In this document: piece after piece, positions 1-35,852 of the stretch
How positions within the stretch are numbered: the stretch's first letter is position 1
How the letters are laid out: every line of letters begins with the position of its first letter
Virus record (IMG/VR): IMGVR_UViG_3300027640_000001
DNA from: a virus
Reading direction: 5' to 3' (one strand)
Length of the DNA: 35,852 nt
Position numbers and translations under genes: made by a program
The notes under the pieces: model-generated
What the model was told of the DNA's origin: nothing
Seen by the model: the letters and a program-made list of their open reading frames with translations, nothing else
Database searches by the model: none

Positions 1-127
1 CGCTGGGGTCGATCTTCAGCTGAATGCTCGCGGTGCTGCTCACCAGGATGTTGAGGCGCACCACCTGAGTTCGGCCGCTGCCCTGGGCGAGCTCCGGTTT
101 ATAAGTCGGCGGGCAGTTGGCCACCGC
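1..127. repeat. Terminal direct repeat, copy 1 (identical to 35726..35852)
   Basis: Read base by base: cgctggggtcgatcttcagc...gggcagttggccaccgc occurs at both ends. Confidence 0.97.
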
Positions 128-439
128 CACCAGGTCGCCAGCATCGTCGTACAGGCCGATCTCCCGGATCCACCAGCCGCCCACATCCTCGGGGATGACC
201 TGCTCGGCGACGATGATCGAGCTGTTGTTCGGGTCGATGCTCAGCTGGTTGAGCGGCGCGCGGCGGCGCTCAAAGATCAGCGCGGTCTGGTTGCGATCCG
301 GCTGTGGCTCGGTGCCGTTGGCATCGCCAACGCCGAGCGAGGAGATAACCCAGGGCACACCCAGGGCGGTGGCGTTGGCCTGCTTGGCCTCCCCGACGGC
401 GGTGAGGATGGCCATGAACTGCGAGTTCTGGTCTGCCAT
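1..439 (-). CDS. gpH: Tail fibre protein (P2 gpH-like), 5' part. The gene wraps around the circular junction and continues at 35725 downwards
   Basis: The ATG at 439 overlaps the gpI stop (TAATG). Translation is MADQNSQFMAILTAVGEAKQANATALGVPW...DLVAVANCPPTYK, a typical P2 H N-terminus. The frame is continuous with ORF 35073..35849. The joined gene is 1092 nt, 363 aa. Confidence 0.85.
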   Translation of the reverse strand, partial: MADQNSQFMAILTAVGEAKQANATALGVPWVISSLGVGDANGTEPQPDRNQTALIFERRRAPLNQLSIDPNNSSIIVAEQVIPEDVGGWWIREIGLYDDAGDLVAVANCPPTYKPELAQGSGRTQVVRLNILVSSTASIQLKIDPS

Positions 440-1050
440 TAGTAGATATCCATGTGGTCGATGACATGCTCACGCGCGCCCCAGGCCAGCGTGCCGCCGA
501 CCTCGATGTCACGCGGTGCGGGTGGGTAAACGGTGAGTTCGTCGCCATCAGTAAGGGCAACGCCGATGTATTCGGTGCCAGCGACGTCCAGGCCGATGGC
601 CAGGCCTACCAGGTGGCGGCTGATGGGCTTCGCGTCGTCGATAAGCCAGGTGAGTTCCTGGTACATCTCCTCGGTGATGCCGGTATCGAGCACGCCGACC
701 AGCAGGCGGAAGGTACCGGGCACGCCCAGCGGCGCCTCCTCCCACCACTCCTGCACTTCGATCAGGTAGCCCAGCGGCTCAACGACGCGGCGCAGCGCGC
801 CGATGGTGCCCTTGTGGGCGTGAATGAAGTAGGCAGCACGGATGGCGGCGCGCTTGGCGCTTTCCGGCCAGGCGCTGGACCAGCGGTCCACCGAAAAGGC
901 CCAGGCGAGGTATGGCAGCAGCTCCACCGGGCAGGTGTCTGGGTTCCAGAGCGTGCGCAGCGGTACCGGCACGCGCTGCAGCTGGGCGAGCGCCTCGGCG
1001 GCGTTGCGCTCCAGCTCGCTGGCGTTGGGTGGCAGCAAGCTGGTCATCAC
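439..1050 (-). CDS. gpI: Baseplate/tail protein gpI-like
   Basis: 203 aa starting MMTSLLPPNASELERN..., lying between J and H as in P2. Confidence 0.85.
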   Translation of the reverse strand: MMTSLLPPNASELERNAAEALAQLQRVPVPLRTLWNPDTCPVELLPYLAWAFSVDRWSSAWPESAKRAAIRAAYFIHAHKGTIGALRRVVEPLGYLIEVQEWWEEAPLGVPGTFRLLVGVLDTGITEEMYQELTWLIDDAKPISRHLVGLAIGLDVAGTEYIGVALTDGDELTVYPPAPRDIEVGGTLAWGAREHVIDHMDIY

Positions 1051-1958
1051 GCCTGCGCCACGGTGACGGAGTAGCCGGTGCAGTACGGGGCCTGCGCGGC
1101 GGTGGCCTGGATGTCGACCCAGGCGGTGAGTTCGACGCGGCGCACGCCCTCGATATGCAGGGCGGCGTCCAGGGCGGAGCGGTTGATCTCCAGGCCTAGC
1201 CGACGGCGCTGGGTGACCAGCGCGACAAGGCGCGCCTCGGCCGCGGCGCGGATGGGCTCGGCCTCCGGCCCGACGGTGTTCAGGTGCAGCACGGCGGTGA
1301 CGCTGAACGGGAGCACCTCGGCTGATTGGACAGTGAGCCGATCGGCCACCGGCCGGCGGTCTTCATCGCTGAGGTAGGCCTTCACCGCATCCAGCAGGGT
1401 CAGGTCGGCGCTGCCATCGCCCAGGATCGCCTGCACCGTCACGACGACCTCGGCCGGCGACGGGCTTGTGCAGGACGCGTCAGCCACCTGACCATCGGCG
1501 CTGCGGGCATGAAAGACGTAGGCATTGCGCGGCCCGGCGGTACTCAGCCCTTCCATCGCCATTTGGGTGCGCTCGCGCAGGCTGTCATCACCCTCCATCA
1601 CGGCGGCAACCGGTGGTACGGCGGTCGGATCGGCCGGGGTAATGACCAGGCGCTGCACATTGAAGCGTGCGGCGATCTGCTCCAGATCGGCTCTTTTGGC
1701 AAAGGGCAGCATCACGGCCAGCGCAGCCTCGTTGACGCGCTGTCGCCAGAGTGTTTCGCGGTAGGCGCTCTCCTGCAGCAGCTTGGTCAGCGGCTCGGAT
1801 TCGAGCGCGAGCGTGGCGGCGATCTCGGCCTGCTGCTCGGCGGGCCATAGGCTGATGGCGTAGGCCTTACGCTCGGCCAGGATCGTTTCGAAATCGATCT
1901 GCTCCACCACAGCGGGCGCCGGGAGCCGGGCCAGGTCGATCGGGGTGAAGGTGCTCAT
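1047..1958 (-). CDS. gpJ: Baseplate protein gpJ-like
   Basis: 303-aa ORF in the P2 W-J-I order, with 4-nt start/stop overlaps on both sides. Confidence 0.85.
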   Translation of the reverse strand: MSTFTPIDLARLPAPAVVEQIDFETILAERKAYAISLWPAEQQAEIAATLALESEPLTKLLQESAYRETLWRQRVNEAALAVMLPFAKRADLEQIAARFNVQRLVITPADPTAVPPVAAVMEGDDSLRERTQMAMEGLSTAGPRNAYVFHARSADGQVADASCTSPSPAEVVVTVQAILGDGSADLTLLDAVKAYLSDEDRRPVADRLTVQSAEVLPFSVTAVLHLNTVGPEAEPIRAAAEARLVALVTQRRRLGLEINRSALDAALHIEGVRRVELTAWVDIQATAAQAPYCTGYSVTVAQA

Positions 1959-2308
1959 GCGGCGGCTCCCAGGCTCAGCGGCACGCTAAGCGATTGCGCC
2001 TCGTTGGTGTCCACGCGGGTGCCTTCGAGCTCGAGCACGACCTGCCCGGGGTGGTCGCCCAGGAACAGCTGCACACGGCTCAGGCGGATGCGGGTTTCCC
2101 AGCGCATCAGCGCCATGGCGACGGCGGCATAGGCCAGCAGACGGGTGTGGTCGTTGGTGGGCGCGTCGATCAGGTCAGGCAGCTGGCTGCCGTATTCGCG
2201 GCGCATCACGCGCGAGCCGATCGGGGTGGTGAGGATGTCAGCGATGGATTGGCGCAGGTGCGCGGCATCGCTGAGGGTGCGGCCGGTGGTGGCGGACATG
2301 CCGATCAT
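1955..2308 (-). CDS. gpW: Baseplate protein gpW-like (GPW/gp25 family)
   Basis: The ATG at 2308 forms ATGA with the gpV stop. MIGMSATTGRTLSDAAHLRQSIADILTTPIGSRVMRREYGS is a typical gpW motif. The long N-terminal extension in the ORF track is rejected. Confidence 0.85.
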   Translation of the reverse strand: MIGMSATTGRTLSDAAHLRQSIADILTTPIGSRVMRREYGSQLPDLIDAPTNDHTRLLAYAAVAMALMRWETRIRLSRVQLFLGDHPGQVVLELEGTRVDTNEAQSLSVPLSLGAAA

Positions 2309-2832
2309 TGCGGAGCCCCCGTTGTGCCACCGCTGTCGCCGGGGTGCGTGTGGTTGACCAGGCTGATGCCGGCGGCAACCACGTCGTCGCTGACCGTTAC
2401 TAGGCCGGTTATATCCACGTTGCCCAGAATGCTGACGCCGCCGGGCGCGACGAGCCTGGCCGCACCGCCGACGGGCAGCGTGGCGGTGAGCGTGTGGGTG
2501 GCGGTGTCGTAGTCGATCACGGCGCCATCGCGGTAGCGGCGGCGACGGCGGTTCACGTTGGTATCCGGTGCGGGAAACAGGTCGCTGTAGATGCCGCCCA
2601 GGACGAAGCCGTGGGCCGGGTTGCCGGACGGCGACAGGACGAGGCATTGCTCGTCGATGCTGGGCGGATCCCACTCGGCATCCTCACCGGCACGCAGTAC
2701 CAGGAACGGCAGCCAACCGGTGAGTAACCCGCCGGTTTTGACCCGGCAGCGCGGCGCGTCCGGATCGATCTCGGCAATGGTGCCGGGGCGGATCAGGTTT
2801 TCGAGGCGGCGAAGGATGTCGGTGATGTTCAT
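2305..2832 (-). CDS. gpV: Baseplate assembly/spike protein gpV-like
   Basis: MNITDILRRLENLIRPGTIAEID... is a classic gpV N-terminus; 175 aa. Confidence 0.88.
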   Translation of the reverse strand: MNITDILRRLENLIRPGTIAEIDPDAPRCRVKTGGLLTGWLPFLVLRAGEDAEWDPPSIDEQCLVLSPSGNPAHGFVLGGIYSDLFPAPDTNVNRRRRRYRDGAVIDYDTATHTLTATLPVGGAARLVAPGGVSILGNVDITGLVTVSDDVVAAGISLVNHTHPGDSGGTTGAPQ

Positions 2833-2878
2833 GCGGCCATGCTCGCGTTCGCGCGCGCGGGACGCACTGGGCAGGCCG

Positions 2879-2897
2879 TGTAGCGGGTGGCGTTACA
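2879..2897 (-). promoter_or_regulatory. Candidate Ogr-type late-promoter activator site upstream of V (TGT-N13-ACA)
   Basis: The minus strand reads cTGTaacgccacccgctACAcggcc, nearly the same as the site upstream of FI. A GCGCGCGCG run lies about 20 nt downstream in both. Confidence 0.5.
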
Positions 2898-2900
2898 GCG

Positions 2901-3356
2901 TCAGCGCACTGGGTGCGCCAGCAGTTGGTCGCGAATCATGTCCAGTTCGTCGGGGCTGAAGCCGAGCAGCTCGCGCCGGGCGTACTGGATGTCCGGCGCG
3001 TTGCGCCCGGGGCGGTCGCGCAGGCCGTATTGGTGGACACGGGCGAGCCGTGCGGTACGGCCAAGGAAGCCGATGGCGATACTGCTGGCGTCACTCTGTA
3101 GCTTGAGGTGTTTGGCGGCGCGCAGCTTGGTGAACATCTTGCGCTTGACCCTGCCCTGCTTCGCCCGCAGCGGCTCGCGGGGCTTGCGCGGTGCGAACGG
3201 CGTACCATCCGGATTGCGCTGGGCGGCGATGCGCTGTTGCTGACTGCGGCGCAGCTCGCGGGCGATGGACTGGGTGACCTTGCGGCGCTCGGCCGGCTGC
3301 AGGCGATTGAGCAGCGCGCCCGCCCAGTCCTCGAGGGCGTTCAGATCATCAGCCAC
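2901..3356 (-). CDS. gpS: Tail completion / virion morphogenesis protein gpS-like
   Basis: 151 aa in the R-S-V order. It is a basic protein typical of P2 gpS. Confidence 0.8.
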   Translation of the reverse strand: MADDLNALEDWAGALLNRLQPAERRKVTQSIARELRRSQQQRIAAQRNPDGTPFAPRKPREPLRAKQGRVKRKMFTKLRAAKHLKLQSDASSIAIGFLGRTARLARVHQYGLRDRPGRNAPDIQYARRELLGFSPDELDMIRDQLLAHPVR

Positions 3357-3834
3357 CGCTGCCCAGCTCCGCGATCAGCTCGCCGTCGGTGGTTTCGATG
3401 CGCAGCGTTGGCAGCAGGAACAGCTCATCATCGACCACCGGCTCGGCTGGGTGGCTGACTTGCAGGGTGCCGTCGTCCAGGCGCTTGACGAGGACGCGCT
3501 CGGTAAGTGGCAGGGTGATGGACAGGTCGACCTTGCTGTTGTCGAGGATGTCCGCTTCGAACTTGATCGCGTCCCGACCCTTCTCCAGGTTCTCCATCAG
3601 CTCGCGCTGGTTGACCAGCACCCAGGCAAACAGCGGGATGGCCACGGCATCCGGATGGCCGGCGAAGTCGGTGAGGATGATGTTCAGCGTGTAGCTGTAT
3701 TCGAAGGACAAGCCCGGCGCGGCGGTGCTGCGCATGCTGCCGTTGTCGACGAAGGTGAGCAGCCGGTCGGGGTTGCGCTTGAGATCGGGCACGGCGGCGA
3801 TCAGATGGGCGCGTAGGGATTCGGGTTTGTTCAT
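3349..3834 (-). CDS. gpR: Tail completion protein gpR-like
   Basis: 161 aa, MNKPESLRAHLIAAVPDLKRNPDRLLTFVDNG..., in the P2 gpR position. Confidence 0.8.
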   Translation of the reverse strand: MNKPESLRAHLIAAVPDLKRNPDRLLTFVDNGSMRSTAAPGLSFEYSYTLNIILTDFAGHPDAVAIPLFAWVLVNQRELMENLEKGRDAIKFEADILDNSKVDLSITLPLTERVLVKRLDDGTLQVSHPAEPVVDDELFLLPTLRIETTDGELIAELGSGG

Positions 3835-4094
3835 GGCTGAGCGCTGCGCTGGTTGTGGTCAACGACCAGGTCGACCTTGGCCGCGCACTCGGCCCAGGCG
3901 CTCATCAGGTAATCGGCGTCGTCGCTGAGCTCGCCGTTACTGGCCGGCGATGCTGGGTTTAGCGTGCAGCGCGTCACGACCGGACAACCACTGACGGTAA
4001 CCTGCGGCTCCGGTGACGGCGGGACGTTGGTGCAGGCGGCGAGCAGCATCAGGCAGAGGCTGAGCAGCCCAAGTCGTATGGGTTGGGTCTTCAC
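3831..4094 (-). CDS. o-spanin (Rz1/LysC-like outer-membrane lipoprotein)
   Basis: GTG at 4094 follows AAGGA. VKTQPIRLGLLSLCLMLLAAC contains the lipobox LAAC. The frame is +1 relative to the i-spanin, begins inside it and extends past its stop (overlapped architecture). An ATGA junction links it to gpR. Confidence 0.75.
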   Translation of the reverse strand: MKTQPIRLGLLSLCLMLLAACTNVPPSPEPQVTVSGCPVVTRCTLNPASPASNGELSDDADYLMSAWAECAAKVDLVVDHNQRSAQP

Positions 4095-4380
4095 GGCGGC
4101 GTTCCTTCTTCTTGAGCTGATCGGTGGCGTGGGCTTGGTGCAGATCACTGATGGTCTGCTGCAGTGAAAGCTGATCGAGGCGCTGCGCGGCGACTTCGCC
4201 GCCGAGGCGGACGATGGTTGCGGCCTGCCGCTCGTTGCGCTGCTCGGCTTGCTGGTGGCGTTCAGTGGCGAGACCCGCGCGGGCGGTTTCTGCATCGATG
4301 CGTTGGGCCTGGAAGTTAAGGGCAACTGCCATGGCGATGAATAGTGCTGCGAGGGCGAGCCAGACTTTTGCGTTGCTCAT
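3937..4380 (-). CDS. i-spanin (Rz/LysB-like)
   Basis: The ATG at 4380 forms ATGA with the upstream stop. The protein has an N-terminal TM (KVWLALAALFIAMAVALNF) followed by a charged coiled-coil-like region. Confidence 0.75.
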   Translation of the reverse strand: MSNAKVWLALAALFIAMAVALNFQAQRIDAETARAGLATERHQQAEQRNERQAATIVRLGGEVAAQRLDQLSLQQTISDLHQAHATDQLKKKERRREDPTHTTWAAQPLPDAARRLHQRPAVTGAAGYRQWLSGRDALHAKPSIAGQ

Positions 4381-4583
4381 TGGCGGTACCAACCAGCGAG
4401 ATTCATTGCCGCTTCATTCAGCTGGCGAACCTCACCGATGAGCACCAGGCAGCGCACGCCCGGTACCGCGACATGCAGCGCCTCGGCGAACTGGTCGGCC
4501 AGCTCTGGCGGCGTGTCGGCCGGCAGTTCGAACACGTCGCCGTCCTGGGGGCTGTGCTTGCGGATCTGCTCGAGGTCAATCAT
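4377..4583 (-). CDS. Hypothetical protein (68 aa) between the endolysin and the spanins
   Basis: The ORF has 4-nt overlaps at both ends. It occupies the P2 lysA position but has no hydrophobic segment. Confidence 0.5.
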   Translation of the reverse strand: MIDLEQIRKHSPQDGDVFELPADTPPELADQFAEALHVAVPGVRCLVLIGEVRQLNEAAMNLAGWYRQ

Positions 4584-5398
4584 GCGGCCTGCTCCTGGGC
4601 GTGCTCGGCGGAGAACTGGGCATAGGCCCGGGCGAGCTTCACGTCGTAGAGGTTTTTAGCGTAGGCCGGCCCGTTGTAGCGCTTGGCGAACTCGGCCCAC
4701 TTCTTACCTTTCAGCGCCTTGTGCAGGGCTGGGTCGGTCTCGATAAAACAGACGAAGGCATCGAGCTGGGCGGCTTCGCTGAGTGCCATGGTGTCCGCGA
4801 AGTGTTGGGCGTCCATGTAGTCCAGGCGCGCCCAGTGGTAGCCCATGATCTGGAACAGCCCCCAGCTGGCCGATTCCAGCGCCGACGCGACGTGGATCTG
4901 CTTGGCTTGGGCAAGGCGCTGATGCTCGACCGTGCCGCCGGCGTAGCCACCACGGCGGCGGTTGACCAGGGCGGGATATTGCGCGGCGCGCTGGTCGGCC
5001 TCGGCTTCGGTCATGCCGTTGGCCTGCAGGCGAGCAAACATGACGTGCCGCTCGAAGAGGATCACCGGGCGACCGTTGCTGGCGAACCCTTCCCCGCGGC
5101 TCTCCACCTGGTTGACGGCCATGATGCTGGCCAACGGTACGCCAAGCCGGTCAGCGGCCTTCTGCAGGTCTTTCTGCTTGAGCAGGCGGGACGTGTCGGC
5201 GCCGGCCAAGGCGGCAAGCGTCTTGGAGCCGGCGACGCCATCGGCGACCAGGCCGACCTTGAGTTGATAGGCGTGCACGGCGGCTTCGGTGGTGTCGCCG
5301 AAATCTCCATCGACGTAAAGACCGGCGCCGTGATGGTTGAGCTGGGTTTGCAGCTGACGCACGGCCAGGCCGCGCGAGCCGTTACGGAGTGCGGTCAT
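4580..5398 (-). CDS. Endolysin: N-terminal peptidoglycan-binding domain plus C-terminal muramidase-like domain
   Basis: GLAVRQLQTQLNHHGAGLYVDGDFGDTTEAAVHAYQLKVGLVADGVAGSKTLAAL is PG_binding_1-like. It lies directly after the holin. Confidence 0.8.
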   Translation of the reverse strand: MTALRNGSRGLAVRQLQTQLNHHGAGLYVDGDFGDTTEAAVHAYQLKVGLVADGVAGSKTLAALAGADTSRLLKQKDLQKAADRLGVPLASIMAVNQVESRGEGFASNGRPVILFERHVMFARLQANGMTEAEADQRAAQYPALVNRRRGGYAGGTVEHQRLAQAKQIHVASALESASWGLFQIMGYHWARLDYMDAQHFADTMALSEAAQLDAFVCFIETDPALHKALKGKKWAEFAKRYNGPAYAKNLYDVKLARAYAQFSAEHAQEQAA

Positions 5399-5718
5399 AG
5401 CTGGTCTGCCTTTTTCTTGAATACGTTTTTGGCATGGGCCCGGATGAACTCGACGCCCAGCATGCCGATCACGCCGCCAAAGAACGGCGCGGTGTCATGC
5501 GGGATCGAAAAGAGTTGAAGGCCATTGCTAGCGGCTAGCGTGATCGCACCGCACAGCATCGCCTCTAGAAGCATCTGCCCCGCAGTCCCGCCGGCACGCT
5601 TGACCCGAAGGGCCGCGATGAAAAAGGCGAGCCCGGCGGCATAGATGGATGGCCAATTGAGGCGAATCAATTCGATCAACCACGCCACAGTTTCCGATAG
5701 GTCAGGCATGCGCTTCAT
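5395..5718 (-). CDS. Putative holin (three hydrophobic segments)
   Basis: Hydrophobic segments are WPSIYAAGLAFFIAAL, MLLEAMLCGAITLAASNGL and APFFGGVIGMLGVEFI, with a charged C-terminus KKKADQL. The start is uncertain: ATG at 5718 or 5709, or TTG at 5730. Confidence 0.6.
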   Translation of the reverse strand: MKRMPDLSETVAWLIELIRLNWPSIYAAGLAFFIAALRVKRAGGTAGQMLLEAMLCGAITLAASNGLQLFSIPHDTAPFFGGVIGMLGVEFIRAHAKNVFKKKADQL

Positions 5719-6157
5719 TCCGCTGTCCAAGGTTGAGTCCGTGGATGTGCCGGACTACTTCGCCGAGCAGAGCCGGGCTGTACCGCTGCGGCAGCGGATA
5801 GCCCAGCCCGGCGGCGCAGAACTCGCTGCAGAACATCCGGCGTTTGTTGTCGATGGTGATCGGGAGGAACTGACTGCCGAGCAGGCCGAGCCAGTCATAG
5901 CCGCGGCCTTGGTTGGCACGGAACAGCTGCTCGATGCGGTTGGCATCTGCCCAGGGCACCGGAATCAGGTCCCAGTGGGCAAGGTCGAGCTCGATGCGCT
6001 TGGCGCGCACGCCACCGTCCATGGCCGAAGCGGACAGCCAGCGGCCGTCCGGCATGACCAATTCGCAGTGGCTGTAGATCGAGCGCGTCCAGAAACGGAT
6101 AAGGCGGTTGAGCAGCGTGCCGTGGCCCTTGTAAAGCGCGAGGTAGATCAGTCCCAT
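5702..6157 (-). CDS. Hypothetical protein, possibly a permuted papain-like (YiiX/NlpC-P60-type) hydrolase
   Basis: ATG at 6157 (MGLIYLALYKG...). A His in YSHCEL lies upstream of a Cys in MFCSEFC. The N-terminal extension in the ORF track is rejected. Confidence 0.55.
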   Translation of the reverse strand: MGLIYLALYKGHGTLLNRLIRFWTRSIYSHCELVMPDGRWLSASAMDGGVRAKRIELDLAHWDLIPVPWADANRIEQLFRANQGRGYDWLGLLGSQFLPITIDNKRRMFCSEFCAAGLGYPLPQRYSPALLGEVVRHIHGLNLGQRNEAHA

Positions 6158-6357
6158 AAATTCACCACTTGGCGTTGTTCGGCCTGCGGCGGTGCGTCCG
6201 GTAGGTCGATCAGGTGGCCGTTGGGCAGGACCGCACCCAGATCGGCCAGCCCTGGGTTGGCATCGAGCACGGCCTCGGTCACTCCGGCCGTGCGGCCGTA
6301 GTGCCGCCAGCAGATGGCGTCGACGGTGTCGCCCTGCTGGGCGCGGACGCTGGCCAT
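6148..6357 (-). CDS. gpX: Tail protein X (gpX-like, LysM-like)
   Basis: 69 aa, MASVRAQQGDTVDAICWRHYGRT...NPGLADLGAVLPNGHLIDLP, a typical gpX. Confidence 0.85.
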   Translation of the reverse strand: MASVRAQQGDTVDAICWRHYGRTAGVTEAVLDANPGLADLGAVLPNGHLIDLPDAPPQAEQRQVVNLWD

Positions 6358-6548
6358 CAGGCTTGCTCGTCTTCGATGTTGAACCGTTCCGGGTATACGA
6401 ACGGGCCGTCATCGGAAACCAGCGCGCCGGGTGACGTACCGGTCTCAGGGATGCGGACGATGGCCAGTCCCAGCGGATGCATGATCTCCCGGTTGATCCG
6501 AACCAGAAGGCCCCGGCGGCTGATCTCGTTCCAGTCGATCGTGTCCAT
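6357..6548 (-). CDS. Hypothetical protein (63 aa) between L and X
   Basis: The ORF has 1-nt start/stop overlaps with both neighbours. Confidence 0.5.
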   Translation of the reverse strand: MDTIDWNEISRRGLLVRINREIMHPLGLAIVRIPETGTSPGALVSDDGPFVYPERFNIEDEQA

Positions 6549-7012
6549 CAGATCAGCTCCACAGTGGTGTGCACGCGGCCGAGGATGCTGCGGATCGCCC
6601 AGCGGGCATCGCGGCGGTATTCATCCGGAGTCGGCGTGAGGGCTTCGGCGCGCTCGGCACCGTCGCCGGTGGCGCTGTAATCGCGGTAGCGCTCGGCCAG
6701 CTCGGCGCCGGCGCTGCAGTAGATCGCGCGACGGTAGAGATGCAGCAGCTGGCTTTCGCCCTGGATCTGCTGGGCCGGCACGTTGGCCAGCGCCGTGTGC
6801 CCTTCGGCTTGGCGCTGGGCCTGGTAGTCGGCGAGCTCTCGGTTAACTTCGATCACCGCGTTGACGGCTGCAACTTCCAGGCGGGCATCGGTGATGCTGC
6901 CGTCGAGGCGCAACGAATCGCGCATGTGCGTGCCATCCAGGTCAGGAAACCAGCCGTCATTGGTGATCGGGTACGGCGCGGTGCTGCCGCCTGTTGCGAT
7001 GAATGCGCTCAT
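6548..7012 (-). CDS. gpL: Head completion/stabilisation protein gpL-like
   Basis: 154 aa immediately downstream of M, as in P2. Confidence 0.8.
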   Translation of the reverse strand: MSAFIATGGSTAPYPITNDGWFPDLDGTHMRDSLRLDGSITDARLEVAAVNAVIEVNRELADYQAQRQAEGHTALANVPAQQIQGESQLLHLYRRAIYCSAGAELAERYRDYSATGDGAERAEALTPTPDEYRRDARWAIRSILGRVHTTVELI

Positions 7013-7107
7013 GTTCTTGCCCTAGTTCGGCGGTGGTCGGGGCGTCACGACAAGGCAAGGAGAAAACCTGTCGATAAGCCCCGAGCCGCCGAGTGCGTGG
7101 GGGACGC

Positions 7108-7836
7108 TCAGTTAGCGGGCGGCTCGCCGGTACCGGGTACGGTTGGCTTGCTTTCCGCGTGTTTCTTCAGGAGGCGCTCAACGCGCTCCAGGTCTTTTTT
7201 GCCGCCGCAATTGCTGTGCAGGTCGATGGCGCGGGCGAGATTGCCGCGCGCCTCTTCGAGCCCTTCGGCATTCGGTGCGGCTTCGTCCAGCTCGGCCAGG
7301 TACGCCTTGCCCAGGGCGAGGTGCAGCTTGGCGCGGGCTTCGTCCGGCATGTCGTGCTCGGCGGTGATATCCGCCGCGAGTGTCAGGACGAAGCGGTCGA
7401 ACGGCTCGCCGGCCTTCTGCTGCTTGAGCGCGGCATTGGCCACTTCCTCAGCGAGCAGGCACCCGGTGGTGCGAGCAAAGCGGTCGGGCATCTTCAGGTT
7501 GTGCTGCAGCACGTAGCGACCGATGGTCAGCGCGCCGACGTAGTCGCCCGCGTCGATGCTCCAGACCATCAGCGTGGTGAGCACATCGTCCTGGGCGCCG
7601 TTGCCGGCAGCCAGCACGCCCTCGATGTACGGCTGGTAAGCCGGGATCAGCGTGCGCTTGAGTTCAGCCTTGCCCTGCTCCGATTGCACCTGCTTGAGGC
7701 GCAGCCGGTCCTGGTTGAGCTGCAGAAGCTGCTGTTCGTAGGCGGTGGCGCCTGCCATGGACCGCTCGGGAGCGACCATAGCGGCCTGCAAGGCTGCGCG
7801 TTTGCGCAGCTGGTTACGTTGGGCTGGGCTGGCCAT
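7108..7836 (-). CDS. gpM: Terminase small (endonuclease) subunit gpM-like
   Basis: 242 aa in the O-N-M order, starting MASPAQRNQLRKRAALQAA... Confidence 0.85.
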   Translation of the reverse strand: MASPAQRNQLRKRAALQAAMVAPERSMAGATAYEQQLLQLNQDRLRLKQVQSEQGKAELKRTLIPAYQPYIEGVLAAGNGAQDDVLTTLMVWSIDAGDYVGALTIGRYVLQHNLKMPDRFARTTGCLLAEEVANAALKQQKAGEPFDRFVLTLAADITAEHDMPDEARAKLHLALGKAYLAELDEAAPNAEGLEEARGNLARAIDLHSNCGGKKDLERVERLLKKHAESKPTVPGTGEPPAN

Positions 7837-7839
7837 GGC

Positions 7840-8868
7840 TTACACCACCACGATTTTTTCGACCAAGGCCACCAGACCGAAGTCCTCGATGACGTAGGCG
7901 TCGTTGCTCGACTGGTAATCGGCGATGCGGTCGTACTCGGGCTCGTCCTTCACATGGCGGCGACGGGCGCCTTCCTGGAAGTAGATGGAGAGGTTCGACA
8001 GTGTGGTGATCAGAACGGTACCGGCCGGGAAGAACGGCGCGTCGACGATCGGCAAACCACCCAGGCGGGCCTTGGTGACGATCTGATCGGCAGCGTTCTC
8101 TTCCTGGTTGGAAGCGGAGCCCTTTTCGACTGCGGCGAGCAACTTGTCCTGCAGCAGATCGCGGGAAATCATGACCACCAGGTTGGGGTGGTTGCGGTGC
8201 CAGGGATCGAGCATCTGCACGGCATCGAATACCAGACCGTCGAGCGTCTTGTAATCGTCCGTTGGGGTTGCGCCATCGGTGTTCGGACCGATGCGGACCG
8301 AACCGGCGGTGTTGCCGGAATCCATCACGCGATCAGTCGCGGCGGTTCGCACCTTCTGCAGCCAGCCAATGTTGACGTCCTGCAGCATCGGGTTGGTGGC
8401 GATGTTGGAGACGGCGGCGGCACTGGTGCCGTTGAAGCCGATCATGATGCGGTCAAGCGCCTGGCGCTCGGTAATCGAGCCGGCCAGGCGTACCTGGAAG
8501 TCCGGAAACTTGGCCCAGGCATCGATCAGCGCGTAGGGGAATGCGCTGTCGAAGTTGGTCTGCTTGCAGGAGTAGGCATCCTTGGTCAGCGCGCTGCGGT
8601 CGGCCGGGTTGCGGCGGTTGCCCGCTGCGGTGTTGGTACGGCTGGCGATCGGGCCATTGACGCCCAGCAGCAGCGCTTCGCCTTCCTGCTGCTCCACACC
8701 GATGATGTTGACACGCTTCAGCAGGCCGCTGGCCTCCTGGATGGCGCTTTCCAGCTTTTGCTGGACGCTCGGGGTGACGTTGAATTTTTCGGTGGCGTTG
8801 TCGACGCCGTTGAGCTTGGCCACCTGCTGCAGGTAGCCGTTGAACAGTTTGCGGGTTTCGTTACGCAT
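7840..8868 (-). CDS. gpN: Major capsid protein gpN-like
   Basis: 342 aa in the P2 N position, starting MRNETRKLFNGYLQQVAKLNGV... Confidence 0.9.
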   Translation of the reverse strand: MRNETRKLFNGYLQQVAKLNGVDNATEKFNVTPSVQQKLESAIQEASGLLKRVNIIGVEQQEGEALLLGVNGPIASRTNTAAGNRRNPADRSALTKDAYSCKQTNFDSAFPYALIDAWAKFPDFQVRLAGSITERQALDRIMIGFNGTSAAAVSNIATNPMLQDVNIGWLQKVRTAATDRVMDSGNTAGSVRIGPNTDGATPTDDYKTLDGLVFDAVQMLDPWHRNHPNLVVMISRDLLQDKLLAAVEKGSASNQEENAADQIVTKARLGGLPIVDAPFFPAGTVLITTLSNLSIYFQEGARRRHVKDEPEYDRIADYQSSNDAYVIEDFGLVALVEKIVVV

Positions 8869-8886
8869 GAGGAGCTCCGGCGTCGA

Positions 8887-9705
8887 TCAGTAAGTGGTGA
8901 GGATTTGCTGGCCGCTGCCGGATACCGACGGGCGCGGTTGCTGGCTGTGGTCCTGGGTGGTGCCGAGCTTTACCTCGAGCTCGGTGACCTTGGCCTCGAG
9001 CGCGGTGAATTTGTCGCCCAGGGTGGTGGATTCGGCGCTGTAGCTGTCCAGGGCGGCCTGCTGCTTTTCGGCAAACTCGACCAGTGCGGTGACCGCATCG
9101 CCCATATCGCCGAAATTGGCTTCGGTTTCCTTGCCTTTGGTGAACAGGGCCTTGACGCGAGCGGCGAGCTCTTTGAAGGCGCTGGACTGCTCGGTGACTT
9201 CCTCGAATTCGAGCGCGGCCTCTTCGGCTGCAGAGAACAGGTTGTCCTTGTCTTGCTTGCGGCTGGTCAGGGTGCCGTGCTGGGCGCTGAACTCCAGGGC
9301 TTCGGTGCCGAGGCTCGCCGGGCTGTCGGTGACGGCCAGACCGATCAGGTAAGCCTTGCCGGTGTCTGCGAACTTGGGCTGGATTTCCATGGAGGTGAAG
9401 ATTTTCTGGCCCTTTTTGTTCAGGGCCAGCAGCGCGTCGTTGGGCTGGATCTGAGCAAACAGCGCGAGCTTGTTTTCGCCGCCGACTTCGACTTCCTCGG
9501 TTTTCAGGGCGAGCACGTCGCCATAGGCGCCGAATTGGGATTCAGGCGACAGGCCCTTGATGTGCTCGACGTTGATGCGAGCGCCATAGGTGTCGCGGTT
9601 GTAGCTGGCGGCCATTTCCTCGAGCCAAGTGCGCTCGATTTTGCGGCCATCGGTGGTTGCGCCTTCGAGGCCGATGCGGAACCAACGGGAGCGGAATTTC
9701 TTCAT
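8887..9705 (-). CDS. gpO: Capsid scaffolding protein gpO-like
   Basis: 272 aa, MKKFRSRWFRIGLEGATTDGRKIERTWLEEMA..., a typical gpO N-terminus. Confidence 0.9.
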   Translation of the reverse strand: MKKFRSRWFRIGLEGATTDGRKIERTWLEEMAASYNRDTYGARINVEHIKGLSPESQFGAYGDVLALKTEEVEVGGENKLALFAQIQPNDALLALNKKGQKIFTSMEIQPKFADTGKAYLIGLAVTDSPASLGTEALEFSAQHGTLTSRKQDKDNLFSAAEEAALEFEEVTEQSSAFKELAARVKALFTKGKETEANFGDMGDAVTALVEFAEKQQAALDSYSAESTTLGDKFTALEAKVTELEVKLGTTQDHSQQPRPSVSGSGQQILTTY

Positions 9706-9795
9706 GGGGGTCGTGTCCTCAGGCTGGCCGCGTTGGCGGCGTTAGCGTTGAGGGCATGGTCGGCAGGCGGCGCGGTCCGGGCAATCGGCCTGCTG

Positions 9796-9814
9796 TGTAC
9801 GCGGGGCAGGTACA
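9796..9814. promoter_or_regulatory. Candidate Ogr-type dyad (TGT-N13-ACA) in the divergent O/P intergenic region
   Basis: TGTACgcggggcagGTACA is palindromic at its ends. It lies 47 nt from the P ATG and 90 nt from the O ATG. Confidence 0.4.
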
Positions 9815-9861
9815 GGGCGCGGCGCTAACGGGCCTCACGCGTGCGCGACACCATCTGCGCC

Positions 9862-11625
9862 ATGAATGCAGCCACCGAACTCCCCGCCCAACGTGATAAC
9901 CGCCGCCAGGCCAAGTTTTTGTACTGGACGGGTTGGCGTATCACCGATATCGCCGACTACCTGGACGAGAAGGAAAAGACCGTCCACAGCTGGAAGGCGC
10001 GGGACGATTGGGACCGGGCGGATAATGTGGAGCGGATCGGCGGTGCGCTGGAAGCCCGCCTGGTTCAGCTGATCCTGAAGGACGGCAAGAGCGGCGGTGA
10101 TTTCAAGGAAATCGACCTGCTGCACCGCCAGCTGGAGCGGCAGGCGCGAATCGAGCGGTTCAAGGGCGGCGGTACCGAGGCAGAACTCAATCCGAATCTG
10201 GATAAGCGCAACGCCGGGCCGAAGGCGAAGCCCAAGCGCAACGAGTTCGCCGAGGAACATATCGAGCAGCTCGAGGAGGCCTTCCGGGATGGCTGTTTCG
10301 GCTATCAGCTGGACTGGTACCGGGCGGGCAACCAGCGGACCCGCGCGATTCTGAAGTCACGCCAGATCGGCGCCACGTACTACTTCGCTCGCGAGGCGCT
10401 GCTCGATGCGCTTGTGACGGGGCGTAATCAGATCTTCCTGTCCGCTTCGAAGAATCAGGCGCACATTTTCAAGGCGTATATCCAGGCGTTCGCCCGCGAG
10501 GTGTGCCAGGTCGAGCTGACCGGCGACCCGATCATTCTGGCCAACGGCGCCGAGCTGCACTTCCTCGGGACCAACGCGCGCACGGCGCAGGGCTACCACG
10601 GCAACTTCTACTTCGACGAATTCTTCTGGACCTTCAAGTTCAACGAGCTGAACAAGGTCGCCAGCGGCATGGCGATGCAAAAGCAGTATCGCCGCACCTA
10701 TTTCTCCACGCCCTCCTCGATGGCCCACGAGGCCTACACGTTCTGGACCGGTGAGCGATTTAACAAGGGCAAACCGGCGGCGCAGCGGATCCAGCTGGAT
10801 GTTTCCCACGATGCCCTGCAGCAGGGTCGGCTGTGCGAGGACCGGATCTGGCGGCAGATCGTAACCATTTTGGATGCCGAGGCGCGCGGCTGCGATCTGT
10901 TCGACATCGAGGAGTTGCGCCAGGAGTACAGCGCCGAGGCGTACGCGAACTTGTTGATGTGTCAGTTCGTCGATGACGGCGCCTCGATCTTCCCGCTCAA
11001 CATGCTGCAGCCCTGCATGGTGGACAGCTGGATCGAGTGGAACGAGGACTACAAGCCGTTCGCCGATCGGCCGTTCGGCGATCGCCAGGTGTGGGTGGGT
11101 TATGACCCGGCCGAAACCGGCGATAGCGCCGGCCTGGTGGTGGTGGCGCCGCCGCTGGTACCAGGCGGCAAATTCCGCGTGCTCGAGCGGCATCAGTTCC
11201 GCGGCATGGACTTCGCCGCCCAAGCCGAGGCGATCCGCCGGGTGACGCTGCGCTATTGGGTGACCTACATCGGCATCGACATGACCGGCATGGGATCGGG
11301 CGTGGCGCAGCTGGTGAAGCAGTTCTTTCCGAACCTGACCACCTTCAGCTACTCGCCGGAAGTGAAAACCCGCCTGGTGTTGAAGGCTTACGACGTGATC
11401 CACAAGGGCCGGCTGGAATTCGACGCCGGCTGGACGGACCTCGCTTCCTCACTGATGGCCATCCGCAAGACCACCACGGCCAGCGGCCGGCAGATGACCT
11501 ATACCGCCGGGCGCACCGATGACACCGGCCACGCCGACCTGGCCTGGGCGCTGTTCCATGCCCTGCACAACGAGCCGCTCGAGGGCATGACCGCCCAGAA
11601 CACCAGCTTTATGGAGATTTACTGA
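9862..11625 (+). CDS. gpP: Terminase large (ATPase) subunit gpP-like
   Basis: RRQAKFLYWTGWRITDIADYL...HSWKARDDWD is a P2 gpP-like N-terminus. The ATG at 9862 is preferred over the GTG at 9841. Confidence 0.9.
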   Translation: MNAATELPAQRDNRRQAKFLYWTGWRITDIADYLDEKEKTVHSWKARDDWDRADNVERIGGALEARLVQLILKDGKSGGDFKEIDLLHRQLERQARIERFKGGGTEAELNPNLDKRNAGPKAKPKRNEFAEEHIEQLEEAFRDGCFGYQLDWYRAGNQRTRAILKSRQIGATYYFAREALLDALVTGRNQIFLSASKNQAHIFKAYIQAFAREVCQVELTGDPIILANGAELHFLGTNARTAQGYHGNFYFDEFFWTFKFNELNKVASGMAMQKQYRRTYFSTPSSMAHEAYTFWTGERFNKGKPAAQRIQLDVSHDALQQGRLCEDRIWRQIVTILDAEARGCDLFDIEELRQEYSAEAYANLLMCQFVDDGASIFPLNMLQPCMVDSWIEWNEDYKPFADRPFGDRQVWVGYDPAETGDSAGLVVVAPPLVPGGKFRVLERHQFRGMDFAAQAEAIRRVTLRYWVTYIGIDMTGMGSGVAQLVKQFFPNLTTFSYSPEVKTRLVLKAYDVIHKGRLEFDAGWTDLASSLMAIRKTTTASGRQMTYTAGRTDDTGHADLAWALFHALHNEPLEGMTAQNTSFMEIY

Positions 11626-12626
11626 TGACTAGCAACATTGCCGCCGCACCTGCCCCGGGCATAGAGGCTTTCACATTCGGCGATCCGATGCCGGTACTCG
11701 ATGGGCGAGAGCTGCTCGATTATCTGGAGTGCTGGCTGAATGGTCGTTGGTACGAACCGCCGCTGTCGCTGGATGGGCTGGCGAAGTCGACCAGGGCGAG
11801 CGTGTTCCTGCAGTCGGGGCTCAACTTCAAGCGCAACATGCTCGAGCGGACCTTCATTCCGCACAAGCTGCTGAGCCGGCAAGCGTTCGGCCAGTTCGCC
11901 CTGGACTGGCTGTGGTGTGGCAATGCGTACCTGGAGCGGCGGCAGAACATGCTCGGCCAAGCGCTGAGCCTGCAGCCAACGCTGGCCAAGTACATGCGGC
12001 GCGGGGCTGACCTTGAGACCTACTACCAGGTGCGCGGCTGGCAGGACGAACACGAATTTGCAGCGGGCACCATCTGCCATCTGCGCGAGGCGGATATTAA
12101 CCAGGAGGTGTACGGGTTGCCGGAATGGTTGTCCGCGCTGCAATCGGCGCTGCTGAACGAGTCAGCCACCCTCTTCCGCCGTCGCTACTACCAGAACGGG
12201 TCCCACGCCGGATTCATTATGTACATGACCGACGCGGCGCAGAAGGAAGAAGACGTCGACGCCCTGCGCACCGCGCTGAAGTCAGCTAAGGGGCCGGGCA
12301 ACTTCCGCAACCTGTTCATGTACGCACCTGGTGGCAAGAAGGACGGCATCCAGCTGCTGCCGGTGAGCGAGGTGGCGGCGAAGGATGAGTTCGGTTCGAT
12401 CAAGAACATCAGCCGCGATGATCTACTCGCCGCGCTGCGAATCCCGCCACAGCTGATGGGCATCGTGCCGCAGAACGCCGGGGGGTTTGGTTCGCTGCGC
12501 GAGGCCGCCGAGGTGTGGGCGGTCAACGAGCTCGAGCCGATCCAGGCAAGGCTGGCTCAGGTGAATGAGTGGGTTGGGGATGAGGTGGTTCGCTTCCGGC
12601 CGTTTGAGTTGCCAGAACGAGTATGA
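11625..12626 (+). CDS. gpQ: Portal protein gpQ-like
   Basis: 333 aa. Its start overlaps the P stop (TGATG). The P-then-Q order matches P2. Confidence 0.9.
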   Translation: MTSNIAAAPAPGIEAFTFGDPMPVLDGRELLDYLECWLNGRWYEPPLSLDGLAKSTRASVFLQSGLNFKRNMLERTFIPHKLLSRQAFGQFALDWLWCGNAYLERRQNMLGQALSLQPTLAKYMRRGADLETYYQVRGWQDEHEFAAGTICHLREADINQEVYGLPEWLSALQSALLNESATLFRRRYYQNGSHAGFIMYMTDAAQKEEDVDALRTALKSAKGPGNFRNLFMYAPGGKKDGIQLLPVSEVAAKDEFGSIKNISRDDLLAALRIPPQLMGIVPQNAGGFGSLREAAEVWAVNELEPIQARLAQVNEWVGDEVVRFRPFELPERV

Positions 12627-12716
12627 ACGCTGCATGCGGTAAGCGTACTAACTGCCGGGATCAGAACACCAAAGCGTTGCAGGTCCTCGGTGAGCTCGAG
12701 AACGCAACGAAAACGC

Positions 12717-13331
12717 TCACAGATTCAGTATGTCTTTCATGTCGCTATCAAGTTTGGAGTAGTGATGAGTCCATTCGAGTAGGTCCAAAACGTCCTTCGC
12801 CAGAGACTGATGGGGCTCTTTCATCACGAATCGTTCTGGATTCTGCTGATTCAGTGTTTGAAACGTTTCAACCCAGGTACTGCGATCACGACCTCTGATA
12901 ACTTTCCCCCTCTCGTTCAGTTCAGGTTCGAGGCGAGTCTCTTCGTAGTGCATAGCTTGATTTCGGCCGTGCCAAATCAAATCTCTGATGCATGTGCCGG
13001 ATAGCTCCCTACCTTCTGGGCCGTTTGTTCGATCTCGGTAACGCATTGAAAGCGCCTGCTTAGCAATCTGAAGTATTGCTCCAGCTGCCACGCCGATCAG
13101 AAGCTCGCCTGTAGCAAGACCATTTTCGTTTGCGCGGAGCTTCATCCGTACACGATCTAATCCCTCGGCGTAAGCGTCAGGCACCCCGTCAAACAGAGCT
13201 AGCGTCTCTTCGTTTGCGCGACGAGATACCTCCAGCGCTTCCTGCGCGATTATCTGCAGATTTATCGAGCTATGTAGCTGCAGGAGCATCCCTTGGGCAC
13301 GATTGTAAAAAGCAGTCGCTTGCTCACTCAT
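12717..13331 (-). CDS. Low-GC moron: 204-aa helical protein with an RNxxxH (HEPN-type) motif
   Basis: The clean ORF is convergent with Q. A hand count of line 12721-12780 gives 40% GC. The motif is IWHGRNQAMHYEE (R123...H128). Confidence 0.7.
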   Translation of the reverse strand: MSEQATAFYNRAQGMLLQLHSSINLQIIAQEALEVSRRANEETLALFDGVPDAYAEGLDRVRMKLRANENGLATGELLIGVAAGAILQIAKQALSMRYRDRTNGPEGRELSGTCIRDLIWHGRNQAMHYEETRLEPELNERGKVIRGRDRSTWVETFQTLNQQNPERFVMKEPHQSLAKDVLDLLEWTHHYSKLDSDMKDILNL

Positions 13332-13520
13332 GATCGCTTGCTCGGTGATTGATTGTTCATGTCATCGGCTACCACTTCAACACACTGAGGGGACCCGGTG
13401 CGATGTACAGCCTACCCCGTAGGTCTAGCACGCTTCGGAGAAAGCGCCACCCGGCGCGCGCCGTTGTCCCCCCACCTCACCTGCGGGCTAAAGAGGTCTC
13501 TTTTTCTGCGCCCCTGCACC

Positions 13521-13539
13521 ATGCCCTGCCCGCCCCGCT
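13521..13539 (-). other. Candidate cos cohesive-end core
   Basis: The minus strand reads AGCGGGGCGGGCAGGGCAT. This matches about 13-14 of 19 positions of the P2/186 cohesive ends as I recall them (GGCGAGGCGGGGAAAGCAC / GGCGTGGCGGGGAAAGCAT). Its orientation relative to Q is the same as in P2. Confidence 0.35.
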
Positions 13540-13650
13540 GCTGCCGCTGGTGAGGTGATCGGCACTTAAGGAATACCTGCGGAACCCTGCGAAGGTGCGC
13601 CTCCTCCATGAGCTCCTGCGAGCTCAGATTTCTAAACCAATTCTGCAAAC

Positions 13651-13926
13651 GGGTAATTTTGGTAAGGAGGCGTTTTTACCCGGCTGGAAGCCCCGCATTT
13701 GCTGGGCTGTGGCACTTACCTCGAAAGGTAATTTTGGGTAAGGCAAAAGGTAATTTTTTTGCAAGTAACTGATTTACAAAGGATTCGTAAATCGATCACC
13801 TAACCAGCGCTAGAGGTAAGTTGCTTACCTACTTATTACCCAATTATTACCTTTGAGAAGATCGGTTAAGTCGTTGATAGAGAAGGACTTTCAGGCGTTT
13901 CCGGAACGACCTTACCAAAATTACCC
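13651..13926. repeat. AT-rich cluster of GGTAA/TTACC repeats (candidate integrase arm-type sites)
   Basis: The 17-bp perfect inverted repeat gggtaattttggtaagg (13651-13667) / ccttaccaaaattaccc (13910-13926). Related copies lie at 13726-13743 and 13748-13760. There is a palindrome AGGTAAG-TTG-CTTACCT at 13814-13830, and TTATTACC occurs twice (13833, 13844). Confidence 0.6.
13867..13879 (-). promoter_or_regulatory. IHF-consensus match (WATCAANNNNTTR)
   Basis: The minus strand reads tATCAAcgacTTA, inside the arm-repeat region. Confidence 0.4.
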
Positions 13927-14050
13927 ATTTTTTTGGGGTCAGGCGAAATCGCGGGCTTTGCCTCTGGGGCGGGTTTTTCTTCCTGCCGCACTCGCTCTGT
14001 TGGGACCATTCTGGGACCGCTCATACAGCCGTTTCCGCACCCTAGAAACG

Positions 14051-14079
14051 CTGAAGGCCCCGGAATACGGGGCCTTCAG
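14051..14079. other. Perfect 11-bp stem hairpin next to the attP core
   Basis: CTGAAGGCCCC-ggaatac-GGGGCCTTCAG. Confidence 0.5.
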
Positions 14080-14088
14080 TTCGCGATA

Positions 14089-14111
14089 TGGCGGAGGAGG
14101 TGAGATTCGAA
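14089..14111 (-). other. attP core candidate: the 3' end of a tRNA (Ser-like), not a complete tRNA gene
   Basis: The minus strand reads TTCGAATCTCACCTCCTCCGCCA. This gives a T-loop, a T-stem 3' half, a 7-nt acceptor strand, discriminator G and CCA. The expected 5' half of the T-stem is degenerate (ttgat). TGGGACC repeats flank it at 14001, 14012 and 14174. Confidence 0.6.
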
Positions 14112-14210
14112 ATCAACGCCCGCCCGCCTGGAGCACGCATGGTTGCTGGCTTGGTGATGGATTTTCATTCGAGTGGGACCGTCTTGGGGCCAGGCTGGGG
14201 CCGGGCAGGC

Positions 14211-14237
14211 AAGAAAAAGCCCCGTCCTGCGGGGCTT
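14211..14237 (-). terminator. Rho-independent terminator downstream of int
   Basis: On the minus strand, AAGCCCCG-caggA-CGGGGCTT is followed by TTTTTCTT. Confidence 0.7.
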
Positions 14238-14264
14238 CTGGCGTATTTGGCGTGGGGCTGGGGT

Positions 14265-15434
14265 TTAGAGGTTGAGCTGGCGCTCTACCAGGGCGGTCAT
14301 GTCGGCGGCGTCGTTGCGGATCCACTTGCCGTAGTGCTGGTGGATCATGGCGGTCGAGGTATGCCCCATCTGTTCGGCGATCCAATCCAGCGGCACCACC
14401 CCGCTGGTGAGCATCTGGCTGGCGAAGGTGTGCCGGGAATGGTTCGGCCCTCGGTGACGTACCTTTGCTGCTTTCAGGTGCGCATTCCACCAGCCGTTGC
14501 GCAGATTATCGGCGGTCGCATAGCCCCCATCGGTATGCGAGTTATGGAACACGAACCGCACGTTCTGCTTGCGCACCGTGCGGTTGTCCCGATCGGTGAC
14601 CTCGATCTCCACCGCTGGCATTTTTTCCGTTCGCTCCGCTTGCGCACGTAGTGCTTCAAGAGCGGGCTTCAATAACTTCAGCCGCCGAGTTGAGCGCCTC
14701 GTCTTGGTCACCTTGTACGCGCTGCGCACCCGCGCGCGCTTGAACGTGACCTCGCCCCGCTCCAGGTCAACATCCTCCCAGGCCAGCGCGATCGCCTCGC
14801 TCACCCGCGGGCCTGCCCAGATCATGAACTGAACCAGGGCCAGCTCCTGCTCCCGACCGGGCGAAGGCGTGTTCAGGATGGCGTCAATCTCGGCCCGCTC
14901 GAACGGGTCCGGATCCTGGCTATCGGGCAGCCTGATCACGATGCCTTCCGTAGGATCGAACGCCACCTTGTTGCTCGTGCGGTACAGCTGGAAGATCTGC
15001 CGAACAATGGCGACGATTTCCCTCACCGTCTTGTTGTGCAGCTTGGGCATCAGCTTCTTCTGCACCCAGCCCTGCATTTCAACGAAGCTGATGTCCTCGG
15101 CCTGCCGCTGCCCCCACTGCGGTCGGATGTGGTTCTCGATGCGGCTCTCGTGGCTATCGATCGAGGACTTGGAAAGCTCGTTACGCTTGATATCCAGCCA
15201 GAGGTCGATCCAGTGACCGAAGTTGCTCTCCTTCACGTGGGGCGAATCAGGAAAGTAACGCGCATAGTTGAACGTGCCCGCCTGGATCTCATGCTTGATG
15301 ATCGAAACCAGCCGCTCTGCCTTCTCGATATTCCCCGGCGTCGGTGCCCCGGGAAACGGCTCCTTATGGCGCCTGCCCTCGTATCGAAAATCTAACCGCA
15401 GCGAGTTGCCGCGAATTTCTACTCCATTTGCCAT
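14265..15434 (-). CDS. int: Tyrosine integrase
   Basis: ATG at 15434 (MANGVEIRGNSLRLDFRYEG...). The C-terminal region HSRHTFASQML...GHTSTAMIHQHYGKW carries the R-H-R-Y type catalytic signature. Confidence 0.9.
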   Translation of the reverse strand: MANGVEIRGNSLRLDFRYEGRRHKEPFPGAPTPGNIEKAERLVSIIKHEIQAGTFNYARYFPDSPHVKESNFGHWIDLWLDIKRNELSKSSIDSHESRIENHIRPQWGQRQAEDISFVEMQGWVQKKLMPKLHNKTVREIVAIVRQIFQLYRTSNKVAFDPTEGIVIRLPDSQDPDPFERAEIDAILNTPSPGREQELALVQFMIWAGPRVSEAIALAWEDVDLERGEVTFKRARVRSAYKVTKTRRSTRRLKLLKPALEALRAQAERTEKMPAVEIEVTDRDNRTVRKQNVRFVFHNSHTDGGYATADNLRNGWWNAHLKAAKVRHRGPNHSRHTFASQMLTSGVVPLDWIAEQMGHTSTAMIHQHYGKWIRNDAADMTALVERQLNL

Positions 15435-15534
15435 TTGCGTCCCCACGCTATCGGTGAAGGGGCACTGTACGAGCGCCCCACAGCCAGCAACAGAAAAGGC
15501 CCGTTGCCGGGCCAAGAATCTGCTGGGTTGATTT

Positions 15535-15813
15535 CTAGGTGAGCCACTCCGAGCGGCGGCGCCACTGGCGGCGCATTTCCTCGACCAGGCGCTCGGCTGA
15601 GGCCTGGCCGCGCTTCTTAGCGATCAGCTCAGTGAGTTCCTGGATACGCTCGGGCGTGCTGTAGCCCTTGCGCAGCCAAGTGCGCGCCTCGCATTCCTGC
15701 ATGGCTTGGCGGACATCGTCAGCCACGGCGGCGCGCTTTTCGGTTGGGTTTGACGCCACCCCGCGCGGTTGCTCGCCAACTGACAAACGTCGCGACGTTA
15801 CCGGCCTCGTCAC
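15535..15813 (-). CDS. Hypothetical early protein (start uncertain)
   Basis: The ORF overlaps the upstream ORF by 95 nt if full length. The internal ATG at 15702 (MQECEARTWLRKGYSTPERIQEL...) is a plausible true start. Confidence 0.5.
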   Translation of the reverse strand: MTRPVTSRRLSVGEQPRGVASNPTEKRAAVADDVRQAMQECEARTWLRKGYSTPERIQELTELIAKKRGQASAERLVEEMRRQWRRRSEWLT

Positions 15814-16021
15814 CGATGGCGCCTATCGTGTGATCCATGATGGCGCGCAGCTCCTCGAACGTAGCGTGCTGGATGGTTTTGGTGCTCTCAACCAGCGTGC
15901 GGCCGTCCGGGGTTTTGATCAGGTACTCGACGGACCAGCGCATCGGCCGGCGCGGCAGCGTTCCGCTGACCTGGGCTCGTTCGTTGGGCATCTCGGTGGA
16001 ATAAAACACGGTGCAGGTCAT
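15719..16021 (-). CDS. Hypothetical early protein (100 aa)
   Basis: The ORF has an ATGA junction with the upstream gene at 16018-16021. Confidence 0.5.
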   Translation of the reverse strand: MTCTVFYSTEMPNERAQVSGTLPRRPMRWSVEYLIKTPDGRTLVESTKTIQHATFEELRAIMDHTIGAIGDEAGNVATFVSWRATARGGVKPNRKARRRG

Positions 16022-16263
16022 GTCCGGTTCTCCCGTCGCGCTAGATGTCGGTTCAGTTGCCCTGGATGAACAAACAACTCCACGCCGCTGCGCAGCAGGT
16101 CACGCTGGGATTCGCGCAGCAGGGACGGGTCCAGCTCGAGCTTCCGGGCCAGCGCCTCGGCGGCCCAGCGGGCGCCGATTGTGTTGCTGGCGGTGCGCTT
16201 CTCGCCGCGCACAGTGGCCACGTAGGTCATGCCGGTGAAGCGAGTGCGGATTTCAACGGGCAT
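16018..16263 (-). CDS. Hypothetical early protein (81 aa)
   Basis: The ORF lies in the early operon and overlaps both neighbours. Confidence 0.5.
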   Translation of the reverse strand: MPVEIRTRFTGMTYVATVRGEKRTASNTIGARWAAEALARKLELDPSLLRESQRDLLRSGVELFVHPGQLNRHLARRENRT

Positions 16264-16552
16264 GGGTCACCTCCCCCTGGAACAGCAGCTCCCAGGATGA
16301 AGCCACATCCGCGCGCTTTTTCTTGCCCGCGTTGCGATTGATCACGCTGGGGGTTTCCGCGTAGCAGGCTTTGCAGATGCTGCCGAGCCCATCGGGCCGG
16401 CCTGCCTGGCGGTAGAAAAACTCGGTGTCGGCCGGCCAAAACTCGTCACACTTGTTACAGCGCTTCTCCGGCGTGTCGAACGGCGGGTGCTGGCGGTGGT
16501 GCATCGCTGCGTTATGCTCTGCCCCGCCTTCCTTCGGTTGATTCACTTGCAT
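16253..16552 (-). CDS. Hypothetical protein with a CxxC...CxxC zinc-ribbon-like motif
   Basis: The motif is RCNKCDEFWPADTEFFYRQAGRPDGLGSICKACY. A strong SD AAGGAG precedes the ATG. Confidence 0.6.
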   Translation of the reverse strand: MQVNQPKEGGAEHNAAMHHRQHPPFDTPEKRCNKCDEFWPADTEFFYRQAGRPDGLGSICKACYAETPSVINRNAGKKKRADVASSWELLFQGEVTHAR

Positions 16553-16568
16553 GGTGCTTCTCCTTGGG
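16542..16568. repeat. 27-bp exact repeat covering SD, ATG and the first codons (copy 1)
   Basis: ttcacttgcatggtgcttctccttggg is identical to 17552..17578. Confidence 0.9.
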
Positions 16569-16614
16569 TTTGGTCAGGCCCTGGTGAGTTGCCGCTCTCC
16601 GGGGCCTTCTTGTT

Positions 16615-16755
16615 TCAGCGTGCGATCAGCAGGAACAGGTCCGGCAGGTGGTTGGCTGCGGTCAGCAGCGCGGCCAGGCCGCCGCCGATCCAGCCGCTCA
16701 TGGCCAGCCGGGCACGAAGGCTGAGGCTGGGTTCGTCATCTTCGTAGTGGTCCAT
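16615..16755 (-). CDS. Possible small membrane protein (46 aa), below the ORF-track size cutoff
   Basis: MDHYEDDEPSLSLRARLAMSGWIGGGLAALLTAANHLPDLFLLIAR. AAGGG lies 7 nt upstream of the ATG. The ORF fills an otherwise empty 210-nt gap. Confidence 0.35.
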   Translation of the reverse strand: MDHYEDDEPSLSLRARLAMSGWIGGGLAALLTAANHLPDLFLLIAR

Positions 16756-16764
16756 GCCGCGCCC

Positions 16765-17562
16765 TTAGCCGTAAATGCCATAGGTGAAGTCATCTGCATC
16801 GCAATCAACCAGCACCTTGGCGTTGCCGAAGTAGAGCGAGGCCAACATGCGCTCCCATTTCTCGTGGATGTTCAGGTGCAGCGAGACCTTCTTGTCGTCG
16901 AGCTGGGCGGAGTAGAGCTCGCCTACCTGGACGTCACGCTCCCACCGCTCCTTGGCCGGACGCACCTCGTCGGACAGGCGGATGTGCAGGCGATGCTTTA
17001 GCGAGTAGTCGTTGCGGCTGCTGCGGCTTGAGTACGGGTTGCCCGACTTCATGTCACTCTCTGGCTGAGGGTCGAAATAGACGACAAGCGTGGTGCTGCC
17101 ATAGCTCTCTTGTTCCTCGAAACGAATCTCGGGAGCCTCCCAGCCATTTTCTGCGGCCTCCTCTTTATGGGCTTCGATGAACGCCTCGAGCAGGGCCCTC
17201 AGCGACACCTCTCCGGACACGGCATCATTTTTGAGTACCTCTTCGATGGACGCGGTCGCCTTGGTCATCAGCGTCTCGGACACGGCAGCGGCCTCCCAGC
17301 GCTGGCGCAGCGCCTCGGCCACCAGGGCGTTGTAGCGGGTCAGCTCGAACATATCGGAGACATTCGCCGGCAGGGCCTCCTTTACGGCCTCCTTGATGGC
17401 CTGGCCGAAGTTGCCGTAGGAGCGGAACGCGTCGTCGACAACGTCCTTGAACATCTTGTCGATACCAGCATCGATCAGCTCGCGCGGGCGATCGGAGGCG
17501 GCGTATTCGCTGACGCGCTCGGCGAGCAGCTGCTCAAGGGTTTGATTCTGTTTCACTTGCAT
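16765..17562 (-). CDS. Hypothetical early protein (265 aa)
   Basis: A clean ORF with an AAGGAG SD. Its first codons are MQVKQ. Confidence 0.65.
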   Translation of the reverse strand: MQVKQNQTLEQLLAERVSEYAASDRPRELIDAGIDKMFKDVVDDAFRSYGNFGQAIKEAVKEALPANVSDMFELTRYNALVAEALRQRWEAAAVSETLMTKATASIEEVLKNDAVSGEVSLRALLEAFIEAHKEEAAENGWEAPEIRFEEQESYGSTTLVVYFDPQPESDMKSGNPYSSRSSRNDYSLKHRLHIRLSDEVRPAKERWERDVQVGELYSAQLDDKKVSLHLNIHEKWERMLASLYFGNAKVLVDCDADDFTYGIYG

Positions 17563-17578
17563 GGTGCTTCTCCTTGGG
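17552..17578. repeat. 27-bp exact repeat covering SD, ATG and the first codons (copy 2)
   Basis: Identical to 16542..16568. Confidence 0.9.
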
Positions 17579-17592
17579 GTTGAACGACTCGG

Positions 17593-20346
17593 TCAGGCGT
17601 TGCCGCGCCGGGCCGCGTCGGGGTTTTGGAACATCCAGCACTTCACCGTCGTGGCGCGTGCCGACATGGCGTTGTTGCGTGCGTTGAAGGCCGCGCGGAC
17701 GGCGCTGTCCACGGCGCGGTTCTTCTCGATGAACTTGCGGCTGCGGCTGTTGGGCAGCAGGTTGCGGAGCGTGCCGATGTCGGCCAGCTTTTGGCGGTGC
17801 TCGGCGGCGCGCTCGCAGAACTCGTTGAGGTTGATGGCGATCTGGTCCGGCTTTTTGCTGTGGTCGACAACGGGCTCGTCGTTGAGCGATTGCAGGTAAT
17901 CGAACACTTCCCAGAACTCGGCCACTTCGGTCGGATCGGAGTTGACAGCGTTCTGCCGGGCCAGGGCCATCGCGGTGAGTTCGCGTTTGGCGGCGTCGTG
18001 CTGGCGATCGGTGAGCGGTACCACGAGACGCAGCGCGTCGACCAGGGCGAGCAGCTGGGCGTGGTTCTTGATGATTCGCTCGATGCGGATCTCTTTCAGC
18101 TCGCGCAGCGCCTGCTCATGCACCTTTACCTGCTCGCGGAAGGTCTCCATGATCTTCTGCTCGCCCTTCGCGGCCATCAGCAGGAAGTGGCTCACGTCCA
18201 TCGCGCTCAGGTGGTTGAGGTTGTCCGCTGCGGCGCGGCTGGCACTGGTGACCTCCGGCCGCACGAAGTGCAACTTGACGATTCGGGTCAGGATCGCTTC
18301 GCTCGCCGCCACGGTGGCGTTCTGGCTGATGACGATCGCGCCGCGGAACGGTGGCTCATAGGTTTCGTTGCCGGCGGTCTTCACGCCGGTCACGCCCAGG
18401 GTGCCGCCGTTGAACAGCGGCTTGAGCTCGTCCCAGTCATACGCTTTGGCGGCGGTGCGGTCGGTGTCGCTGCGATCGGCCTCGAGCAGAACCAGCGGCA
18501 TGCCGGACACCTGCCCCATCCAACGGCGCAAGCCTGCCTTGGACATTTTCGAGGGGTCTTTACCCTCCTCGTCCGGACGGCCCAGCAGCTTCCAGAGGAA
18601 CATCAGCAACGTGGACTTGCCGGCGCCGGCCTCACCGGTCACCTCCAGGAACGGAAAGGACTGGTACTCGGCGCGGATCTGCTCGGCGAACAGCGAGCCG
18701 AACCAGTAGGCCAGCGCGACGATGCCCTGGGCACCGAAACAGGTCCACAGCCAGTCGAGCCACTCGGTGCGGTAGCCCTCGTCGGTACGGGCGATTTCCA
18801 GGCGGATCGACTTCTGCAGCGTCTTCAGGCGCAGCTGCTTGAACTCGAAATAGTCCTCGCTGTTGGCCTTCTCCACCACGCCACCGCGCACGGCCAGGTC
18901 GCCGAACACATAGCAGCCGTGCTCCTTGCTGTAGCCGATGTAGTCGATCGTCTTGACGGTTTTCAGCCCGTAGAGCTGGTCCTTCATGATCTTGTCGAGC
19001 TGGCTGCCGCTGCCGGTGAACACCGCGCCCGCCGCCATGCCGAGCAAACGCTTCTTGAACTCGCTCGCCGCCGCCACCTGGCCACCGGTGAAGGTGTTGC
19101 GCACGGTGGGTTCGTCGTGCGGAAAGTCAACGCGGAAGTAGTACCAGGCCTCGTCCGTCACCTCATTGCGCTGGAAGTACAGCGCTTTGGGGTAGCAGTT
19201 GGCGATCTCGATCACGCTGCCGCACTGCTGCAAGGCCTTCTCGCGCATCTGCCGATCGTTGAGCAGCTGGTCGTCGTGGTCGTCGCTGTTTTCCAGCTCC
19301 TGCATGGCGCGGTTGAATTTCTCCAGATCGAGCTTGAACCAGTACATCCGGTTGCCGAAGCCCAAGTGGAATTCGCCGCGCTTGTTCCAGTCGTACATCA
19401 GCAGCGCCTTCTCGGCGGCGCTCTCGGCGATCAGCAGCGCGCCCTGGTAGCGGGCGGCCTTGAGGTCGGCCTCGATCTGGTCGGCGCGCTTGTCCTCGTC
19501 GAGGAACATCCAGCGCTGATGCAGATCGTTCCAATCGACTTTGCGATCACCCTGCGGGATCTGCGCGGCCTCGCAGGTGAAGCCCAGCTCCTTGGCCATC
19601 CGCACCCAGCGGCGCGTATAGCGATGTGCTGTCGGCTCGTTATCCAACGCCCACACCAGCTTCGGCAGCTTCTGCCCCGCGTCCGCGCAGGCCTTCGCCA
19701 ACGCCTTGAGGGACTCGGCCGGGAATGCGTTGCAGCTCATGGCCGAGACGGCATCGATGTCGTGATGCAGCAAAGCAATGGCGTCGAAGATGCCCTCGAC
19801 GATCCACAACTCGCTGACCTGGAGCAGGTCCACGCTCGGCGGGCACCACCAGTAGCCCTTCATGGATTGTCCGGGCGCGAATCGAGCCTTTTGCTTGCCG
19901 AAGCGGTGCGGCCGGTCGATCAGCCGTTCCCAGTAGCCACCCTTCTCCAAGGGAAAACGCACCGTGGCCGAGCCAATGGTTTGGTGGCGGTCGAAATAGT
20001 TTTCTTGCGTGTACCAGCCCTTGATCAGCTCCAGACGAAAGCCGCGGGCGCCCTGCAGGTAGCTATTGGCGGTGGCGGTGGGCTCTTTTTCAGTGGCCGG
20101 AACGCGCTTGCTCCAGTCATCGAACAGATCGTCGAACAGCTCTTTCACATGCCACTGCTGGCCGCACTTGCCGCGCCCGCACTTGATGAACCAAGGTTCG
20201 TCGTAGCGGCTGAACAGCTCGCGCTTGTTGCAGCTGGGGCACTCGCCCTTGCGCATGTAATTGGTGCCACCGACGCGCTTGAGGCCGAACTGCTGCTCTA
20301 GGCGGGCAAGTACTTCGGTGCGGATGGCGTTGTCCATCGACTTCAT
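17593..20346 (-). CDS. Replication protein: zinc ribbon, Toprim-like primase region and P-loop NTPase (917 aa)
   Basis: The ATG at 20346 forms ATGA with the upstream stop. Motifs are CPSCNK...CGRGKCG, LWIVEGIFDAIAL / VWALDNE and Walker A GEAGAGKST. Confidence 0.8.
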   Translation of the reverse strand: MKSMDNAIRTEVLARLEQQFGLKRVGGTNYMRKGECPSCNKRELFSRYDEPWFIKCGRGKCGQQWHVKELFDDLFDDWSKRVPATEKEPTATANSYLQGARGFRLELIKGWYTQENYFDRHQTIGSATVRFPLEKGGYWERLIDRPHRFGKQKARFAPGQSMKGYWWCPPSVDLLQVSELWIVEGIFDAIALLHHDIDAVSAMSCNAFPAESLKALAKACADAGQKLPKLVWALDNEPTAHRYTRRWVRMAKELGFTCEAAQIPQGDRKVDWNDLHQRWMFLDEDKRADQIEADLKAARYQGALLIAESAAEKALLMYDWNKRGEFHLGFGNRMYWFKLDLEKFNRAMQELENSDDHDDQLLNDRQMREKALQQCGSVIEIANCYPKALYFQRNEVTDEAWYYFRVDFPHDEPTVRNTFTGGQVAAASEFKKRLLGMAAGAVFTGSGSQLDKIMKDQLYGLKTVKTIDYIGYSKEHGCYVFGDLAVRGGVVEKANSEDYFEFKQLRLKTLQKSIRLEIARTDEGYRTEWLDWLWTCFGAQGIVALAYWFGSLFAEQIRAEYQSFPFLEVTGEAGAGKSTLLMFLWKLLGRPDEEGKDPSKMSKAGLRRWMGQVSGMPLVLLEADRSDTDRTAAKAYDWDELKPLFNGGTLGVTGVKTAGNETYEPPFRGAIVISQNATVAASEAILTRIVKLHFVRPEVTSASRAAADNLNHLSAMDVSHFLLMAAKGEQKIMETFREQVKVHEQALRELKEIRIERIIKNHAQLLALVDALRLVVPLTDRQHDAAKRELTAMALARQNAVNSDPTEVAEFWEVFDYLQSLNDEPVVDHSKKPDQIAINLNEFCERAAEHRQKLADIGTLRNLLPNSRSRKFIEKNRAVDSAVRAAFNARNNAMSARATTVKCWMFQNPDAARRGNA

Positions 20347-20573
20347 GGGCGCGGCCCCCAAACGAAGGCCTGAATCTCTTGCAGCAATGCACGATGAGTC
20401 GTGCAAGTGATGGCGTCGCACTCCAGCAGTCCGCTGAGGTAGCCGCCAATTCGAATCGCCTCGTTGAATTGCCTGTCGTAGTCAGGCGCCGCCTTTAGTT
20501 GCAGAAGGTGCCCCTTAAATATGAGGCGCGCCGGATCAGCTGCCAGGGCCTCGCATTGGGCAAGCGTGCTCAT
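20343..20573 (-). CDS. Hypothetical early protein (76 aa)
   Basis: MSTLAQCEALAADPARLIFKGH..., with ATGA junctions at both ends. Confidence 0.55.
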   Translation of the reverse strand: MSTLAQCEALAADPARLIFKGHLLQLKAAPDYDRQFNEAIRIGGYLSGLLECDAITCTTHRALLQEIQAFVWGPRP

Positions 20574-20860
20574 GCCGGAACCTCCGCTTCCTTCAGCTGC
20601 TTTACCAGCTCGCGCATGGTGCGGTTGAGCCCGGCGATATGCGGGTAGTCCTGGAAGATCTTCCGGCCACGCAAGCCTTGGGGCGTGTAGCGGTACTTGT
20701 CGTCGTACCAGCAGGCCGCCATCAGCTGTTCGTACTGGCTGGTCAGCCAGCGCAGGTAGACCTCGGCCTGGGCCGGCTTGAGTCTGATTTCTAGGGTGAT
20801 GTCGCACATAAAAGCCACCATTCGGGCGCAACTTTCCCCTACCCGCGCTACGGCGGGCAT
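20570..20860 (-). CDS. Hypothetical early protein (start uncertain: 20860, 20821 or 20809)
   Basis: The ORF contains ...MCDITLEIRLKPAQAEVYLRWLTSQYEQLMAACWYDDKYRY... Confidence 0.55.
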   Translation of the reverse strand: MPAVARVGESCARMVAFMCDITLEIRLKPAQAEVYLRWLTSQYEQLMAACWYDDKYRYTPQGLRGRKIFQDYPHIAGLNRTMRELVKQLKEAEVPA

Positions 20861-20886
20861 GGGACGGGATCAATTCAGGGGGGTGT

Positions 20887-21264
20887 TCAGTTAGCGGCTG
20901 CTGCAGCCGGAAGAGCCGCCGGCGGCTGCAATCTCAGGGGCAAATGGCGACAGGGGATTAATACCGTTTCACCCGTAAAGAAATCGACCAGGCTGACAAC
21001 CGTCGCGTCACCGGTGCCGTAATCGATGCCGATCACAGGACGCTTGAGGCACTCCAGCTCGCTCATAGCCAAGTGGACCAAGCGCGGCGCCATGAACATC
21101 GGCACTTCCAGCGAGTGGGCCAAGTAGCTGACGGCCCGATCGAACAGATGGCCATCGTCGACCAGGTGCTCGCCCTGGTGGCGCTGCAGGAAGTGGCGCG
21201 CGACCTCCTGCATGGTGGTGCGGTATTCCTGGGCTTCGCCCACGGTGGTGGTGAGGGTGTTCAT
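20887..21264 (-). CDS. Hypothetical early protein (125 aa)
   Basis: The ATG at 21264 forms ATGA with the ogr-like stop. The protein starts MNTLTTTVGEAQEYRTTMQEVARHF... Confidence 0.6.
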   Translation of the reverse strand: MNTLTTTVGEAQEYRTTMQEVARHFLQRHQGEHLVDDGHLFDRAVSYLAHSLEVPMFMAPRLVHLAMSELECLKRPVIGIDYGTGDATVVSLVDFFTGETVLIPCRHLPLRLQPPAALPAAAAAN

Positions 21265-21578
21265 GCGTTTACGGCCTCCGGTTCCATGTGATCCAGCATG
21301 TCGAGTTGATCGGTTGTCTCGCGGCTGTCGCGCAGCGCCTGCATGCGTTGCACCGAGGGCGCGACCGGCAGTACTACGCGAGGCGCATCCAGGCCGGACG
21401 GGCTCAGCGCGTAATCCCAGCTCAGCGAGCCGCTGTACGTGGCACCGCAGGCGATGTTCAGGCACTGCGCGTACATCGTTTTGTAGGTTGGCGTCTGGGC
21501 CTCGCTGTTGCGGATCCGCATGCGGTGCCCGCAGGCCGGGCATAAACACTTGTAACCACCGTTATGGGCAACGCTCAC
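21261..21578 (-). CDS. ogr: Ogr/Delta-type zinc-finger late transcription activator
   Basis: GTG start preceded by GGGGAGGATAA. CPACGHRMRIRNSEAQTPTYKTMYAQCLNIAC gives the CxxC-N22-CxxxxC pattern. Confidence 0.75.
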   Translation of the reverse strand: MSVAHNGGYKCLCPACGHRMRIRNSEAQTPTYKTMYAQCLNIACGATYSGSLSWDYALSPSGLDAPRVVLPVAPSVQRMQALRDSRETTDQLDMLDHMEPEAVNA

Positions 21579-21640
21579 TTATCCTCCCCACCGCCAGTCG
21601 CGGTCCGGCCTGGCCGGTAATTACTGACGCAACGCGCCGA

Positions 21641-22159
21641 CTACTTCTTTCTGTTCTGCCCGGGCTTGCGCGACCGATGCAGAAGAATCACTGCGTGTAC
21701 CTCTGAATGCCGCGCTGCCATGTGCTGGCGGTGCGCATCGAGGATGGCCTTGGCTTCCCCTTCGTCGATTTCGCCGTTGGCCAGTGCCCCGGCAATGATC
21801 TTGTCCACTGCGCCGCGCTTTACGGCGGTCTTCATGCAGCGTTCATACAGCTCGATGTTGTCCAGCTCGTCCGGGTTGGCGACCGGTACGAACACGCCGC
21901 CATACAGCGCAGCGACGTAATCAGGGAAATGCGTAGTGCCGGCCTCTTGCTCGAGCTGGTGAAGCTGGTCATCGCTCAGCGGGCGGCTACCGGCGCTTTC
22001 ATAGACGTGGTTGTCCAGCTTCTTGATCGGCAAGCCCAGCCGCGCCGCGGCGCACTCACGCCCGCCTGGGTAGTCGCAAACCACTGCGCTCATCACTTGC
22101 CGGCGACTCTCTAGAACGGTGCGCTTCATCTTCTGGTTTCTCGCTGGGGCCTGAGCCAT
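21641..22159 (-). CDS. CII (CP76/YmfL)-like regulatory protein
   Basis: 172 aa, second gene of the lytic operon as in 186. It has an HTH-like segment ECAAARLGLPIKKLDNHVY. Confidence 0.6.
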   Translation of the reverse strand: MAQAPARNQKMKRTVLESRRQVMSAVVCDYPGGRECAAARLGLPIKKLDNHVYESAGSRPLSDDQLHQLEQEAGTTHFPDYVAALYGGVFVPVANPDELDNIELYERCMKTAVKRGAVDKIIAGALANGEIDEGEAKAILDAHRQHMAARHSEVHAVILLHRSRKPGQNRKK

Positions 22160-22416
22160 TACTTTGGAATCACGGCGCCGATGTCGGTCGCGCGGCGGCC
22201 GTACTCGTCGGGGAGATCGGCAACCACGCCCTGTTTAATTCCGAACAGCACAGCGGCACGGTGCGATTCACCCCGCGCGCCTTTCTTCGCACCGGACAGC
22301 ACCTGGTAGCAGGTGAACGGGTCGAGGCCGTTCTCACGGGCAAATTCCTGGACAGACTTGCCCTGCTGGGCGAGCCATTCCTTCGCTTGTTCGGGAGTGC
22401 GTGTGGCTGGCATCAT
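22159..22416 (-). CDS. Cro/Apl-equivalent: Ner/Nlp-like small DNA-binding protein
   Basis: EWLAQQGKSVQEFARENGLDPFTCYQVLSGAKKGARGESHRAAVLFGIK. It is the first gene of the leftward early operon and diverges from cI. Confidence 0.7.
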   Translation of the reverse strand: MMPATRTPEQAKEWLAQQGKSVQEFARENGLDPFTCYQVLSGAKKGARGESHRAAVLFGIKQGVVADLPDEYGRRATDIGAVIPK

Positions 22417-22501
22417 TCAAAACCATTCAAATGCGTTCAATGTGGCAGAAGAATATCACTCATTTGAGTGGTGTCAACGGGAATTTCTATTCAAATGAGT
22501 G
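22414..22501. promoter_or_regulatory. Immunity switch: overlapping divergent promoters plus operator repeats
   Basis: Leftward promoter: TTGACA (22472-22477 on the complement), 16 nt, TATTCT (22450-22455 on the complement). Rightward promoter: TTCAAA (22426-22431), 17 nt, AAGAAT (22449-22454). Perfect palindrome CACTCA-TT-TGAGTG at 22457-22470. Weaker copies occur near 22424-22437 and 22488-22501. Three tandem 10-bp units CATTCAAAAC/CATTCAAATG/CGTTCAATGT span 22414-22443. Confidence 0.5.
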
Positions 22502-22845
22502 GTCTCGGCGAACGCCTACGCGAAGAAAGGAAGCGACTCGGCCTCTCACAGGGCGATTTCGGCGCGCTGGGCGGTGTAAAAGCCAACGCCCAAGGCAAAT
22601 ACGAATCGGACGAGCGAAGCCCCGATGCGACGTATCTGAACGGTCTTTCTTCAGCCGGAGTGGACGTGCTCTACGTTCTGACCGGCAAGCGCACCCCTGT
22701 CACCGCCGAGGGCCTTGAGGCCGATGAATCAGAAGTGCTTAACCATTACCGCGCCATGCCGGAAAGCGATCGCGCCGCCGTGCGCCGAATGACCTCCGCA
22801 CTGGCCGAGTCGGCCGGGCGGTATGTAATCGATTCAGACCAATGA
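22495..22845 (+). CDS. CI-type repressor (XRE HTH, 116 aa, no S24 peptidase domain)
   Basis: ATG at 22495. MSGLGERLREERKRLGLSQGDFGALGGV...VDVLYVLTGK is followed by a short C-terminal segment SEVLNHYRAMPESDRAAVRRMTSALAES. Confidence 0.75.
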   Translation: MSGLGERLREERKRLGLSQGDFGALGGVKANAQGKYESDERSPDATYLNGLSSAGVDVLYVLTGKRTPVTAEGLEADESEVLNHYRAMPESDRAAVRRMTSALAESAGRYVIDSDQ

Positions 22846-22883
22846 ACTCACTCAACGCTGAGTGACCAGGCAAGGAGACGCCC

Positions 22884-23126
22884 ATGACCGCAGCAGCCAT
22901 CGACCTAGACGACCAGCCCCGCCACTTCGGTGACCGCCTGCTCGAAGAGCGCAAGCGCCTCAATTTGCAGGTGCACGAGCTGGCCCACCTCGCCGGCCAG
23001 ACCGACTACATGCAGAAACGCTTCGAGAACGGCACCTCGATCATCCCCATCGACTACCTGCAGGCGCTAGCAGCCCGCAGCGATGCCGACGTGCTGTACA
23101 TCATCACCGGCGCCCGTAGCCGCTGA
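22884..23126 (+). CDS. Second XRE-type HTH protein, a paralogue of the CI N-terminal domain (80 aa)
   Basis: FGDRLLEERKRLNLQVHELAHLAG...ADVLYIITG aligns by eye with the CI N-terminus over its whole length. Confidence 0.7.
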   Translation: MTAAAIDLDDQPRHFGDRLLEERKRLNLQVHELAHLAGQTDYMQKRFENGTSIIPIDYLQALAARSDADVLYIITGARSR

Positions 23127-23155
23127 TCTGCCCTCACCAAACAAGGAACGTTCCC

Positions 23156-23479
23156 ATGCGCAATGTCCTGCTCGGCCTGCTGCTGGTCAGCCCGATCGCT
23201 CTCGCGGGCCCGCCCAAGCTGATCGATGCCGATAGTTTTGGTGCCAGCTGGCCATTCACCTTTGAGGAAGCCCACCTGCAGTGTTACCCGGGCCGGGCCG
23301 TAGTGGTAAGTGATGCTGAAACTGGGCGGTCCTACCCCGTCAACGGGGCGGCGTCCAGCAAGGCGGGTCAATTTGGCCTCGAACCGCTAGACCAGGTCTG
23401 GCGGGAAAACACCGCGATCCCAGGCACGAAAGTGAGCGTCGGGCCCGTCATTGAAGTTGGTCTAGGACTCTGTGGCTGA
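23156..23479 (+). CDS. Secreted DUF2511/YebY-like protein
   Basis: Signal peptide MRNVLLGLLLVSPIALAG. The W-F-EE-L-C-PG...YP-N...C pattern recalls E. coli YebY. Confidence 0.6.
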   Translation: MRNVLLGLLLVSPIALAGPPKLIDADSFGASWPFTFEEAHLQCYPGRAVVVSDAETGRSYPVNGAASSKAGQFGLEPLDQVWRENTAIPGTKVSVGPVIEVGLGLCG

Positions 23480-23582
23480 TCGTGAGATGAAATCTGCGCT
23501 CTGCACTTGGTCGCTCTGACCAGACTGCAGTTAGAAAACAACAACGCCAACAAACACTAAAAGGGTTACCTGGGGAGGGACC

Positions 23583-24578
23583 TTGCACCGTACAGCAACT
23601 TTTTTTGATCTAAAAATAACGGCTAGTGGCAAGTCGAACGTAAAAGGCTTTGAGACCATTTTCGAGGCTACACCGAAATCGCTCAGCGAGATCTACCAGT
23701 TCATCGAAAAGCTTATGGCTTCGGGTGATCGACTGTTGCAAAAAGGCCGCACTTCAAAATCCGCTCGATTCTATCTTGCCGATATGAAGCTCCAAGGCTC
23801 GAAATTGGTCCTGCTTGTAAATCGGTGCGACCCGACTGCGCCGGACGCCGTTTCATCGGATCCAGAAAATAAGAGTCGAGTTGTGCATACGAAGCCGGAG
23901 GGGCACGGAGGAGATTTTTCTGCACACGTGGTAATTGAGACCACCCCTATCAAGGGTGATAACTACTACCTTTGCGTGATCGAAACGGTCTTTGGATCGG
24001 GTCTCCATGCCAGCAGTGTTGCCGGTTATCTTCGCCATGTATTCCGTCATTGCCGCCTACAGTTCCCCTCTGAGTTTCTGATCCCACACGATAGCGGTGC
24101 GAAGCAAAAGGACGGCTCACCTGTCACCGTACGGCACGTTCACTTTGCGGAGCTTCAAGGCCATCCATCTACGGAATTTGAAAAAGAGCTGTCAGAAGGA
24201 ACTCTCTCCGGTCTTGAACTGCTCGATTTTTCAACTAAGGGTGCGGTGTGGGATGAGCAGGGTGTGATAGAGGAACAGGGGCGTAAAGTCCTGCTTCGCC
24301 CGGAGAAGAAAGTTCTCAAAGATACAGCTAAGGCTGTGCAGCAGATAAGATCCAAGGTTCTAGGCGATAAAAACCTTCACTACCCACAAATCCGAATAAG
24401 GTTTACTAATCAAAAAGGTGAGCCCCGAGACGCAACCATAGACACTGAGTCGGGGCGTCTCGTTAATGAACAGAAATACGTAAAACGCCACGTCATTAAT
24501 GCACCAACAATAAATACAGCTAGCTTAGATGCAATCAACGGCATTATTATAAAGCAAGTACTCCGCCTGATGGGGTGA
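23583..24578 (+). CDS. Unknown 331-aa soluble protein, first gene of the low-GC two-gene cassette (candidate RexA-like sensor)
   Basis: TTG start 3 nt after GGGGAGGG. It has no hydrophobic segments. GC is far below the backbone. Confidence 0.7.
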   Translation: MHRTATFFDLKITASGKSNVKGFETIFEATPKSLSEIYQFIEKLMASGDRLLQKGRTSKSARFYLADMKLQGSKLVLLVNRCDPTAPDAVSSDPENKSRVVHTKPEGHGGDFSAHVVIETTPIKGDNYYLCVIETVFGSGLHASSVAGYLRHVFRHCRLQFPSEFLIPHDSGAKQKDGSPVTVRHVHFAELQGHPSTEFEKELSEGTLSGLELLDFSTKGAVWDEQGVIEEQGRKVLLRPEKKVLKDTAKAVQQIRSKVLGDKNLHYPQIRIRFTNQKGEPRDATIDTESGRLVNEQKYVKRHVINAPTINTASLDAINGIIIKQVLRLMG

Positions 24579-24581
24579 GCA

Positions 24582-25148
24582 ATGTTAATTGGCCAACTTT
24601 TAAAACCATATAGCTATCTGACCATTCGTCATCCATATAAATGGGTGGTTGACTGGCTATATCCTGGGCTGTTGGCAGTCGCCACGATGGCGACTTTAGT
24701 AAGCACGGGTAACATCCAAACAGCTATGGATCCGGAGGGTGCAGTATCAATGCTGCTATTCTTTATACAATCCCTTCCTGGCTTCTATATAGCTGCCCTG
24801 GCTGCAATAGCGACATTTGGGCGAGCAGATATCGATAGCATTTTGCCGGAGCCTACACCTAGGATCAAAATCCGGTTCCGTAATACCGACAACCTAGTTG
24901 CACTAACTCGCCGCCGCTTTTTGGCAATGTTGTTTGCTTTCCTGACAGCTGAAAGTATTACCCTCGTATTATTTTCAGTTTTTCTTGTTTCATACTCTGG
25001 AGATATAGCAAATCTGAATGTAAACGAGTACCCGCTTGGCGAGTGGCTGATAGCAGCAATGGGGCTAGGATACTTTGTTGCTCTATTTCAGATGCTCATA
25101 GTAACGTTTTGGGGGCTGTATTACCTAGGACATAAGTTGCACGAATAA
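24582..25148 (+). CDS. Unknown 188-aa four-TM membrane protein, second gene of the cassette (candidate RexB-like effector)
   Basis: The ATG lies 3 nt after the upstream TGA. Hydrophobic segments are about aa 21-41, 54-79, 111-138 and 155-183. Line 24541-24600 is 42% GC by hand count. Confidence 0.75.
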   Translation: MLIGQLLKPYSYLTIRHPYKWVVDWLYPGLLAVATMATLVSTGNIQTAMDPEGAVSMLLFFIQSLPGFYIAALAAIATFGRADIDSILPEPTPRIKIRFRNTDNLVALTRRRFLAMLFAFLTAESITLVLFSVFLVSYSGDIANLNVNEYPLGEWLIAAMGLGYFVALFQMLIVTFWGLYYLGHKLHE

Positions 25149-25172
25149 CCTTTCGAGTAATTGGTTTGATCT

Positions 25173-25592
25173 TCAAACTATTTCTCGCACCATCGGCCAC
25201 CGATCATGGATCCAGGAATACTCCTCCGGCGGCGTGCTGGTGACCACATAGACGCGCCGCTGCTCTCCCTCCCCCAATACCAGGCAGTCCAGCGCGAAGC
25301 CTGCCTGCATGTCGAACCAGTGGGATTTTCGCGACGCGTCTTTCTCCATGTAGCGCTGCACCAGGCCGAACGCACGTAGCGGCTCGTATTTCGCCCAGCC
25401 GCCCCGCTCTACCGTCTCCAGCCGTGCCCAGCCGCCTTGCGGGCCTTGGCCGGGCTCTTCGCGGCGTCGACCCCACTTGACCCAGCCCAGCGACTCGCCG
25501 CCCTCCAGCATCACGGGGAATGCGGCCTTGGGGCTGGGGAAATAGACCTTGTAGGCCTTCTCGGCGTCTCGCGCTTCTACGCCACCGCACAT
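25173..25592 (-). CDS. Miniature SRAP (SOS-response-associated peptidase/YedK)-like protein, 139 aa
   Basis: Strong SD (GGAGGcaaccATG). N-terminus MCGG (Cys2), ARLETV, and SWIHDRWPMV resembling the SRAP IHDRMP motif. It diverges from umuDC across a LexA box. Confidence 0.6.
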   Translation of the reverse strand: MCGGVEARDAEKAYKVYFPSPKAAFPVMLEGGESLGWVKWGRRREEPGQGPQGGWARLETVERGGWAKYEPLRAFGLVQRYMEKDASRKSHWFDMQAGFALDCLVLGEGEQRRVYVVTSTPPEEYSWIHDRWPMVREIV

Positions 25593-25650
25593 GGTTGCCT
25601 CCGGTCATCGGGCCGTTGTTTCCAATTGACCGCGAGGGGTCTCTTTCGTT

Positions 25651-25670
25651 TACTGTATGCGCATACAGTA
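25651..25670. promoter_or_regulatory. LexA (SOS) box
   Basis: TACTGTATGCGCATACAGTA is a perfect palindrome of CTGT-N8-ACAG type. It is preceded by TTGACC (25626-25631). It lies 19 nt upstream of umuD and 59 nt upstream of the SRAP-like gene. Confidence 0.85.
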
Positions 25671-25688
25671 TTTTACGGAAGTTGCTTT

Positions 25689-26126
25689 ATGACGCTCACC
25701 ATTCTGGGTCGCGAGGATCGGCTGCGGCACCTGCTGCCGGAAGCCGCCGACCTGCGCATTACGGGCTTTCAGTCGCCCGCCGAGGACGAGAAGGAAGGCT
25801 GCCTGTCGCTGGATAGCCTGGTGGGCCTCGGGGCGCCGCAGATCTGGGTGGTTAGGGTCGACGATGACAGCCTGCTGGGCTTCGGCATGTACCCGGGCGA
25901 TCGCCTGGTGGTGGACCGCTCGGCCCGCTGCGCGCCGGACTGCTACGTGGTGGTCGGGATGGATGGTGAAAGCCAATACCGGGTACGGCTGCTGACCGAG
26001 GATGCCGACGGGCGCCTGGTACTGAAAGCCGCCCACCGTTTCGCCGCTCCGATCAACCTGGAGCTCGAGGAGCTGGTCGAGATTTTCGGCATGGTGCGCT
26101 GGGTCATCAGCTATGTGGGGCGCTGA
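25689..26126 (+). CDS. umuD: UmuD/RulA-like protein (LexA-type S24 fold) with an apparently degenerate active site
   Basis: ATG at 25689. GFQSPAED corresponds to GFPSPAAD, DDSL to GDSM, and YRVRLL to FTVKKL. Confidence 0.75.
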   Translation: MTLTILGREDRLRHLLPEAADLRITGFQSPAEDEKEGCLSLDSLVGLGAPQIWVVRVDDDSLLGFGMYPGDRLVVDRSARCAPDCYVVVGMDGESQYRVRLLTEDADGRLVLKAAHRFAAPINLELEELVEIFGMVRWVISYVGR

Positions 26127-26128
26127 GC

Positions 26129-27394
26129 ATGCCCATCTTTGCGCTGATTGATTGCAACTCGTTCTACTGCAGCTGCGAGCGGATTTGCCAGCCGGAGCTC
26201 AAGCGCAAGCCGGTGGTGGTGCTCTCGAACAACGACGGCTGCGTGATCGCGCGGACCAGCGAGGTGAAGCAGCTCGGCATTCCAATGGGTGCGCCCTTCT
26301 TCCAGGTGCGTGACCAGCTCGCCGCCGCCGGGGTGGTGGTGCGCTCGAGCAACTACACGCTGTACGCCGATATCAGTAACCGGGTGATGACGGTGCTGGC
26401 CAGCATGCTGCCGGCGATCGAGGTGTATTCCATCGACGAGGCCTGGGGCGATATGTCCGGCGTACAGGAGGACCTCACCGACTACGGCAAGCGGATCCGC
26501 GCGCGGCTGCTGCAATGGGTGGGCATGCCGGTGGGCGTGGGCATCAGCACGACGAAGACGCTCGCTAAGCTAGCTAACTGGGCGGCGAAGAAGTGGCCGG
26601 CCACCGGCGGCGTGGTGGACCTGACCGACCCGGCCCGGCAGGAACGGCTGCTGCGCATCGCGGCGGTGAGTGAAGTCTGGGGCGTTGGCCGGCGCCTGGC
26701 TGCGCGCTTGCGGCCGCTGGGCATCGAAACCGCGTGGGATCTCGCCCAGTACGACATCGGCACCCTGCGTAAGACGTTCGGCGTCACCCTGGAGCGCACC
26801 GCGCGCGAGCTGCGCGGCATCAGCTGCATCGGCATGAACGAAGGCCCGCCGCCGAAGCAGGCGATCTGCTCGAGCAAGATGTTTGGCCGCAAGCTGCGGG
26901 ACCTGGAACCCATCCAGGAAGCGATGGCCACCTACGTCACCCGCGCGGCCGAGAAGCTCCGCCAGCAGGAGTCACTCTGCGGGGCGCTGCAGGTGAGCCT
27001 GCAGACGCAGTACCACAACCCGGAACTGCCCCGGTACGCCAACGGCATCACCTGCCCGCTCGCCACGCCCACCGACGATACCCGCGACCTGCTGGCCGTC
27101 GCCCTGCGCGGGCTGCGCCATATCTACCGCCCCGGCTACGCGTACTCGAAGTGTGCGGTGCTGCTGATCGATCTGAGCCAGCGCGGGGAAGTGACGCCGG
27201 ACCTGTTCGCGCCGGCACCGCGGCGCGGCGCGGAACGCTTGATGAGCATCGTCGATCAGATCAACAAGCGCGAGGGCCGCGGTACGGTACGCCTGGGCCG
27301 GGTACCCGCTGAGCCGGAATGGGGCATGCGCCGCGACATGAAGAGCCGCTGCTATACCACCAACTGGGACGAGCTGATTACCGTCGGCGCCTGA
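26129..27394 (+). CDS. umuC: Y-family DNA polymerase UmuC/RulB-like
   Basis: MPIFALIDCNSFYCSCERICQPELKRKPVVVLSNNDGCVIARTSEVKQLGI...YSIDEAW is a canonical UmuC N-terminus. Confidence 0.92.
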   Translation: MPIFALIDCNSFYCSCERICQPELKRKPVVVLSNNDGCVIARTSEVKQLGIPMGAPFFQVRDQLAAAGVVVRSSNYTLYADISNRVMTVLASMLPAIEVYSIDEAWGDMSGVQEDLTDYGKRIRARLLQWVGMPVGVGISTTKTLAKLANWAAKKWPATGGVVDLTDPARQERLLRIAAVSEVWGVGRRLAARLRPLGIETAWDLAQYDIGTLRKTFGVTLERTARELRGISCIGMNEGPPPKQAICSSKMFGRKLRDLEPIQEAMATYVTRAAEKLRQQESLCGALQVSLQTQYHNPELPRYANGITCPLATPTDDTRDLLAVALRGLRHIYRPGYAYSKCAVLLIDLSQRGEVTPDLFAPAPRRGAERLMSIVDQINKREGRGTVRLGRVPAEPEWGMRRDMKSRCYTTNWDELITVGA

Positions 27395-27510
27395 ATTTTT
27401 TCGATCCGCTGCTAATGACACAACCGGAACGTGCTGAAAATCGGCTGTTCTCCGGGCGATTGGTAGGCGCCATCAGGCGCCGGGCGCTCGGGTGACGTGT
27501 AGGAGTGGAC

Positions 27511-27675
27511 ATGTCGAAGAACAGCATGCGGCAACATCACGATGTCGAGCGCGACGTGCAGCGCGAACTGAATGACCAGGAACAGGAACTGCTGAGCCTG
27601 TTCAATCAGCTGAGCGAGGCAGACAGGCAACACATTGTCAGGCTAATGCATGCGTTGCGGGACACGTCCCCCTGA
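27511..27675 (+). CDS. Small ORF (54 aa), below the ORF-track cutoff; resembles the CI C-terminal segment
   Basis: AGGAG lies 5 nt upstream of the ATG. Sequence MSKNSMRQHHDVERDVQRELNDQEQELLSLFNQLSEADRQHIVRLMHALRDTSP. A terminator follows immediately. Confidence 0.5.
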   Translation: MSKNSMRQHHDVERDVQRELNDQEQELLSLFNQLSEADRQHIVRLMHALRDTSP

Positions 27676-27681
27676 TACGAG

Positions 27682-27704
27682 AACCCGGCCTAGCGCCGGG
27701 TTTT
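27682..27704 (+). terminator. Rho-independent terminator between the accessory region and the tail operon
   Basis: AACCCGGC-ctagc-GCCGGGTT followed by TTGCTT. Confidence 0.7.
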
Positions 27705-27706
27705 GC

Positions 27707-27820
27707 TTACATGCACATCGGCGCGGTGTCGCACCCTTCCAACTCTTCGTCGATCAGCTCCCAGGCGGAGCGTGCCGGCGGTTCGGGTGGTGGTGCTAAC
27801 GGTTCCTGCTGGTCGCTCAT
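27707..27820 (-). CDS. Possible 37-aa ORF translationally coupled to gpD
   Basis: The ATG at 27820 forms ATGA with the D stop. Sequence MSDQQEPLAPPPEPPARSAWELIDEELEGCDTAPMCM. It ends at the terminator. Confidence 0.3.
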   Translation of the reverse strand: MSDQQEPLAPPPEPPARSAWELIDEELEGCDTAPMCM

Positions 27821-29070
27821 GCCTGCAGCCGCTCCCATTCCCGCTTCACCGCCCGCTCCGCACTGGCTTTGCTCTGGTACAGGTGCGTCAGCCTTTTGGG
27901 GCTGGTCTGGTCGCCCTCGGTGATCTTCTTTTGTTCGCCGGTCTTCTCGTCCCGGTACCAGGCAACGATGCCGGTGTAGCTGCCCGCCTCGACCAGCTCG
28001 GCGATGTCGTCGGCGTCCGGCAGTTTCGATTCCAGCTCGAGCGCGGTGGTGTAGGCCTCCGGTGTGAAGCTGTGGCGCACGTTGGCGCCGAGCCAGACGA
28101 TGGCGGCGATCTCGGTTTTGATGCCGGTGAGGCTGTACGTCAGCTCGGGGATCAGCTCCGGCCGGCCCTTAGCGAGCACGTAGCTGAGCGTGCCGGTACC
28201 ACGCTGCAGGCGGCTCCACTCGGCGCGTGCGGCGCGCAGGGCCGCTTCCTGGTCGGTGTAGGTGTGGCGCAAGTCCTTGAGGTTGTCGCCGCCGCCGGCG
28301 ATGGCCTCCTTCTTCTCGGCGCTGTTGACCTCGTAGTAGTAGGCACGCACGCCGCTGTAGCTGTCGCGATCCGCCTCGAGGTAACGGTGCTGGTCACCGT
28401 CCGCCCGGGTCAGGGAGATATGCGGCAGCGCGGCGCCGCTGGCGGTGACGGATTTGCCGACCGGCATGAACAGCAGCCGCCCGGCCTTGATGGCGGCGAT
28501 GGCGTCGAACTGCTCGCCCAGGCGCGAAAGCAGGTTGGCATCGGATTCGTTGGCCTGGTCGATATGGGCCAGCTCGATGACGCTGAGCGCCGCGCTGACC
28601 ACCGCCCCCAGTCCGTAGGCACCGGCAATGGATTGAACGATCACGCCGAGCGTCTGGCCATGCCAGCTGCGCTCCTTCTTCGCCTTGAGGCCTCCGCGCA
28701 GGTCGGCGCTGCGGGCGCGGATGCGCAGCTGATCCGGCGCGCCGCTGTGCTCGGTTTCATCCACCGTGTAGCTGCCCTTGCCGACCAGACCGGTGTCGCT
28801 CCAGCCGAGCCATAGCTGCAGCTTGGCGCCACGCGGCGGGATGGCGAGCAGCCCGTCGTGGTCGGACAGCGTGACGGTGAGCTGGTCCGCTTCCATGCCG
28901 CGGTTGTCGGTCAGCTCGATGCTGACCAGGCGCTTCTCGATCGCGGCGGTGATGTCTTGCCCGTTGACCATCAGCCGGCAGATCGGCTGCGGGTAGGCCG
29001 TCGCATCGCGGTAAGCCTCGCCGGCCCTCTTCAAGTAGCCGCCGGCCTGGCTCAGAACCTGATCGATCAC
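27817..29070 (-). CDS. gpD: Tail protein gpD-like (late control D)
   Basis: 417 aa, last gene of the FI...D operon. Confidence 0.88.
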   Translation of the reverse strand: MIDQVLSQAGGYLKRAGEAYRDATAYPQPICRLMVNGQDITAAIEKRLVSIELTDNRGMEADQLTVTLSDHDGLLAIPPRGAKLQLWLGWSDTGLVGKGSYTVDETEHSGAPDQLRIRARSADLRGGLKAKKERSWHGQTLGVIVQSIAGAYGLGAVVSAALSVIELAHIDQANESDANLLSRLGEQFDAIAAIKAGRLLFMPVGKSVTASGAALPHISLTRADGDQHRYLEADRDSYSGVRAYYYEVNSAEKKEAIAGGGDNLKDLRHTYTDQEAALRAARAEWSRLQRGTGTLSYVLAKGRPELIPELTYSLTGIKTEIAAIVWLGANVRHSFTPEAYTTALELESKLPDADDIAELVEAGSYTGIVAWYRDEKTGEQKKITEGDQTSPKRLTHLYQSKASAERAVKREWERLQA

Positions 29071-29507
29071 AGCAGCCCCCGCAGGATGTCGCCGGCCGTG
29101 GTGGTGGCCGCACCGAGCATATCCACGCGCCCATCATCGATGCGCGCGAGCTTGAGGGTGAATTCGATGCGCCGCGCGGCGCCGTCGCGGAAGAACAGCG
29201 TACGCGTCTCGGTCAGCGACTCGATCACCCACACGCCGTAGATGCGCCCGGTGCCCTCCACCAGTGGCCAGGCCTTGCCGGTGTCAGCCATGAACCGCAG
29301 GGTATCGAGGCTCAGCGTGGTGCCGGCCAGCGCGGGCAGCAGCACGCCTGGCAGCGTGATGATGTCGTCGCCCTTGCCGGTGAACTGCCGCGCCGGGTTG
29401 GTGCCGATGCGCGAGGTGCTGCCGTGGCGCCAGTCCGTCTGGCGCTGGAATTCCTGGTAGGCCAGGGTTTCCAGCGAGAAAACGAACATGCCGAGGGCCA
29501 TCATCAT
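29067..29507 (-). CDS. gpU: Tail protein gpU-like
   Basis: MMMALGMFVFSLETLAYQEFQRQTDWRH... is a typical gpU. Confidence 0.88.
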   Translation of the reverse strand: MMMALGMFVFSLETLAYQEFQRQTDWRHGSTSRIGTNPARQFTGKGDDIITLPGVLLPALAGTTLSLDTLRFMADTGKAWPLVEGTGRIYGVWVIESLTETRTLFFRDGAARRIEFTLKLARIDDGRVDMLGAATTTAGDILRGLL

Positions 29508-29521
29508 GCGTGGTACTCCTG

Positions 29522-32101
29522 CTAGTCCTGGTCGTGCATGGTGGAACGGGAACGGGCGCTCTTCTCGCGTGCGATCCGCTCGACCTCAGCCCGCACGGCG
29601 TGAGCGATGGCCTGTGCATCCATGCCCGGCGCCGCGTTGATGGTGAAGTTGTAGGTATCGCCAGCAGCGCCCGATGCTGCAGCGCTGGGGCGTGCGGCCA
29701 GCGGTGGCCGCGTATCGAAATCAATTGGCGCCGCTGCCGCCGGCATCGCGCCGCCCGCGACGCTCAGCCCGACCGCACCGGCTGCAGTGAGGCGTTTGGC
29801 GGTACCGGCGAGCTGTTTGAGCGGGCCACCCTCGCCGCCGGCGAGCCCCTGCTCGAGGCCGGCCATGGTGTCGCCGCCTAGCCCGGCGAACACGCGGGAC
29901 GGGCTATGGATGCCGAGGGTCTCCTTGAACCAGCCAATGGCACTGCTGCCCATGCCGGTGATGGCGCTTTTGATCTGGCCGAGCCCCGCCATCAGCCCGT
30001 TGATGAGCCCGCTCACGATCATGTTGCCAAGGTCTGTGAAACGCACCGGAAGATCAGCACCGAGCGCGTTGAGCGCCGTGGCAAAGCCACGATAGATAAG
30101 TGCGACCGGGTTGAAATTGCCGAGGGTAGTGATGATCCCGCCCAGCCCGCCGCTGAAACCTGCCTTGACCTCGGCCCATAGCCCGCGGAAGTACGGGCCG
30201 ACGCGATCCCAGTTGCGGTAGATCAGGTAGGCGCCTCCAGCGATCGCGGTGATCGCCAAGCCGATGGGGTTCATCAGCAACGCACGACCAATGAACAAGA
30301 GGCCCTTGCCCACCAGCGGCAACGCGGTCTTGCCCAGGTTCATAAGCGTGGTGGTCATGCCCAGGCCCTTGATGCCGAACAGCATCATGCCGTAGCGCAC
30401 CATGGCGAACGGCCCTAGGATGCTGGCCATGGCCAGTGTGAGCCCGCCCATGCCGGCCATCAGCATGCCAACGCCCGCGGCGGTCTTGACGATGTTCGCG
30501 GCCAGCGTGGGGTTCTCGGCGATCCAGCTTTTCACCCCGCCGACGATGCCGGTGAGCGTCTGCGCAACGTCACGCATGGGGCCGTTCTGCTGGTCCTGTA
30601 GCTGAATGCCGAGGTCATCCCAGGCGCTGCCCAGAGCATCGAGGTCGCCGCGCAGGTTGTCGCCCATGGTTTTGGCCGTCGCGCTGGCTTCGCCTTCAGT
30701 CTGCTTGAGCGTGCTGACGAACTCCTGCAGGGCGCCGGTACCGGCCTGCTTGACCAGCACCTGCATGCCGGCAACAGCCTCCTCGCCGGCGATATGCTTG
30801 AGCAGGCCCGCCCGCTCAGCGTCGCCCATGTTCTTGGTTTTTTCGTAGATCTCCTGCAGCACGGTGGGCATATCGCGCAGGTTGCCCTGGGCGTCTACCG
30901 CGCTGACGCCGAGCGTATCCAGCGCCTTTGCCGCAGCCTTTGGCGGTGCGCTCAGGCGGTTGAGGATCGCCCGCAGCGCGGTACCGCCCATGCTGCCCTG
31001 AATGCCCGCATCGCCGAGCTTGCCGGCCATGGCGGCGACCGTCTCGATGTCCTGCCCTACCGATGCCGCTACGGGTGCGGCGTACTTCATCGTCTCGCCG
31101 AGCATCTGCAAGTTGGTGTTGGAGCGGGTGAACGCGCCCACCAGGACGTCACCCAGGCGCCCGGTTTCGGATGCCTGCAGGTTGAAGCCGGTGAGGATGT
31201 TGGACGCGATATCCGCCGTCTCGGCCAGGCCGCTGTCACCGGCTTTGGCCAGGTCGAGCATGCCGGGCATGGCCGCCTGGATGGCCTTGGGGTCGAAGCC
31301 GGCCATGCCGAGGAAGCCCTGTGCATCGGAGGCGTCTATGGCGGTGAACTGGGTGCTCGCACCAAGCTGGCGGGCCTGCTCACGCAGCGCCTTCATTTCC
31401 GGGGAGTCTTTGCCCAGGCGAGTGAGCGCCTGCACCTTGCTCTGGCTGGCGTCGAAGTCGAGCCCGGGCGCCATCAGCTGGGCCCCGGCGTAGAGAATGC
31501 CGCCGCCAGTGGCCAAGCCGCCCGCGCCTGCCCCCGCCATGCTGCCGGCGAGCTGCTGCGAGCGTTCGTATTCAGCCTTGGCCTTGCCCAGTTGCTTCTG
31601 CTGCGCCGTGAGCCGCTTGAGCCGCGTTTCCTGTTGGGCCAGGGTTTGATTGGTCTGGCTGACCCTATTGCGCAGGTCGCGCTCGTGCTGGCCGAGTTTG
31701 CGGGTACTGATGCCCGCCTCGTTGAGTTTGCCGCGCAAGGCCTGGAGCTCGCGCTGCTGCTCGCTGTGCTTTTGCTTGAGGGCCTGGCCCTGGCGCGCAG
31801 CGCGCTGGAATTCGTTGGTCAGCGCCTTGGTCGGGCTGGCGGTGTTGGCCAGCTCGCGGGACAGCTGCTTGAGCTTGTCGCGGTTGGCCTGCATGGCGGC
31901 GCCGGTGCGCTCGCTCTCGCCCTTGAGGGCACGAAAGCTGGAGACGTCGCGCTGCTGGGTTTGCAGGCCTTTGAGTTCGGTGCGGGTCTCCTTGAGGGCA
32001 CGGCCCAGGCCGACGGCGCCGGTCATCACGGTGCGCATCGGCCGGGTGGCATTGTCCAGGGCCTTGAGGTTGACCTTAAGGTTTAGATCCCGCTGCGCCA
32101 T
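29522..32101 (-). CDS. gpT: Tail tape measure protein gpT-like
   Basis: 859 aa from the ATG at 32101 (SD GGGAG). It has helical repeats and a Gly/Ala-rich hydrophobic core. The GTG at 32122 in the ORF track is less likely. Confidence 0.88.
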   Translation of the reverse strand: MAQRDLNLKVNLKALDNATRPMRTVMTGAVGLGRALKETRTELKGLQTQQRDVSSFRALKGESERTGAAMQANRDKLKQLSRELANTASPTKALTNEFQRAARQGQALKQKHSEQQRELQALRGKLNEAGISTRKLGQHERDLRNRVSQTNQTLAQQETRLKRLTAQQKQLGKAKAEYERSQQLAGSMAGAGAGGLATGGGILYAGAQLMAPGLDFDASQSKVQALTRLGKDSPEMKALREQARQLGASTQFTAIDASDAQGFLGMAGFDPKAIQAAMPGMLDLAKAGDSGLAETADIASNILTGFNLQASETGRLGDVLVGAFTRSNTNLQMLGETMKYAAPVAASVGQDIETVAAMAGKLGDAGIQGSMGGTALRAILNRLSAPPKAAAKALDTLGVSAVDAQGNLRDMPTVLQEIYEKTKNMGDAERAGLLKHIAGEEAVAGMQVLVKQAGTGALQEFVSTLKQTEGEASATAKTMGDNLRGDLDALGSAWDDLGIQLQDQQNGPMRDVAQTLTGIVGGVKSWIAENPTLAANIVKTAAGVGMLMAGMGGLTLAMASILGPFAMVRYGMMLFGIKGLGMTTTLMNLGKTALPLVGKGLLFIGRALLMNPIGLAITAIAGGAYLIYRNWDRVGPYFRGLWAEVKAGFSGGLGGIITTLGNFNPVALIYRGFATALNALGADLPVRFTDLGNMIVSGLINGLMAGLGQIKSAITGMGSSAIGWFKETLGIHSPSRVFAGLGGDTMAGLEQGLAGGEGGPLKQLAGTAKRLTAAGAVGLSVAGGAMPAAAAPIDFDTRPPLAARPSAAASGAAGDTYNFTINAAPGMDAQAIAHAVRAEVERIAREKSARSRSTMHDQD

Positions 32102-32521
32102 GCGTCCGCTCCCATCGTTCACGGGCGCGGTCGCGCCAGTCCATCAGTTCATACAGGGGCATGGCGTTCATCTGCTCCGGCCCCCAGTGGAACACCAGGG
32201 CGATGTCGGCCATGACGTCGTCTACGCAGCGGGGGATTCCGCTGCCCCCTTCTTCTGCAAAAAAACCGCGACGGCATCCGCGCAGAGCACCAGGTCGGCG
32301 ATGTCCATGGCGGCAACGTCCTGCTCGGTCAGGGTCGGCTGGCTGATGCGCGGCACCAGGCGAATGGTGGCGTTGACGTCGCCATGCAGCAGGTCGGTCA
32401 GCTTAAGGCCGCGCAGCTCGCCGGCGGCGGGTTTGCGCAGGGTGATTTCGGTGATCTTGGTGTCGCCGCGTTTGATCGGCTCTTCCAGCACGATCGGGTC
32501 GCTGTAGGTGGGCTTGCTCAT
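32076..32521 (-). CDS. gpE+E' tail assembly chaperone made by a -1 programmed frameshift
   Basis: After slipping at T TTT TTG, the -1 frame reads AEEGGSGIPRCVDDVMADIALVFHWGPEQMNAMPLYELMDWRDRARERWERTHGAAGSKP*. The stop at 32076-32078 overlaps the T start. The frame arithmetic is consistent with -1. Confidence 0.7.
32222..32521 (-). CDS. gpE: Tail assembly chaperone gpE-like
   Basis: 99 aa between FII and T. Confidence 0.85.
   Translation of the reverse strand: MSKPTYSDPIVLEEPIKRGDTKITEITLRKPAAGELRGLKLTDLLHGDVNATIRLVPRISQPTLTEQDVAAMDIADLVLCADAVAVFLQKKGAAESPAA
32259..32265 (-). promoter_or_regulatory. Slippery heptamer for the E/E' frameshift
   Basis: The A7 run on the plus strand reads GTT TTT TTG in the E frame on the minus strand. 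Confidence 0.7.
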
Positions 32522-32575
32522 AGGGTTGCTCCTTGGGTTGCGAAAGGCGCGCCGGCACGCTGGCCGGCGCCGGGA

Positions 32576-33091
32576 TTACAGGCCGATGGCCTTGCGGTGC
32601 TCGGCGAGCAAATCTTTGCCGTCGACGTTGTAGACGAAGTTGAGCAGGTCGATCTCGACGATGACCGCGCCGTCCACGCTGAGCTTGTAGTAGCTGCAGG
32701 TGGTGGTGATCGAATGCTCGGTGTCTTCGCCGGGCTCGGCATCACCGAAGTCGATTTCTTCATGCCGGCCGCGCACGACCACCTCGACGGCCGTTACTTC
32801 GCCGGTGTCATCACGCTGTACGGAGCCGGAGAAGCGCAGCTGTACGGCGTCGACGCTGACGGCGCCGAACTGCTTGAGGACGGTCAGGTCCCAGCCGCCG
32901 AGGGTCCATTCCAGCTGGATGCCGTCATCGGAGTGGCCCATGTCGACCTTGACCGGGCCGTCCATGCCGGCGCCGCGCCAGCTTTCCATCTTGCGGCTGA
33001 GCGTGGGCAGGGTGACCGACTTGGACACGCCGACGTAGCTGTTGCCGTCGTTGAATACGTTGAGGTGCTTGAGCTTTTTAGGCAGGGCCAT
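32576..33091 (-). CDS. gpFII: Tail tube protein gpFII-like
   Basis: 171 aa, MALPKKLKHLNVFNDGNSYVG... Confidence 0.9.
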   Translation of the reverse strand: MALPKKLKHLNVFNDGNSYVGVSKSVTLPTLSRKMESWRGAGMDGPVKVDMGHSDDGIQLEWTLGGWDLTVLKQFGAVSVDAVQLRFSGSVQRDDTGEVTAVEVVVRGRHEEIDFGDAEPGEDTEHSITTTCSYYKLSVDGAVIVEIDLLNFVYNVDGKDLLAEHRKAIGL

Positions 33092-33137
33092 GTGGGCGCT
33101 CTCCTACGGCGCGGCCGGGGCCGCGCGGGTGAATGGG

Positions 33138-34328
33138 TTAGGCGTTGACGCGGCTGGCGAAGTCGACCAGGTAGCGATCGGTGATGCGCTGGCGGAGCAT
33201 GAGATTCTCGAGCGGCGGCACCGGGGTGTAGTCGTAGTCCAGGTAGAGCTTGCCGGCCTTGAGGGTGTCCTTGTCGTTGGCGGCCTCGTCGTACCAGCAC
33301 TCGCCGCCAATGAGGTAGCCGTTGCGGATCAGCTCGCGGAACTTGGCGTTGATGCCTTCGACGATGTCGCGCACCAGGCTGGCGTGCATGGGCTTGTCCA
33401 CCGCCCAGAAGTGCGCTTCGGCCATGGTGTCGGCCAGCACCTGGGCGGTGCGGGTGTAGTTCTCGAAGGCAAACAGCGGATCGGCGCTGCAGGTGCGCGA
33501 GCCCCAGAAGCGGAAGCCGTCACGGCGGATCAGCGTGGTGACTTCGTCGGCGTTCAGCAGGCCGGCATCGGTGGCCGGATTCTGCAGGTCCCAGTAGATA
33601 TCCTTAGACAGGCCGGTGACGCCGTTGACTGGCACGTTGGAGAGCGTCTTGTGCCAGCCGACCTGCTCGTCCAGCTTGGCGCGCAAGCCCAGGGCGCGCG
33701 CCACGGCGCTGGCGGGGGCGTTGGCATTGGCCACGGTGTCCCAGGAGACGAAATCCGGCCAGATCAGCATGAGTTCACGGGCGCCGAAGCCGGCACGGTA
33801 GGCGATGGCCTCGGATACGGTGGCGCAGGCCCAGGCAGAGGCATAGGCGAATGCCCGCAACTTCTCGGCAGTGGCAACCAGCTCGGTGGTGACGGGGAGC
33901 GTATCCAGCCCCGGCACACCGATGATGCGTGGCTTGACGCCCAGCTGGGCTTCGGCGGCGAGCAATGCCTTCATGCCGGTGTACTGACCATCCGCCGTGA
34001 CGGTGCCGATGATCTTGCTGTTCTGGTCCGCTTCTTTGGCGGCGGCATCGATGCCCTCGCCGTCCGCCACGCGCACCACCACAACGATGGGGCTGGCCTG
34101 GTCGGCGATGGCGTCCAGGGACTTGGCCAGCGTACCCAGGGTGCCGGCCTTGCCAACGGCGGTGAGCACGTCGGTCAGCAGAACGGGTTTATCCAGCGGA
34201 AAGGTAACGGCGTCGGCATCGCTGCCGGTGCAGACCATGCCCACCACGGCGGTGGCGACGGTGCGGATCGGGCGCGTGCCCTGGTTGATTTCGACGACGC
34301 GTACGCCGTGATGGTAATCGGTGGCCAT
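33138..34328 (-). CDS. gpFI: Tail sheath protein gpFI-like
   Basis: 396 aa, [24 protein letters not shown]... Confidence 0.92.
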
Positions 34329-34407
34329 GTGAGCTCCTGCAGGGCTGTGCCAGATCAGTGAGGCTTGATCGTGACGCGCGCGCGCAAGAGCCGGTAGCGG
34401 CGGGCCG

Positions 34408-34426
34408 TGTATGGGATGGCGCTACA
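34408..34426 (-). promoter_or_regulatory. Candidate Ogr-type late-promoter activator site upstream of FI (TGT-N13-ACA)
   Basis: The minus strand reads cTGTagcgccatcccatACAcggcc, 79 nt upstream of the FI ATG and just downstream of the G terminator. Confidence 0.55.
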
Positions 34427-34435
34427 GCACAGACG

Positions 34436-34461
34436 AAAAAAAGCCCCGCCGAAGCAGGGCT
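34436..34461 (-). terminator. Rho-independent terminator after the tail-fibre operon
   Basis: On the minus strand, AGCCCTGC-ttcg-GCGGGGCT (one mismatch, UUCG loop) is followed by T7. Confidence 0.75.
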
Positions 34462-34481
34462 AATTTTTACCTACTGCAAGG

Positions 34482-35063
34482 TCAGGCGGCGTTACCGACG
34501 CCGGCCACGGCTGCCTGGATGGCGGCAATGGTCTGCTCGGCCACCAGCTGAGCCTGAGCGACATCGCCGGCGGTCATCAGCGTGCGAATCTGCTCTTTCG
34601 CCGCCAGGCGTTGCTCACGGATATAGAACAGCGCCTCGGTGTAGGCCTCAGCCTCGGCGAGGATGCTGTCTGCCGCTTGCTGTGCGGTGCGGCCGTTGAT
34701 CGCCCAGGCGGCGACGGTGCGCGGCACGGCATCGGCCGGGTAGCCGGCGGCTTTGAACTCGCCCGCCTGTGCGGCGGCACGGTCGTACTCGACGGCGCGG
34801 AGTGGGTCGGCCGCTACCCTGGCGCGGGCGAGGTCTGCGGCACGGTCGACCGAAGCGCAAAGCTCGGTTTCCGTTGGGATATGGACCGGTGGGTCGATCA
34901 GGATCGGCAGGCCGTTGACGTCAGCGCCTAGCAGTTTGCCGACGGCCTGGCCACTAAGTAGTGCCGCATGGTGCTCGGCGGTGATTTCAACGGCGTCCGG
35001 TGGAAGGCTTGCATGGAATACATCGTTATAAAAAGCATGGTTTGTTGCGCTGAAATAAAGCAT
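34482..35063 (-). CDS. gpG: Tail fibre assembly protein gpG-like
   Basis: MLYFSATNHAFYNDVFHASLPPDAVEITAEHHAALL is a typical assembly-chaperone N-terminus. Confidence 0.85.
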   Translation of the reverse strand: MLYFSATNHAFYNDVFHASLPPDAVEITAEHHAALLSGQAVGKLLGADVNGLPILIDPPVHIPTETELCASVDRAADLARARVAADPLRAVEYDRAAAQAGEFKAAGYPADAVPRTVAAWAINGRTAQQAADSILAEAEAYTEALFYIREQRLAAKEQIRTLMTAGDVAQAQLVAEQTIAAIQAAVAGVGNAA

Positions 35064-35072
35064 TTGTACTCC

Positions 35073-35852
35073 TTAATTGCCTATAGCAACGATGCGAGCG
35101 CCAACCGAGTTTGTACCGGCCTTGACCATGGCCGCGCCTCCAGCGGCGTTGAATCCGCTCCAAGTTACCCCTGTCGCCGTATAGGCGTTGATTACGGCAA
35201 TCGCTTGAACTTCGGTGCTATTCGTTTGCGTAGTCACCTGAACGCTCCTGACAACGCCCGGAAACGCTATCGGAAATAGCACATCTTGCGTGCCGTCGGC
35301 TTCTGAAAGTGAGTAAACCCACTGGATGATTAGACCACCCAGCCAGAACGGGAACGCGATGTAACCGGCGGCCGAGCTACCGAGGCTTATCGCAAAGCCC
35401 ATGCGCAGCTTTTTCGGCGTCACAATGGTCGCGTCATCCGTGCCAGCTTCTGTCTCCGCTTGGGTGGCGACTTTGGCAATGCCTAGCACCGTCTCGGTGG
35501 CTTGCACGACTTTTTTCGCGATCGCCTGAAACACCCGCAGCGGCGTCATGGTGGTGTCGTTATCAGTTCCCGCTTCGGCCTGCAGCTGCGTCGAGAATCG
35601 CTTGGTAATGGCCTGCCAGACACGAAGCGGCGTCATAATCTTGGTGTTTTCGGTGCCCGCCTCGGCCTCGGCCTGGCCGGCGCGCACGGTGAGGTCATCG
35701 ACATATTTGCGTGTCGCCAGCACCACGCTGGGGTCGATCTTCAGCTGAATGCTCGCGGTGCTGCTCACCAGGATGTTGAGGCGCACCACCTGAGTTCGGC
35801 CGCTGCCCTGGGCGAGCTCCGGTTTATAAGTCGGCGGGCAGTTGGCCACCGC
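35073..35852 (-). CDS. gpH: Tail fibre protein (gpH-like), 3' part of the junction-spanning gene
   Basis: The frame is continuous with 1..439. The apparent M at 35849 is an internal GTG (Val) codon. Confidence 0.85.
   Translation of the reverse strand, partial: AVANCPPTYKPELAQGSGRTQVVRLNILVSSTASIQLKIDPSVVLATRKYVDDLTVRAGQAEAEAGTENTKIMTPLRVWQAITKRFSTQLQAEAGTDNDTTMTPLRVFQAIAKKVVQATETVLGIAKVATQAETEAGTDDATIVTPKKLRMGFAISLGSSAAGYIAFPFWLGGLIIQWVYSLSEADGTQDVLFPIAFPGVVRSVQVTTQTNSTEVQAIAVINAYTATGVTWSGFNAAGGAAMVKAGTNSVGARIVAIGN
35394..35678 (-). repeat. Three tandem copies of the phage tail-fibre repeat within H
   Basis: AEAEAGTENTKIMTPLRVWQAITKRF / LQAEAGTDNDTTMTPLRVFQAIAKKV / TQAETEAGTDDATIVTPKKLRMGFA. 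Confidence 0.8.
35726..35852. repeat. Terminal direct repeat, copy 2 (identical to 1..127)
   Basis: Same 127-nt string as the window start. It lies inside the tail-fibre reading frame and keeps that frame. Confidence 0.97.

What the first reader, a model, noticed from the sequence alone, without database searches (positions are those of the whole stretch)
12717..13331. HEPN-motif protein occupying the ctx moron slot between Q and cos
A 204-aa all-helical-looking ORF at about 40% GC lies convergent to the portal gene. This is where phiCTX carries its cytotoxin gene (published order attP-cos-ctx) and near where P2 carries old/tin. It contains IWHGRNQAMHYEE, an R-N-x3-H match to the Rx4-6H catalytic motif of HEPN RNases found in abortive-infection and toxin modules. 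No partner antitoxin-like ORF is visible next to it. It would therefore be a stand-alone HEPN protein expressed from a prophage.
Basis: partly seen in the sequence, partly recalled or inferred. Interest (0 to 1): 0.7.

Follow-up and report, generated by a model that had tools for sequence, protein, structure and literature searches.

The report
Solo HEPN-like gene in phage hotspot
A phiCTX-like Pseudomonas phage carries, exactly where phiCTX carries its cytotoxin gene, a foreign 204-residue gene from a large unannotated family that has an invariant RNase-type R-N-x3-H motif and usually sits among anti-phage defence genes, so it is a good but unproven candidate for a new single-gene defence nuclease.

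Summary
The ORF is real: 12717-13331, minus strand, 204 aa, six predicted helices. It lies convergent to the portal gene, between Q and a cos-like site, in the same position and orientation as ctx in phiCTX. Its GC content is 51%, not 40%, against 63% for the window.

IWHGRNQAMHYEE is present. R-x4-6-H alone is expected by chance (81% of shuffles). However, R123 and H128 are invariant, and N124, Q125 and E130 nearly so, across 131 homologues that are mostly 20-30% identical to the window protein. The family has at least 437 clusters at 50% identity, is about 205 aa long, spans several phyla, and is absent from Pfam, NCBIfam, PHROGs and PADLOC.

HEPN membership is not demonstrated.
- The only Pfam hits are sub-threshold ones to HEPN-clan models: KEN (E 0.008-0.06), RiboL-PSP and Ymh.
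- hhalign against KEN puts the motif in register but gives P of only about 0.01.
- Foldseek found no HEPN match.
- Predicted helix topology fits HEPN.

No neighbouring gene is conserved. At least seven of eleven non-P2 contexts are defence neighbourhoods, including type I R-M loci as with PrrC.

The most likely role is a latent solo HEPN-like abortive-infection RNase, comparable to HepS. This would be a new variant of a known kind, of moderate interest.

The parts
12717..13331 (-). ORF204: a 204-aa stand-alone protein, identical to Pseudomonas sp. BRH_c35 hypothetical protein VR76_15105. It is a foreign-GC moron.
13107..13331 (-). Codons 1-75: the N-terminal long helical hairpin arm. This is the most variable part of the family (3.4 bits entropy for residues 25-75). 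Its first ~57 codons cannot be aligned at the DNA level with the closest sister phage.
12720..13106 (-). Codons 76-204: the conserved domain. It comprises the C-terminal half of helix 2 with LQIAKQ (Q88, K91, Q92), an insert, helix 3 with the motif, helices 4-6, and invariant W187.
12942..12965 (-). Codons R123-N-Q-A-M-H128-Y-E130: the R-N-x3-H motif. R and H are in 131/131 homologues, N in 130/131, Q in 121/131 (H in the other 10), and E in 120/131 (D in 8).
   Evidence: read directly from the sequence
12627..12716 (.). 90-bp spacer between the convergent stops of Q and ORF204. It corresponds to the terminator region between ctx and Q in phiCTX. No terminator was called here by the consensus scan.
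11625..12626 (+). Portal gene Q (P2/phiCTX type).
9841..11625 (+). Terminase large subunit gene P.
13462..13482 (.). cos-like site, 16/21 identical to the reverse complement of phiCTX cos (AGGCGTGGCGGGGGGACGACT). It lies about 130 bp upstream of the ORF204 start.
   Evidence: a BLAST alignment spans it; sequence
14085..14114 (.). att core: the 3' end of a tRNA-Ser gene, 93% identical to the 30-bp phiCTX attP. In the integrated relative L001, homology to the window ends here, inside a tRNA-Ser(tga) gene.
14265..15515 (-). Tyrosine integrase (Arm-DNA-bind_2 plus Phage_integrase).

Best explanation
ORF204 is a horizontally acquired, single-gene accessory 'moron' in the cos-proximal variable slot of a phiCTX-like (Citexvirus/P2-family) temperate phage. 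It belongs to a large, previously unannotated family of ~205-aa proteins.

The most likely function is a latent, metal-independent HEPN-type endoribonuclease, possibly an anticodon nuclease, that acts as a stand-alone abortive-infection or phage-exclusion protein for the lysogen.

Proposed mechanism (inferred, not shown):
- The protein is made in the lysogen from its own promoter next to cos.
- It oligomerises, so that the R123/N124/H128 motifs at the end of helix 3 of two protomers can form a composite active site. Q88, K91 and Q92 of helix 2 lie nearby.
- It is held inactive until a component of an infecting phage is sensed. The long, hypervariable N-terminal helical hairpin is the candidate sensor or oligomerisation arm.
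- It then cleaves tRNA or mRNA and stops translation.

Shown: the gene, its foreign composition, its slot, the motif's invariance, the lack of any conserved partner, and the defence-rich neighbourhoods.
Inferred: the HEPN fold, RNase activity, latency, the trigger and the defence phenotype.
For: 1. The motif is conserved. R123 and H128 are invariant. N124, Q125 and E130 are nearly invariant in 131 homologues, most of them 20-30% identical to the window protein. Helix 3 is the most conserved segment, at 0.36 bits in the Pseudomonas clade.
2. The polar residue after R, and the motif's position at the end of a helix that follows an alpha-hairpin and an insert, fit the published HEPN description (PMC3710099; models). 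In the 70-204 model the helix breaks exactly at H128.
3. For three independent family consensus sequences, the top Pfam hit is always Ribonuc_2-5A, the KEN HEPN domain of RNase L/Ire1 (E 0.008-0.024). In the two trimmed wide-family consensus sequences the hit extends over profile positions 50/55-98, with the motif in register. The two Pseudomonas-clade consensus sequences match only positions 55-82. HEPN_RiboL-PSP (E 0.058) also hits one trimmed wide-family consensus, and one family member weakly hits Hypoth_Ymh, another HEPN family. The only other sub-threshold hits, DUF3887 and Phage_TTP_17, fall in the N-terminal arm of the full-length consensus.
4. hhalign aligns RDLIWHGRNQAMHYEE with RDLLRAMRNKKHHYRE of IRE1.
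5. UniProt names one member (A0ABT6GFE7) 'HEPN AbiU2-like domain-containing protein'.
6. The slot is a documented defence hotspot of P2-like phages, between gpQ and cos, where P2 carries old/tin (PMC9122126). It is variable in Citexvirus: ctx in phiCTX and BR319a, three unknown proteins in Dobby, and a Panacea-antitoxin module in Sirocco.
7. Contexts of distant members are defence-rich:
   - inside a type I R-M operon between hsdR and hsdM;
   - directly after a type I R-M system on a conjugative element;
   - between Mrr/Ymh-HEPN genes and EcoRI-MTase/GmrSD genes;
   - next to Abi_C;
   - next to TIR proteins;
   - next to an MTase and a RES-Xre module.
   R-M-embedded latent HEPN anticodon nucleases (PrrC, RloC) are an established precedent (PMC3710099).
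8. No neighbour is conserved across 19 loci.
9. A sister phage has P and Q 96-97% identical at the protein level but this protein only 67% identical. The N-terminal arm and the upstream DNA are not alignable. This pattern is typical of fast-evolving or exchanged defence cargo.
10. A solo prophage HEPN Abi with the same R-N-x3-H motif, HepS, has been proven experimentally (PMC13043305).
Against: - No HEPN model reaches significance. The KEN hit scores at most 16.8 bits against a 23.3-bit gathering score. Only 3 of 28 close members, and few of the wider family, hit it individually.
- hhalign against KEN gives Prob 4-13%. hhalign against a Ymh protein gives nothing.
- A profile search of all PDB sequences gives no hit at E<=10 for the domain. 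For the full-length profiles it gives only sub-threshold coiled-coil hits in the arm.
- Foldseek against PDB and BFVD, with a confident full model and with a 70-204 model, found no HEPN structure. The best result was E 0.3-3.9, and Cas13b at probability 0.02 is noise.
- The acidic E-x3-[KR] motif of helix 2 is replaced by Q-x2-K-Q.
- PADLOC and PHROGs have no matching model.
- No promoter or terminator was found by the consensus scan.
- There is no experimental evidence of any kind.
Confidence: 0.5

Rival explanations
1. It is a defence or toxin effector with the same biology (solo, latent, activated on infection), but built on a new alpha-helical fold that is not homologous to HEPN. The R-N-x3-H would then be convergent, or would serve a different chemistry such as nucleotide or phosphate binding, or a DNase or NADase-unrelated activity.
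For: - Foldseek and PDB profile searches find no HEPN relative despite a confident model.
- All HEPN-model hits are sub-threshold and mostly confined to about 27-50 residues around the motif.
- The family has its own extra invariant residues that are not part of the HEPN definition: Q88, Q92, Q125, W187 and D197.
- The defence-island contexts hold regardless of fold.
Against: - RN-x3-H followed by an aromatic and an acidic residue is the commonest catalytic HEPN signature.
- Its predicted placement at the end of helix 3, after a hairpin and an insert, matches HEPN.
- The top Pfam hit for every family consensus sequence, and the only second hit within the conserved domain, are HEPN-clan families.
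- My prior knowledge, not tested here: Foldseek is weak on small all-alpha domains.
Confidence: 0.17
2. It is a phage-benefit gene unrelated to host defence. Candidates are an anti-defence protein, a regulator or RNA-binding factor (a non-catalytic HEPN-like protein such as MtlR), or a lysogenic-conversion factor of another kind occupying a generic moron slot.
For: - The slot also carries non-defence cargo, namely the ctx cytotoxin in phiCTX and BR319a.
- Defence islands also hold anti-defence and regulatory genes.
- No toxicity or defence data exist.
- HEPN domains can be non-catalytic (PMC3710099).
Against: - Non-catalytic HEPN proteins typically lose the R/H motif, whereas here it is invariant.
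- The family is mostly chromosomal or on mobile elements within R-M, TIR and Abi neighbourhoods rather than in phages. Only 11 IMG/VR loci were found, and there was no hit among 50,697 phage records.
- There is no signal peptide or transmembrane segment that would suggest a secreted virulence factor (read directly from the sequence).
Confidence: 0.15
3. It is the toxin of a toxin-antitoxin pair whose antitoxin was missed: a very small ORF, an antisense or repeat RNA, or an antitoxin encoded elsewhere in the phage. Its main role would be addiction or stabilisation of the element.
For: - Many HEPN proteins are TA toxins, for example HepT-MntA and RnlA-RnlB.
- The same slot in phage Sirocco holds a Panacea-antitoxin module.
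- Two small unknown ORFs follow the P. syringae homologue.
Against: - There is no ORF of 40 aa or more beside the gene in the window. The flanks are 90 bp and about 130 bp long.
- There are no tandem repeats or Rfam RNAs adjacent to it.
- No neighbour family is shared across 19 diverse loci, and no MNT gene appears in any Pfam-annotated neighbourhood.
Confidence: 0.08

Closest known systems
HepS ('HEPN Solo'), Gifsy-1 prophage of Salmonella Typhimurium (PMC13043305)
   Same: - It is a small (<250 aa) single-gene protein encoded in an accessory slot of a temperate phage.
- It has an R-N-x3-H motif (R100/N101/H105 against R123/N124/H128 here).
- It has no conserved partner gene, and its homologues are spread across phyla.
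- Proven mechanism: a constitutively made inactive oligomer is opened by a phage structural protein and then cleaves tRNA anticodon loops. This is the working model adopted here.
   Different: - No sequence or Foldseek similarity to any PDB chain was found, so this is not a detectable HepS homologue.
- The host phage type differs (lambdoid against P2/phiCTX-like), as does the slot.
- This family has a ~95-residue N-terminal helical hairpin and the extra invariant residues Q88, Q92, Q125 and W187.
- I could not obtain the HepS sequence for a direct test.
PrrC and RloC, R-M-linked HEPN anticodon nucleases (PMC3710099)
   Same: - These are HEPN-motif RNases embedded in or next to type I restriction-modification loci and kept latent until phage attack.
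- Members of this family sit between hsdR and hsdM and directly after hsdR.
   Different: - PrrC and RloC carry a large N-terminal ABC-ATPase domain. This family is ~205 aa with only a helical hairpin.
- No sequence match was found.
- The window copy has no R-M system beside it.
KEN domain of RNase L / Ire1 (Pfam PF06479, Ribonuc_2-5A)
   Same: - This is the best-scoring known model.
- There is local similarity over about 27-50 residues: RDLIWHGRNQAMHYEE against RDLLRAMRNKKHHYRE.
- R, N and H are the catalytic residues of KEN. Both proteins have an aromatic and then an acidic residue after the H.
   Different: - The hit is below Pfam's threshold (at most 16.8 bits against 23.3), and hhalign gives Prob 4-13%.
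- KEN is eukaryotic, fused to a kinase or pseudokinase, and circularly permuted. The catalytic Tyr upstream of the KEN motif is not conserved here.
- This protein is not a member of the KEN family.
Single-gene lactococcal-type Abi HEPN proteins (AbiD/AbiF = Abi_2, AbiU2, AbiJ, AbiV)
   Same: - They are stand-alone abortive-infection proteins on mobile elements with R-[N/polar]-x3-5-H motifs.
- UniProt labels one family member 'HEPN AbiU2-like'.
   Different: - There is no hit to Pfam Abi_2 or HEPN_AbiU2, or to PADLOC Abi models, even at E<=10.
- The sizes and architectures differ.
ctx of phiCTX, and old/tin of P2 (positional analogues)
   Same: - The genomic position is the same. ORF204 has the same orientation as ctx, convergent to Q, with cos just upstream.
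- The cos-proximal region is the known P2 defence hotspot.
   Different: - They are unrelated in sequence and function. ctx is a pore-forming cytotoxin, Old is an OLD-family nuclease, and Tin targets T-even phage ssDNA-binding protein (the functions are from my prior knowledge).
- ORF204 has no homologue among 50,697 phage records.

Membership tests
HEPN superfamily | R-x4-6-H motif with a polar residue (N/D/H) immediately after R | tested here: met
   R123-N124-Q-A-M-H128 is present. R and H are in 131/131 homologues and N in 130/131. The generic motif alone is expected by chance. The conservation is not.
HEPN superfamily | [quoted passage not shown] | tested here: inconclusive
   The AF2 secondary structure and helix order fit: H1 3-46 and H2 52-98 form a hairpin, the insert is 99-114, H3 is 115-131 with the motif at 123-128, and H4 is 152-163. 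In the truncated model the helix breaks at H128. Coordinates could not be inspected, so the 3-D packing is unverified.
HEPN superfamily | Structural similarity to solved HEPN domains | tested here: not met
HEPN superfamily | Significant sequence or profile match to any HEPN-clan family model | tested here: not met
   Only sub-threshold hits were found: Ribonuc_2-5A at E 0.008-0.062 (at most 16.8 bits against a 23.3 cut-off), HEPN_RiboL-PSP at 0.058, and Hypoth_Ymh at 0.16. hhalign against KEN gave Prob 4-13%. hhalign against Ymh gave Prob 0.5%.
HEPN superfamily | Second conserved motif in helix 2 (acidic residue, E-x3-[KR]) close to the active site | tested here: inconclusive
   Helix 2 carries a nearly invariant Q88-x2-K91-Q92 (129/131, 117/131 and 129/131 respectively). 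This is polar rather than acidic, and its spatial proximity to the motif could not be checked.
HEPN superfamily | Metal-independent endoRNase activity from a composite dimeric active site | not testable with these tools
   This needs biochemistry or a multimer structure prediction.
KEN domain (Pfam PF06479) | Score at or above the Pfam gathering threshold, with the full-length permuted KEN architecture | tested here: not met
   The best score is 16.8 bits against 23.3. The match covers profile positions 50-98 of 127 at most.
HEPN-MNT (HepT-MntA) and other type II TA modules | An adjacent, co-oriented antitoxin gene (MNT or other) conserved across loci | tested here: not met
   There is no flanking ORF in the window. 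No neighbour is shared across 19 loci. No MNT gene appears in 14 Pfam-annotated neighbourhoods.
HepS family | Detectable homology to HepS (STM14_3211; PDB 9OIK) | tested here: inconclusive
   Family profiles hit no PDB chain at E<=10 within the conserved domain, and Foldseek found nothing. I could not confirm that the HepS entry is in the local copies, and I could not obtain its sequence. It is absent from the LT2 Gifsy-1 record, and no supplements are held.
AbiU2-type HEPN (Pfam HEPN_AbiU2; UniProt label on one member) | Match to the HEPN_AbiU2 model | tested here: not met
   The protein that carries the UniProt name (P0267) gives no HEPN_AbiU2 hit at E<=10, and neither do 39 diverse members. 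The name is probably an automatic prediction.
Cargo of the P2-family cos-proximal hotspot | Located between portal gene Q and cos, variable among related phages, and of foreign composition | tested here: met
   Occupants of the slot are ctx (phiCTX, BR319a), unknown proteins (Dobby), a Panacea module (Sirocco), and this family (the window, L001/L017 and L018).

The most novel reading that the evidence does not exclude
The family is a previously unrecognised, widespread class of single-protein immune sensors and effectors. A hypervariable ~95-residue helical hairpin would directly recognise a phage protein and switch on a minimal RNase domain. That domain is either an extremely divergent HEPN or a convergent new fold with an RNQxxH[YFW]E active site. 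The same module would work both as a free-standing phage moron and as a PrrC-like guard wired into type I R-M operons, without the ATPase domain that PrrC and RloC need.
Probability: 0.2. Interest if true: 0.7.

Novelty: new variant of a known kind. Interest (0 to 1): 0.45.

Why it matters
If the prediction holds, it adds a compact (~205 aa) and widely distributed family to the catalogue of anti-phage systems. The family has at least 437 clusters at 50% identity across Proteobacteria, Cyanobacteria, Firmicutes and Bacteroidetes. It is currently invisible to Pfam, NCBIfam, PHROGs and PADLOC.

It would extend the P2 cos-proximal defence hotspot, established in E. coli, to phiCTX-like Pseudomonas phages, where the best-known cargo is a cytotoxin.

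It also offers a simple test case for how solo HEPN-type nucleases are kept latent without an antitoxin. The conserved catalytic helix paired with a hypervariable hairpin arm gives an obvious swap experiment, and the R-M-embedded members allow comparison with PrrC.

It is not a surprise in kind. Solo prophage HEPN Abi proteins such as HepS and R-M-linked HEPN nucleases are already known.

Tried and rejected
**Family and database searches**
- Pfam, NCBIfam, PHROGs and PADLOC scans of the protein, of 28 close homologues, of 131 and 39 diverse homologues, and of family consensus sequences gave no family at threshold.
- PDB sequence searches with three family profiles gave only coiled-coil noise from the N-terminal arm, and nothing for the domain alone.
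- Foldseek of the full model against PDB and BFVD, and of a truncated 70-204 model against PDB, gave no significant match. The truncation was designed to remove coiled-coil hits, but it lowered model confidence (pLDDT 77) and did not help.

**Direct comparisons with known HEPN proteins**
- hhalign against human IRE1 KEN (my recalled sequence was verified as 100% identical to PDB 4z7g) and against a 34-sequence KEN alignment built placed the motif in register, but the result was not significant.
- hhalign against the neighbouring Ymh HEPN protein of L016 gave nothing.
- I tried to fetch HepS for a direct comparison. The LT2 Gifsy-1 record has no ORF with R100/H105, and the paper's supplements are not held.

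**Context searches**
- megablast and tblastn against 50,697 phage records found no homologue of the gene.
With the family consensus sequence it returned only 3 loci because most of the peptide patterns chosen were uninformative. As a result there is no large-scale context statistic.

**Hidden antitoxin or regulatory signals**
- A search for a hidden RNA antitoxin or repeats beside the gene (TRF, repeat finder, Rfam) found nothing adjacent.
- The consensus promoter and terminator scan found nothing relevant. By eye there is only a weak TTGAAG-17-AACAAT (8/12) at 13380-13352, which I do not count as evidence.

**Ideas rejected**
- Membership of the KEN family: below threshold and different architecture.
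- A HEPN-MNT type II TA module: no partner gene.
- A secreted toxin analogous to ctx: no signal peptide, and the family's context is defence islands.
Full report
**1. What is there**

It is identical to the hypothetical protein VR76_15105 of the metagenome-assembled Pseudomonas sp. BRH_c35.

Its GC content is 50.7% and its GC3 is also 50.7%. The whole window is 63.1% GC, and the adjacent terminase and portal genes have GC3 of 85% and 80%.

AlphaFold2 with a 28-sequence alignment gives a confident model (pLDDT 90, pTM 0.83). It consists of six helices: two very long ones forming a hairpin (3-46, 52-98), then 115-131, 152-163, 178-185 and 191-202.

**2. Genomic setting**

The window is a phiCTX-like, P2-family phage. 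P and Q are 79% identical in DNA to phiCTX, and other Citexvirus phages follow closely.

The phiCTX record reads int(+) - attP - cosR/cosL - promoter - ctx(+) - two terminators - Q(-) - P(-). Read in the other direction, the window has P(+), Q(+), ORF204(-), a cos-like 21-mer at 13462-13482 (16/21 identical to phiCTX cos), repeats, a 30-bp att core at 14085-14114 (93% identical to phiCTX attP), and a tyrosine integrase at 14265-15515(-). ORF204 thus sits in exactly the place and orientation of ctx.

The window carries a 127-bp terminal direct repeat. It is therefore a circularised assembly of a 35,725-bp phage genome with an intact attP, not an integrated prophage.

The integrated state is seen in a relative, L001. 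There, homology to the window stops inside a tRNA-Ser(tga) gene, and the ORF204 homologue lies about 740 bp from that junction, at the extreme end of the prophage next to Q.

In E. coli P2-like phages, the cos-proximal region bounded by gpQ is a documented hotspot of anti-phage systems (PMC9122126). It is variable in Citexvirus too:
- ctx in phiCTX and BR319a;
- three unknown proteins in Dobby;
- a SocA/Panacea antitoxin-domain gene plus unknown proteins in Sirocco;
- this family in the window and in two IMG/VR relatives.

**3. The motif and chance**

IWHGRNQAMHYEE is present, and R123-x4-H128 fits R-x4-6-H. On its own that means little. The protein contains three R-x4-6-H matches, shuffles of the sequence average 1.5, and 81% of shuffles have at least one. 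RN-x3-H occurs in 2.9% of shuffles. The real signal is conservation.

**4. The family**

A word-indexed search found 30 homologues, the named ones all Pseudomonas, at 32-100% identity. An exhaustive profile search of 1.84 billion cluster representatives found 437 clusters at E<=1e-3 and 311 at E<=1e-10. Nearly all are about 200-210 aa.

Named members come from Pseudomonas, Burkholderia, Marinobacter, Thalassospira, Methylobacter, Nostoc, Phormidium, Leptolyngbya, Bacillus, Paenibacillus and Bacteroidetes. All are labelled 'hypothetical'.

In a 131-sequence alignment (most members 20-30% identical to the window protein):
- R123, H128 and W187 are invariant.
- N124 is in 130/131.
- Q88 and Q92 are each in 129/131.
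- Q125 is in 121/131, with H in the other 10.
- E130 is in 120/131, with D in 8.
- K91 is K or R in 127/131.
- D197 is in 121/131.

The family signature is LQIAKQ(G)xS ... G-R-x-I-G ... [IV]-I-W-x-[GA]-R-N-Q-[AS]-x-H-[YFW]-E-[ED] ... LLGW.

Helix 3, which carries the motif, is the most conserved segment. The hairpin arm (residues 25-75) is the most variable. The 132-151 loop is largely absent outside the Pseudomonas clade.

**5. Is it HEPN?**

The published definition (PMC3710099) has four elements:
- a four-helix up-down bundle of two hairpins;
- R-x4-6-H at the end of helix 3 or the start of the following loop, with a polar residue after R;
- often a second motif in helix 2.

The motif criteria are met. 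The predicted order of elements fits as well: a hairpin, an insert at 99-114, and helix 3 ending just after the motif. In the truncated model the helix breaks at H128.

Formal homology is not established.
- Pfam gives only sub-threshold hits. Notably, these are to HEPN-clan families.
[quoted passage not shown] It hits 3 of 28 close homologues (best E 0.0056).
  - It is the top hit for all three family consensus sequences (E 0.008-0.024, at most 16.8 bits against a 23.3 cut-off). In the trimmed wide-family consensus the alignment extends to profile positions 50-98.
  - HEPN_RiboL-PSP (0.058) hits one trimmed wide-family consensus, and Hypoth_Ymh (0.16) hits one member.
- hhalign against human IRE1 KEN (sequence verified against PDB 4z7g) and against a 34-sequence KEN alignment puts RDLIWHGRNQAMHYEE on RDLLRAMRNKKHHYRE. 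The statistics are only Prob 4-13%, P 0.002-0.01.
- The domain profile finds nothing among all PDB sequences at E<=10.
- Foldseek finds no HEPN structure with either model.
- UniProt calls one member 'HEPN AbiU2-like domain-containing protein', but Pfam does not reproduce this.
- PADLOC and PHROGs have no model for the family.

My reading is that this is a HEPN-like family that is probably a very divergent HEPN. Membership is unproven.

**6. Stand-alone status and neighbourhoods**

In the window there are 90 bp between the ORF204 and Q stops, and about 130 bp between the ORF204 start and cos. No ORF, tandem repeat or Rfam RNA lies beside the gene.

Across 19 loci, the only neighbours shared are those of closely related elements. 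No partner gene is conserved.

Pfam-annotated neighbourhoods of distant members are strikingly defence-rich:
- In Nostoc the gene lies between hsdR and hsdM-hsdS of a type I R-M operon.
- In Thalassospira it lies directly after hsdM-hsdS-NucS-hsdR-YgjP on a conjugative element.
- One member lies between Mrr/Ymh (HEPN) genes and EcoRI-methylase/GmrSD/SMC-like genes.
- In a Bacteroidetes genome it lies 18 bp upstream of an Abi_C gene, near HsdM and AAA_13.
- Two members lie next to TIR-domain proteins.
- One lies next to an Mrr_N-methyltransferase and a RES-Xre module.
- Others lie at the edges of integrative elements, and one context is uninformative.

Embedding in a type I R-M operon is the hallmark of the HEPN anticodon nucleases PrrC and RloC.

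IMG/VR holds 11 viral loci with relatives. None of 50,697 GenBank phage records has one.

**7. Evolutionary behaviour**

The sister phage L001/L017 has P and Q 96-97% identical in protein, but its ORF204 homologue is only 67% identical. At the DNA level the alignment (86.6%) runs from P through Q into the 3' ~445 nt of ORF204 and then breaks. The first ~57 codons and the upstream region up to cos are not alignable. The variable part is therefore the N-terminal arm plus the promoter region. This is consistent with a fast-evolving or exchanged specificity module joined to a conserved catalytic core.

**8. Mechanism**

The best-supported model (confidence about 0.5) is a latent solo HEPN-type RNase that protects the lysogen by abortive infection or exclusion.

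The nearest experimentally understood analogue is HepS of Gifsy-1. HepS is a constitutively expressed inactive tetramer with buried R100/H105. It is opened by the tail-tip protein of an infecting siphovirus and then cleaves tRNA anticodon loops (PMC13043305).

By analogy, I propose that the hypervariable hairpin arm of ORF204 mediates oligomerisation or trigger sensing. R123, N124 and H128, with Q88, K91 and Q92 nearby, would form the active site across a dimer. All of this is inference.

Rivals are:
- the same biology on a non-HEPN fold (0.17);
- a phage-benefit or non-catalytic role (0.15);
- a TA toxin with an unseen antitoxin (0.08).

**9. Verdict**

The positional interpretation is right. 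The HEPN assignment is plausible but unproven.

The kind of system is known: solo HEPN Abi proteins in a phage hotspot, and R-M-linked HEPN nucleases. The family itself is unannotated, large and distinct. It is best described as a new variant of a known kind, moderately interesting and readily testable.

Noticed in passing
window 1-127 and 35726-35852: There is an exact 127-bp terminal direct repeat. The window is therefore a circularised assembly of a complete ~35,725-bp phiCTX-like phage genome with an intact attP, not an integrated prophage.
   Followed up: partly
window 14085-14114 (att core) and 14265-15515 (int): The 30-bp tRNA-Ser-type att core is 93% identical to phiCTX attP. However, it lies in the opposite orientation relative to int compared with the phiCTX record (the BLAST match is on the minus strand when int is put in the same sense). 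This is unexplained.
   Followed up: partly
window 13647-13930: The att/cos region holds a set of GGTAATTTT-containing repeats. These are direct copies at 13649, 13724 and 13746, an 11-nt tandem at 13825-13851, and a 21-nt inverted pair at 13647-13667 / 13910-13930 that is 95% complementary. There is a second inverted pair at 13545-13561 / 13793-13809. They are probably integrase arm-type, IHF or terminase binding sites like the R1-R6 repeats of phiCTX.
   Followed up: no
window 14051-14079: There is a perfect 12-bp inverted repeat with a 5-nt loop (CTGAAGGCCCCG ... CGGGGCCTTCAG) just beside the att core. It looks like a terminator stem or a recombination-site element. A weak sub-threshold Rfam hit to Xanthomonas sRNA asX2 at 14175-14237 (27.7 bits against 70) is probably noise.
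   Followed up: no
L001 7169-7258 and 8001-8627 (JGI 3300014664): This is an integrated sister prophage. A tRNA-Ser(tga) gene forms the junction, and homology to the window begins inside its 3' end. P and Q are 96-97% identical in protein to the window, but the ORF204 homologue is only 67% identical, and its 5' ~170 nt plus the upstream region cannot be aligned at the DNA level.
   Followed up: partly
L016 6332-6991 and 7001-7588: One family member lies 9 bp downstream of a Hypoth_Ymh (HEPN family, IRNPKAH motif) gene, inside an island with Mrr/NA-iREase, EcoRI methylase, GmrSD and an SMC-like ATPase. This may be a two-HEPN operon. hhalign shows no relationship between the two proteins.
   Followed up: partly
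L036 4548-10818 (Nostoc) and L015 1-7615 (Thalassospira): Family members are embedded in or appended to type I R-M operons: hsdR - gene - hsdM - hsdS in Nostoc, and hsdM - hsdS - NucS-like - hsdR - YgjP-like - gene in Thalassospira. This resembles the PrrC/RloC arrangement.
   Followed up: no
L033 929-1486 and 1917-2336 (phage Sirocco, OR683410.1): In Pseudomonas phage Sirocco, the same slot next to the portal gene holds a SocA/Panacea antitoxin-domain protein (E 5e-24) plus a 139-aa unknown protein. This is probably a PanA-type TA pair and is annotated only as hypothetical.
   Followed up: partly
L002 10913-14389 (P. syringae CP093321.1): About 2.3 kb downstream of the P. syringae homologue, beyond an integrase, lies a 1158-aa PIN-TPR-GreABC protein next to a topoisomerase. 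Two unknown ORFs of ~103 aa directly follow the homologue.
   Followed up: no

What the first reader, a model, noticed from the sequence alone, without database searches (positions are those of the whole stretch)
23583..25148. Uncharacterised low-GC two-gene cassette downstream of cI: soluble 331-aa protein plus four-TM 188-aa protein (Rex-like architecture)
Two tightly coupled genes sit in an island of about 40-50% GC inside a 60-65% GC phage. The TGA, gca, ATG junction separates them by 3 nt, and the first uses a TTG start behind GGGGAGGG. They lie on the same strand as cI and downstream of it, in the lysogenic-conversion region between the immunity genes and the SOS cassette. The first product has no hydrophobic segments and I cannot assign it to any family by eye. 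The second has four clear TM helices. This combination matches lambda cI-rexA-rexB: a cytoplasmic RexA sensor followed by a four-TM RexB effector, expressed in lysogens and causing abortive exclusion. From my recollection of RexA, the segment FSAHVVIETTPIKGDNYYLCVIETVFGSG..YL loosely recalls FPSFLFVEGDTIGFARTVFGPTT..FL, but I cannot verify that here. P2-like prophages are known to carry anti-phage systems at variable loci. This is my best candidate for an undescribed prophage-encoded defence or superinfection-exclusion system.
Basis: partly seen in the sequence, partly recalled or inferred. Interest (0 to 1): 0.85.

Follow-up and report, generated by a model that had tools for sequence, protein, structure and literature searches.

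The report
Rex-type prophage anti-phage gene pair
The two low-GC genes downstream of the phage repressor are real and are a new member of a known family: relatives in Pseudomonas putida (RexABpp) were shown in 2026 to stop other phages by damaging the cell membrane.

Summary
ORFs 23583-24578 (331 aa, soluble) and 24582-25148 (188 aa, four TM helices) lie 3 nt apart in a 47% GC island inside a 64% GC phiCTX/P2-like phage. They sit on the repressor strand, downstream of it.

The pair is not undescribed. Both proteins match PADLOC's untested candidate system PDC-M53 end to end (A 3.5e-146, B 3.1e-70). They are 52% and 55% identical over full length to P. putida KT2440 PP_5643/PP_5644. That pair was validated as the "RexAB-type" defence RexABpp (Rosendahl et al., Sci Rep 2026). 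There, RexApp is a dimeric, non-specific DNA binder and RexBpp is the membrane-damaging effector.

A is followed by B in all 38 loci where the downstream DNA is present. The pair occurs in P2-like, lambdoid, filamentous and PM2-like temperate phages, usually just after the repressor.

My tests found no sequence homology to lambda RexA or RexB (Pfam, hhalign). Fold searches gave only weak hits to proteins annotated like RdgC. The published HHpred link to RexA was therefore not reproduced here.

Verdict: a new member of a known kind.

The parts
23572..23579 (+). Shine-Dalgarno-like GGGGAGGG, 3 nt before the TTG start of gene A
   Evidence: Read directly from the sequence.
23583..24578 (+). Gene A (rexA-pp-like, PDC-M53A). 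Encodes a 331-aa basic cytoplasmic protein (pI 9.15) with two alpha+beta domains. Proposed sensor and DNA binder.
   Evidence: ORF. PADLOC PDC-M53A E=3.5e-146, full length. phrog_31143 E=3.6e-141. 52% identity over 330 aa to KT2440 PP_5643/AMM02978.1. AF2 model pLDDT 88.8, pTM 0.83. Across 84 diverse members H115 and E134 are invariant and R3, L78, D83, G109, S196 and G206 are conserved in at least 90%.
24582..25148 (+). Gene B (rexB-pp-like, PDC-M53B). Encodes a 188-aa inner-membrane protein with four TM helices. Proposed growth-arresting, membrane-permeabilising effector.
   Evidence: ORF. PADLOC PDC-M53B E=3.1e-70, full length. phrog_8257 E=2e-36. 55% identity over 188 aa to KT2440 PP_5644/AMM02979.1. 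Hydropathy. AF2 model pLDDT 87.5.
24639..24707 (+). B TM helix 1 (aa 20-42), preceded by an N-terminal amphipathic helix (aa 2-14)
   Evidence: AF2 secondary structure and hydropathy. W25 is invariant in the family and is the site of a W25stop suppressor in RexBpp.
24741..24815 (+). B TM helix 2 (aa 54-78), carrying the invariant motif LPGFYIAALAA..TF
24816..24908 (+). B loop with a beta-hairpin (aa 79-109; strands 94-99 and 102-107). It is rich in Arg and Lys, so it is inferred to be cytoplasmic and a candidate contact or gating surface for A.
   Evidence: AF2 model and charge map. Invariant D83, I84, D85, P89, P91, P93 and L108-R111. The topology is inferred from the positive-inside rule.
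24909..25010 (+). B TM helix 3 (aa 110-143), beginning with the invariant LTRRxFL..F.FLT
25035..25142 (+). B TM helix 4 (aa 152-187), with Q170 and the conserved TFWGLYYLG motif
   Evidence: Y181 is invariant, and Y181H inactivates RexBpp.
22468..22845 (+). cI-type HTH repressor gene, first gene of the same-strand block that ends with A and B (context)
   Evidence: Pfam HTH_3/HTH_31 and PHROG transcriptional repressor/regulator families. A divergent cro-like HTH gene (22159-22416, -) and a CII-like gene (21641-22159, -) lie alongside.
22884..23479 (+). Two intervening same-strand genes: a second HTH gene (22884-23126) and a secreted YebY/DUF2511 gene (23156-23479)
   Evidence: Intergenic gaps are 38, 29 and 103 nt.

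Best explanation
The cassette is a RexABpp-type (PADLOC PDC-M53) two-gene anti-phage system carried as lysogenic-conversion cargo by a phiCTX/P2-like Pseudomonas phage.

Proposed mechanism:
1. The genes are transcribed in the lysogen with the repressor-strand genes. This is inferred from short same-strand gaps here and from gaps of 8-24 nt in relatives.
2. Protein A is a basic cytoplasmic dimer that binds DNA non-specifically. It senses a cue from a superinfecting phage, probably a replication or recombination DNA-protein intermediate.
3. Activated A switches on protein B, an oligomeric four-TM inner-membrane protein.
4. B compromises membrane integrity and arrests growth, which aborts the infection.

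Shown here:
- Gene structure and TM topology.
- Family membership.
- Strict A-then-B pairing.
- The repressor-linked prophage location.

Shown only for the P. putida homologue (PMC12894663):
- Both genes are needed for defence.
- A binds DNA and dimerises.
- A overexpression causes B-dependent growth arrest and membrane permeability.

Inferred:
- This copy is active.
- The nature of the trigger.
- Direct A-B contact.
For: - PADLOC PDC-M53A and PDC-M53B both match at full length.
- Identity to KT2440 AMM02978.1 and AMM02979.1 is 52% and 55% over full length.
- Those two proteins are PP_5643/PP_5644. The KT2440 B sequence carries W25, F35, L55, S145, G153 and Y181 exactly as in the paper's suppressor list. 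A plus a His6 tag computes to 37.44 kDa, against the published 37.5 kDa.
- A is followed by B, 8 nt of overlap to 12 nt apart, in every locus examined where the downstream DNA is present: 25 of 25.
- A repressor-type gene is the first or second upstream same-strand gene in about 14 of 21 unique loci. Counts are 12 Peptidase_S24 and 2 Phage_CI_repr; the assignment of hits to individual loci was inferred from ORF lengths rather than read from the output.
- The repressor-to-A gap is 24 nt in P. mosselii. In strain SLBN-26, A starts 8 nt after a gene that itself follows cI by 38 nt.
- All family-invariant residues are present in this copy.
- A has pI 9.15, the same as RexApp.
- The same cI-gpD hotspot carries other defence-like cargo in a relative.
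Against: - Nothing was tested on this copy, and identity to the validated pair is only 52-55%.
- In the published work no A-B interaction was detected by two-hybrid assay, and no escape phages were obtained. Complementation of the rexApp deletion did not restore defence. Membrane permeabilisation was seen only in a subpopulation.
- No sigma-70 consensus promoter or terminator was found around the cassette, so co-transcription with cI is unproven.
- H115 and E134 are invariant in A. That pattern looks more like a catalytic or ligand-binding site than a pure DNA clamp.
Confidence: 0.8

Rival explanations
1. The pair works like Rex but is an independent invention, not a homologue of lambda RexA/RexB. 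On this view "RexAB-type" describes architecture and position only.
For: - No Pfam RexA or RexB hit for the window proteins at E<=1.
- No Pfam family recurs, and RexA is not hit, in 84 A-family members at E<=0.1. The same holds for RexB in 43 B-family members.
- hhalign of the A family (84 or 187 sequences) against a 26-sequence RexA profile gives probability 0.2%.
- The B profile against RexB gives probability 0.3%.
- Foldseek against PDB does not return RexA (8TWQ) or RdgC among the top 50 hits.
- The paper itself found no RexB homology for PP_5644.
Against: - My RexA profile is shallow (Neff about 3.3).
- Foldseek against BFVD gave weak hits (E 1.4e-4 and 7e-4, TM about 0.25) to phage proteins annotated 'recombination associated protein' and 'exonuclease'. 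I take these to be RdgC-like from the names alone. RdgC is the fold class RexA belongs to.
Confidence: 0.3
2. The main role is not defence. The pair could be a prophage-maintenance or lysis-lysogeny modulator, as lambda RexA biases the switch, or an addiction-type module in which B is a latent toxin.
For: - Lambda RexA acts on the bistable switch independently of RexB (abstract of PMC11077077).
- The pair is embedded in the immunity operon.
- B is growth-inhibitory when triggered.
Against: - Deleting either gene in P. putida sensitised cells to phages 7B and 9A.
- In Shigella phage SfII the pair sits at the Q-S moron site, away from the immunity region. In a Vibrio PM2-like element it sits next to the integrase. 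So it moves as autonomous cargo rather than as part of a particular switch.
- The PDC set, which includes PDC-M53, was assembled from gene cassettes found embedded in BREX, DISARM or type I RM systems.
Confidence: 0.1
3. This particular copy is inactive or decaying cargo.
For: - It uses a TTG start with a short 3-nt spacer after the Shine-Dalgarno sequence.
- No recognisable dedicated promoter was found.
Against: - Both ORFs are full length and align with homologues from the first residue to the last.
- All invariant residues are retained.
- The identical proteins occur on 17 contigs.
Confidence: 0.07

Closest known systems
RexABpp of Pseudomonas putida KT2440/PaW85 prophage P1 (PP_5643/PP_5644; Rosendahl et al., Sci Rep 2026, PMC12894663)
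   Same: - Same two protein families, at 52% (A) and 55% (B) identity over full length.
- Same order, A then B, with a gap of a few nt.
- Same sizes (330/188 aa against 331/188 aa).
- B has four TM helices in both.
- A has the same pI of 9.15.
- Both lie downstream of a CI-like repressor, separated from it by two small genes (for the window).
   Different: - The carrier is a phiCTX/P2-like myovirus, with the pair in the cI-gpD cargo region. KT2440 prophage P1 has an S24-type CI.
- The sequences have diverged by about 45-48%.
- Of the four RexBpp suppressor substitution sites, three differ here (T35, V55 and L145 in place of F35, L55 and S145). Y181 is conserved.
- This copy has not been tested.
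PADLOC-DB v2 candidate system PDC-M53 (Payne et al., guilt-by-embedding; bioRxiv 10.1101/2024.01.29.577857)
   Same: Both proteins match the A and B models end to end. The Vibrio PM2-like phage pair also matches.
   Different: PDC-M53 is an untested bioinformatic candidate. It comes from a set assembled from cassettes embedded in BREX, DISARM or type I RM systems. Every instance I examined is in a prophage. The RexABpp paper does not mention PADLOC or PDC, so the equivalence of the two names is established here.
Lambda cI-rexA-rexB exclusion system
   Same: - Position directly downstream of the repressor on the same strand. This is exact in the lambdoid Pseudomonas prophages L005, L042 and L044 (lambda map).
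- A soluble protein followed by a four-TM protein.
- In the P. putida homologue, overexpressing A triggers B-dependent membrane damage, as happens with RexA and RexB.
   Different: - No sequence similarity was detectable here.
- The proteins are larger (331/188 aa against 279/144 aa).
- B has an extra N-terminal amphipathic helix and a beta-hairpin loop.
Actinophage Rex-like pairs (Sbash gp30/gp31, CarolAnn gp44/gp43, Butters gp30/gp31)
   Same: Prophage-encoded pairs of a cytoplasmic protein and a membrane protein that give heterotypic defence. The paper lists them alongside RexABpp as the known Rex-like systems.
   Different: No sequence comparison was made here. In Butters the roles are reversed: the cytosolic protein is the effector.
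Kiwa (KwaA four-TM protein plus KwaB DUF4868)
   Same: A small four-TM protein paired with a soluble protein of about 310-330 aa, often in prophage hotspots (from my own knowledge).
   Different: No KwaA, KwaB or DUF4868 hit in PADLOC or Pfam. The gene order is reversed. No Kiwa structure appears among the Foldseek PDB hits for A or B.

Membership tests
PADLOC PDC-M53 | Protein matches the PDC-M53A HMM | tested here: met
   PDLC04694 E=3.5e-146, protein residues 1-330 on profile positions 1-330 of 331.
PADLOC PDC-M53 | The adjacent same-strand protein matches the PDC-M53B HMM | tested here: met
   PDLC04699 E=3.1e-70, protein residues 1-188 on profile positions 1-186 of 188. The gap between the genes is 3 nt.
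RexABpp type (P. putida PP_5643/PP_5644) | Full-length homology of A to RexApp | tested here: met
   52% identity over 330 aa, E=3e-130. The identity of the reference sequence was confirmed.
RexABpp type (P. putida PP_5643/PP_5644) | Full-length homology of B to RexBpp, with four TM helices | tested here: met
   55% identity over 188 aa, E=2e-77. Four hydrophobic segments and helices.
RexABpp type (P. putida PP_5643/PP_5644) | Prophage location downstream of a CI-like repressor on the same strand | tested here: met
   cI-type HTH gene at 22468-22845 (+), then two small genes, then A and B.
RexABpp type (P. putida PP_5643/PP_5644) | Both genes are required for phage defence, and A overexpression triggers B-dependent growth arrest and membrane permeability | not testable with these tools
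   Shown only for the P. putida pair.
RexABpp type (P. putida PP_5643/PP_5644) | A is a dimeric, non-specific DNA-binding protein | not testable with these tools
   The pI of 9.15 is compatible. EMSA and two-hybrid data exist only for RexApp.
Lambda RexA/RexB sensu stricto (Pfam PF15969 for RexA; the RexB accession PF15968 is from my memory) | A matches the RexA family by sequence or profile | tested here: not met
   No Pfam hit at E<=1 and none in 84 family members. hhalign probability 0.1-0.2% against the RexA sequence or profile. BLASTP E>=2.7. Caveat: the paper reports HHpred probability 98.19 for PP_5643 against RexA, which I could not reproduce.
Lambda RexA/RexB sensu stricto (Pfam PF15969 for RexA; the RexB accession PF15968 is from my memory) | B matches the RexB family by sequence or profile | tested here: not met
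   No Pfam hit. BLASTP E=1.2. hhalign probability 0.3%. The paper also found none.
Lambda RexA/RexB sensu stricto (Pfam PF15969 for RexA; the RexB accession PF15968 is from my memory) | A has the RexA/RdgC two-domain fold | tested here: inconclusive
Lambda RexA/RexB sensu stricto (Pfam PF15969 for RexA; the RexB accession PF15968 is from my memory) | cI-A-B synteny in the immunity region | tested here: met
   Seen in the window. Lambdoid relatives have the order S24-CI, A, B with a divergent cro. Lambda map.
Kiwa (KwaA/KwaB) | The soluble partner carries DUF4868 or matches the KwaB HMM, and the membrane partner matches KwaA | tested here: not met
   PADLOC returns only PDC-M53 models at E<=1. 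Pfam returns nothing.

The most novel reading that the evidence does not exclude
Protein A may be more than a passive DNA clamp. His115 and Glu134 are invariant across 84 sequences that share only 19-61% identity with the window protein. Together with the conserved R3, D83, G109 and S196 on neighbouring beta-strands, they could mark a catalytic or small-ligand site. In that case the family would sense or process a phage-derived nucleic acid or nucleotide. It would also be an independent lineage that converged on the Rex architecture. That lineage has spread as a two-gene cassette across four structurally unrelated kinds of temperate phage: P2-like, lambdoid, filamentous and PM2-like.
Probability: 0.2. 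Interest if true: 0.55.

Novelty: new member of a known kind. Interest (0 to 1): 0.3.

Why it matters
For this window, the result turns two unannotated ORFs into a defence cassette whose close relatives have been tested experimentally.

More generally, three points are not in the papers I read.

- PADLOC's untested candidate PDC-M53 and the validated RexABpp are the same family. PADLOC PDC-M53 calls can therefore now be read as a validated system.
- The pair is a strictly coupled mobile module. It occurs in P2-like, lambdoid, filamentous and PM2-like temperate phages of Pseudomonas, Vibrio and Shigella. B-family relatives were also found in a Salmonella and a Moraxella phage. The module usually sits directly behind the repressor, so it is probably expressed in lysogens.
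- The membrane partner is the more conserved of the two, and the soluble partner has an invariant His/Glu pair that is worth mutating.

None of this changes the basic picture of Rex-type abortive defence.

Tried and rejected
- Pfam and NCBIfam on both proteins returned nothing. Pfam on 84 A-family and 43 B-family members gave only scattered one-off hits.
- Sequence searches of PDB with the A and B profiles returned nothing.
- Direct tests against lambda RexA and RexB were all negative. These were BLASTP, profile against sequence, profile against profile, and my own hhalign runs with 187 A sequences in several modes. I therefore do not claim homology to lambda Rex on my own evidence.
- Foldseek of the A model against PDB gave only weak partial hits (E>=9e-3, TM<=0.33). 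These were to Bet v1/START-like folds and to RNA-triphosphatase folds. I rejected them as a basis for function.
- Foldseek of the B model against PDB gave nothing significant. A partial NINJ1 match (TMt 0.70, E 1.5) is noted but not used.
- Kiwa was rejected.
- Megablast of the cassette against sequenced phages found no match. tblastn of A against PLSDB plasmids found no match.
- The search for related loci with the diverse alignment A2 failed because it had no conserved stretch to search with. With A1 it found only 6 genome loci.
- I looked for an instance embedded in a BREX or RM system, which is how the PDC set was originally assembled. Among about 40 loci there was none; all were prophages.
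- The promoter and terminator scan gave nothing informative around the cassette.
Full report
**1. Observation**

The window contains two same-strand ORFs: 23583..24578 (331 aa, TTG start) and 24582..25148 (188 aa, ATG start). They are separated by TGA-gca-ATG. GGGGAGGG lies 3 nt upstream of the TTG. The TTG start is supported by homologues whose N-termini all read MHRTATF.

The pair is 47.3% GC and the rest of the window 63.8%. The dip spans roughly 23350-25300.

Protein A has no hydrophobic segment. Protein B has four. A confident AlphaFold2 model of B (pLDDT 87.5, pTM 0.83) shows these elements:
- an N-terminal amphipathic helix;
- TM helices at residues 20-42, 54-78, 110-143 and 152-187;
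- a beta-hairpin at residues 94-107.

The Arg/Lys-rich loop that carries the hairpin, together with the basic N-terminus, implies an N-in/C-in topology with the hairpin in the cytoplasm. This is an inference from the positive-inside rule and the charge map.

**2. Setting**

The window is a phiCTX/P2-like phage that is distant from every sequenced phage. Only the terminase region reaches 79% identity to phiCTX.

The gene order around the cassette is:
- a CII-like gene (21641-22159, -);
- a cro-like HTH gene (22159-22416, -);
- a cI-type HTH gene (22468-22845, +);
- a second HTH gene (22884-23126, +);
- a YebY/DUF2511 gene (23156-23479, +);
- genes A and B;
- a convergent 139-aa ORF (25173-25592, -);
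- a umuD-like gene and a umuC-like gene;
- tail gene D (27817-29070, -).

Gaps along the plus-strand block are 38, 29, 103 and 3 nt.

**3. Identity**

Pfam and NCBIfam give nothing for either protein. PADLOC-DB matches both end to end:
- A matches PDC-M53A at 3.5e-146, covering profile positions 1-330 of 331.
- B matches PDC-M53B at 3.1e-70.

PHROGs matches phrog_31143 and phrog_8257, both of unknown function.

The PDC set is a group of 145 untested "phage defence candidates". Payne et al. derived it from cassettes embedded in BREX, DISARM or type I RM systems. The only paper in the library that mentions PDC-M53 merely lists it.

A literature search then found Rosendahl et al., Sci Rep 2026 (PMC12894663). 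That paper shows the following for P. putida prophage P1 genes PP_5643 and PP_5644, which lie downstream of the CI-like repressor PP_3896:
- Both genes are required for defence against phages 7B and 9A.
- RexApp dimerises and binds DNA non-specifically.
- Overexpressing RexApp causes growth arrest that depends on RexBpp.
- That arrest is accompanied by SYTOX/PI uptake and beta-galactosidase leakage.
- Suppressor mutations map to rexBpp: W25stop, G153stop, F35L, L55P, S145N and Y181H.

I confirmed that locus L031 (IMG/VR UViG 637000222) encodes exactly these proteins:
- Its A and B sequences are the consecutive KT2440 entries AMM02978.1 and AMM02979.1.
- Its B carries W25, F35, L55, S145, G153 and Y181.
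- Its A plus a His6 tag computes to 37.44 kDa, against the published 37.5 kDa.

The window proteins are 52% (A) and 55% (B) identical to them over full length. The cassette is therefore a new member of the family called PDC-M53 by PADLOC and RexABpp by Rosendahl et al. The paper does not mention PADLOC, so the equivalence of the two names is established here.

**4. Family anatomy and distribution**

An exhaustive profile search finds 725 A-family representatives (clusters at 50% identity) at E<=1e-3, nearly all about 320-330 aa. The word-seeded search finds 525 B relatives.

A is followed by B in every locus examined where the downstream DNA is present. The spacing runs from 8 nt of overlap to a 12-nt gap (25 of 25 loci).

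B diverges more slowly than A. In the Vibrio pair, B is 39% identical and A is 26%. In locus L011, B is 49% and A is 33%. In all six loci where I compared base composition, as in the window, the pair has lower GC than its flanks.

The carriers I found are:
- P2-like prophages of P. aeruginosa and other pseudomonads, with the pair in the same cI-gpD cargo region as here.
- Lambdoid Pseudomonas prophages with the order S24-CI, A, B and a divergent cro, which is the lambda cI-rexA-rexB position (lambda map).
- A filamentous prophage that encodes Zot.
- PM2-like Vinavirales elements of Vibrio, with the pair next to the integrase.
- Shigella phage SfII, where SfII_50 and SfII_49 (hmmsearch 5.8e-54 and 1.1e-47) occupy the Q-S moron site.

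B-family relatives were also found in Salmonella phage F1055 and Moraxella phage Mcat23, where I did not check for A. No copy was found on plasmids.

I scanned 29 first or second upstream ORFs from 21 unique loci. Twelve carry Peptidase_S24 and two carry Phage_CI_repr. The gap from the repressor to A can be as short as 24 nt. This argues for co-transcription with the repressor, and hence expression in lysogens, but it is an inference.

In one relative the same hotspot also holds an ABC ATPase resembling NsnB, AriA and PDC-M55A.

**5. Conserved residues**

Across 84 diverse A sequences:
- only H115 and E134 are invariant;
- R3, L78, D83, G109, S196 and G206 are conserved in at least 90%.

The A model (pLDDT 88.8, pTM 0.83) has two alpha+beta domains. 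These residues lie on adjacent strands.

B has long invariant stretches: LPGFYIAALAA in TM2, D83-I84-D85 and the P89/P91/P93 run in the loop, LTRR at the start of TM3, and the TFWGLYYLG motif in TM4. W25 and Y181, which are inactivating sites in RexBpp, are invariant and present in this copy.

**6. Relation to lambda Rex**

Function, architecture and position match. Homology was not demonstrable with my tools:
- no Pfam RexA or RexB hits;
- BLASTP E>=1.2;
- hhalign probabilities of 0.1-0.3% for both proteins, even with 187 A sequences;
- Foldseek against PDB does not return RexA or RdgC.

Foldseek against BFVD returns four uncharacterised siphovirus proteins (E 2e-10 to 8e-7). It then returns two phage proteins annotated 'recombination associated protein' and 'exonuclease' (E 1.4e-4 and 7e-4, TM about 0.25). 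I take these two to be RdgC-like from their names alone. That would be compatible with the RexA/RdgC fold class, but the hits are weak.

**7. Mechanism and rivals**

The best explanation (confidence about 0.8) is a RexABpp-type abortive or growth-arrest defence. It has three parts:
- The pair is expressed in the lysogen.
- A acts as a DNA-binding sensor.
- B acts as an oligomeric membrane effector.

The steps shown only for the P. putida homologue, and the steps that are inferred, are marked in the structured fields.

The rivals are:
- convergence with lambda Rex rather than homology, which is a question of classification (0.3);
- a primary role in prophage maintenance or the lysis-lysogeny switch (0.1);
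- an inactive copy (0.07).

**8. Novelty and verdict**

This is a new member of a known kind. A specialist would not be surprised. The added value lies in three things:
- the equivalence of PDC-M53 and RexABpp;
- the spread of the cassette across unrelated phage types, linked to the repressor;
- the invariant His/Glu pair in A.

Interest is 0.3.

Noticed in passing
window 25653-25668 (+), with 25689-26126 and 26129-27394: A perfect LexA-box-like palindrome, CTGTATGCGCATACAG, is the only CTGT-N8-ACAG match in the window (about 0.4 expected by chance). It lies 21 nt upstream of the ATG of a umuD-like S24 gene, which is followed by a umuC-like Y-family polymerase gene. This looks like an SOS-regulated mutagenic polymerase cassette carried as phage cargo. 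A umuDC pair sits in the same hotspot of a Pseudomonas sp. SLBN-26 prophage (L040).
   Followed up: partly
window 25173-25592 (-): A 139-aa ORF convergent with gene B begins MCGG. It has normal phage GC content and no Pfam, PHROG or PADLOC hit. It is not similar to the 160-aa gene at the equivalent place in L040. Whether it is a real gene is unresolved.
   Followed up: partly
window 23156-23479 (+); L007 4510-4839: A secreted YebY/DUF2511 protein is encoded between the repressor genes and the Rex-type pair. A 56%-identical copy sits in the same cI-gpD hotspot of another P2-like prophage. It appears to be a second, independent piece of lysogenic-conversion cargo.
   Followed up: partly
L007 5085-7756: In a related P2-like prophage the cI-gpD hotspot also carries a 546-aa ABC ATPase next to the PDC-M53 pair. 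The ATPase matches PADLOC NsnB (1.3e-43), PDC-M55A (1.2e-33) and AriA (6.4e-22). It is followed by a 328-aa partner with a weak PDC-M55B match. The region behaves as a defence hotspot.
   Followed up: partly
L045 (Shigella phage SfII NC_021857) 2450-4064; L013 (Vibrio phage PQ189345) 4917-6462; L009 8001-9580: The same A-then-B pair occurs in the cultured phage SfII (SfII_50/SfII_49) between Q and the lysis genes on the opposite strand. It also occurs in a PM2-like Vinavirales element next to its integrase, and in a filamentous prophage that encodes Zot. The cassette therefore crosses unrelated phage types.
   Followed up: yes
window 22450-22477 (-): A promoter-like TTGACA-16-TATTCT with a TG extension (10 of 12 matches) lies in the cI/cro divergent region. 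It points toward the cro-like gene and is a plausible early lytic promoter. No consensus promoter was found for the cI-strand block.
   Followed up: no
protein B model (window 24582-25148): The Foldseek PDB search gave a partial match to the human membrane-rupture protein NINJ1 (9bia; TM-score 0.70 on the target, rmsd 3.9 over 124 columns, E=1.5). It is not significant, but it is a curious parallel for a membrane-damaging effector with an N-terminal amphipathic helix.
   Followed up: no
L031 6996-7562 (KT2440 PP_5644): The RexABpp paper places a 10-nt insertion in codon 'T103', but the KT2440 protein has T102 and D103. The other six residues it names match exactly, so this is probably a numbering slip.
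   Followed up: yes
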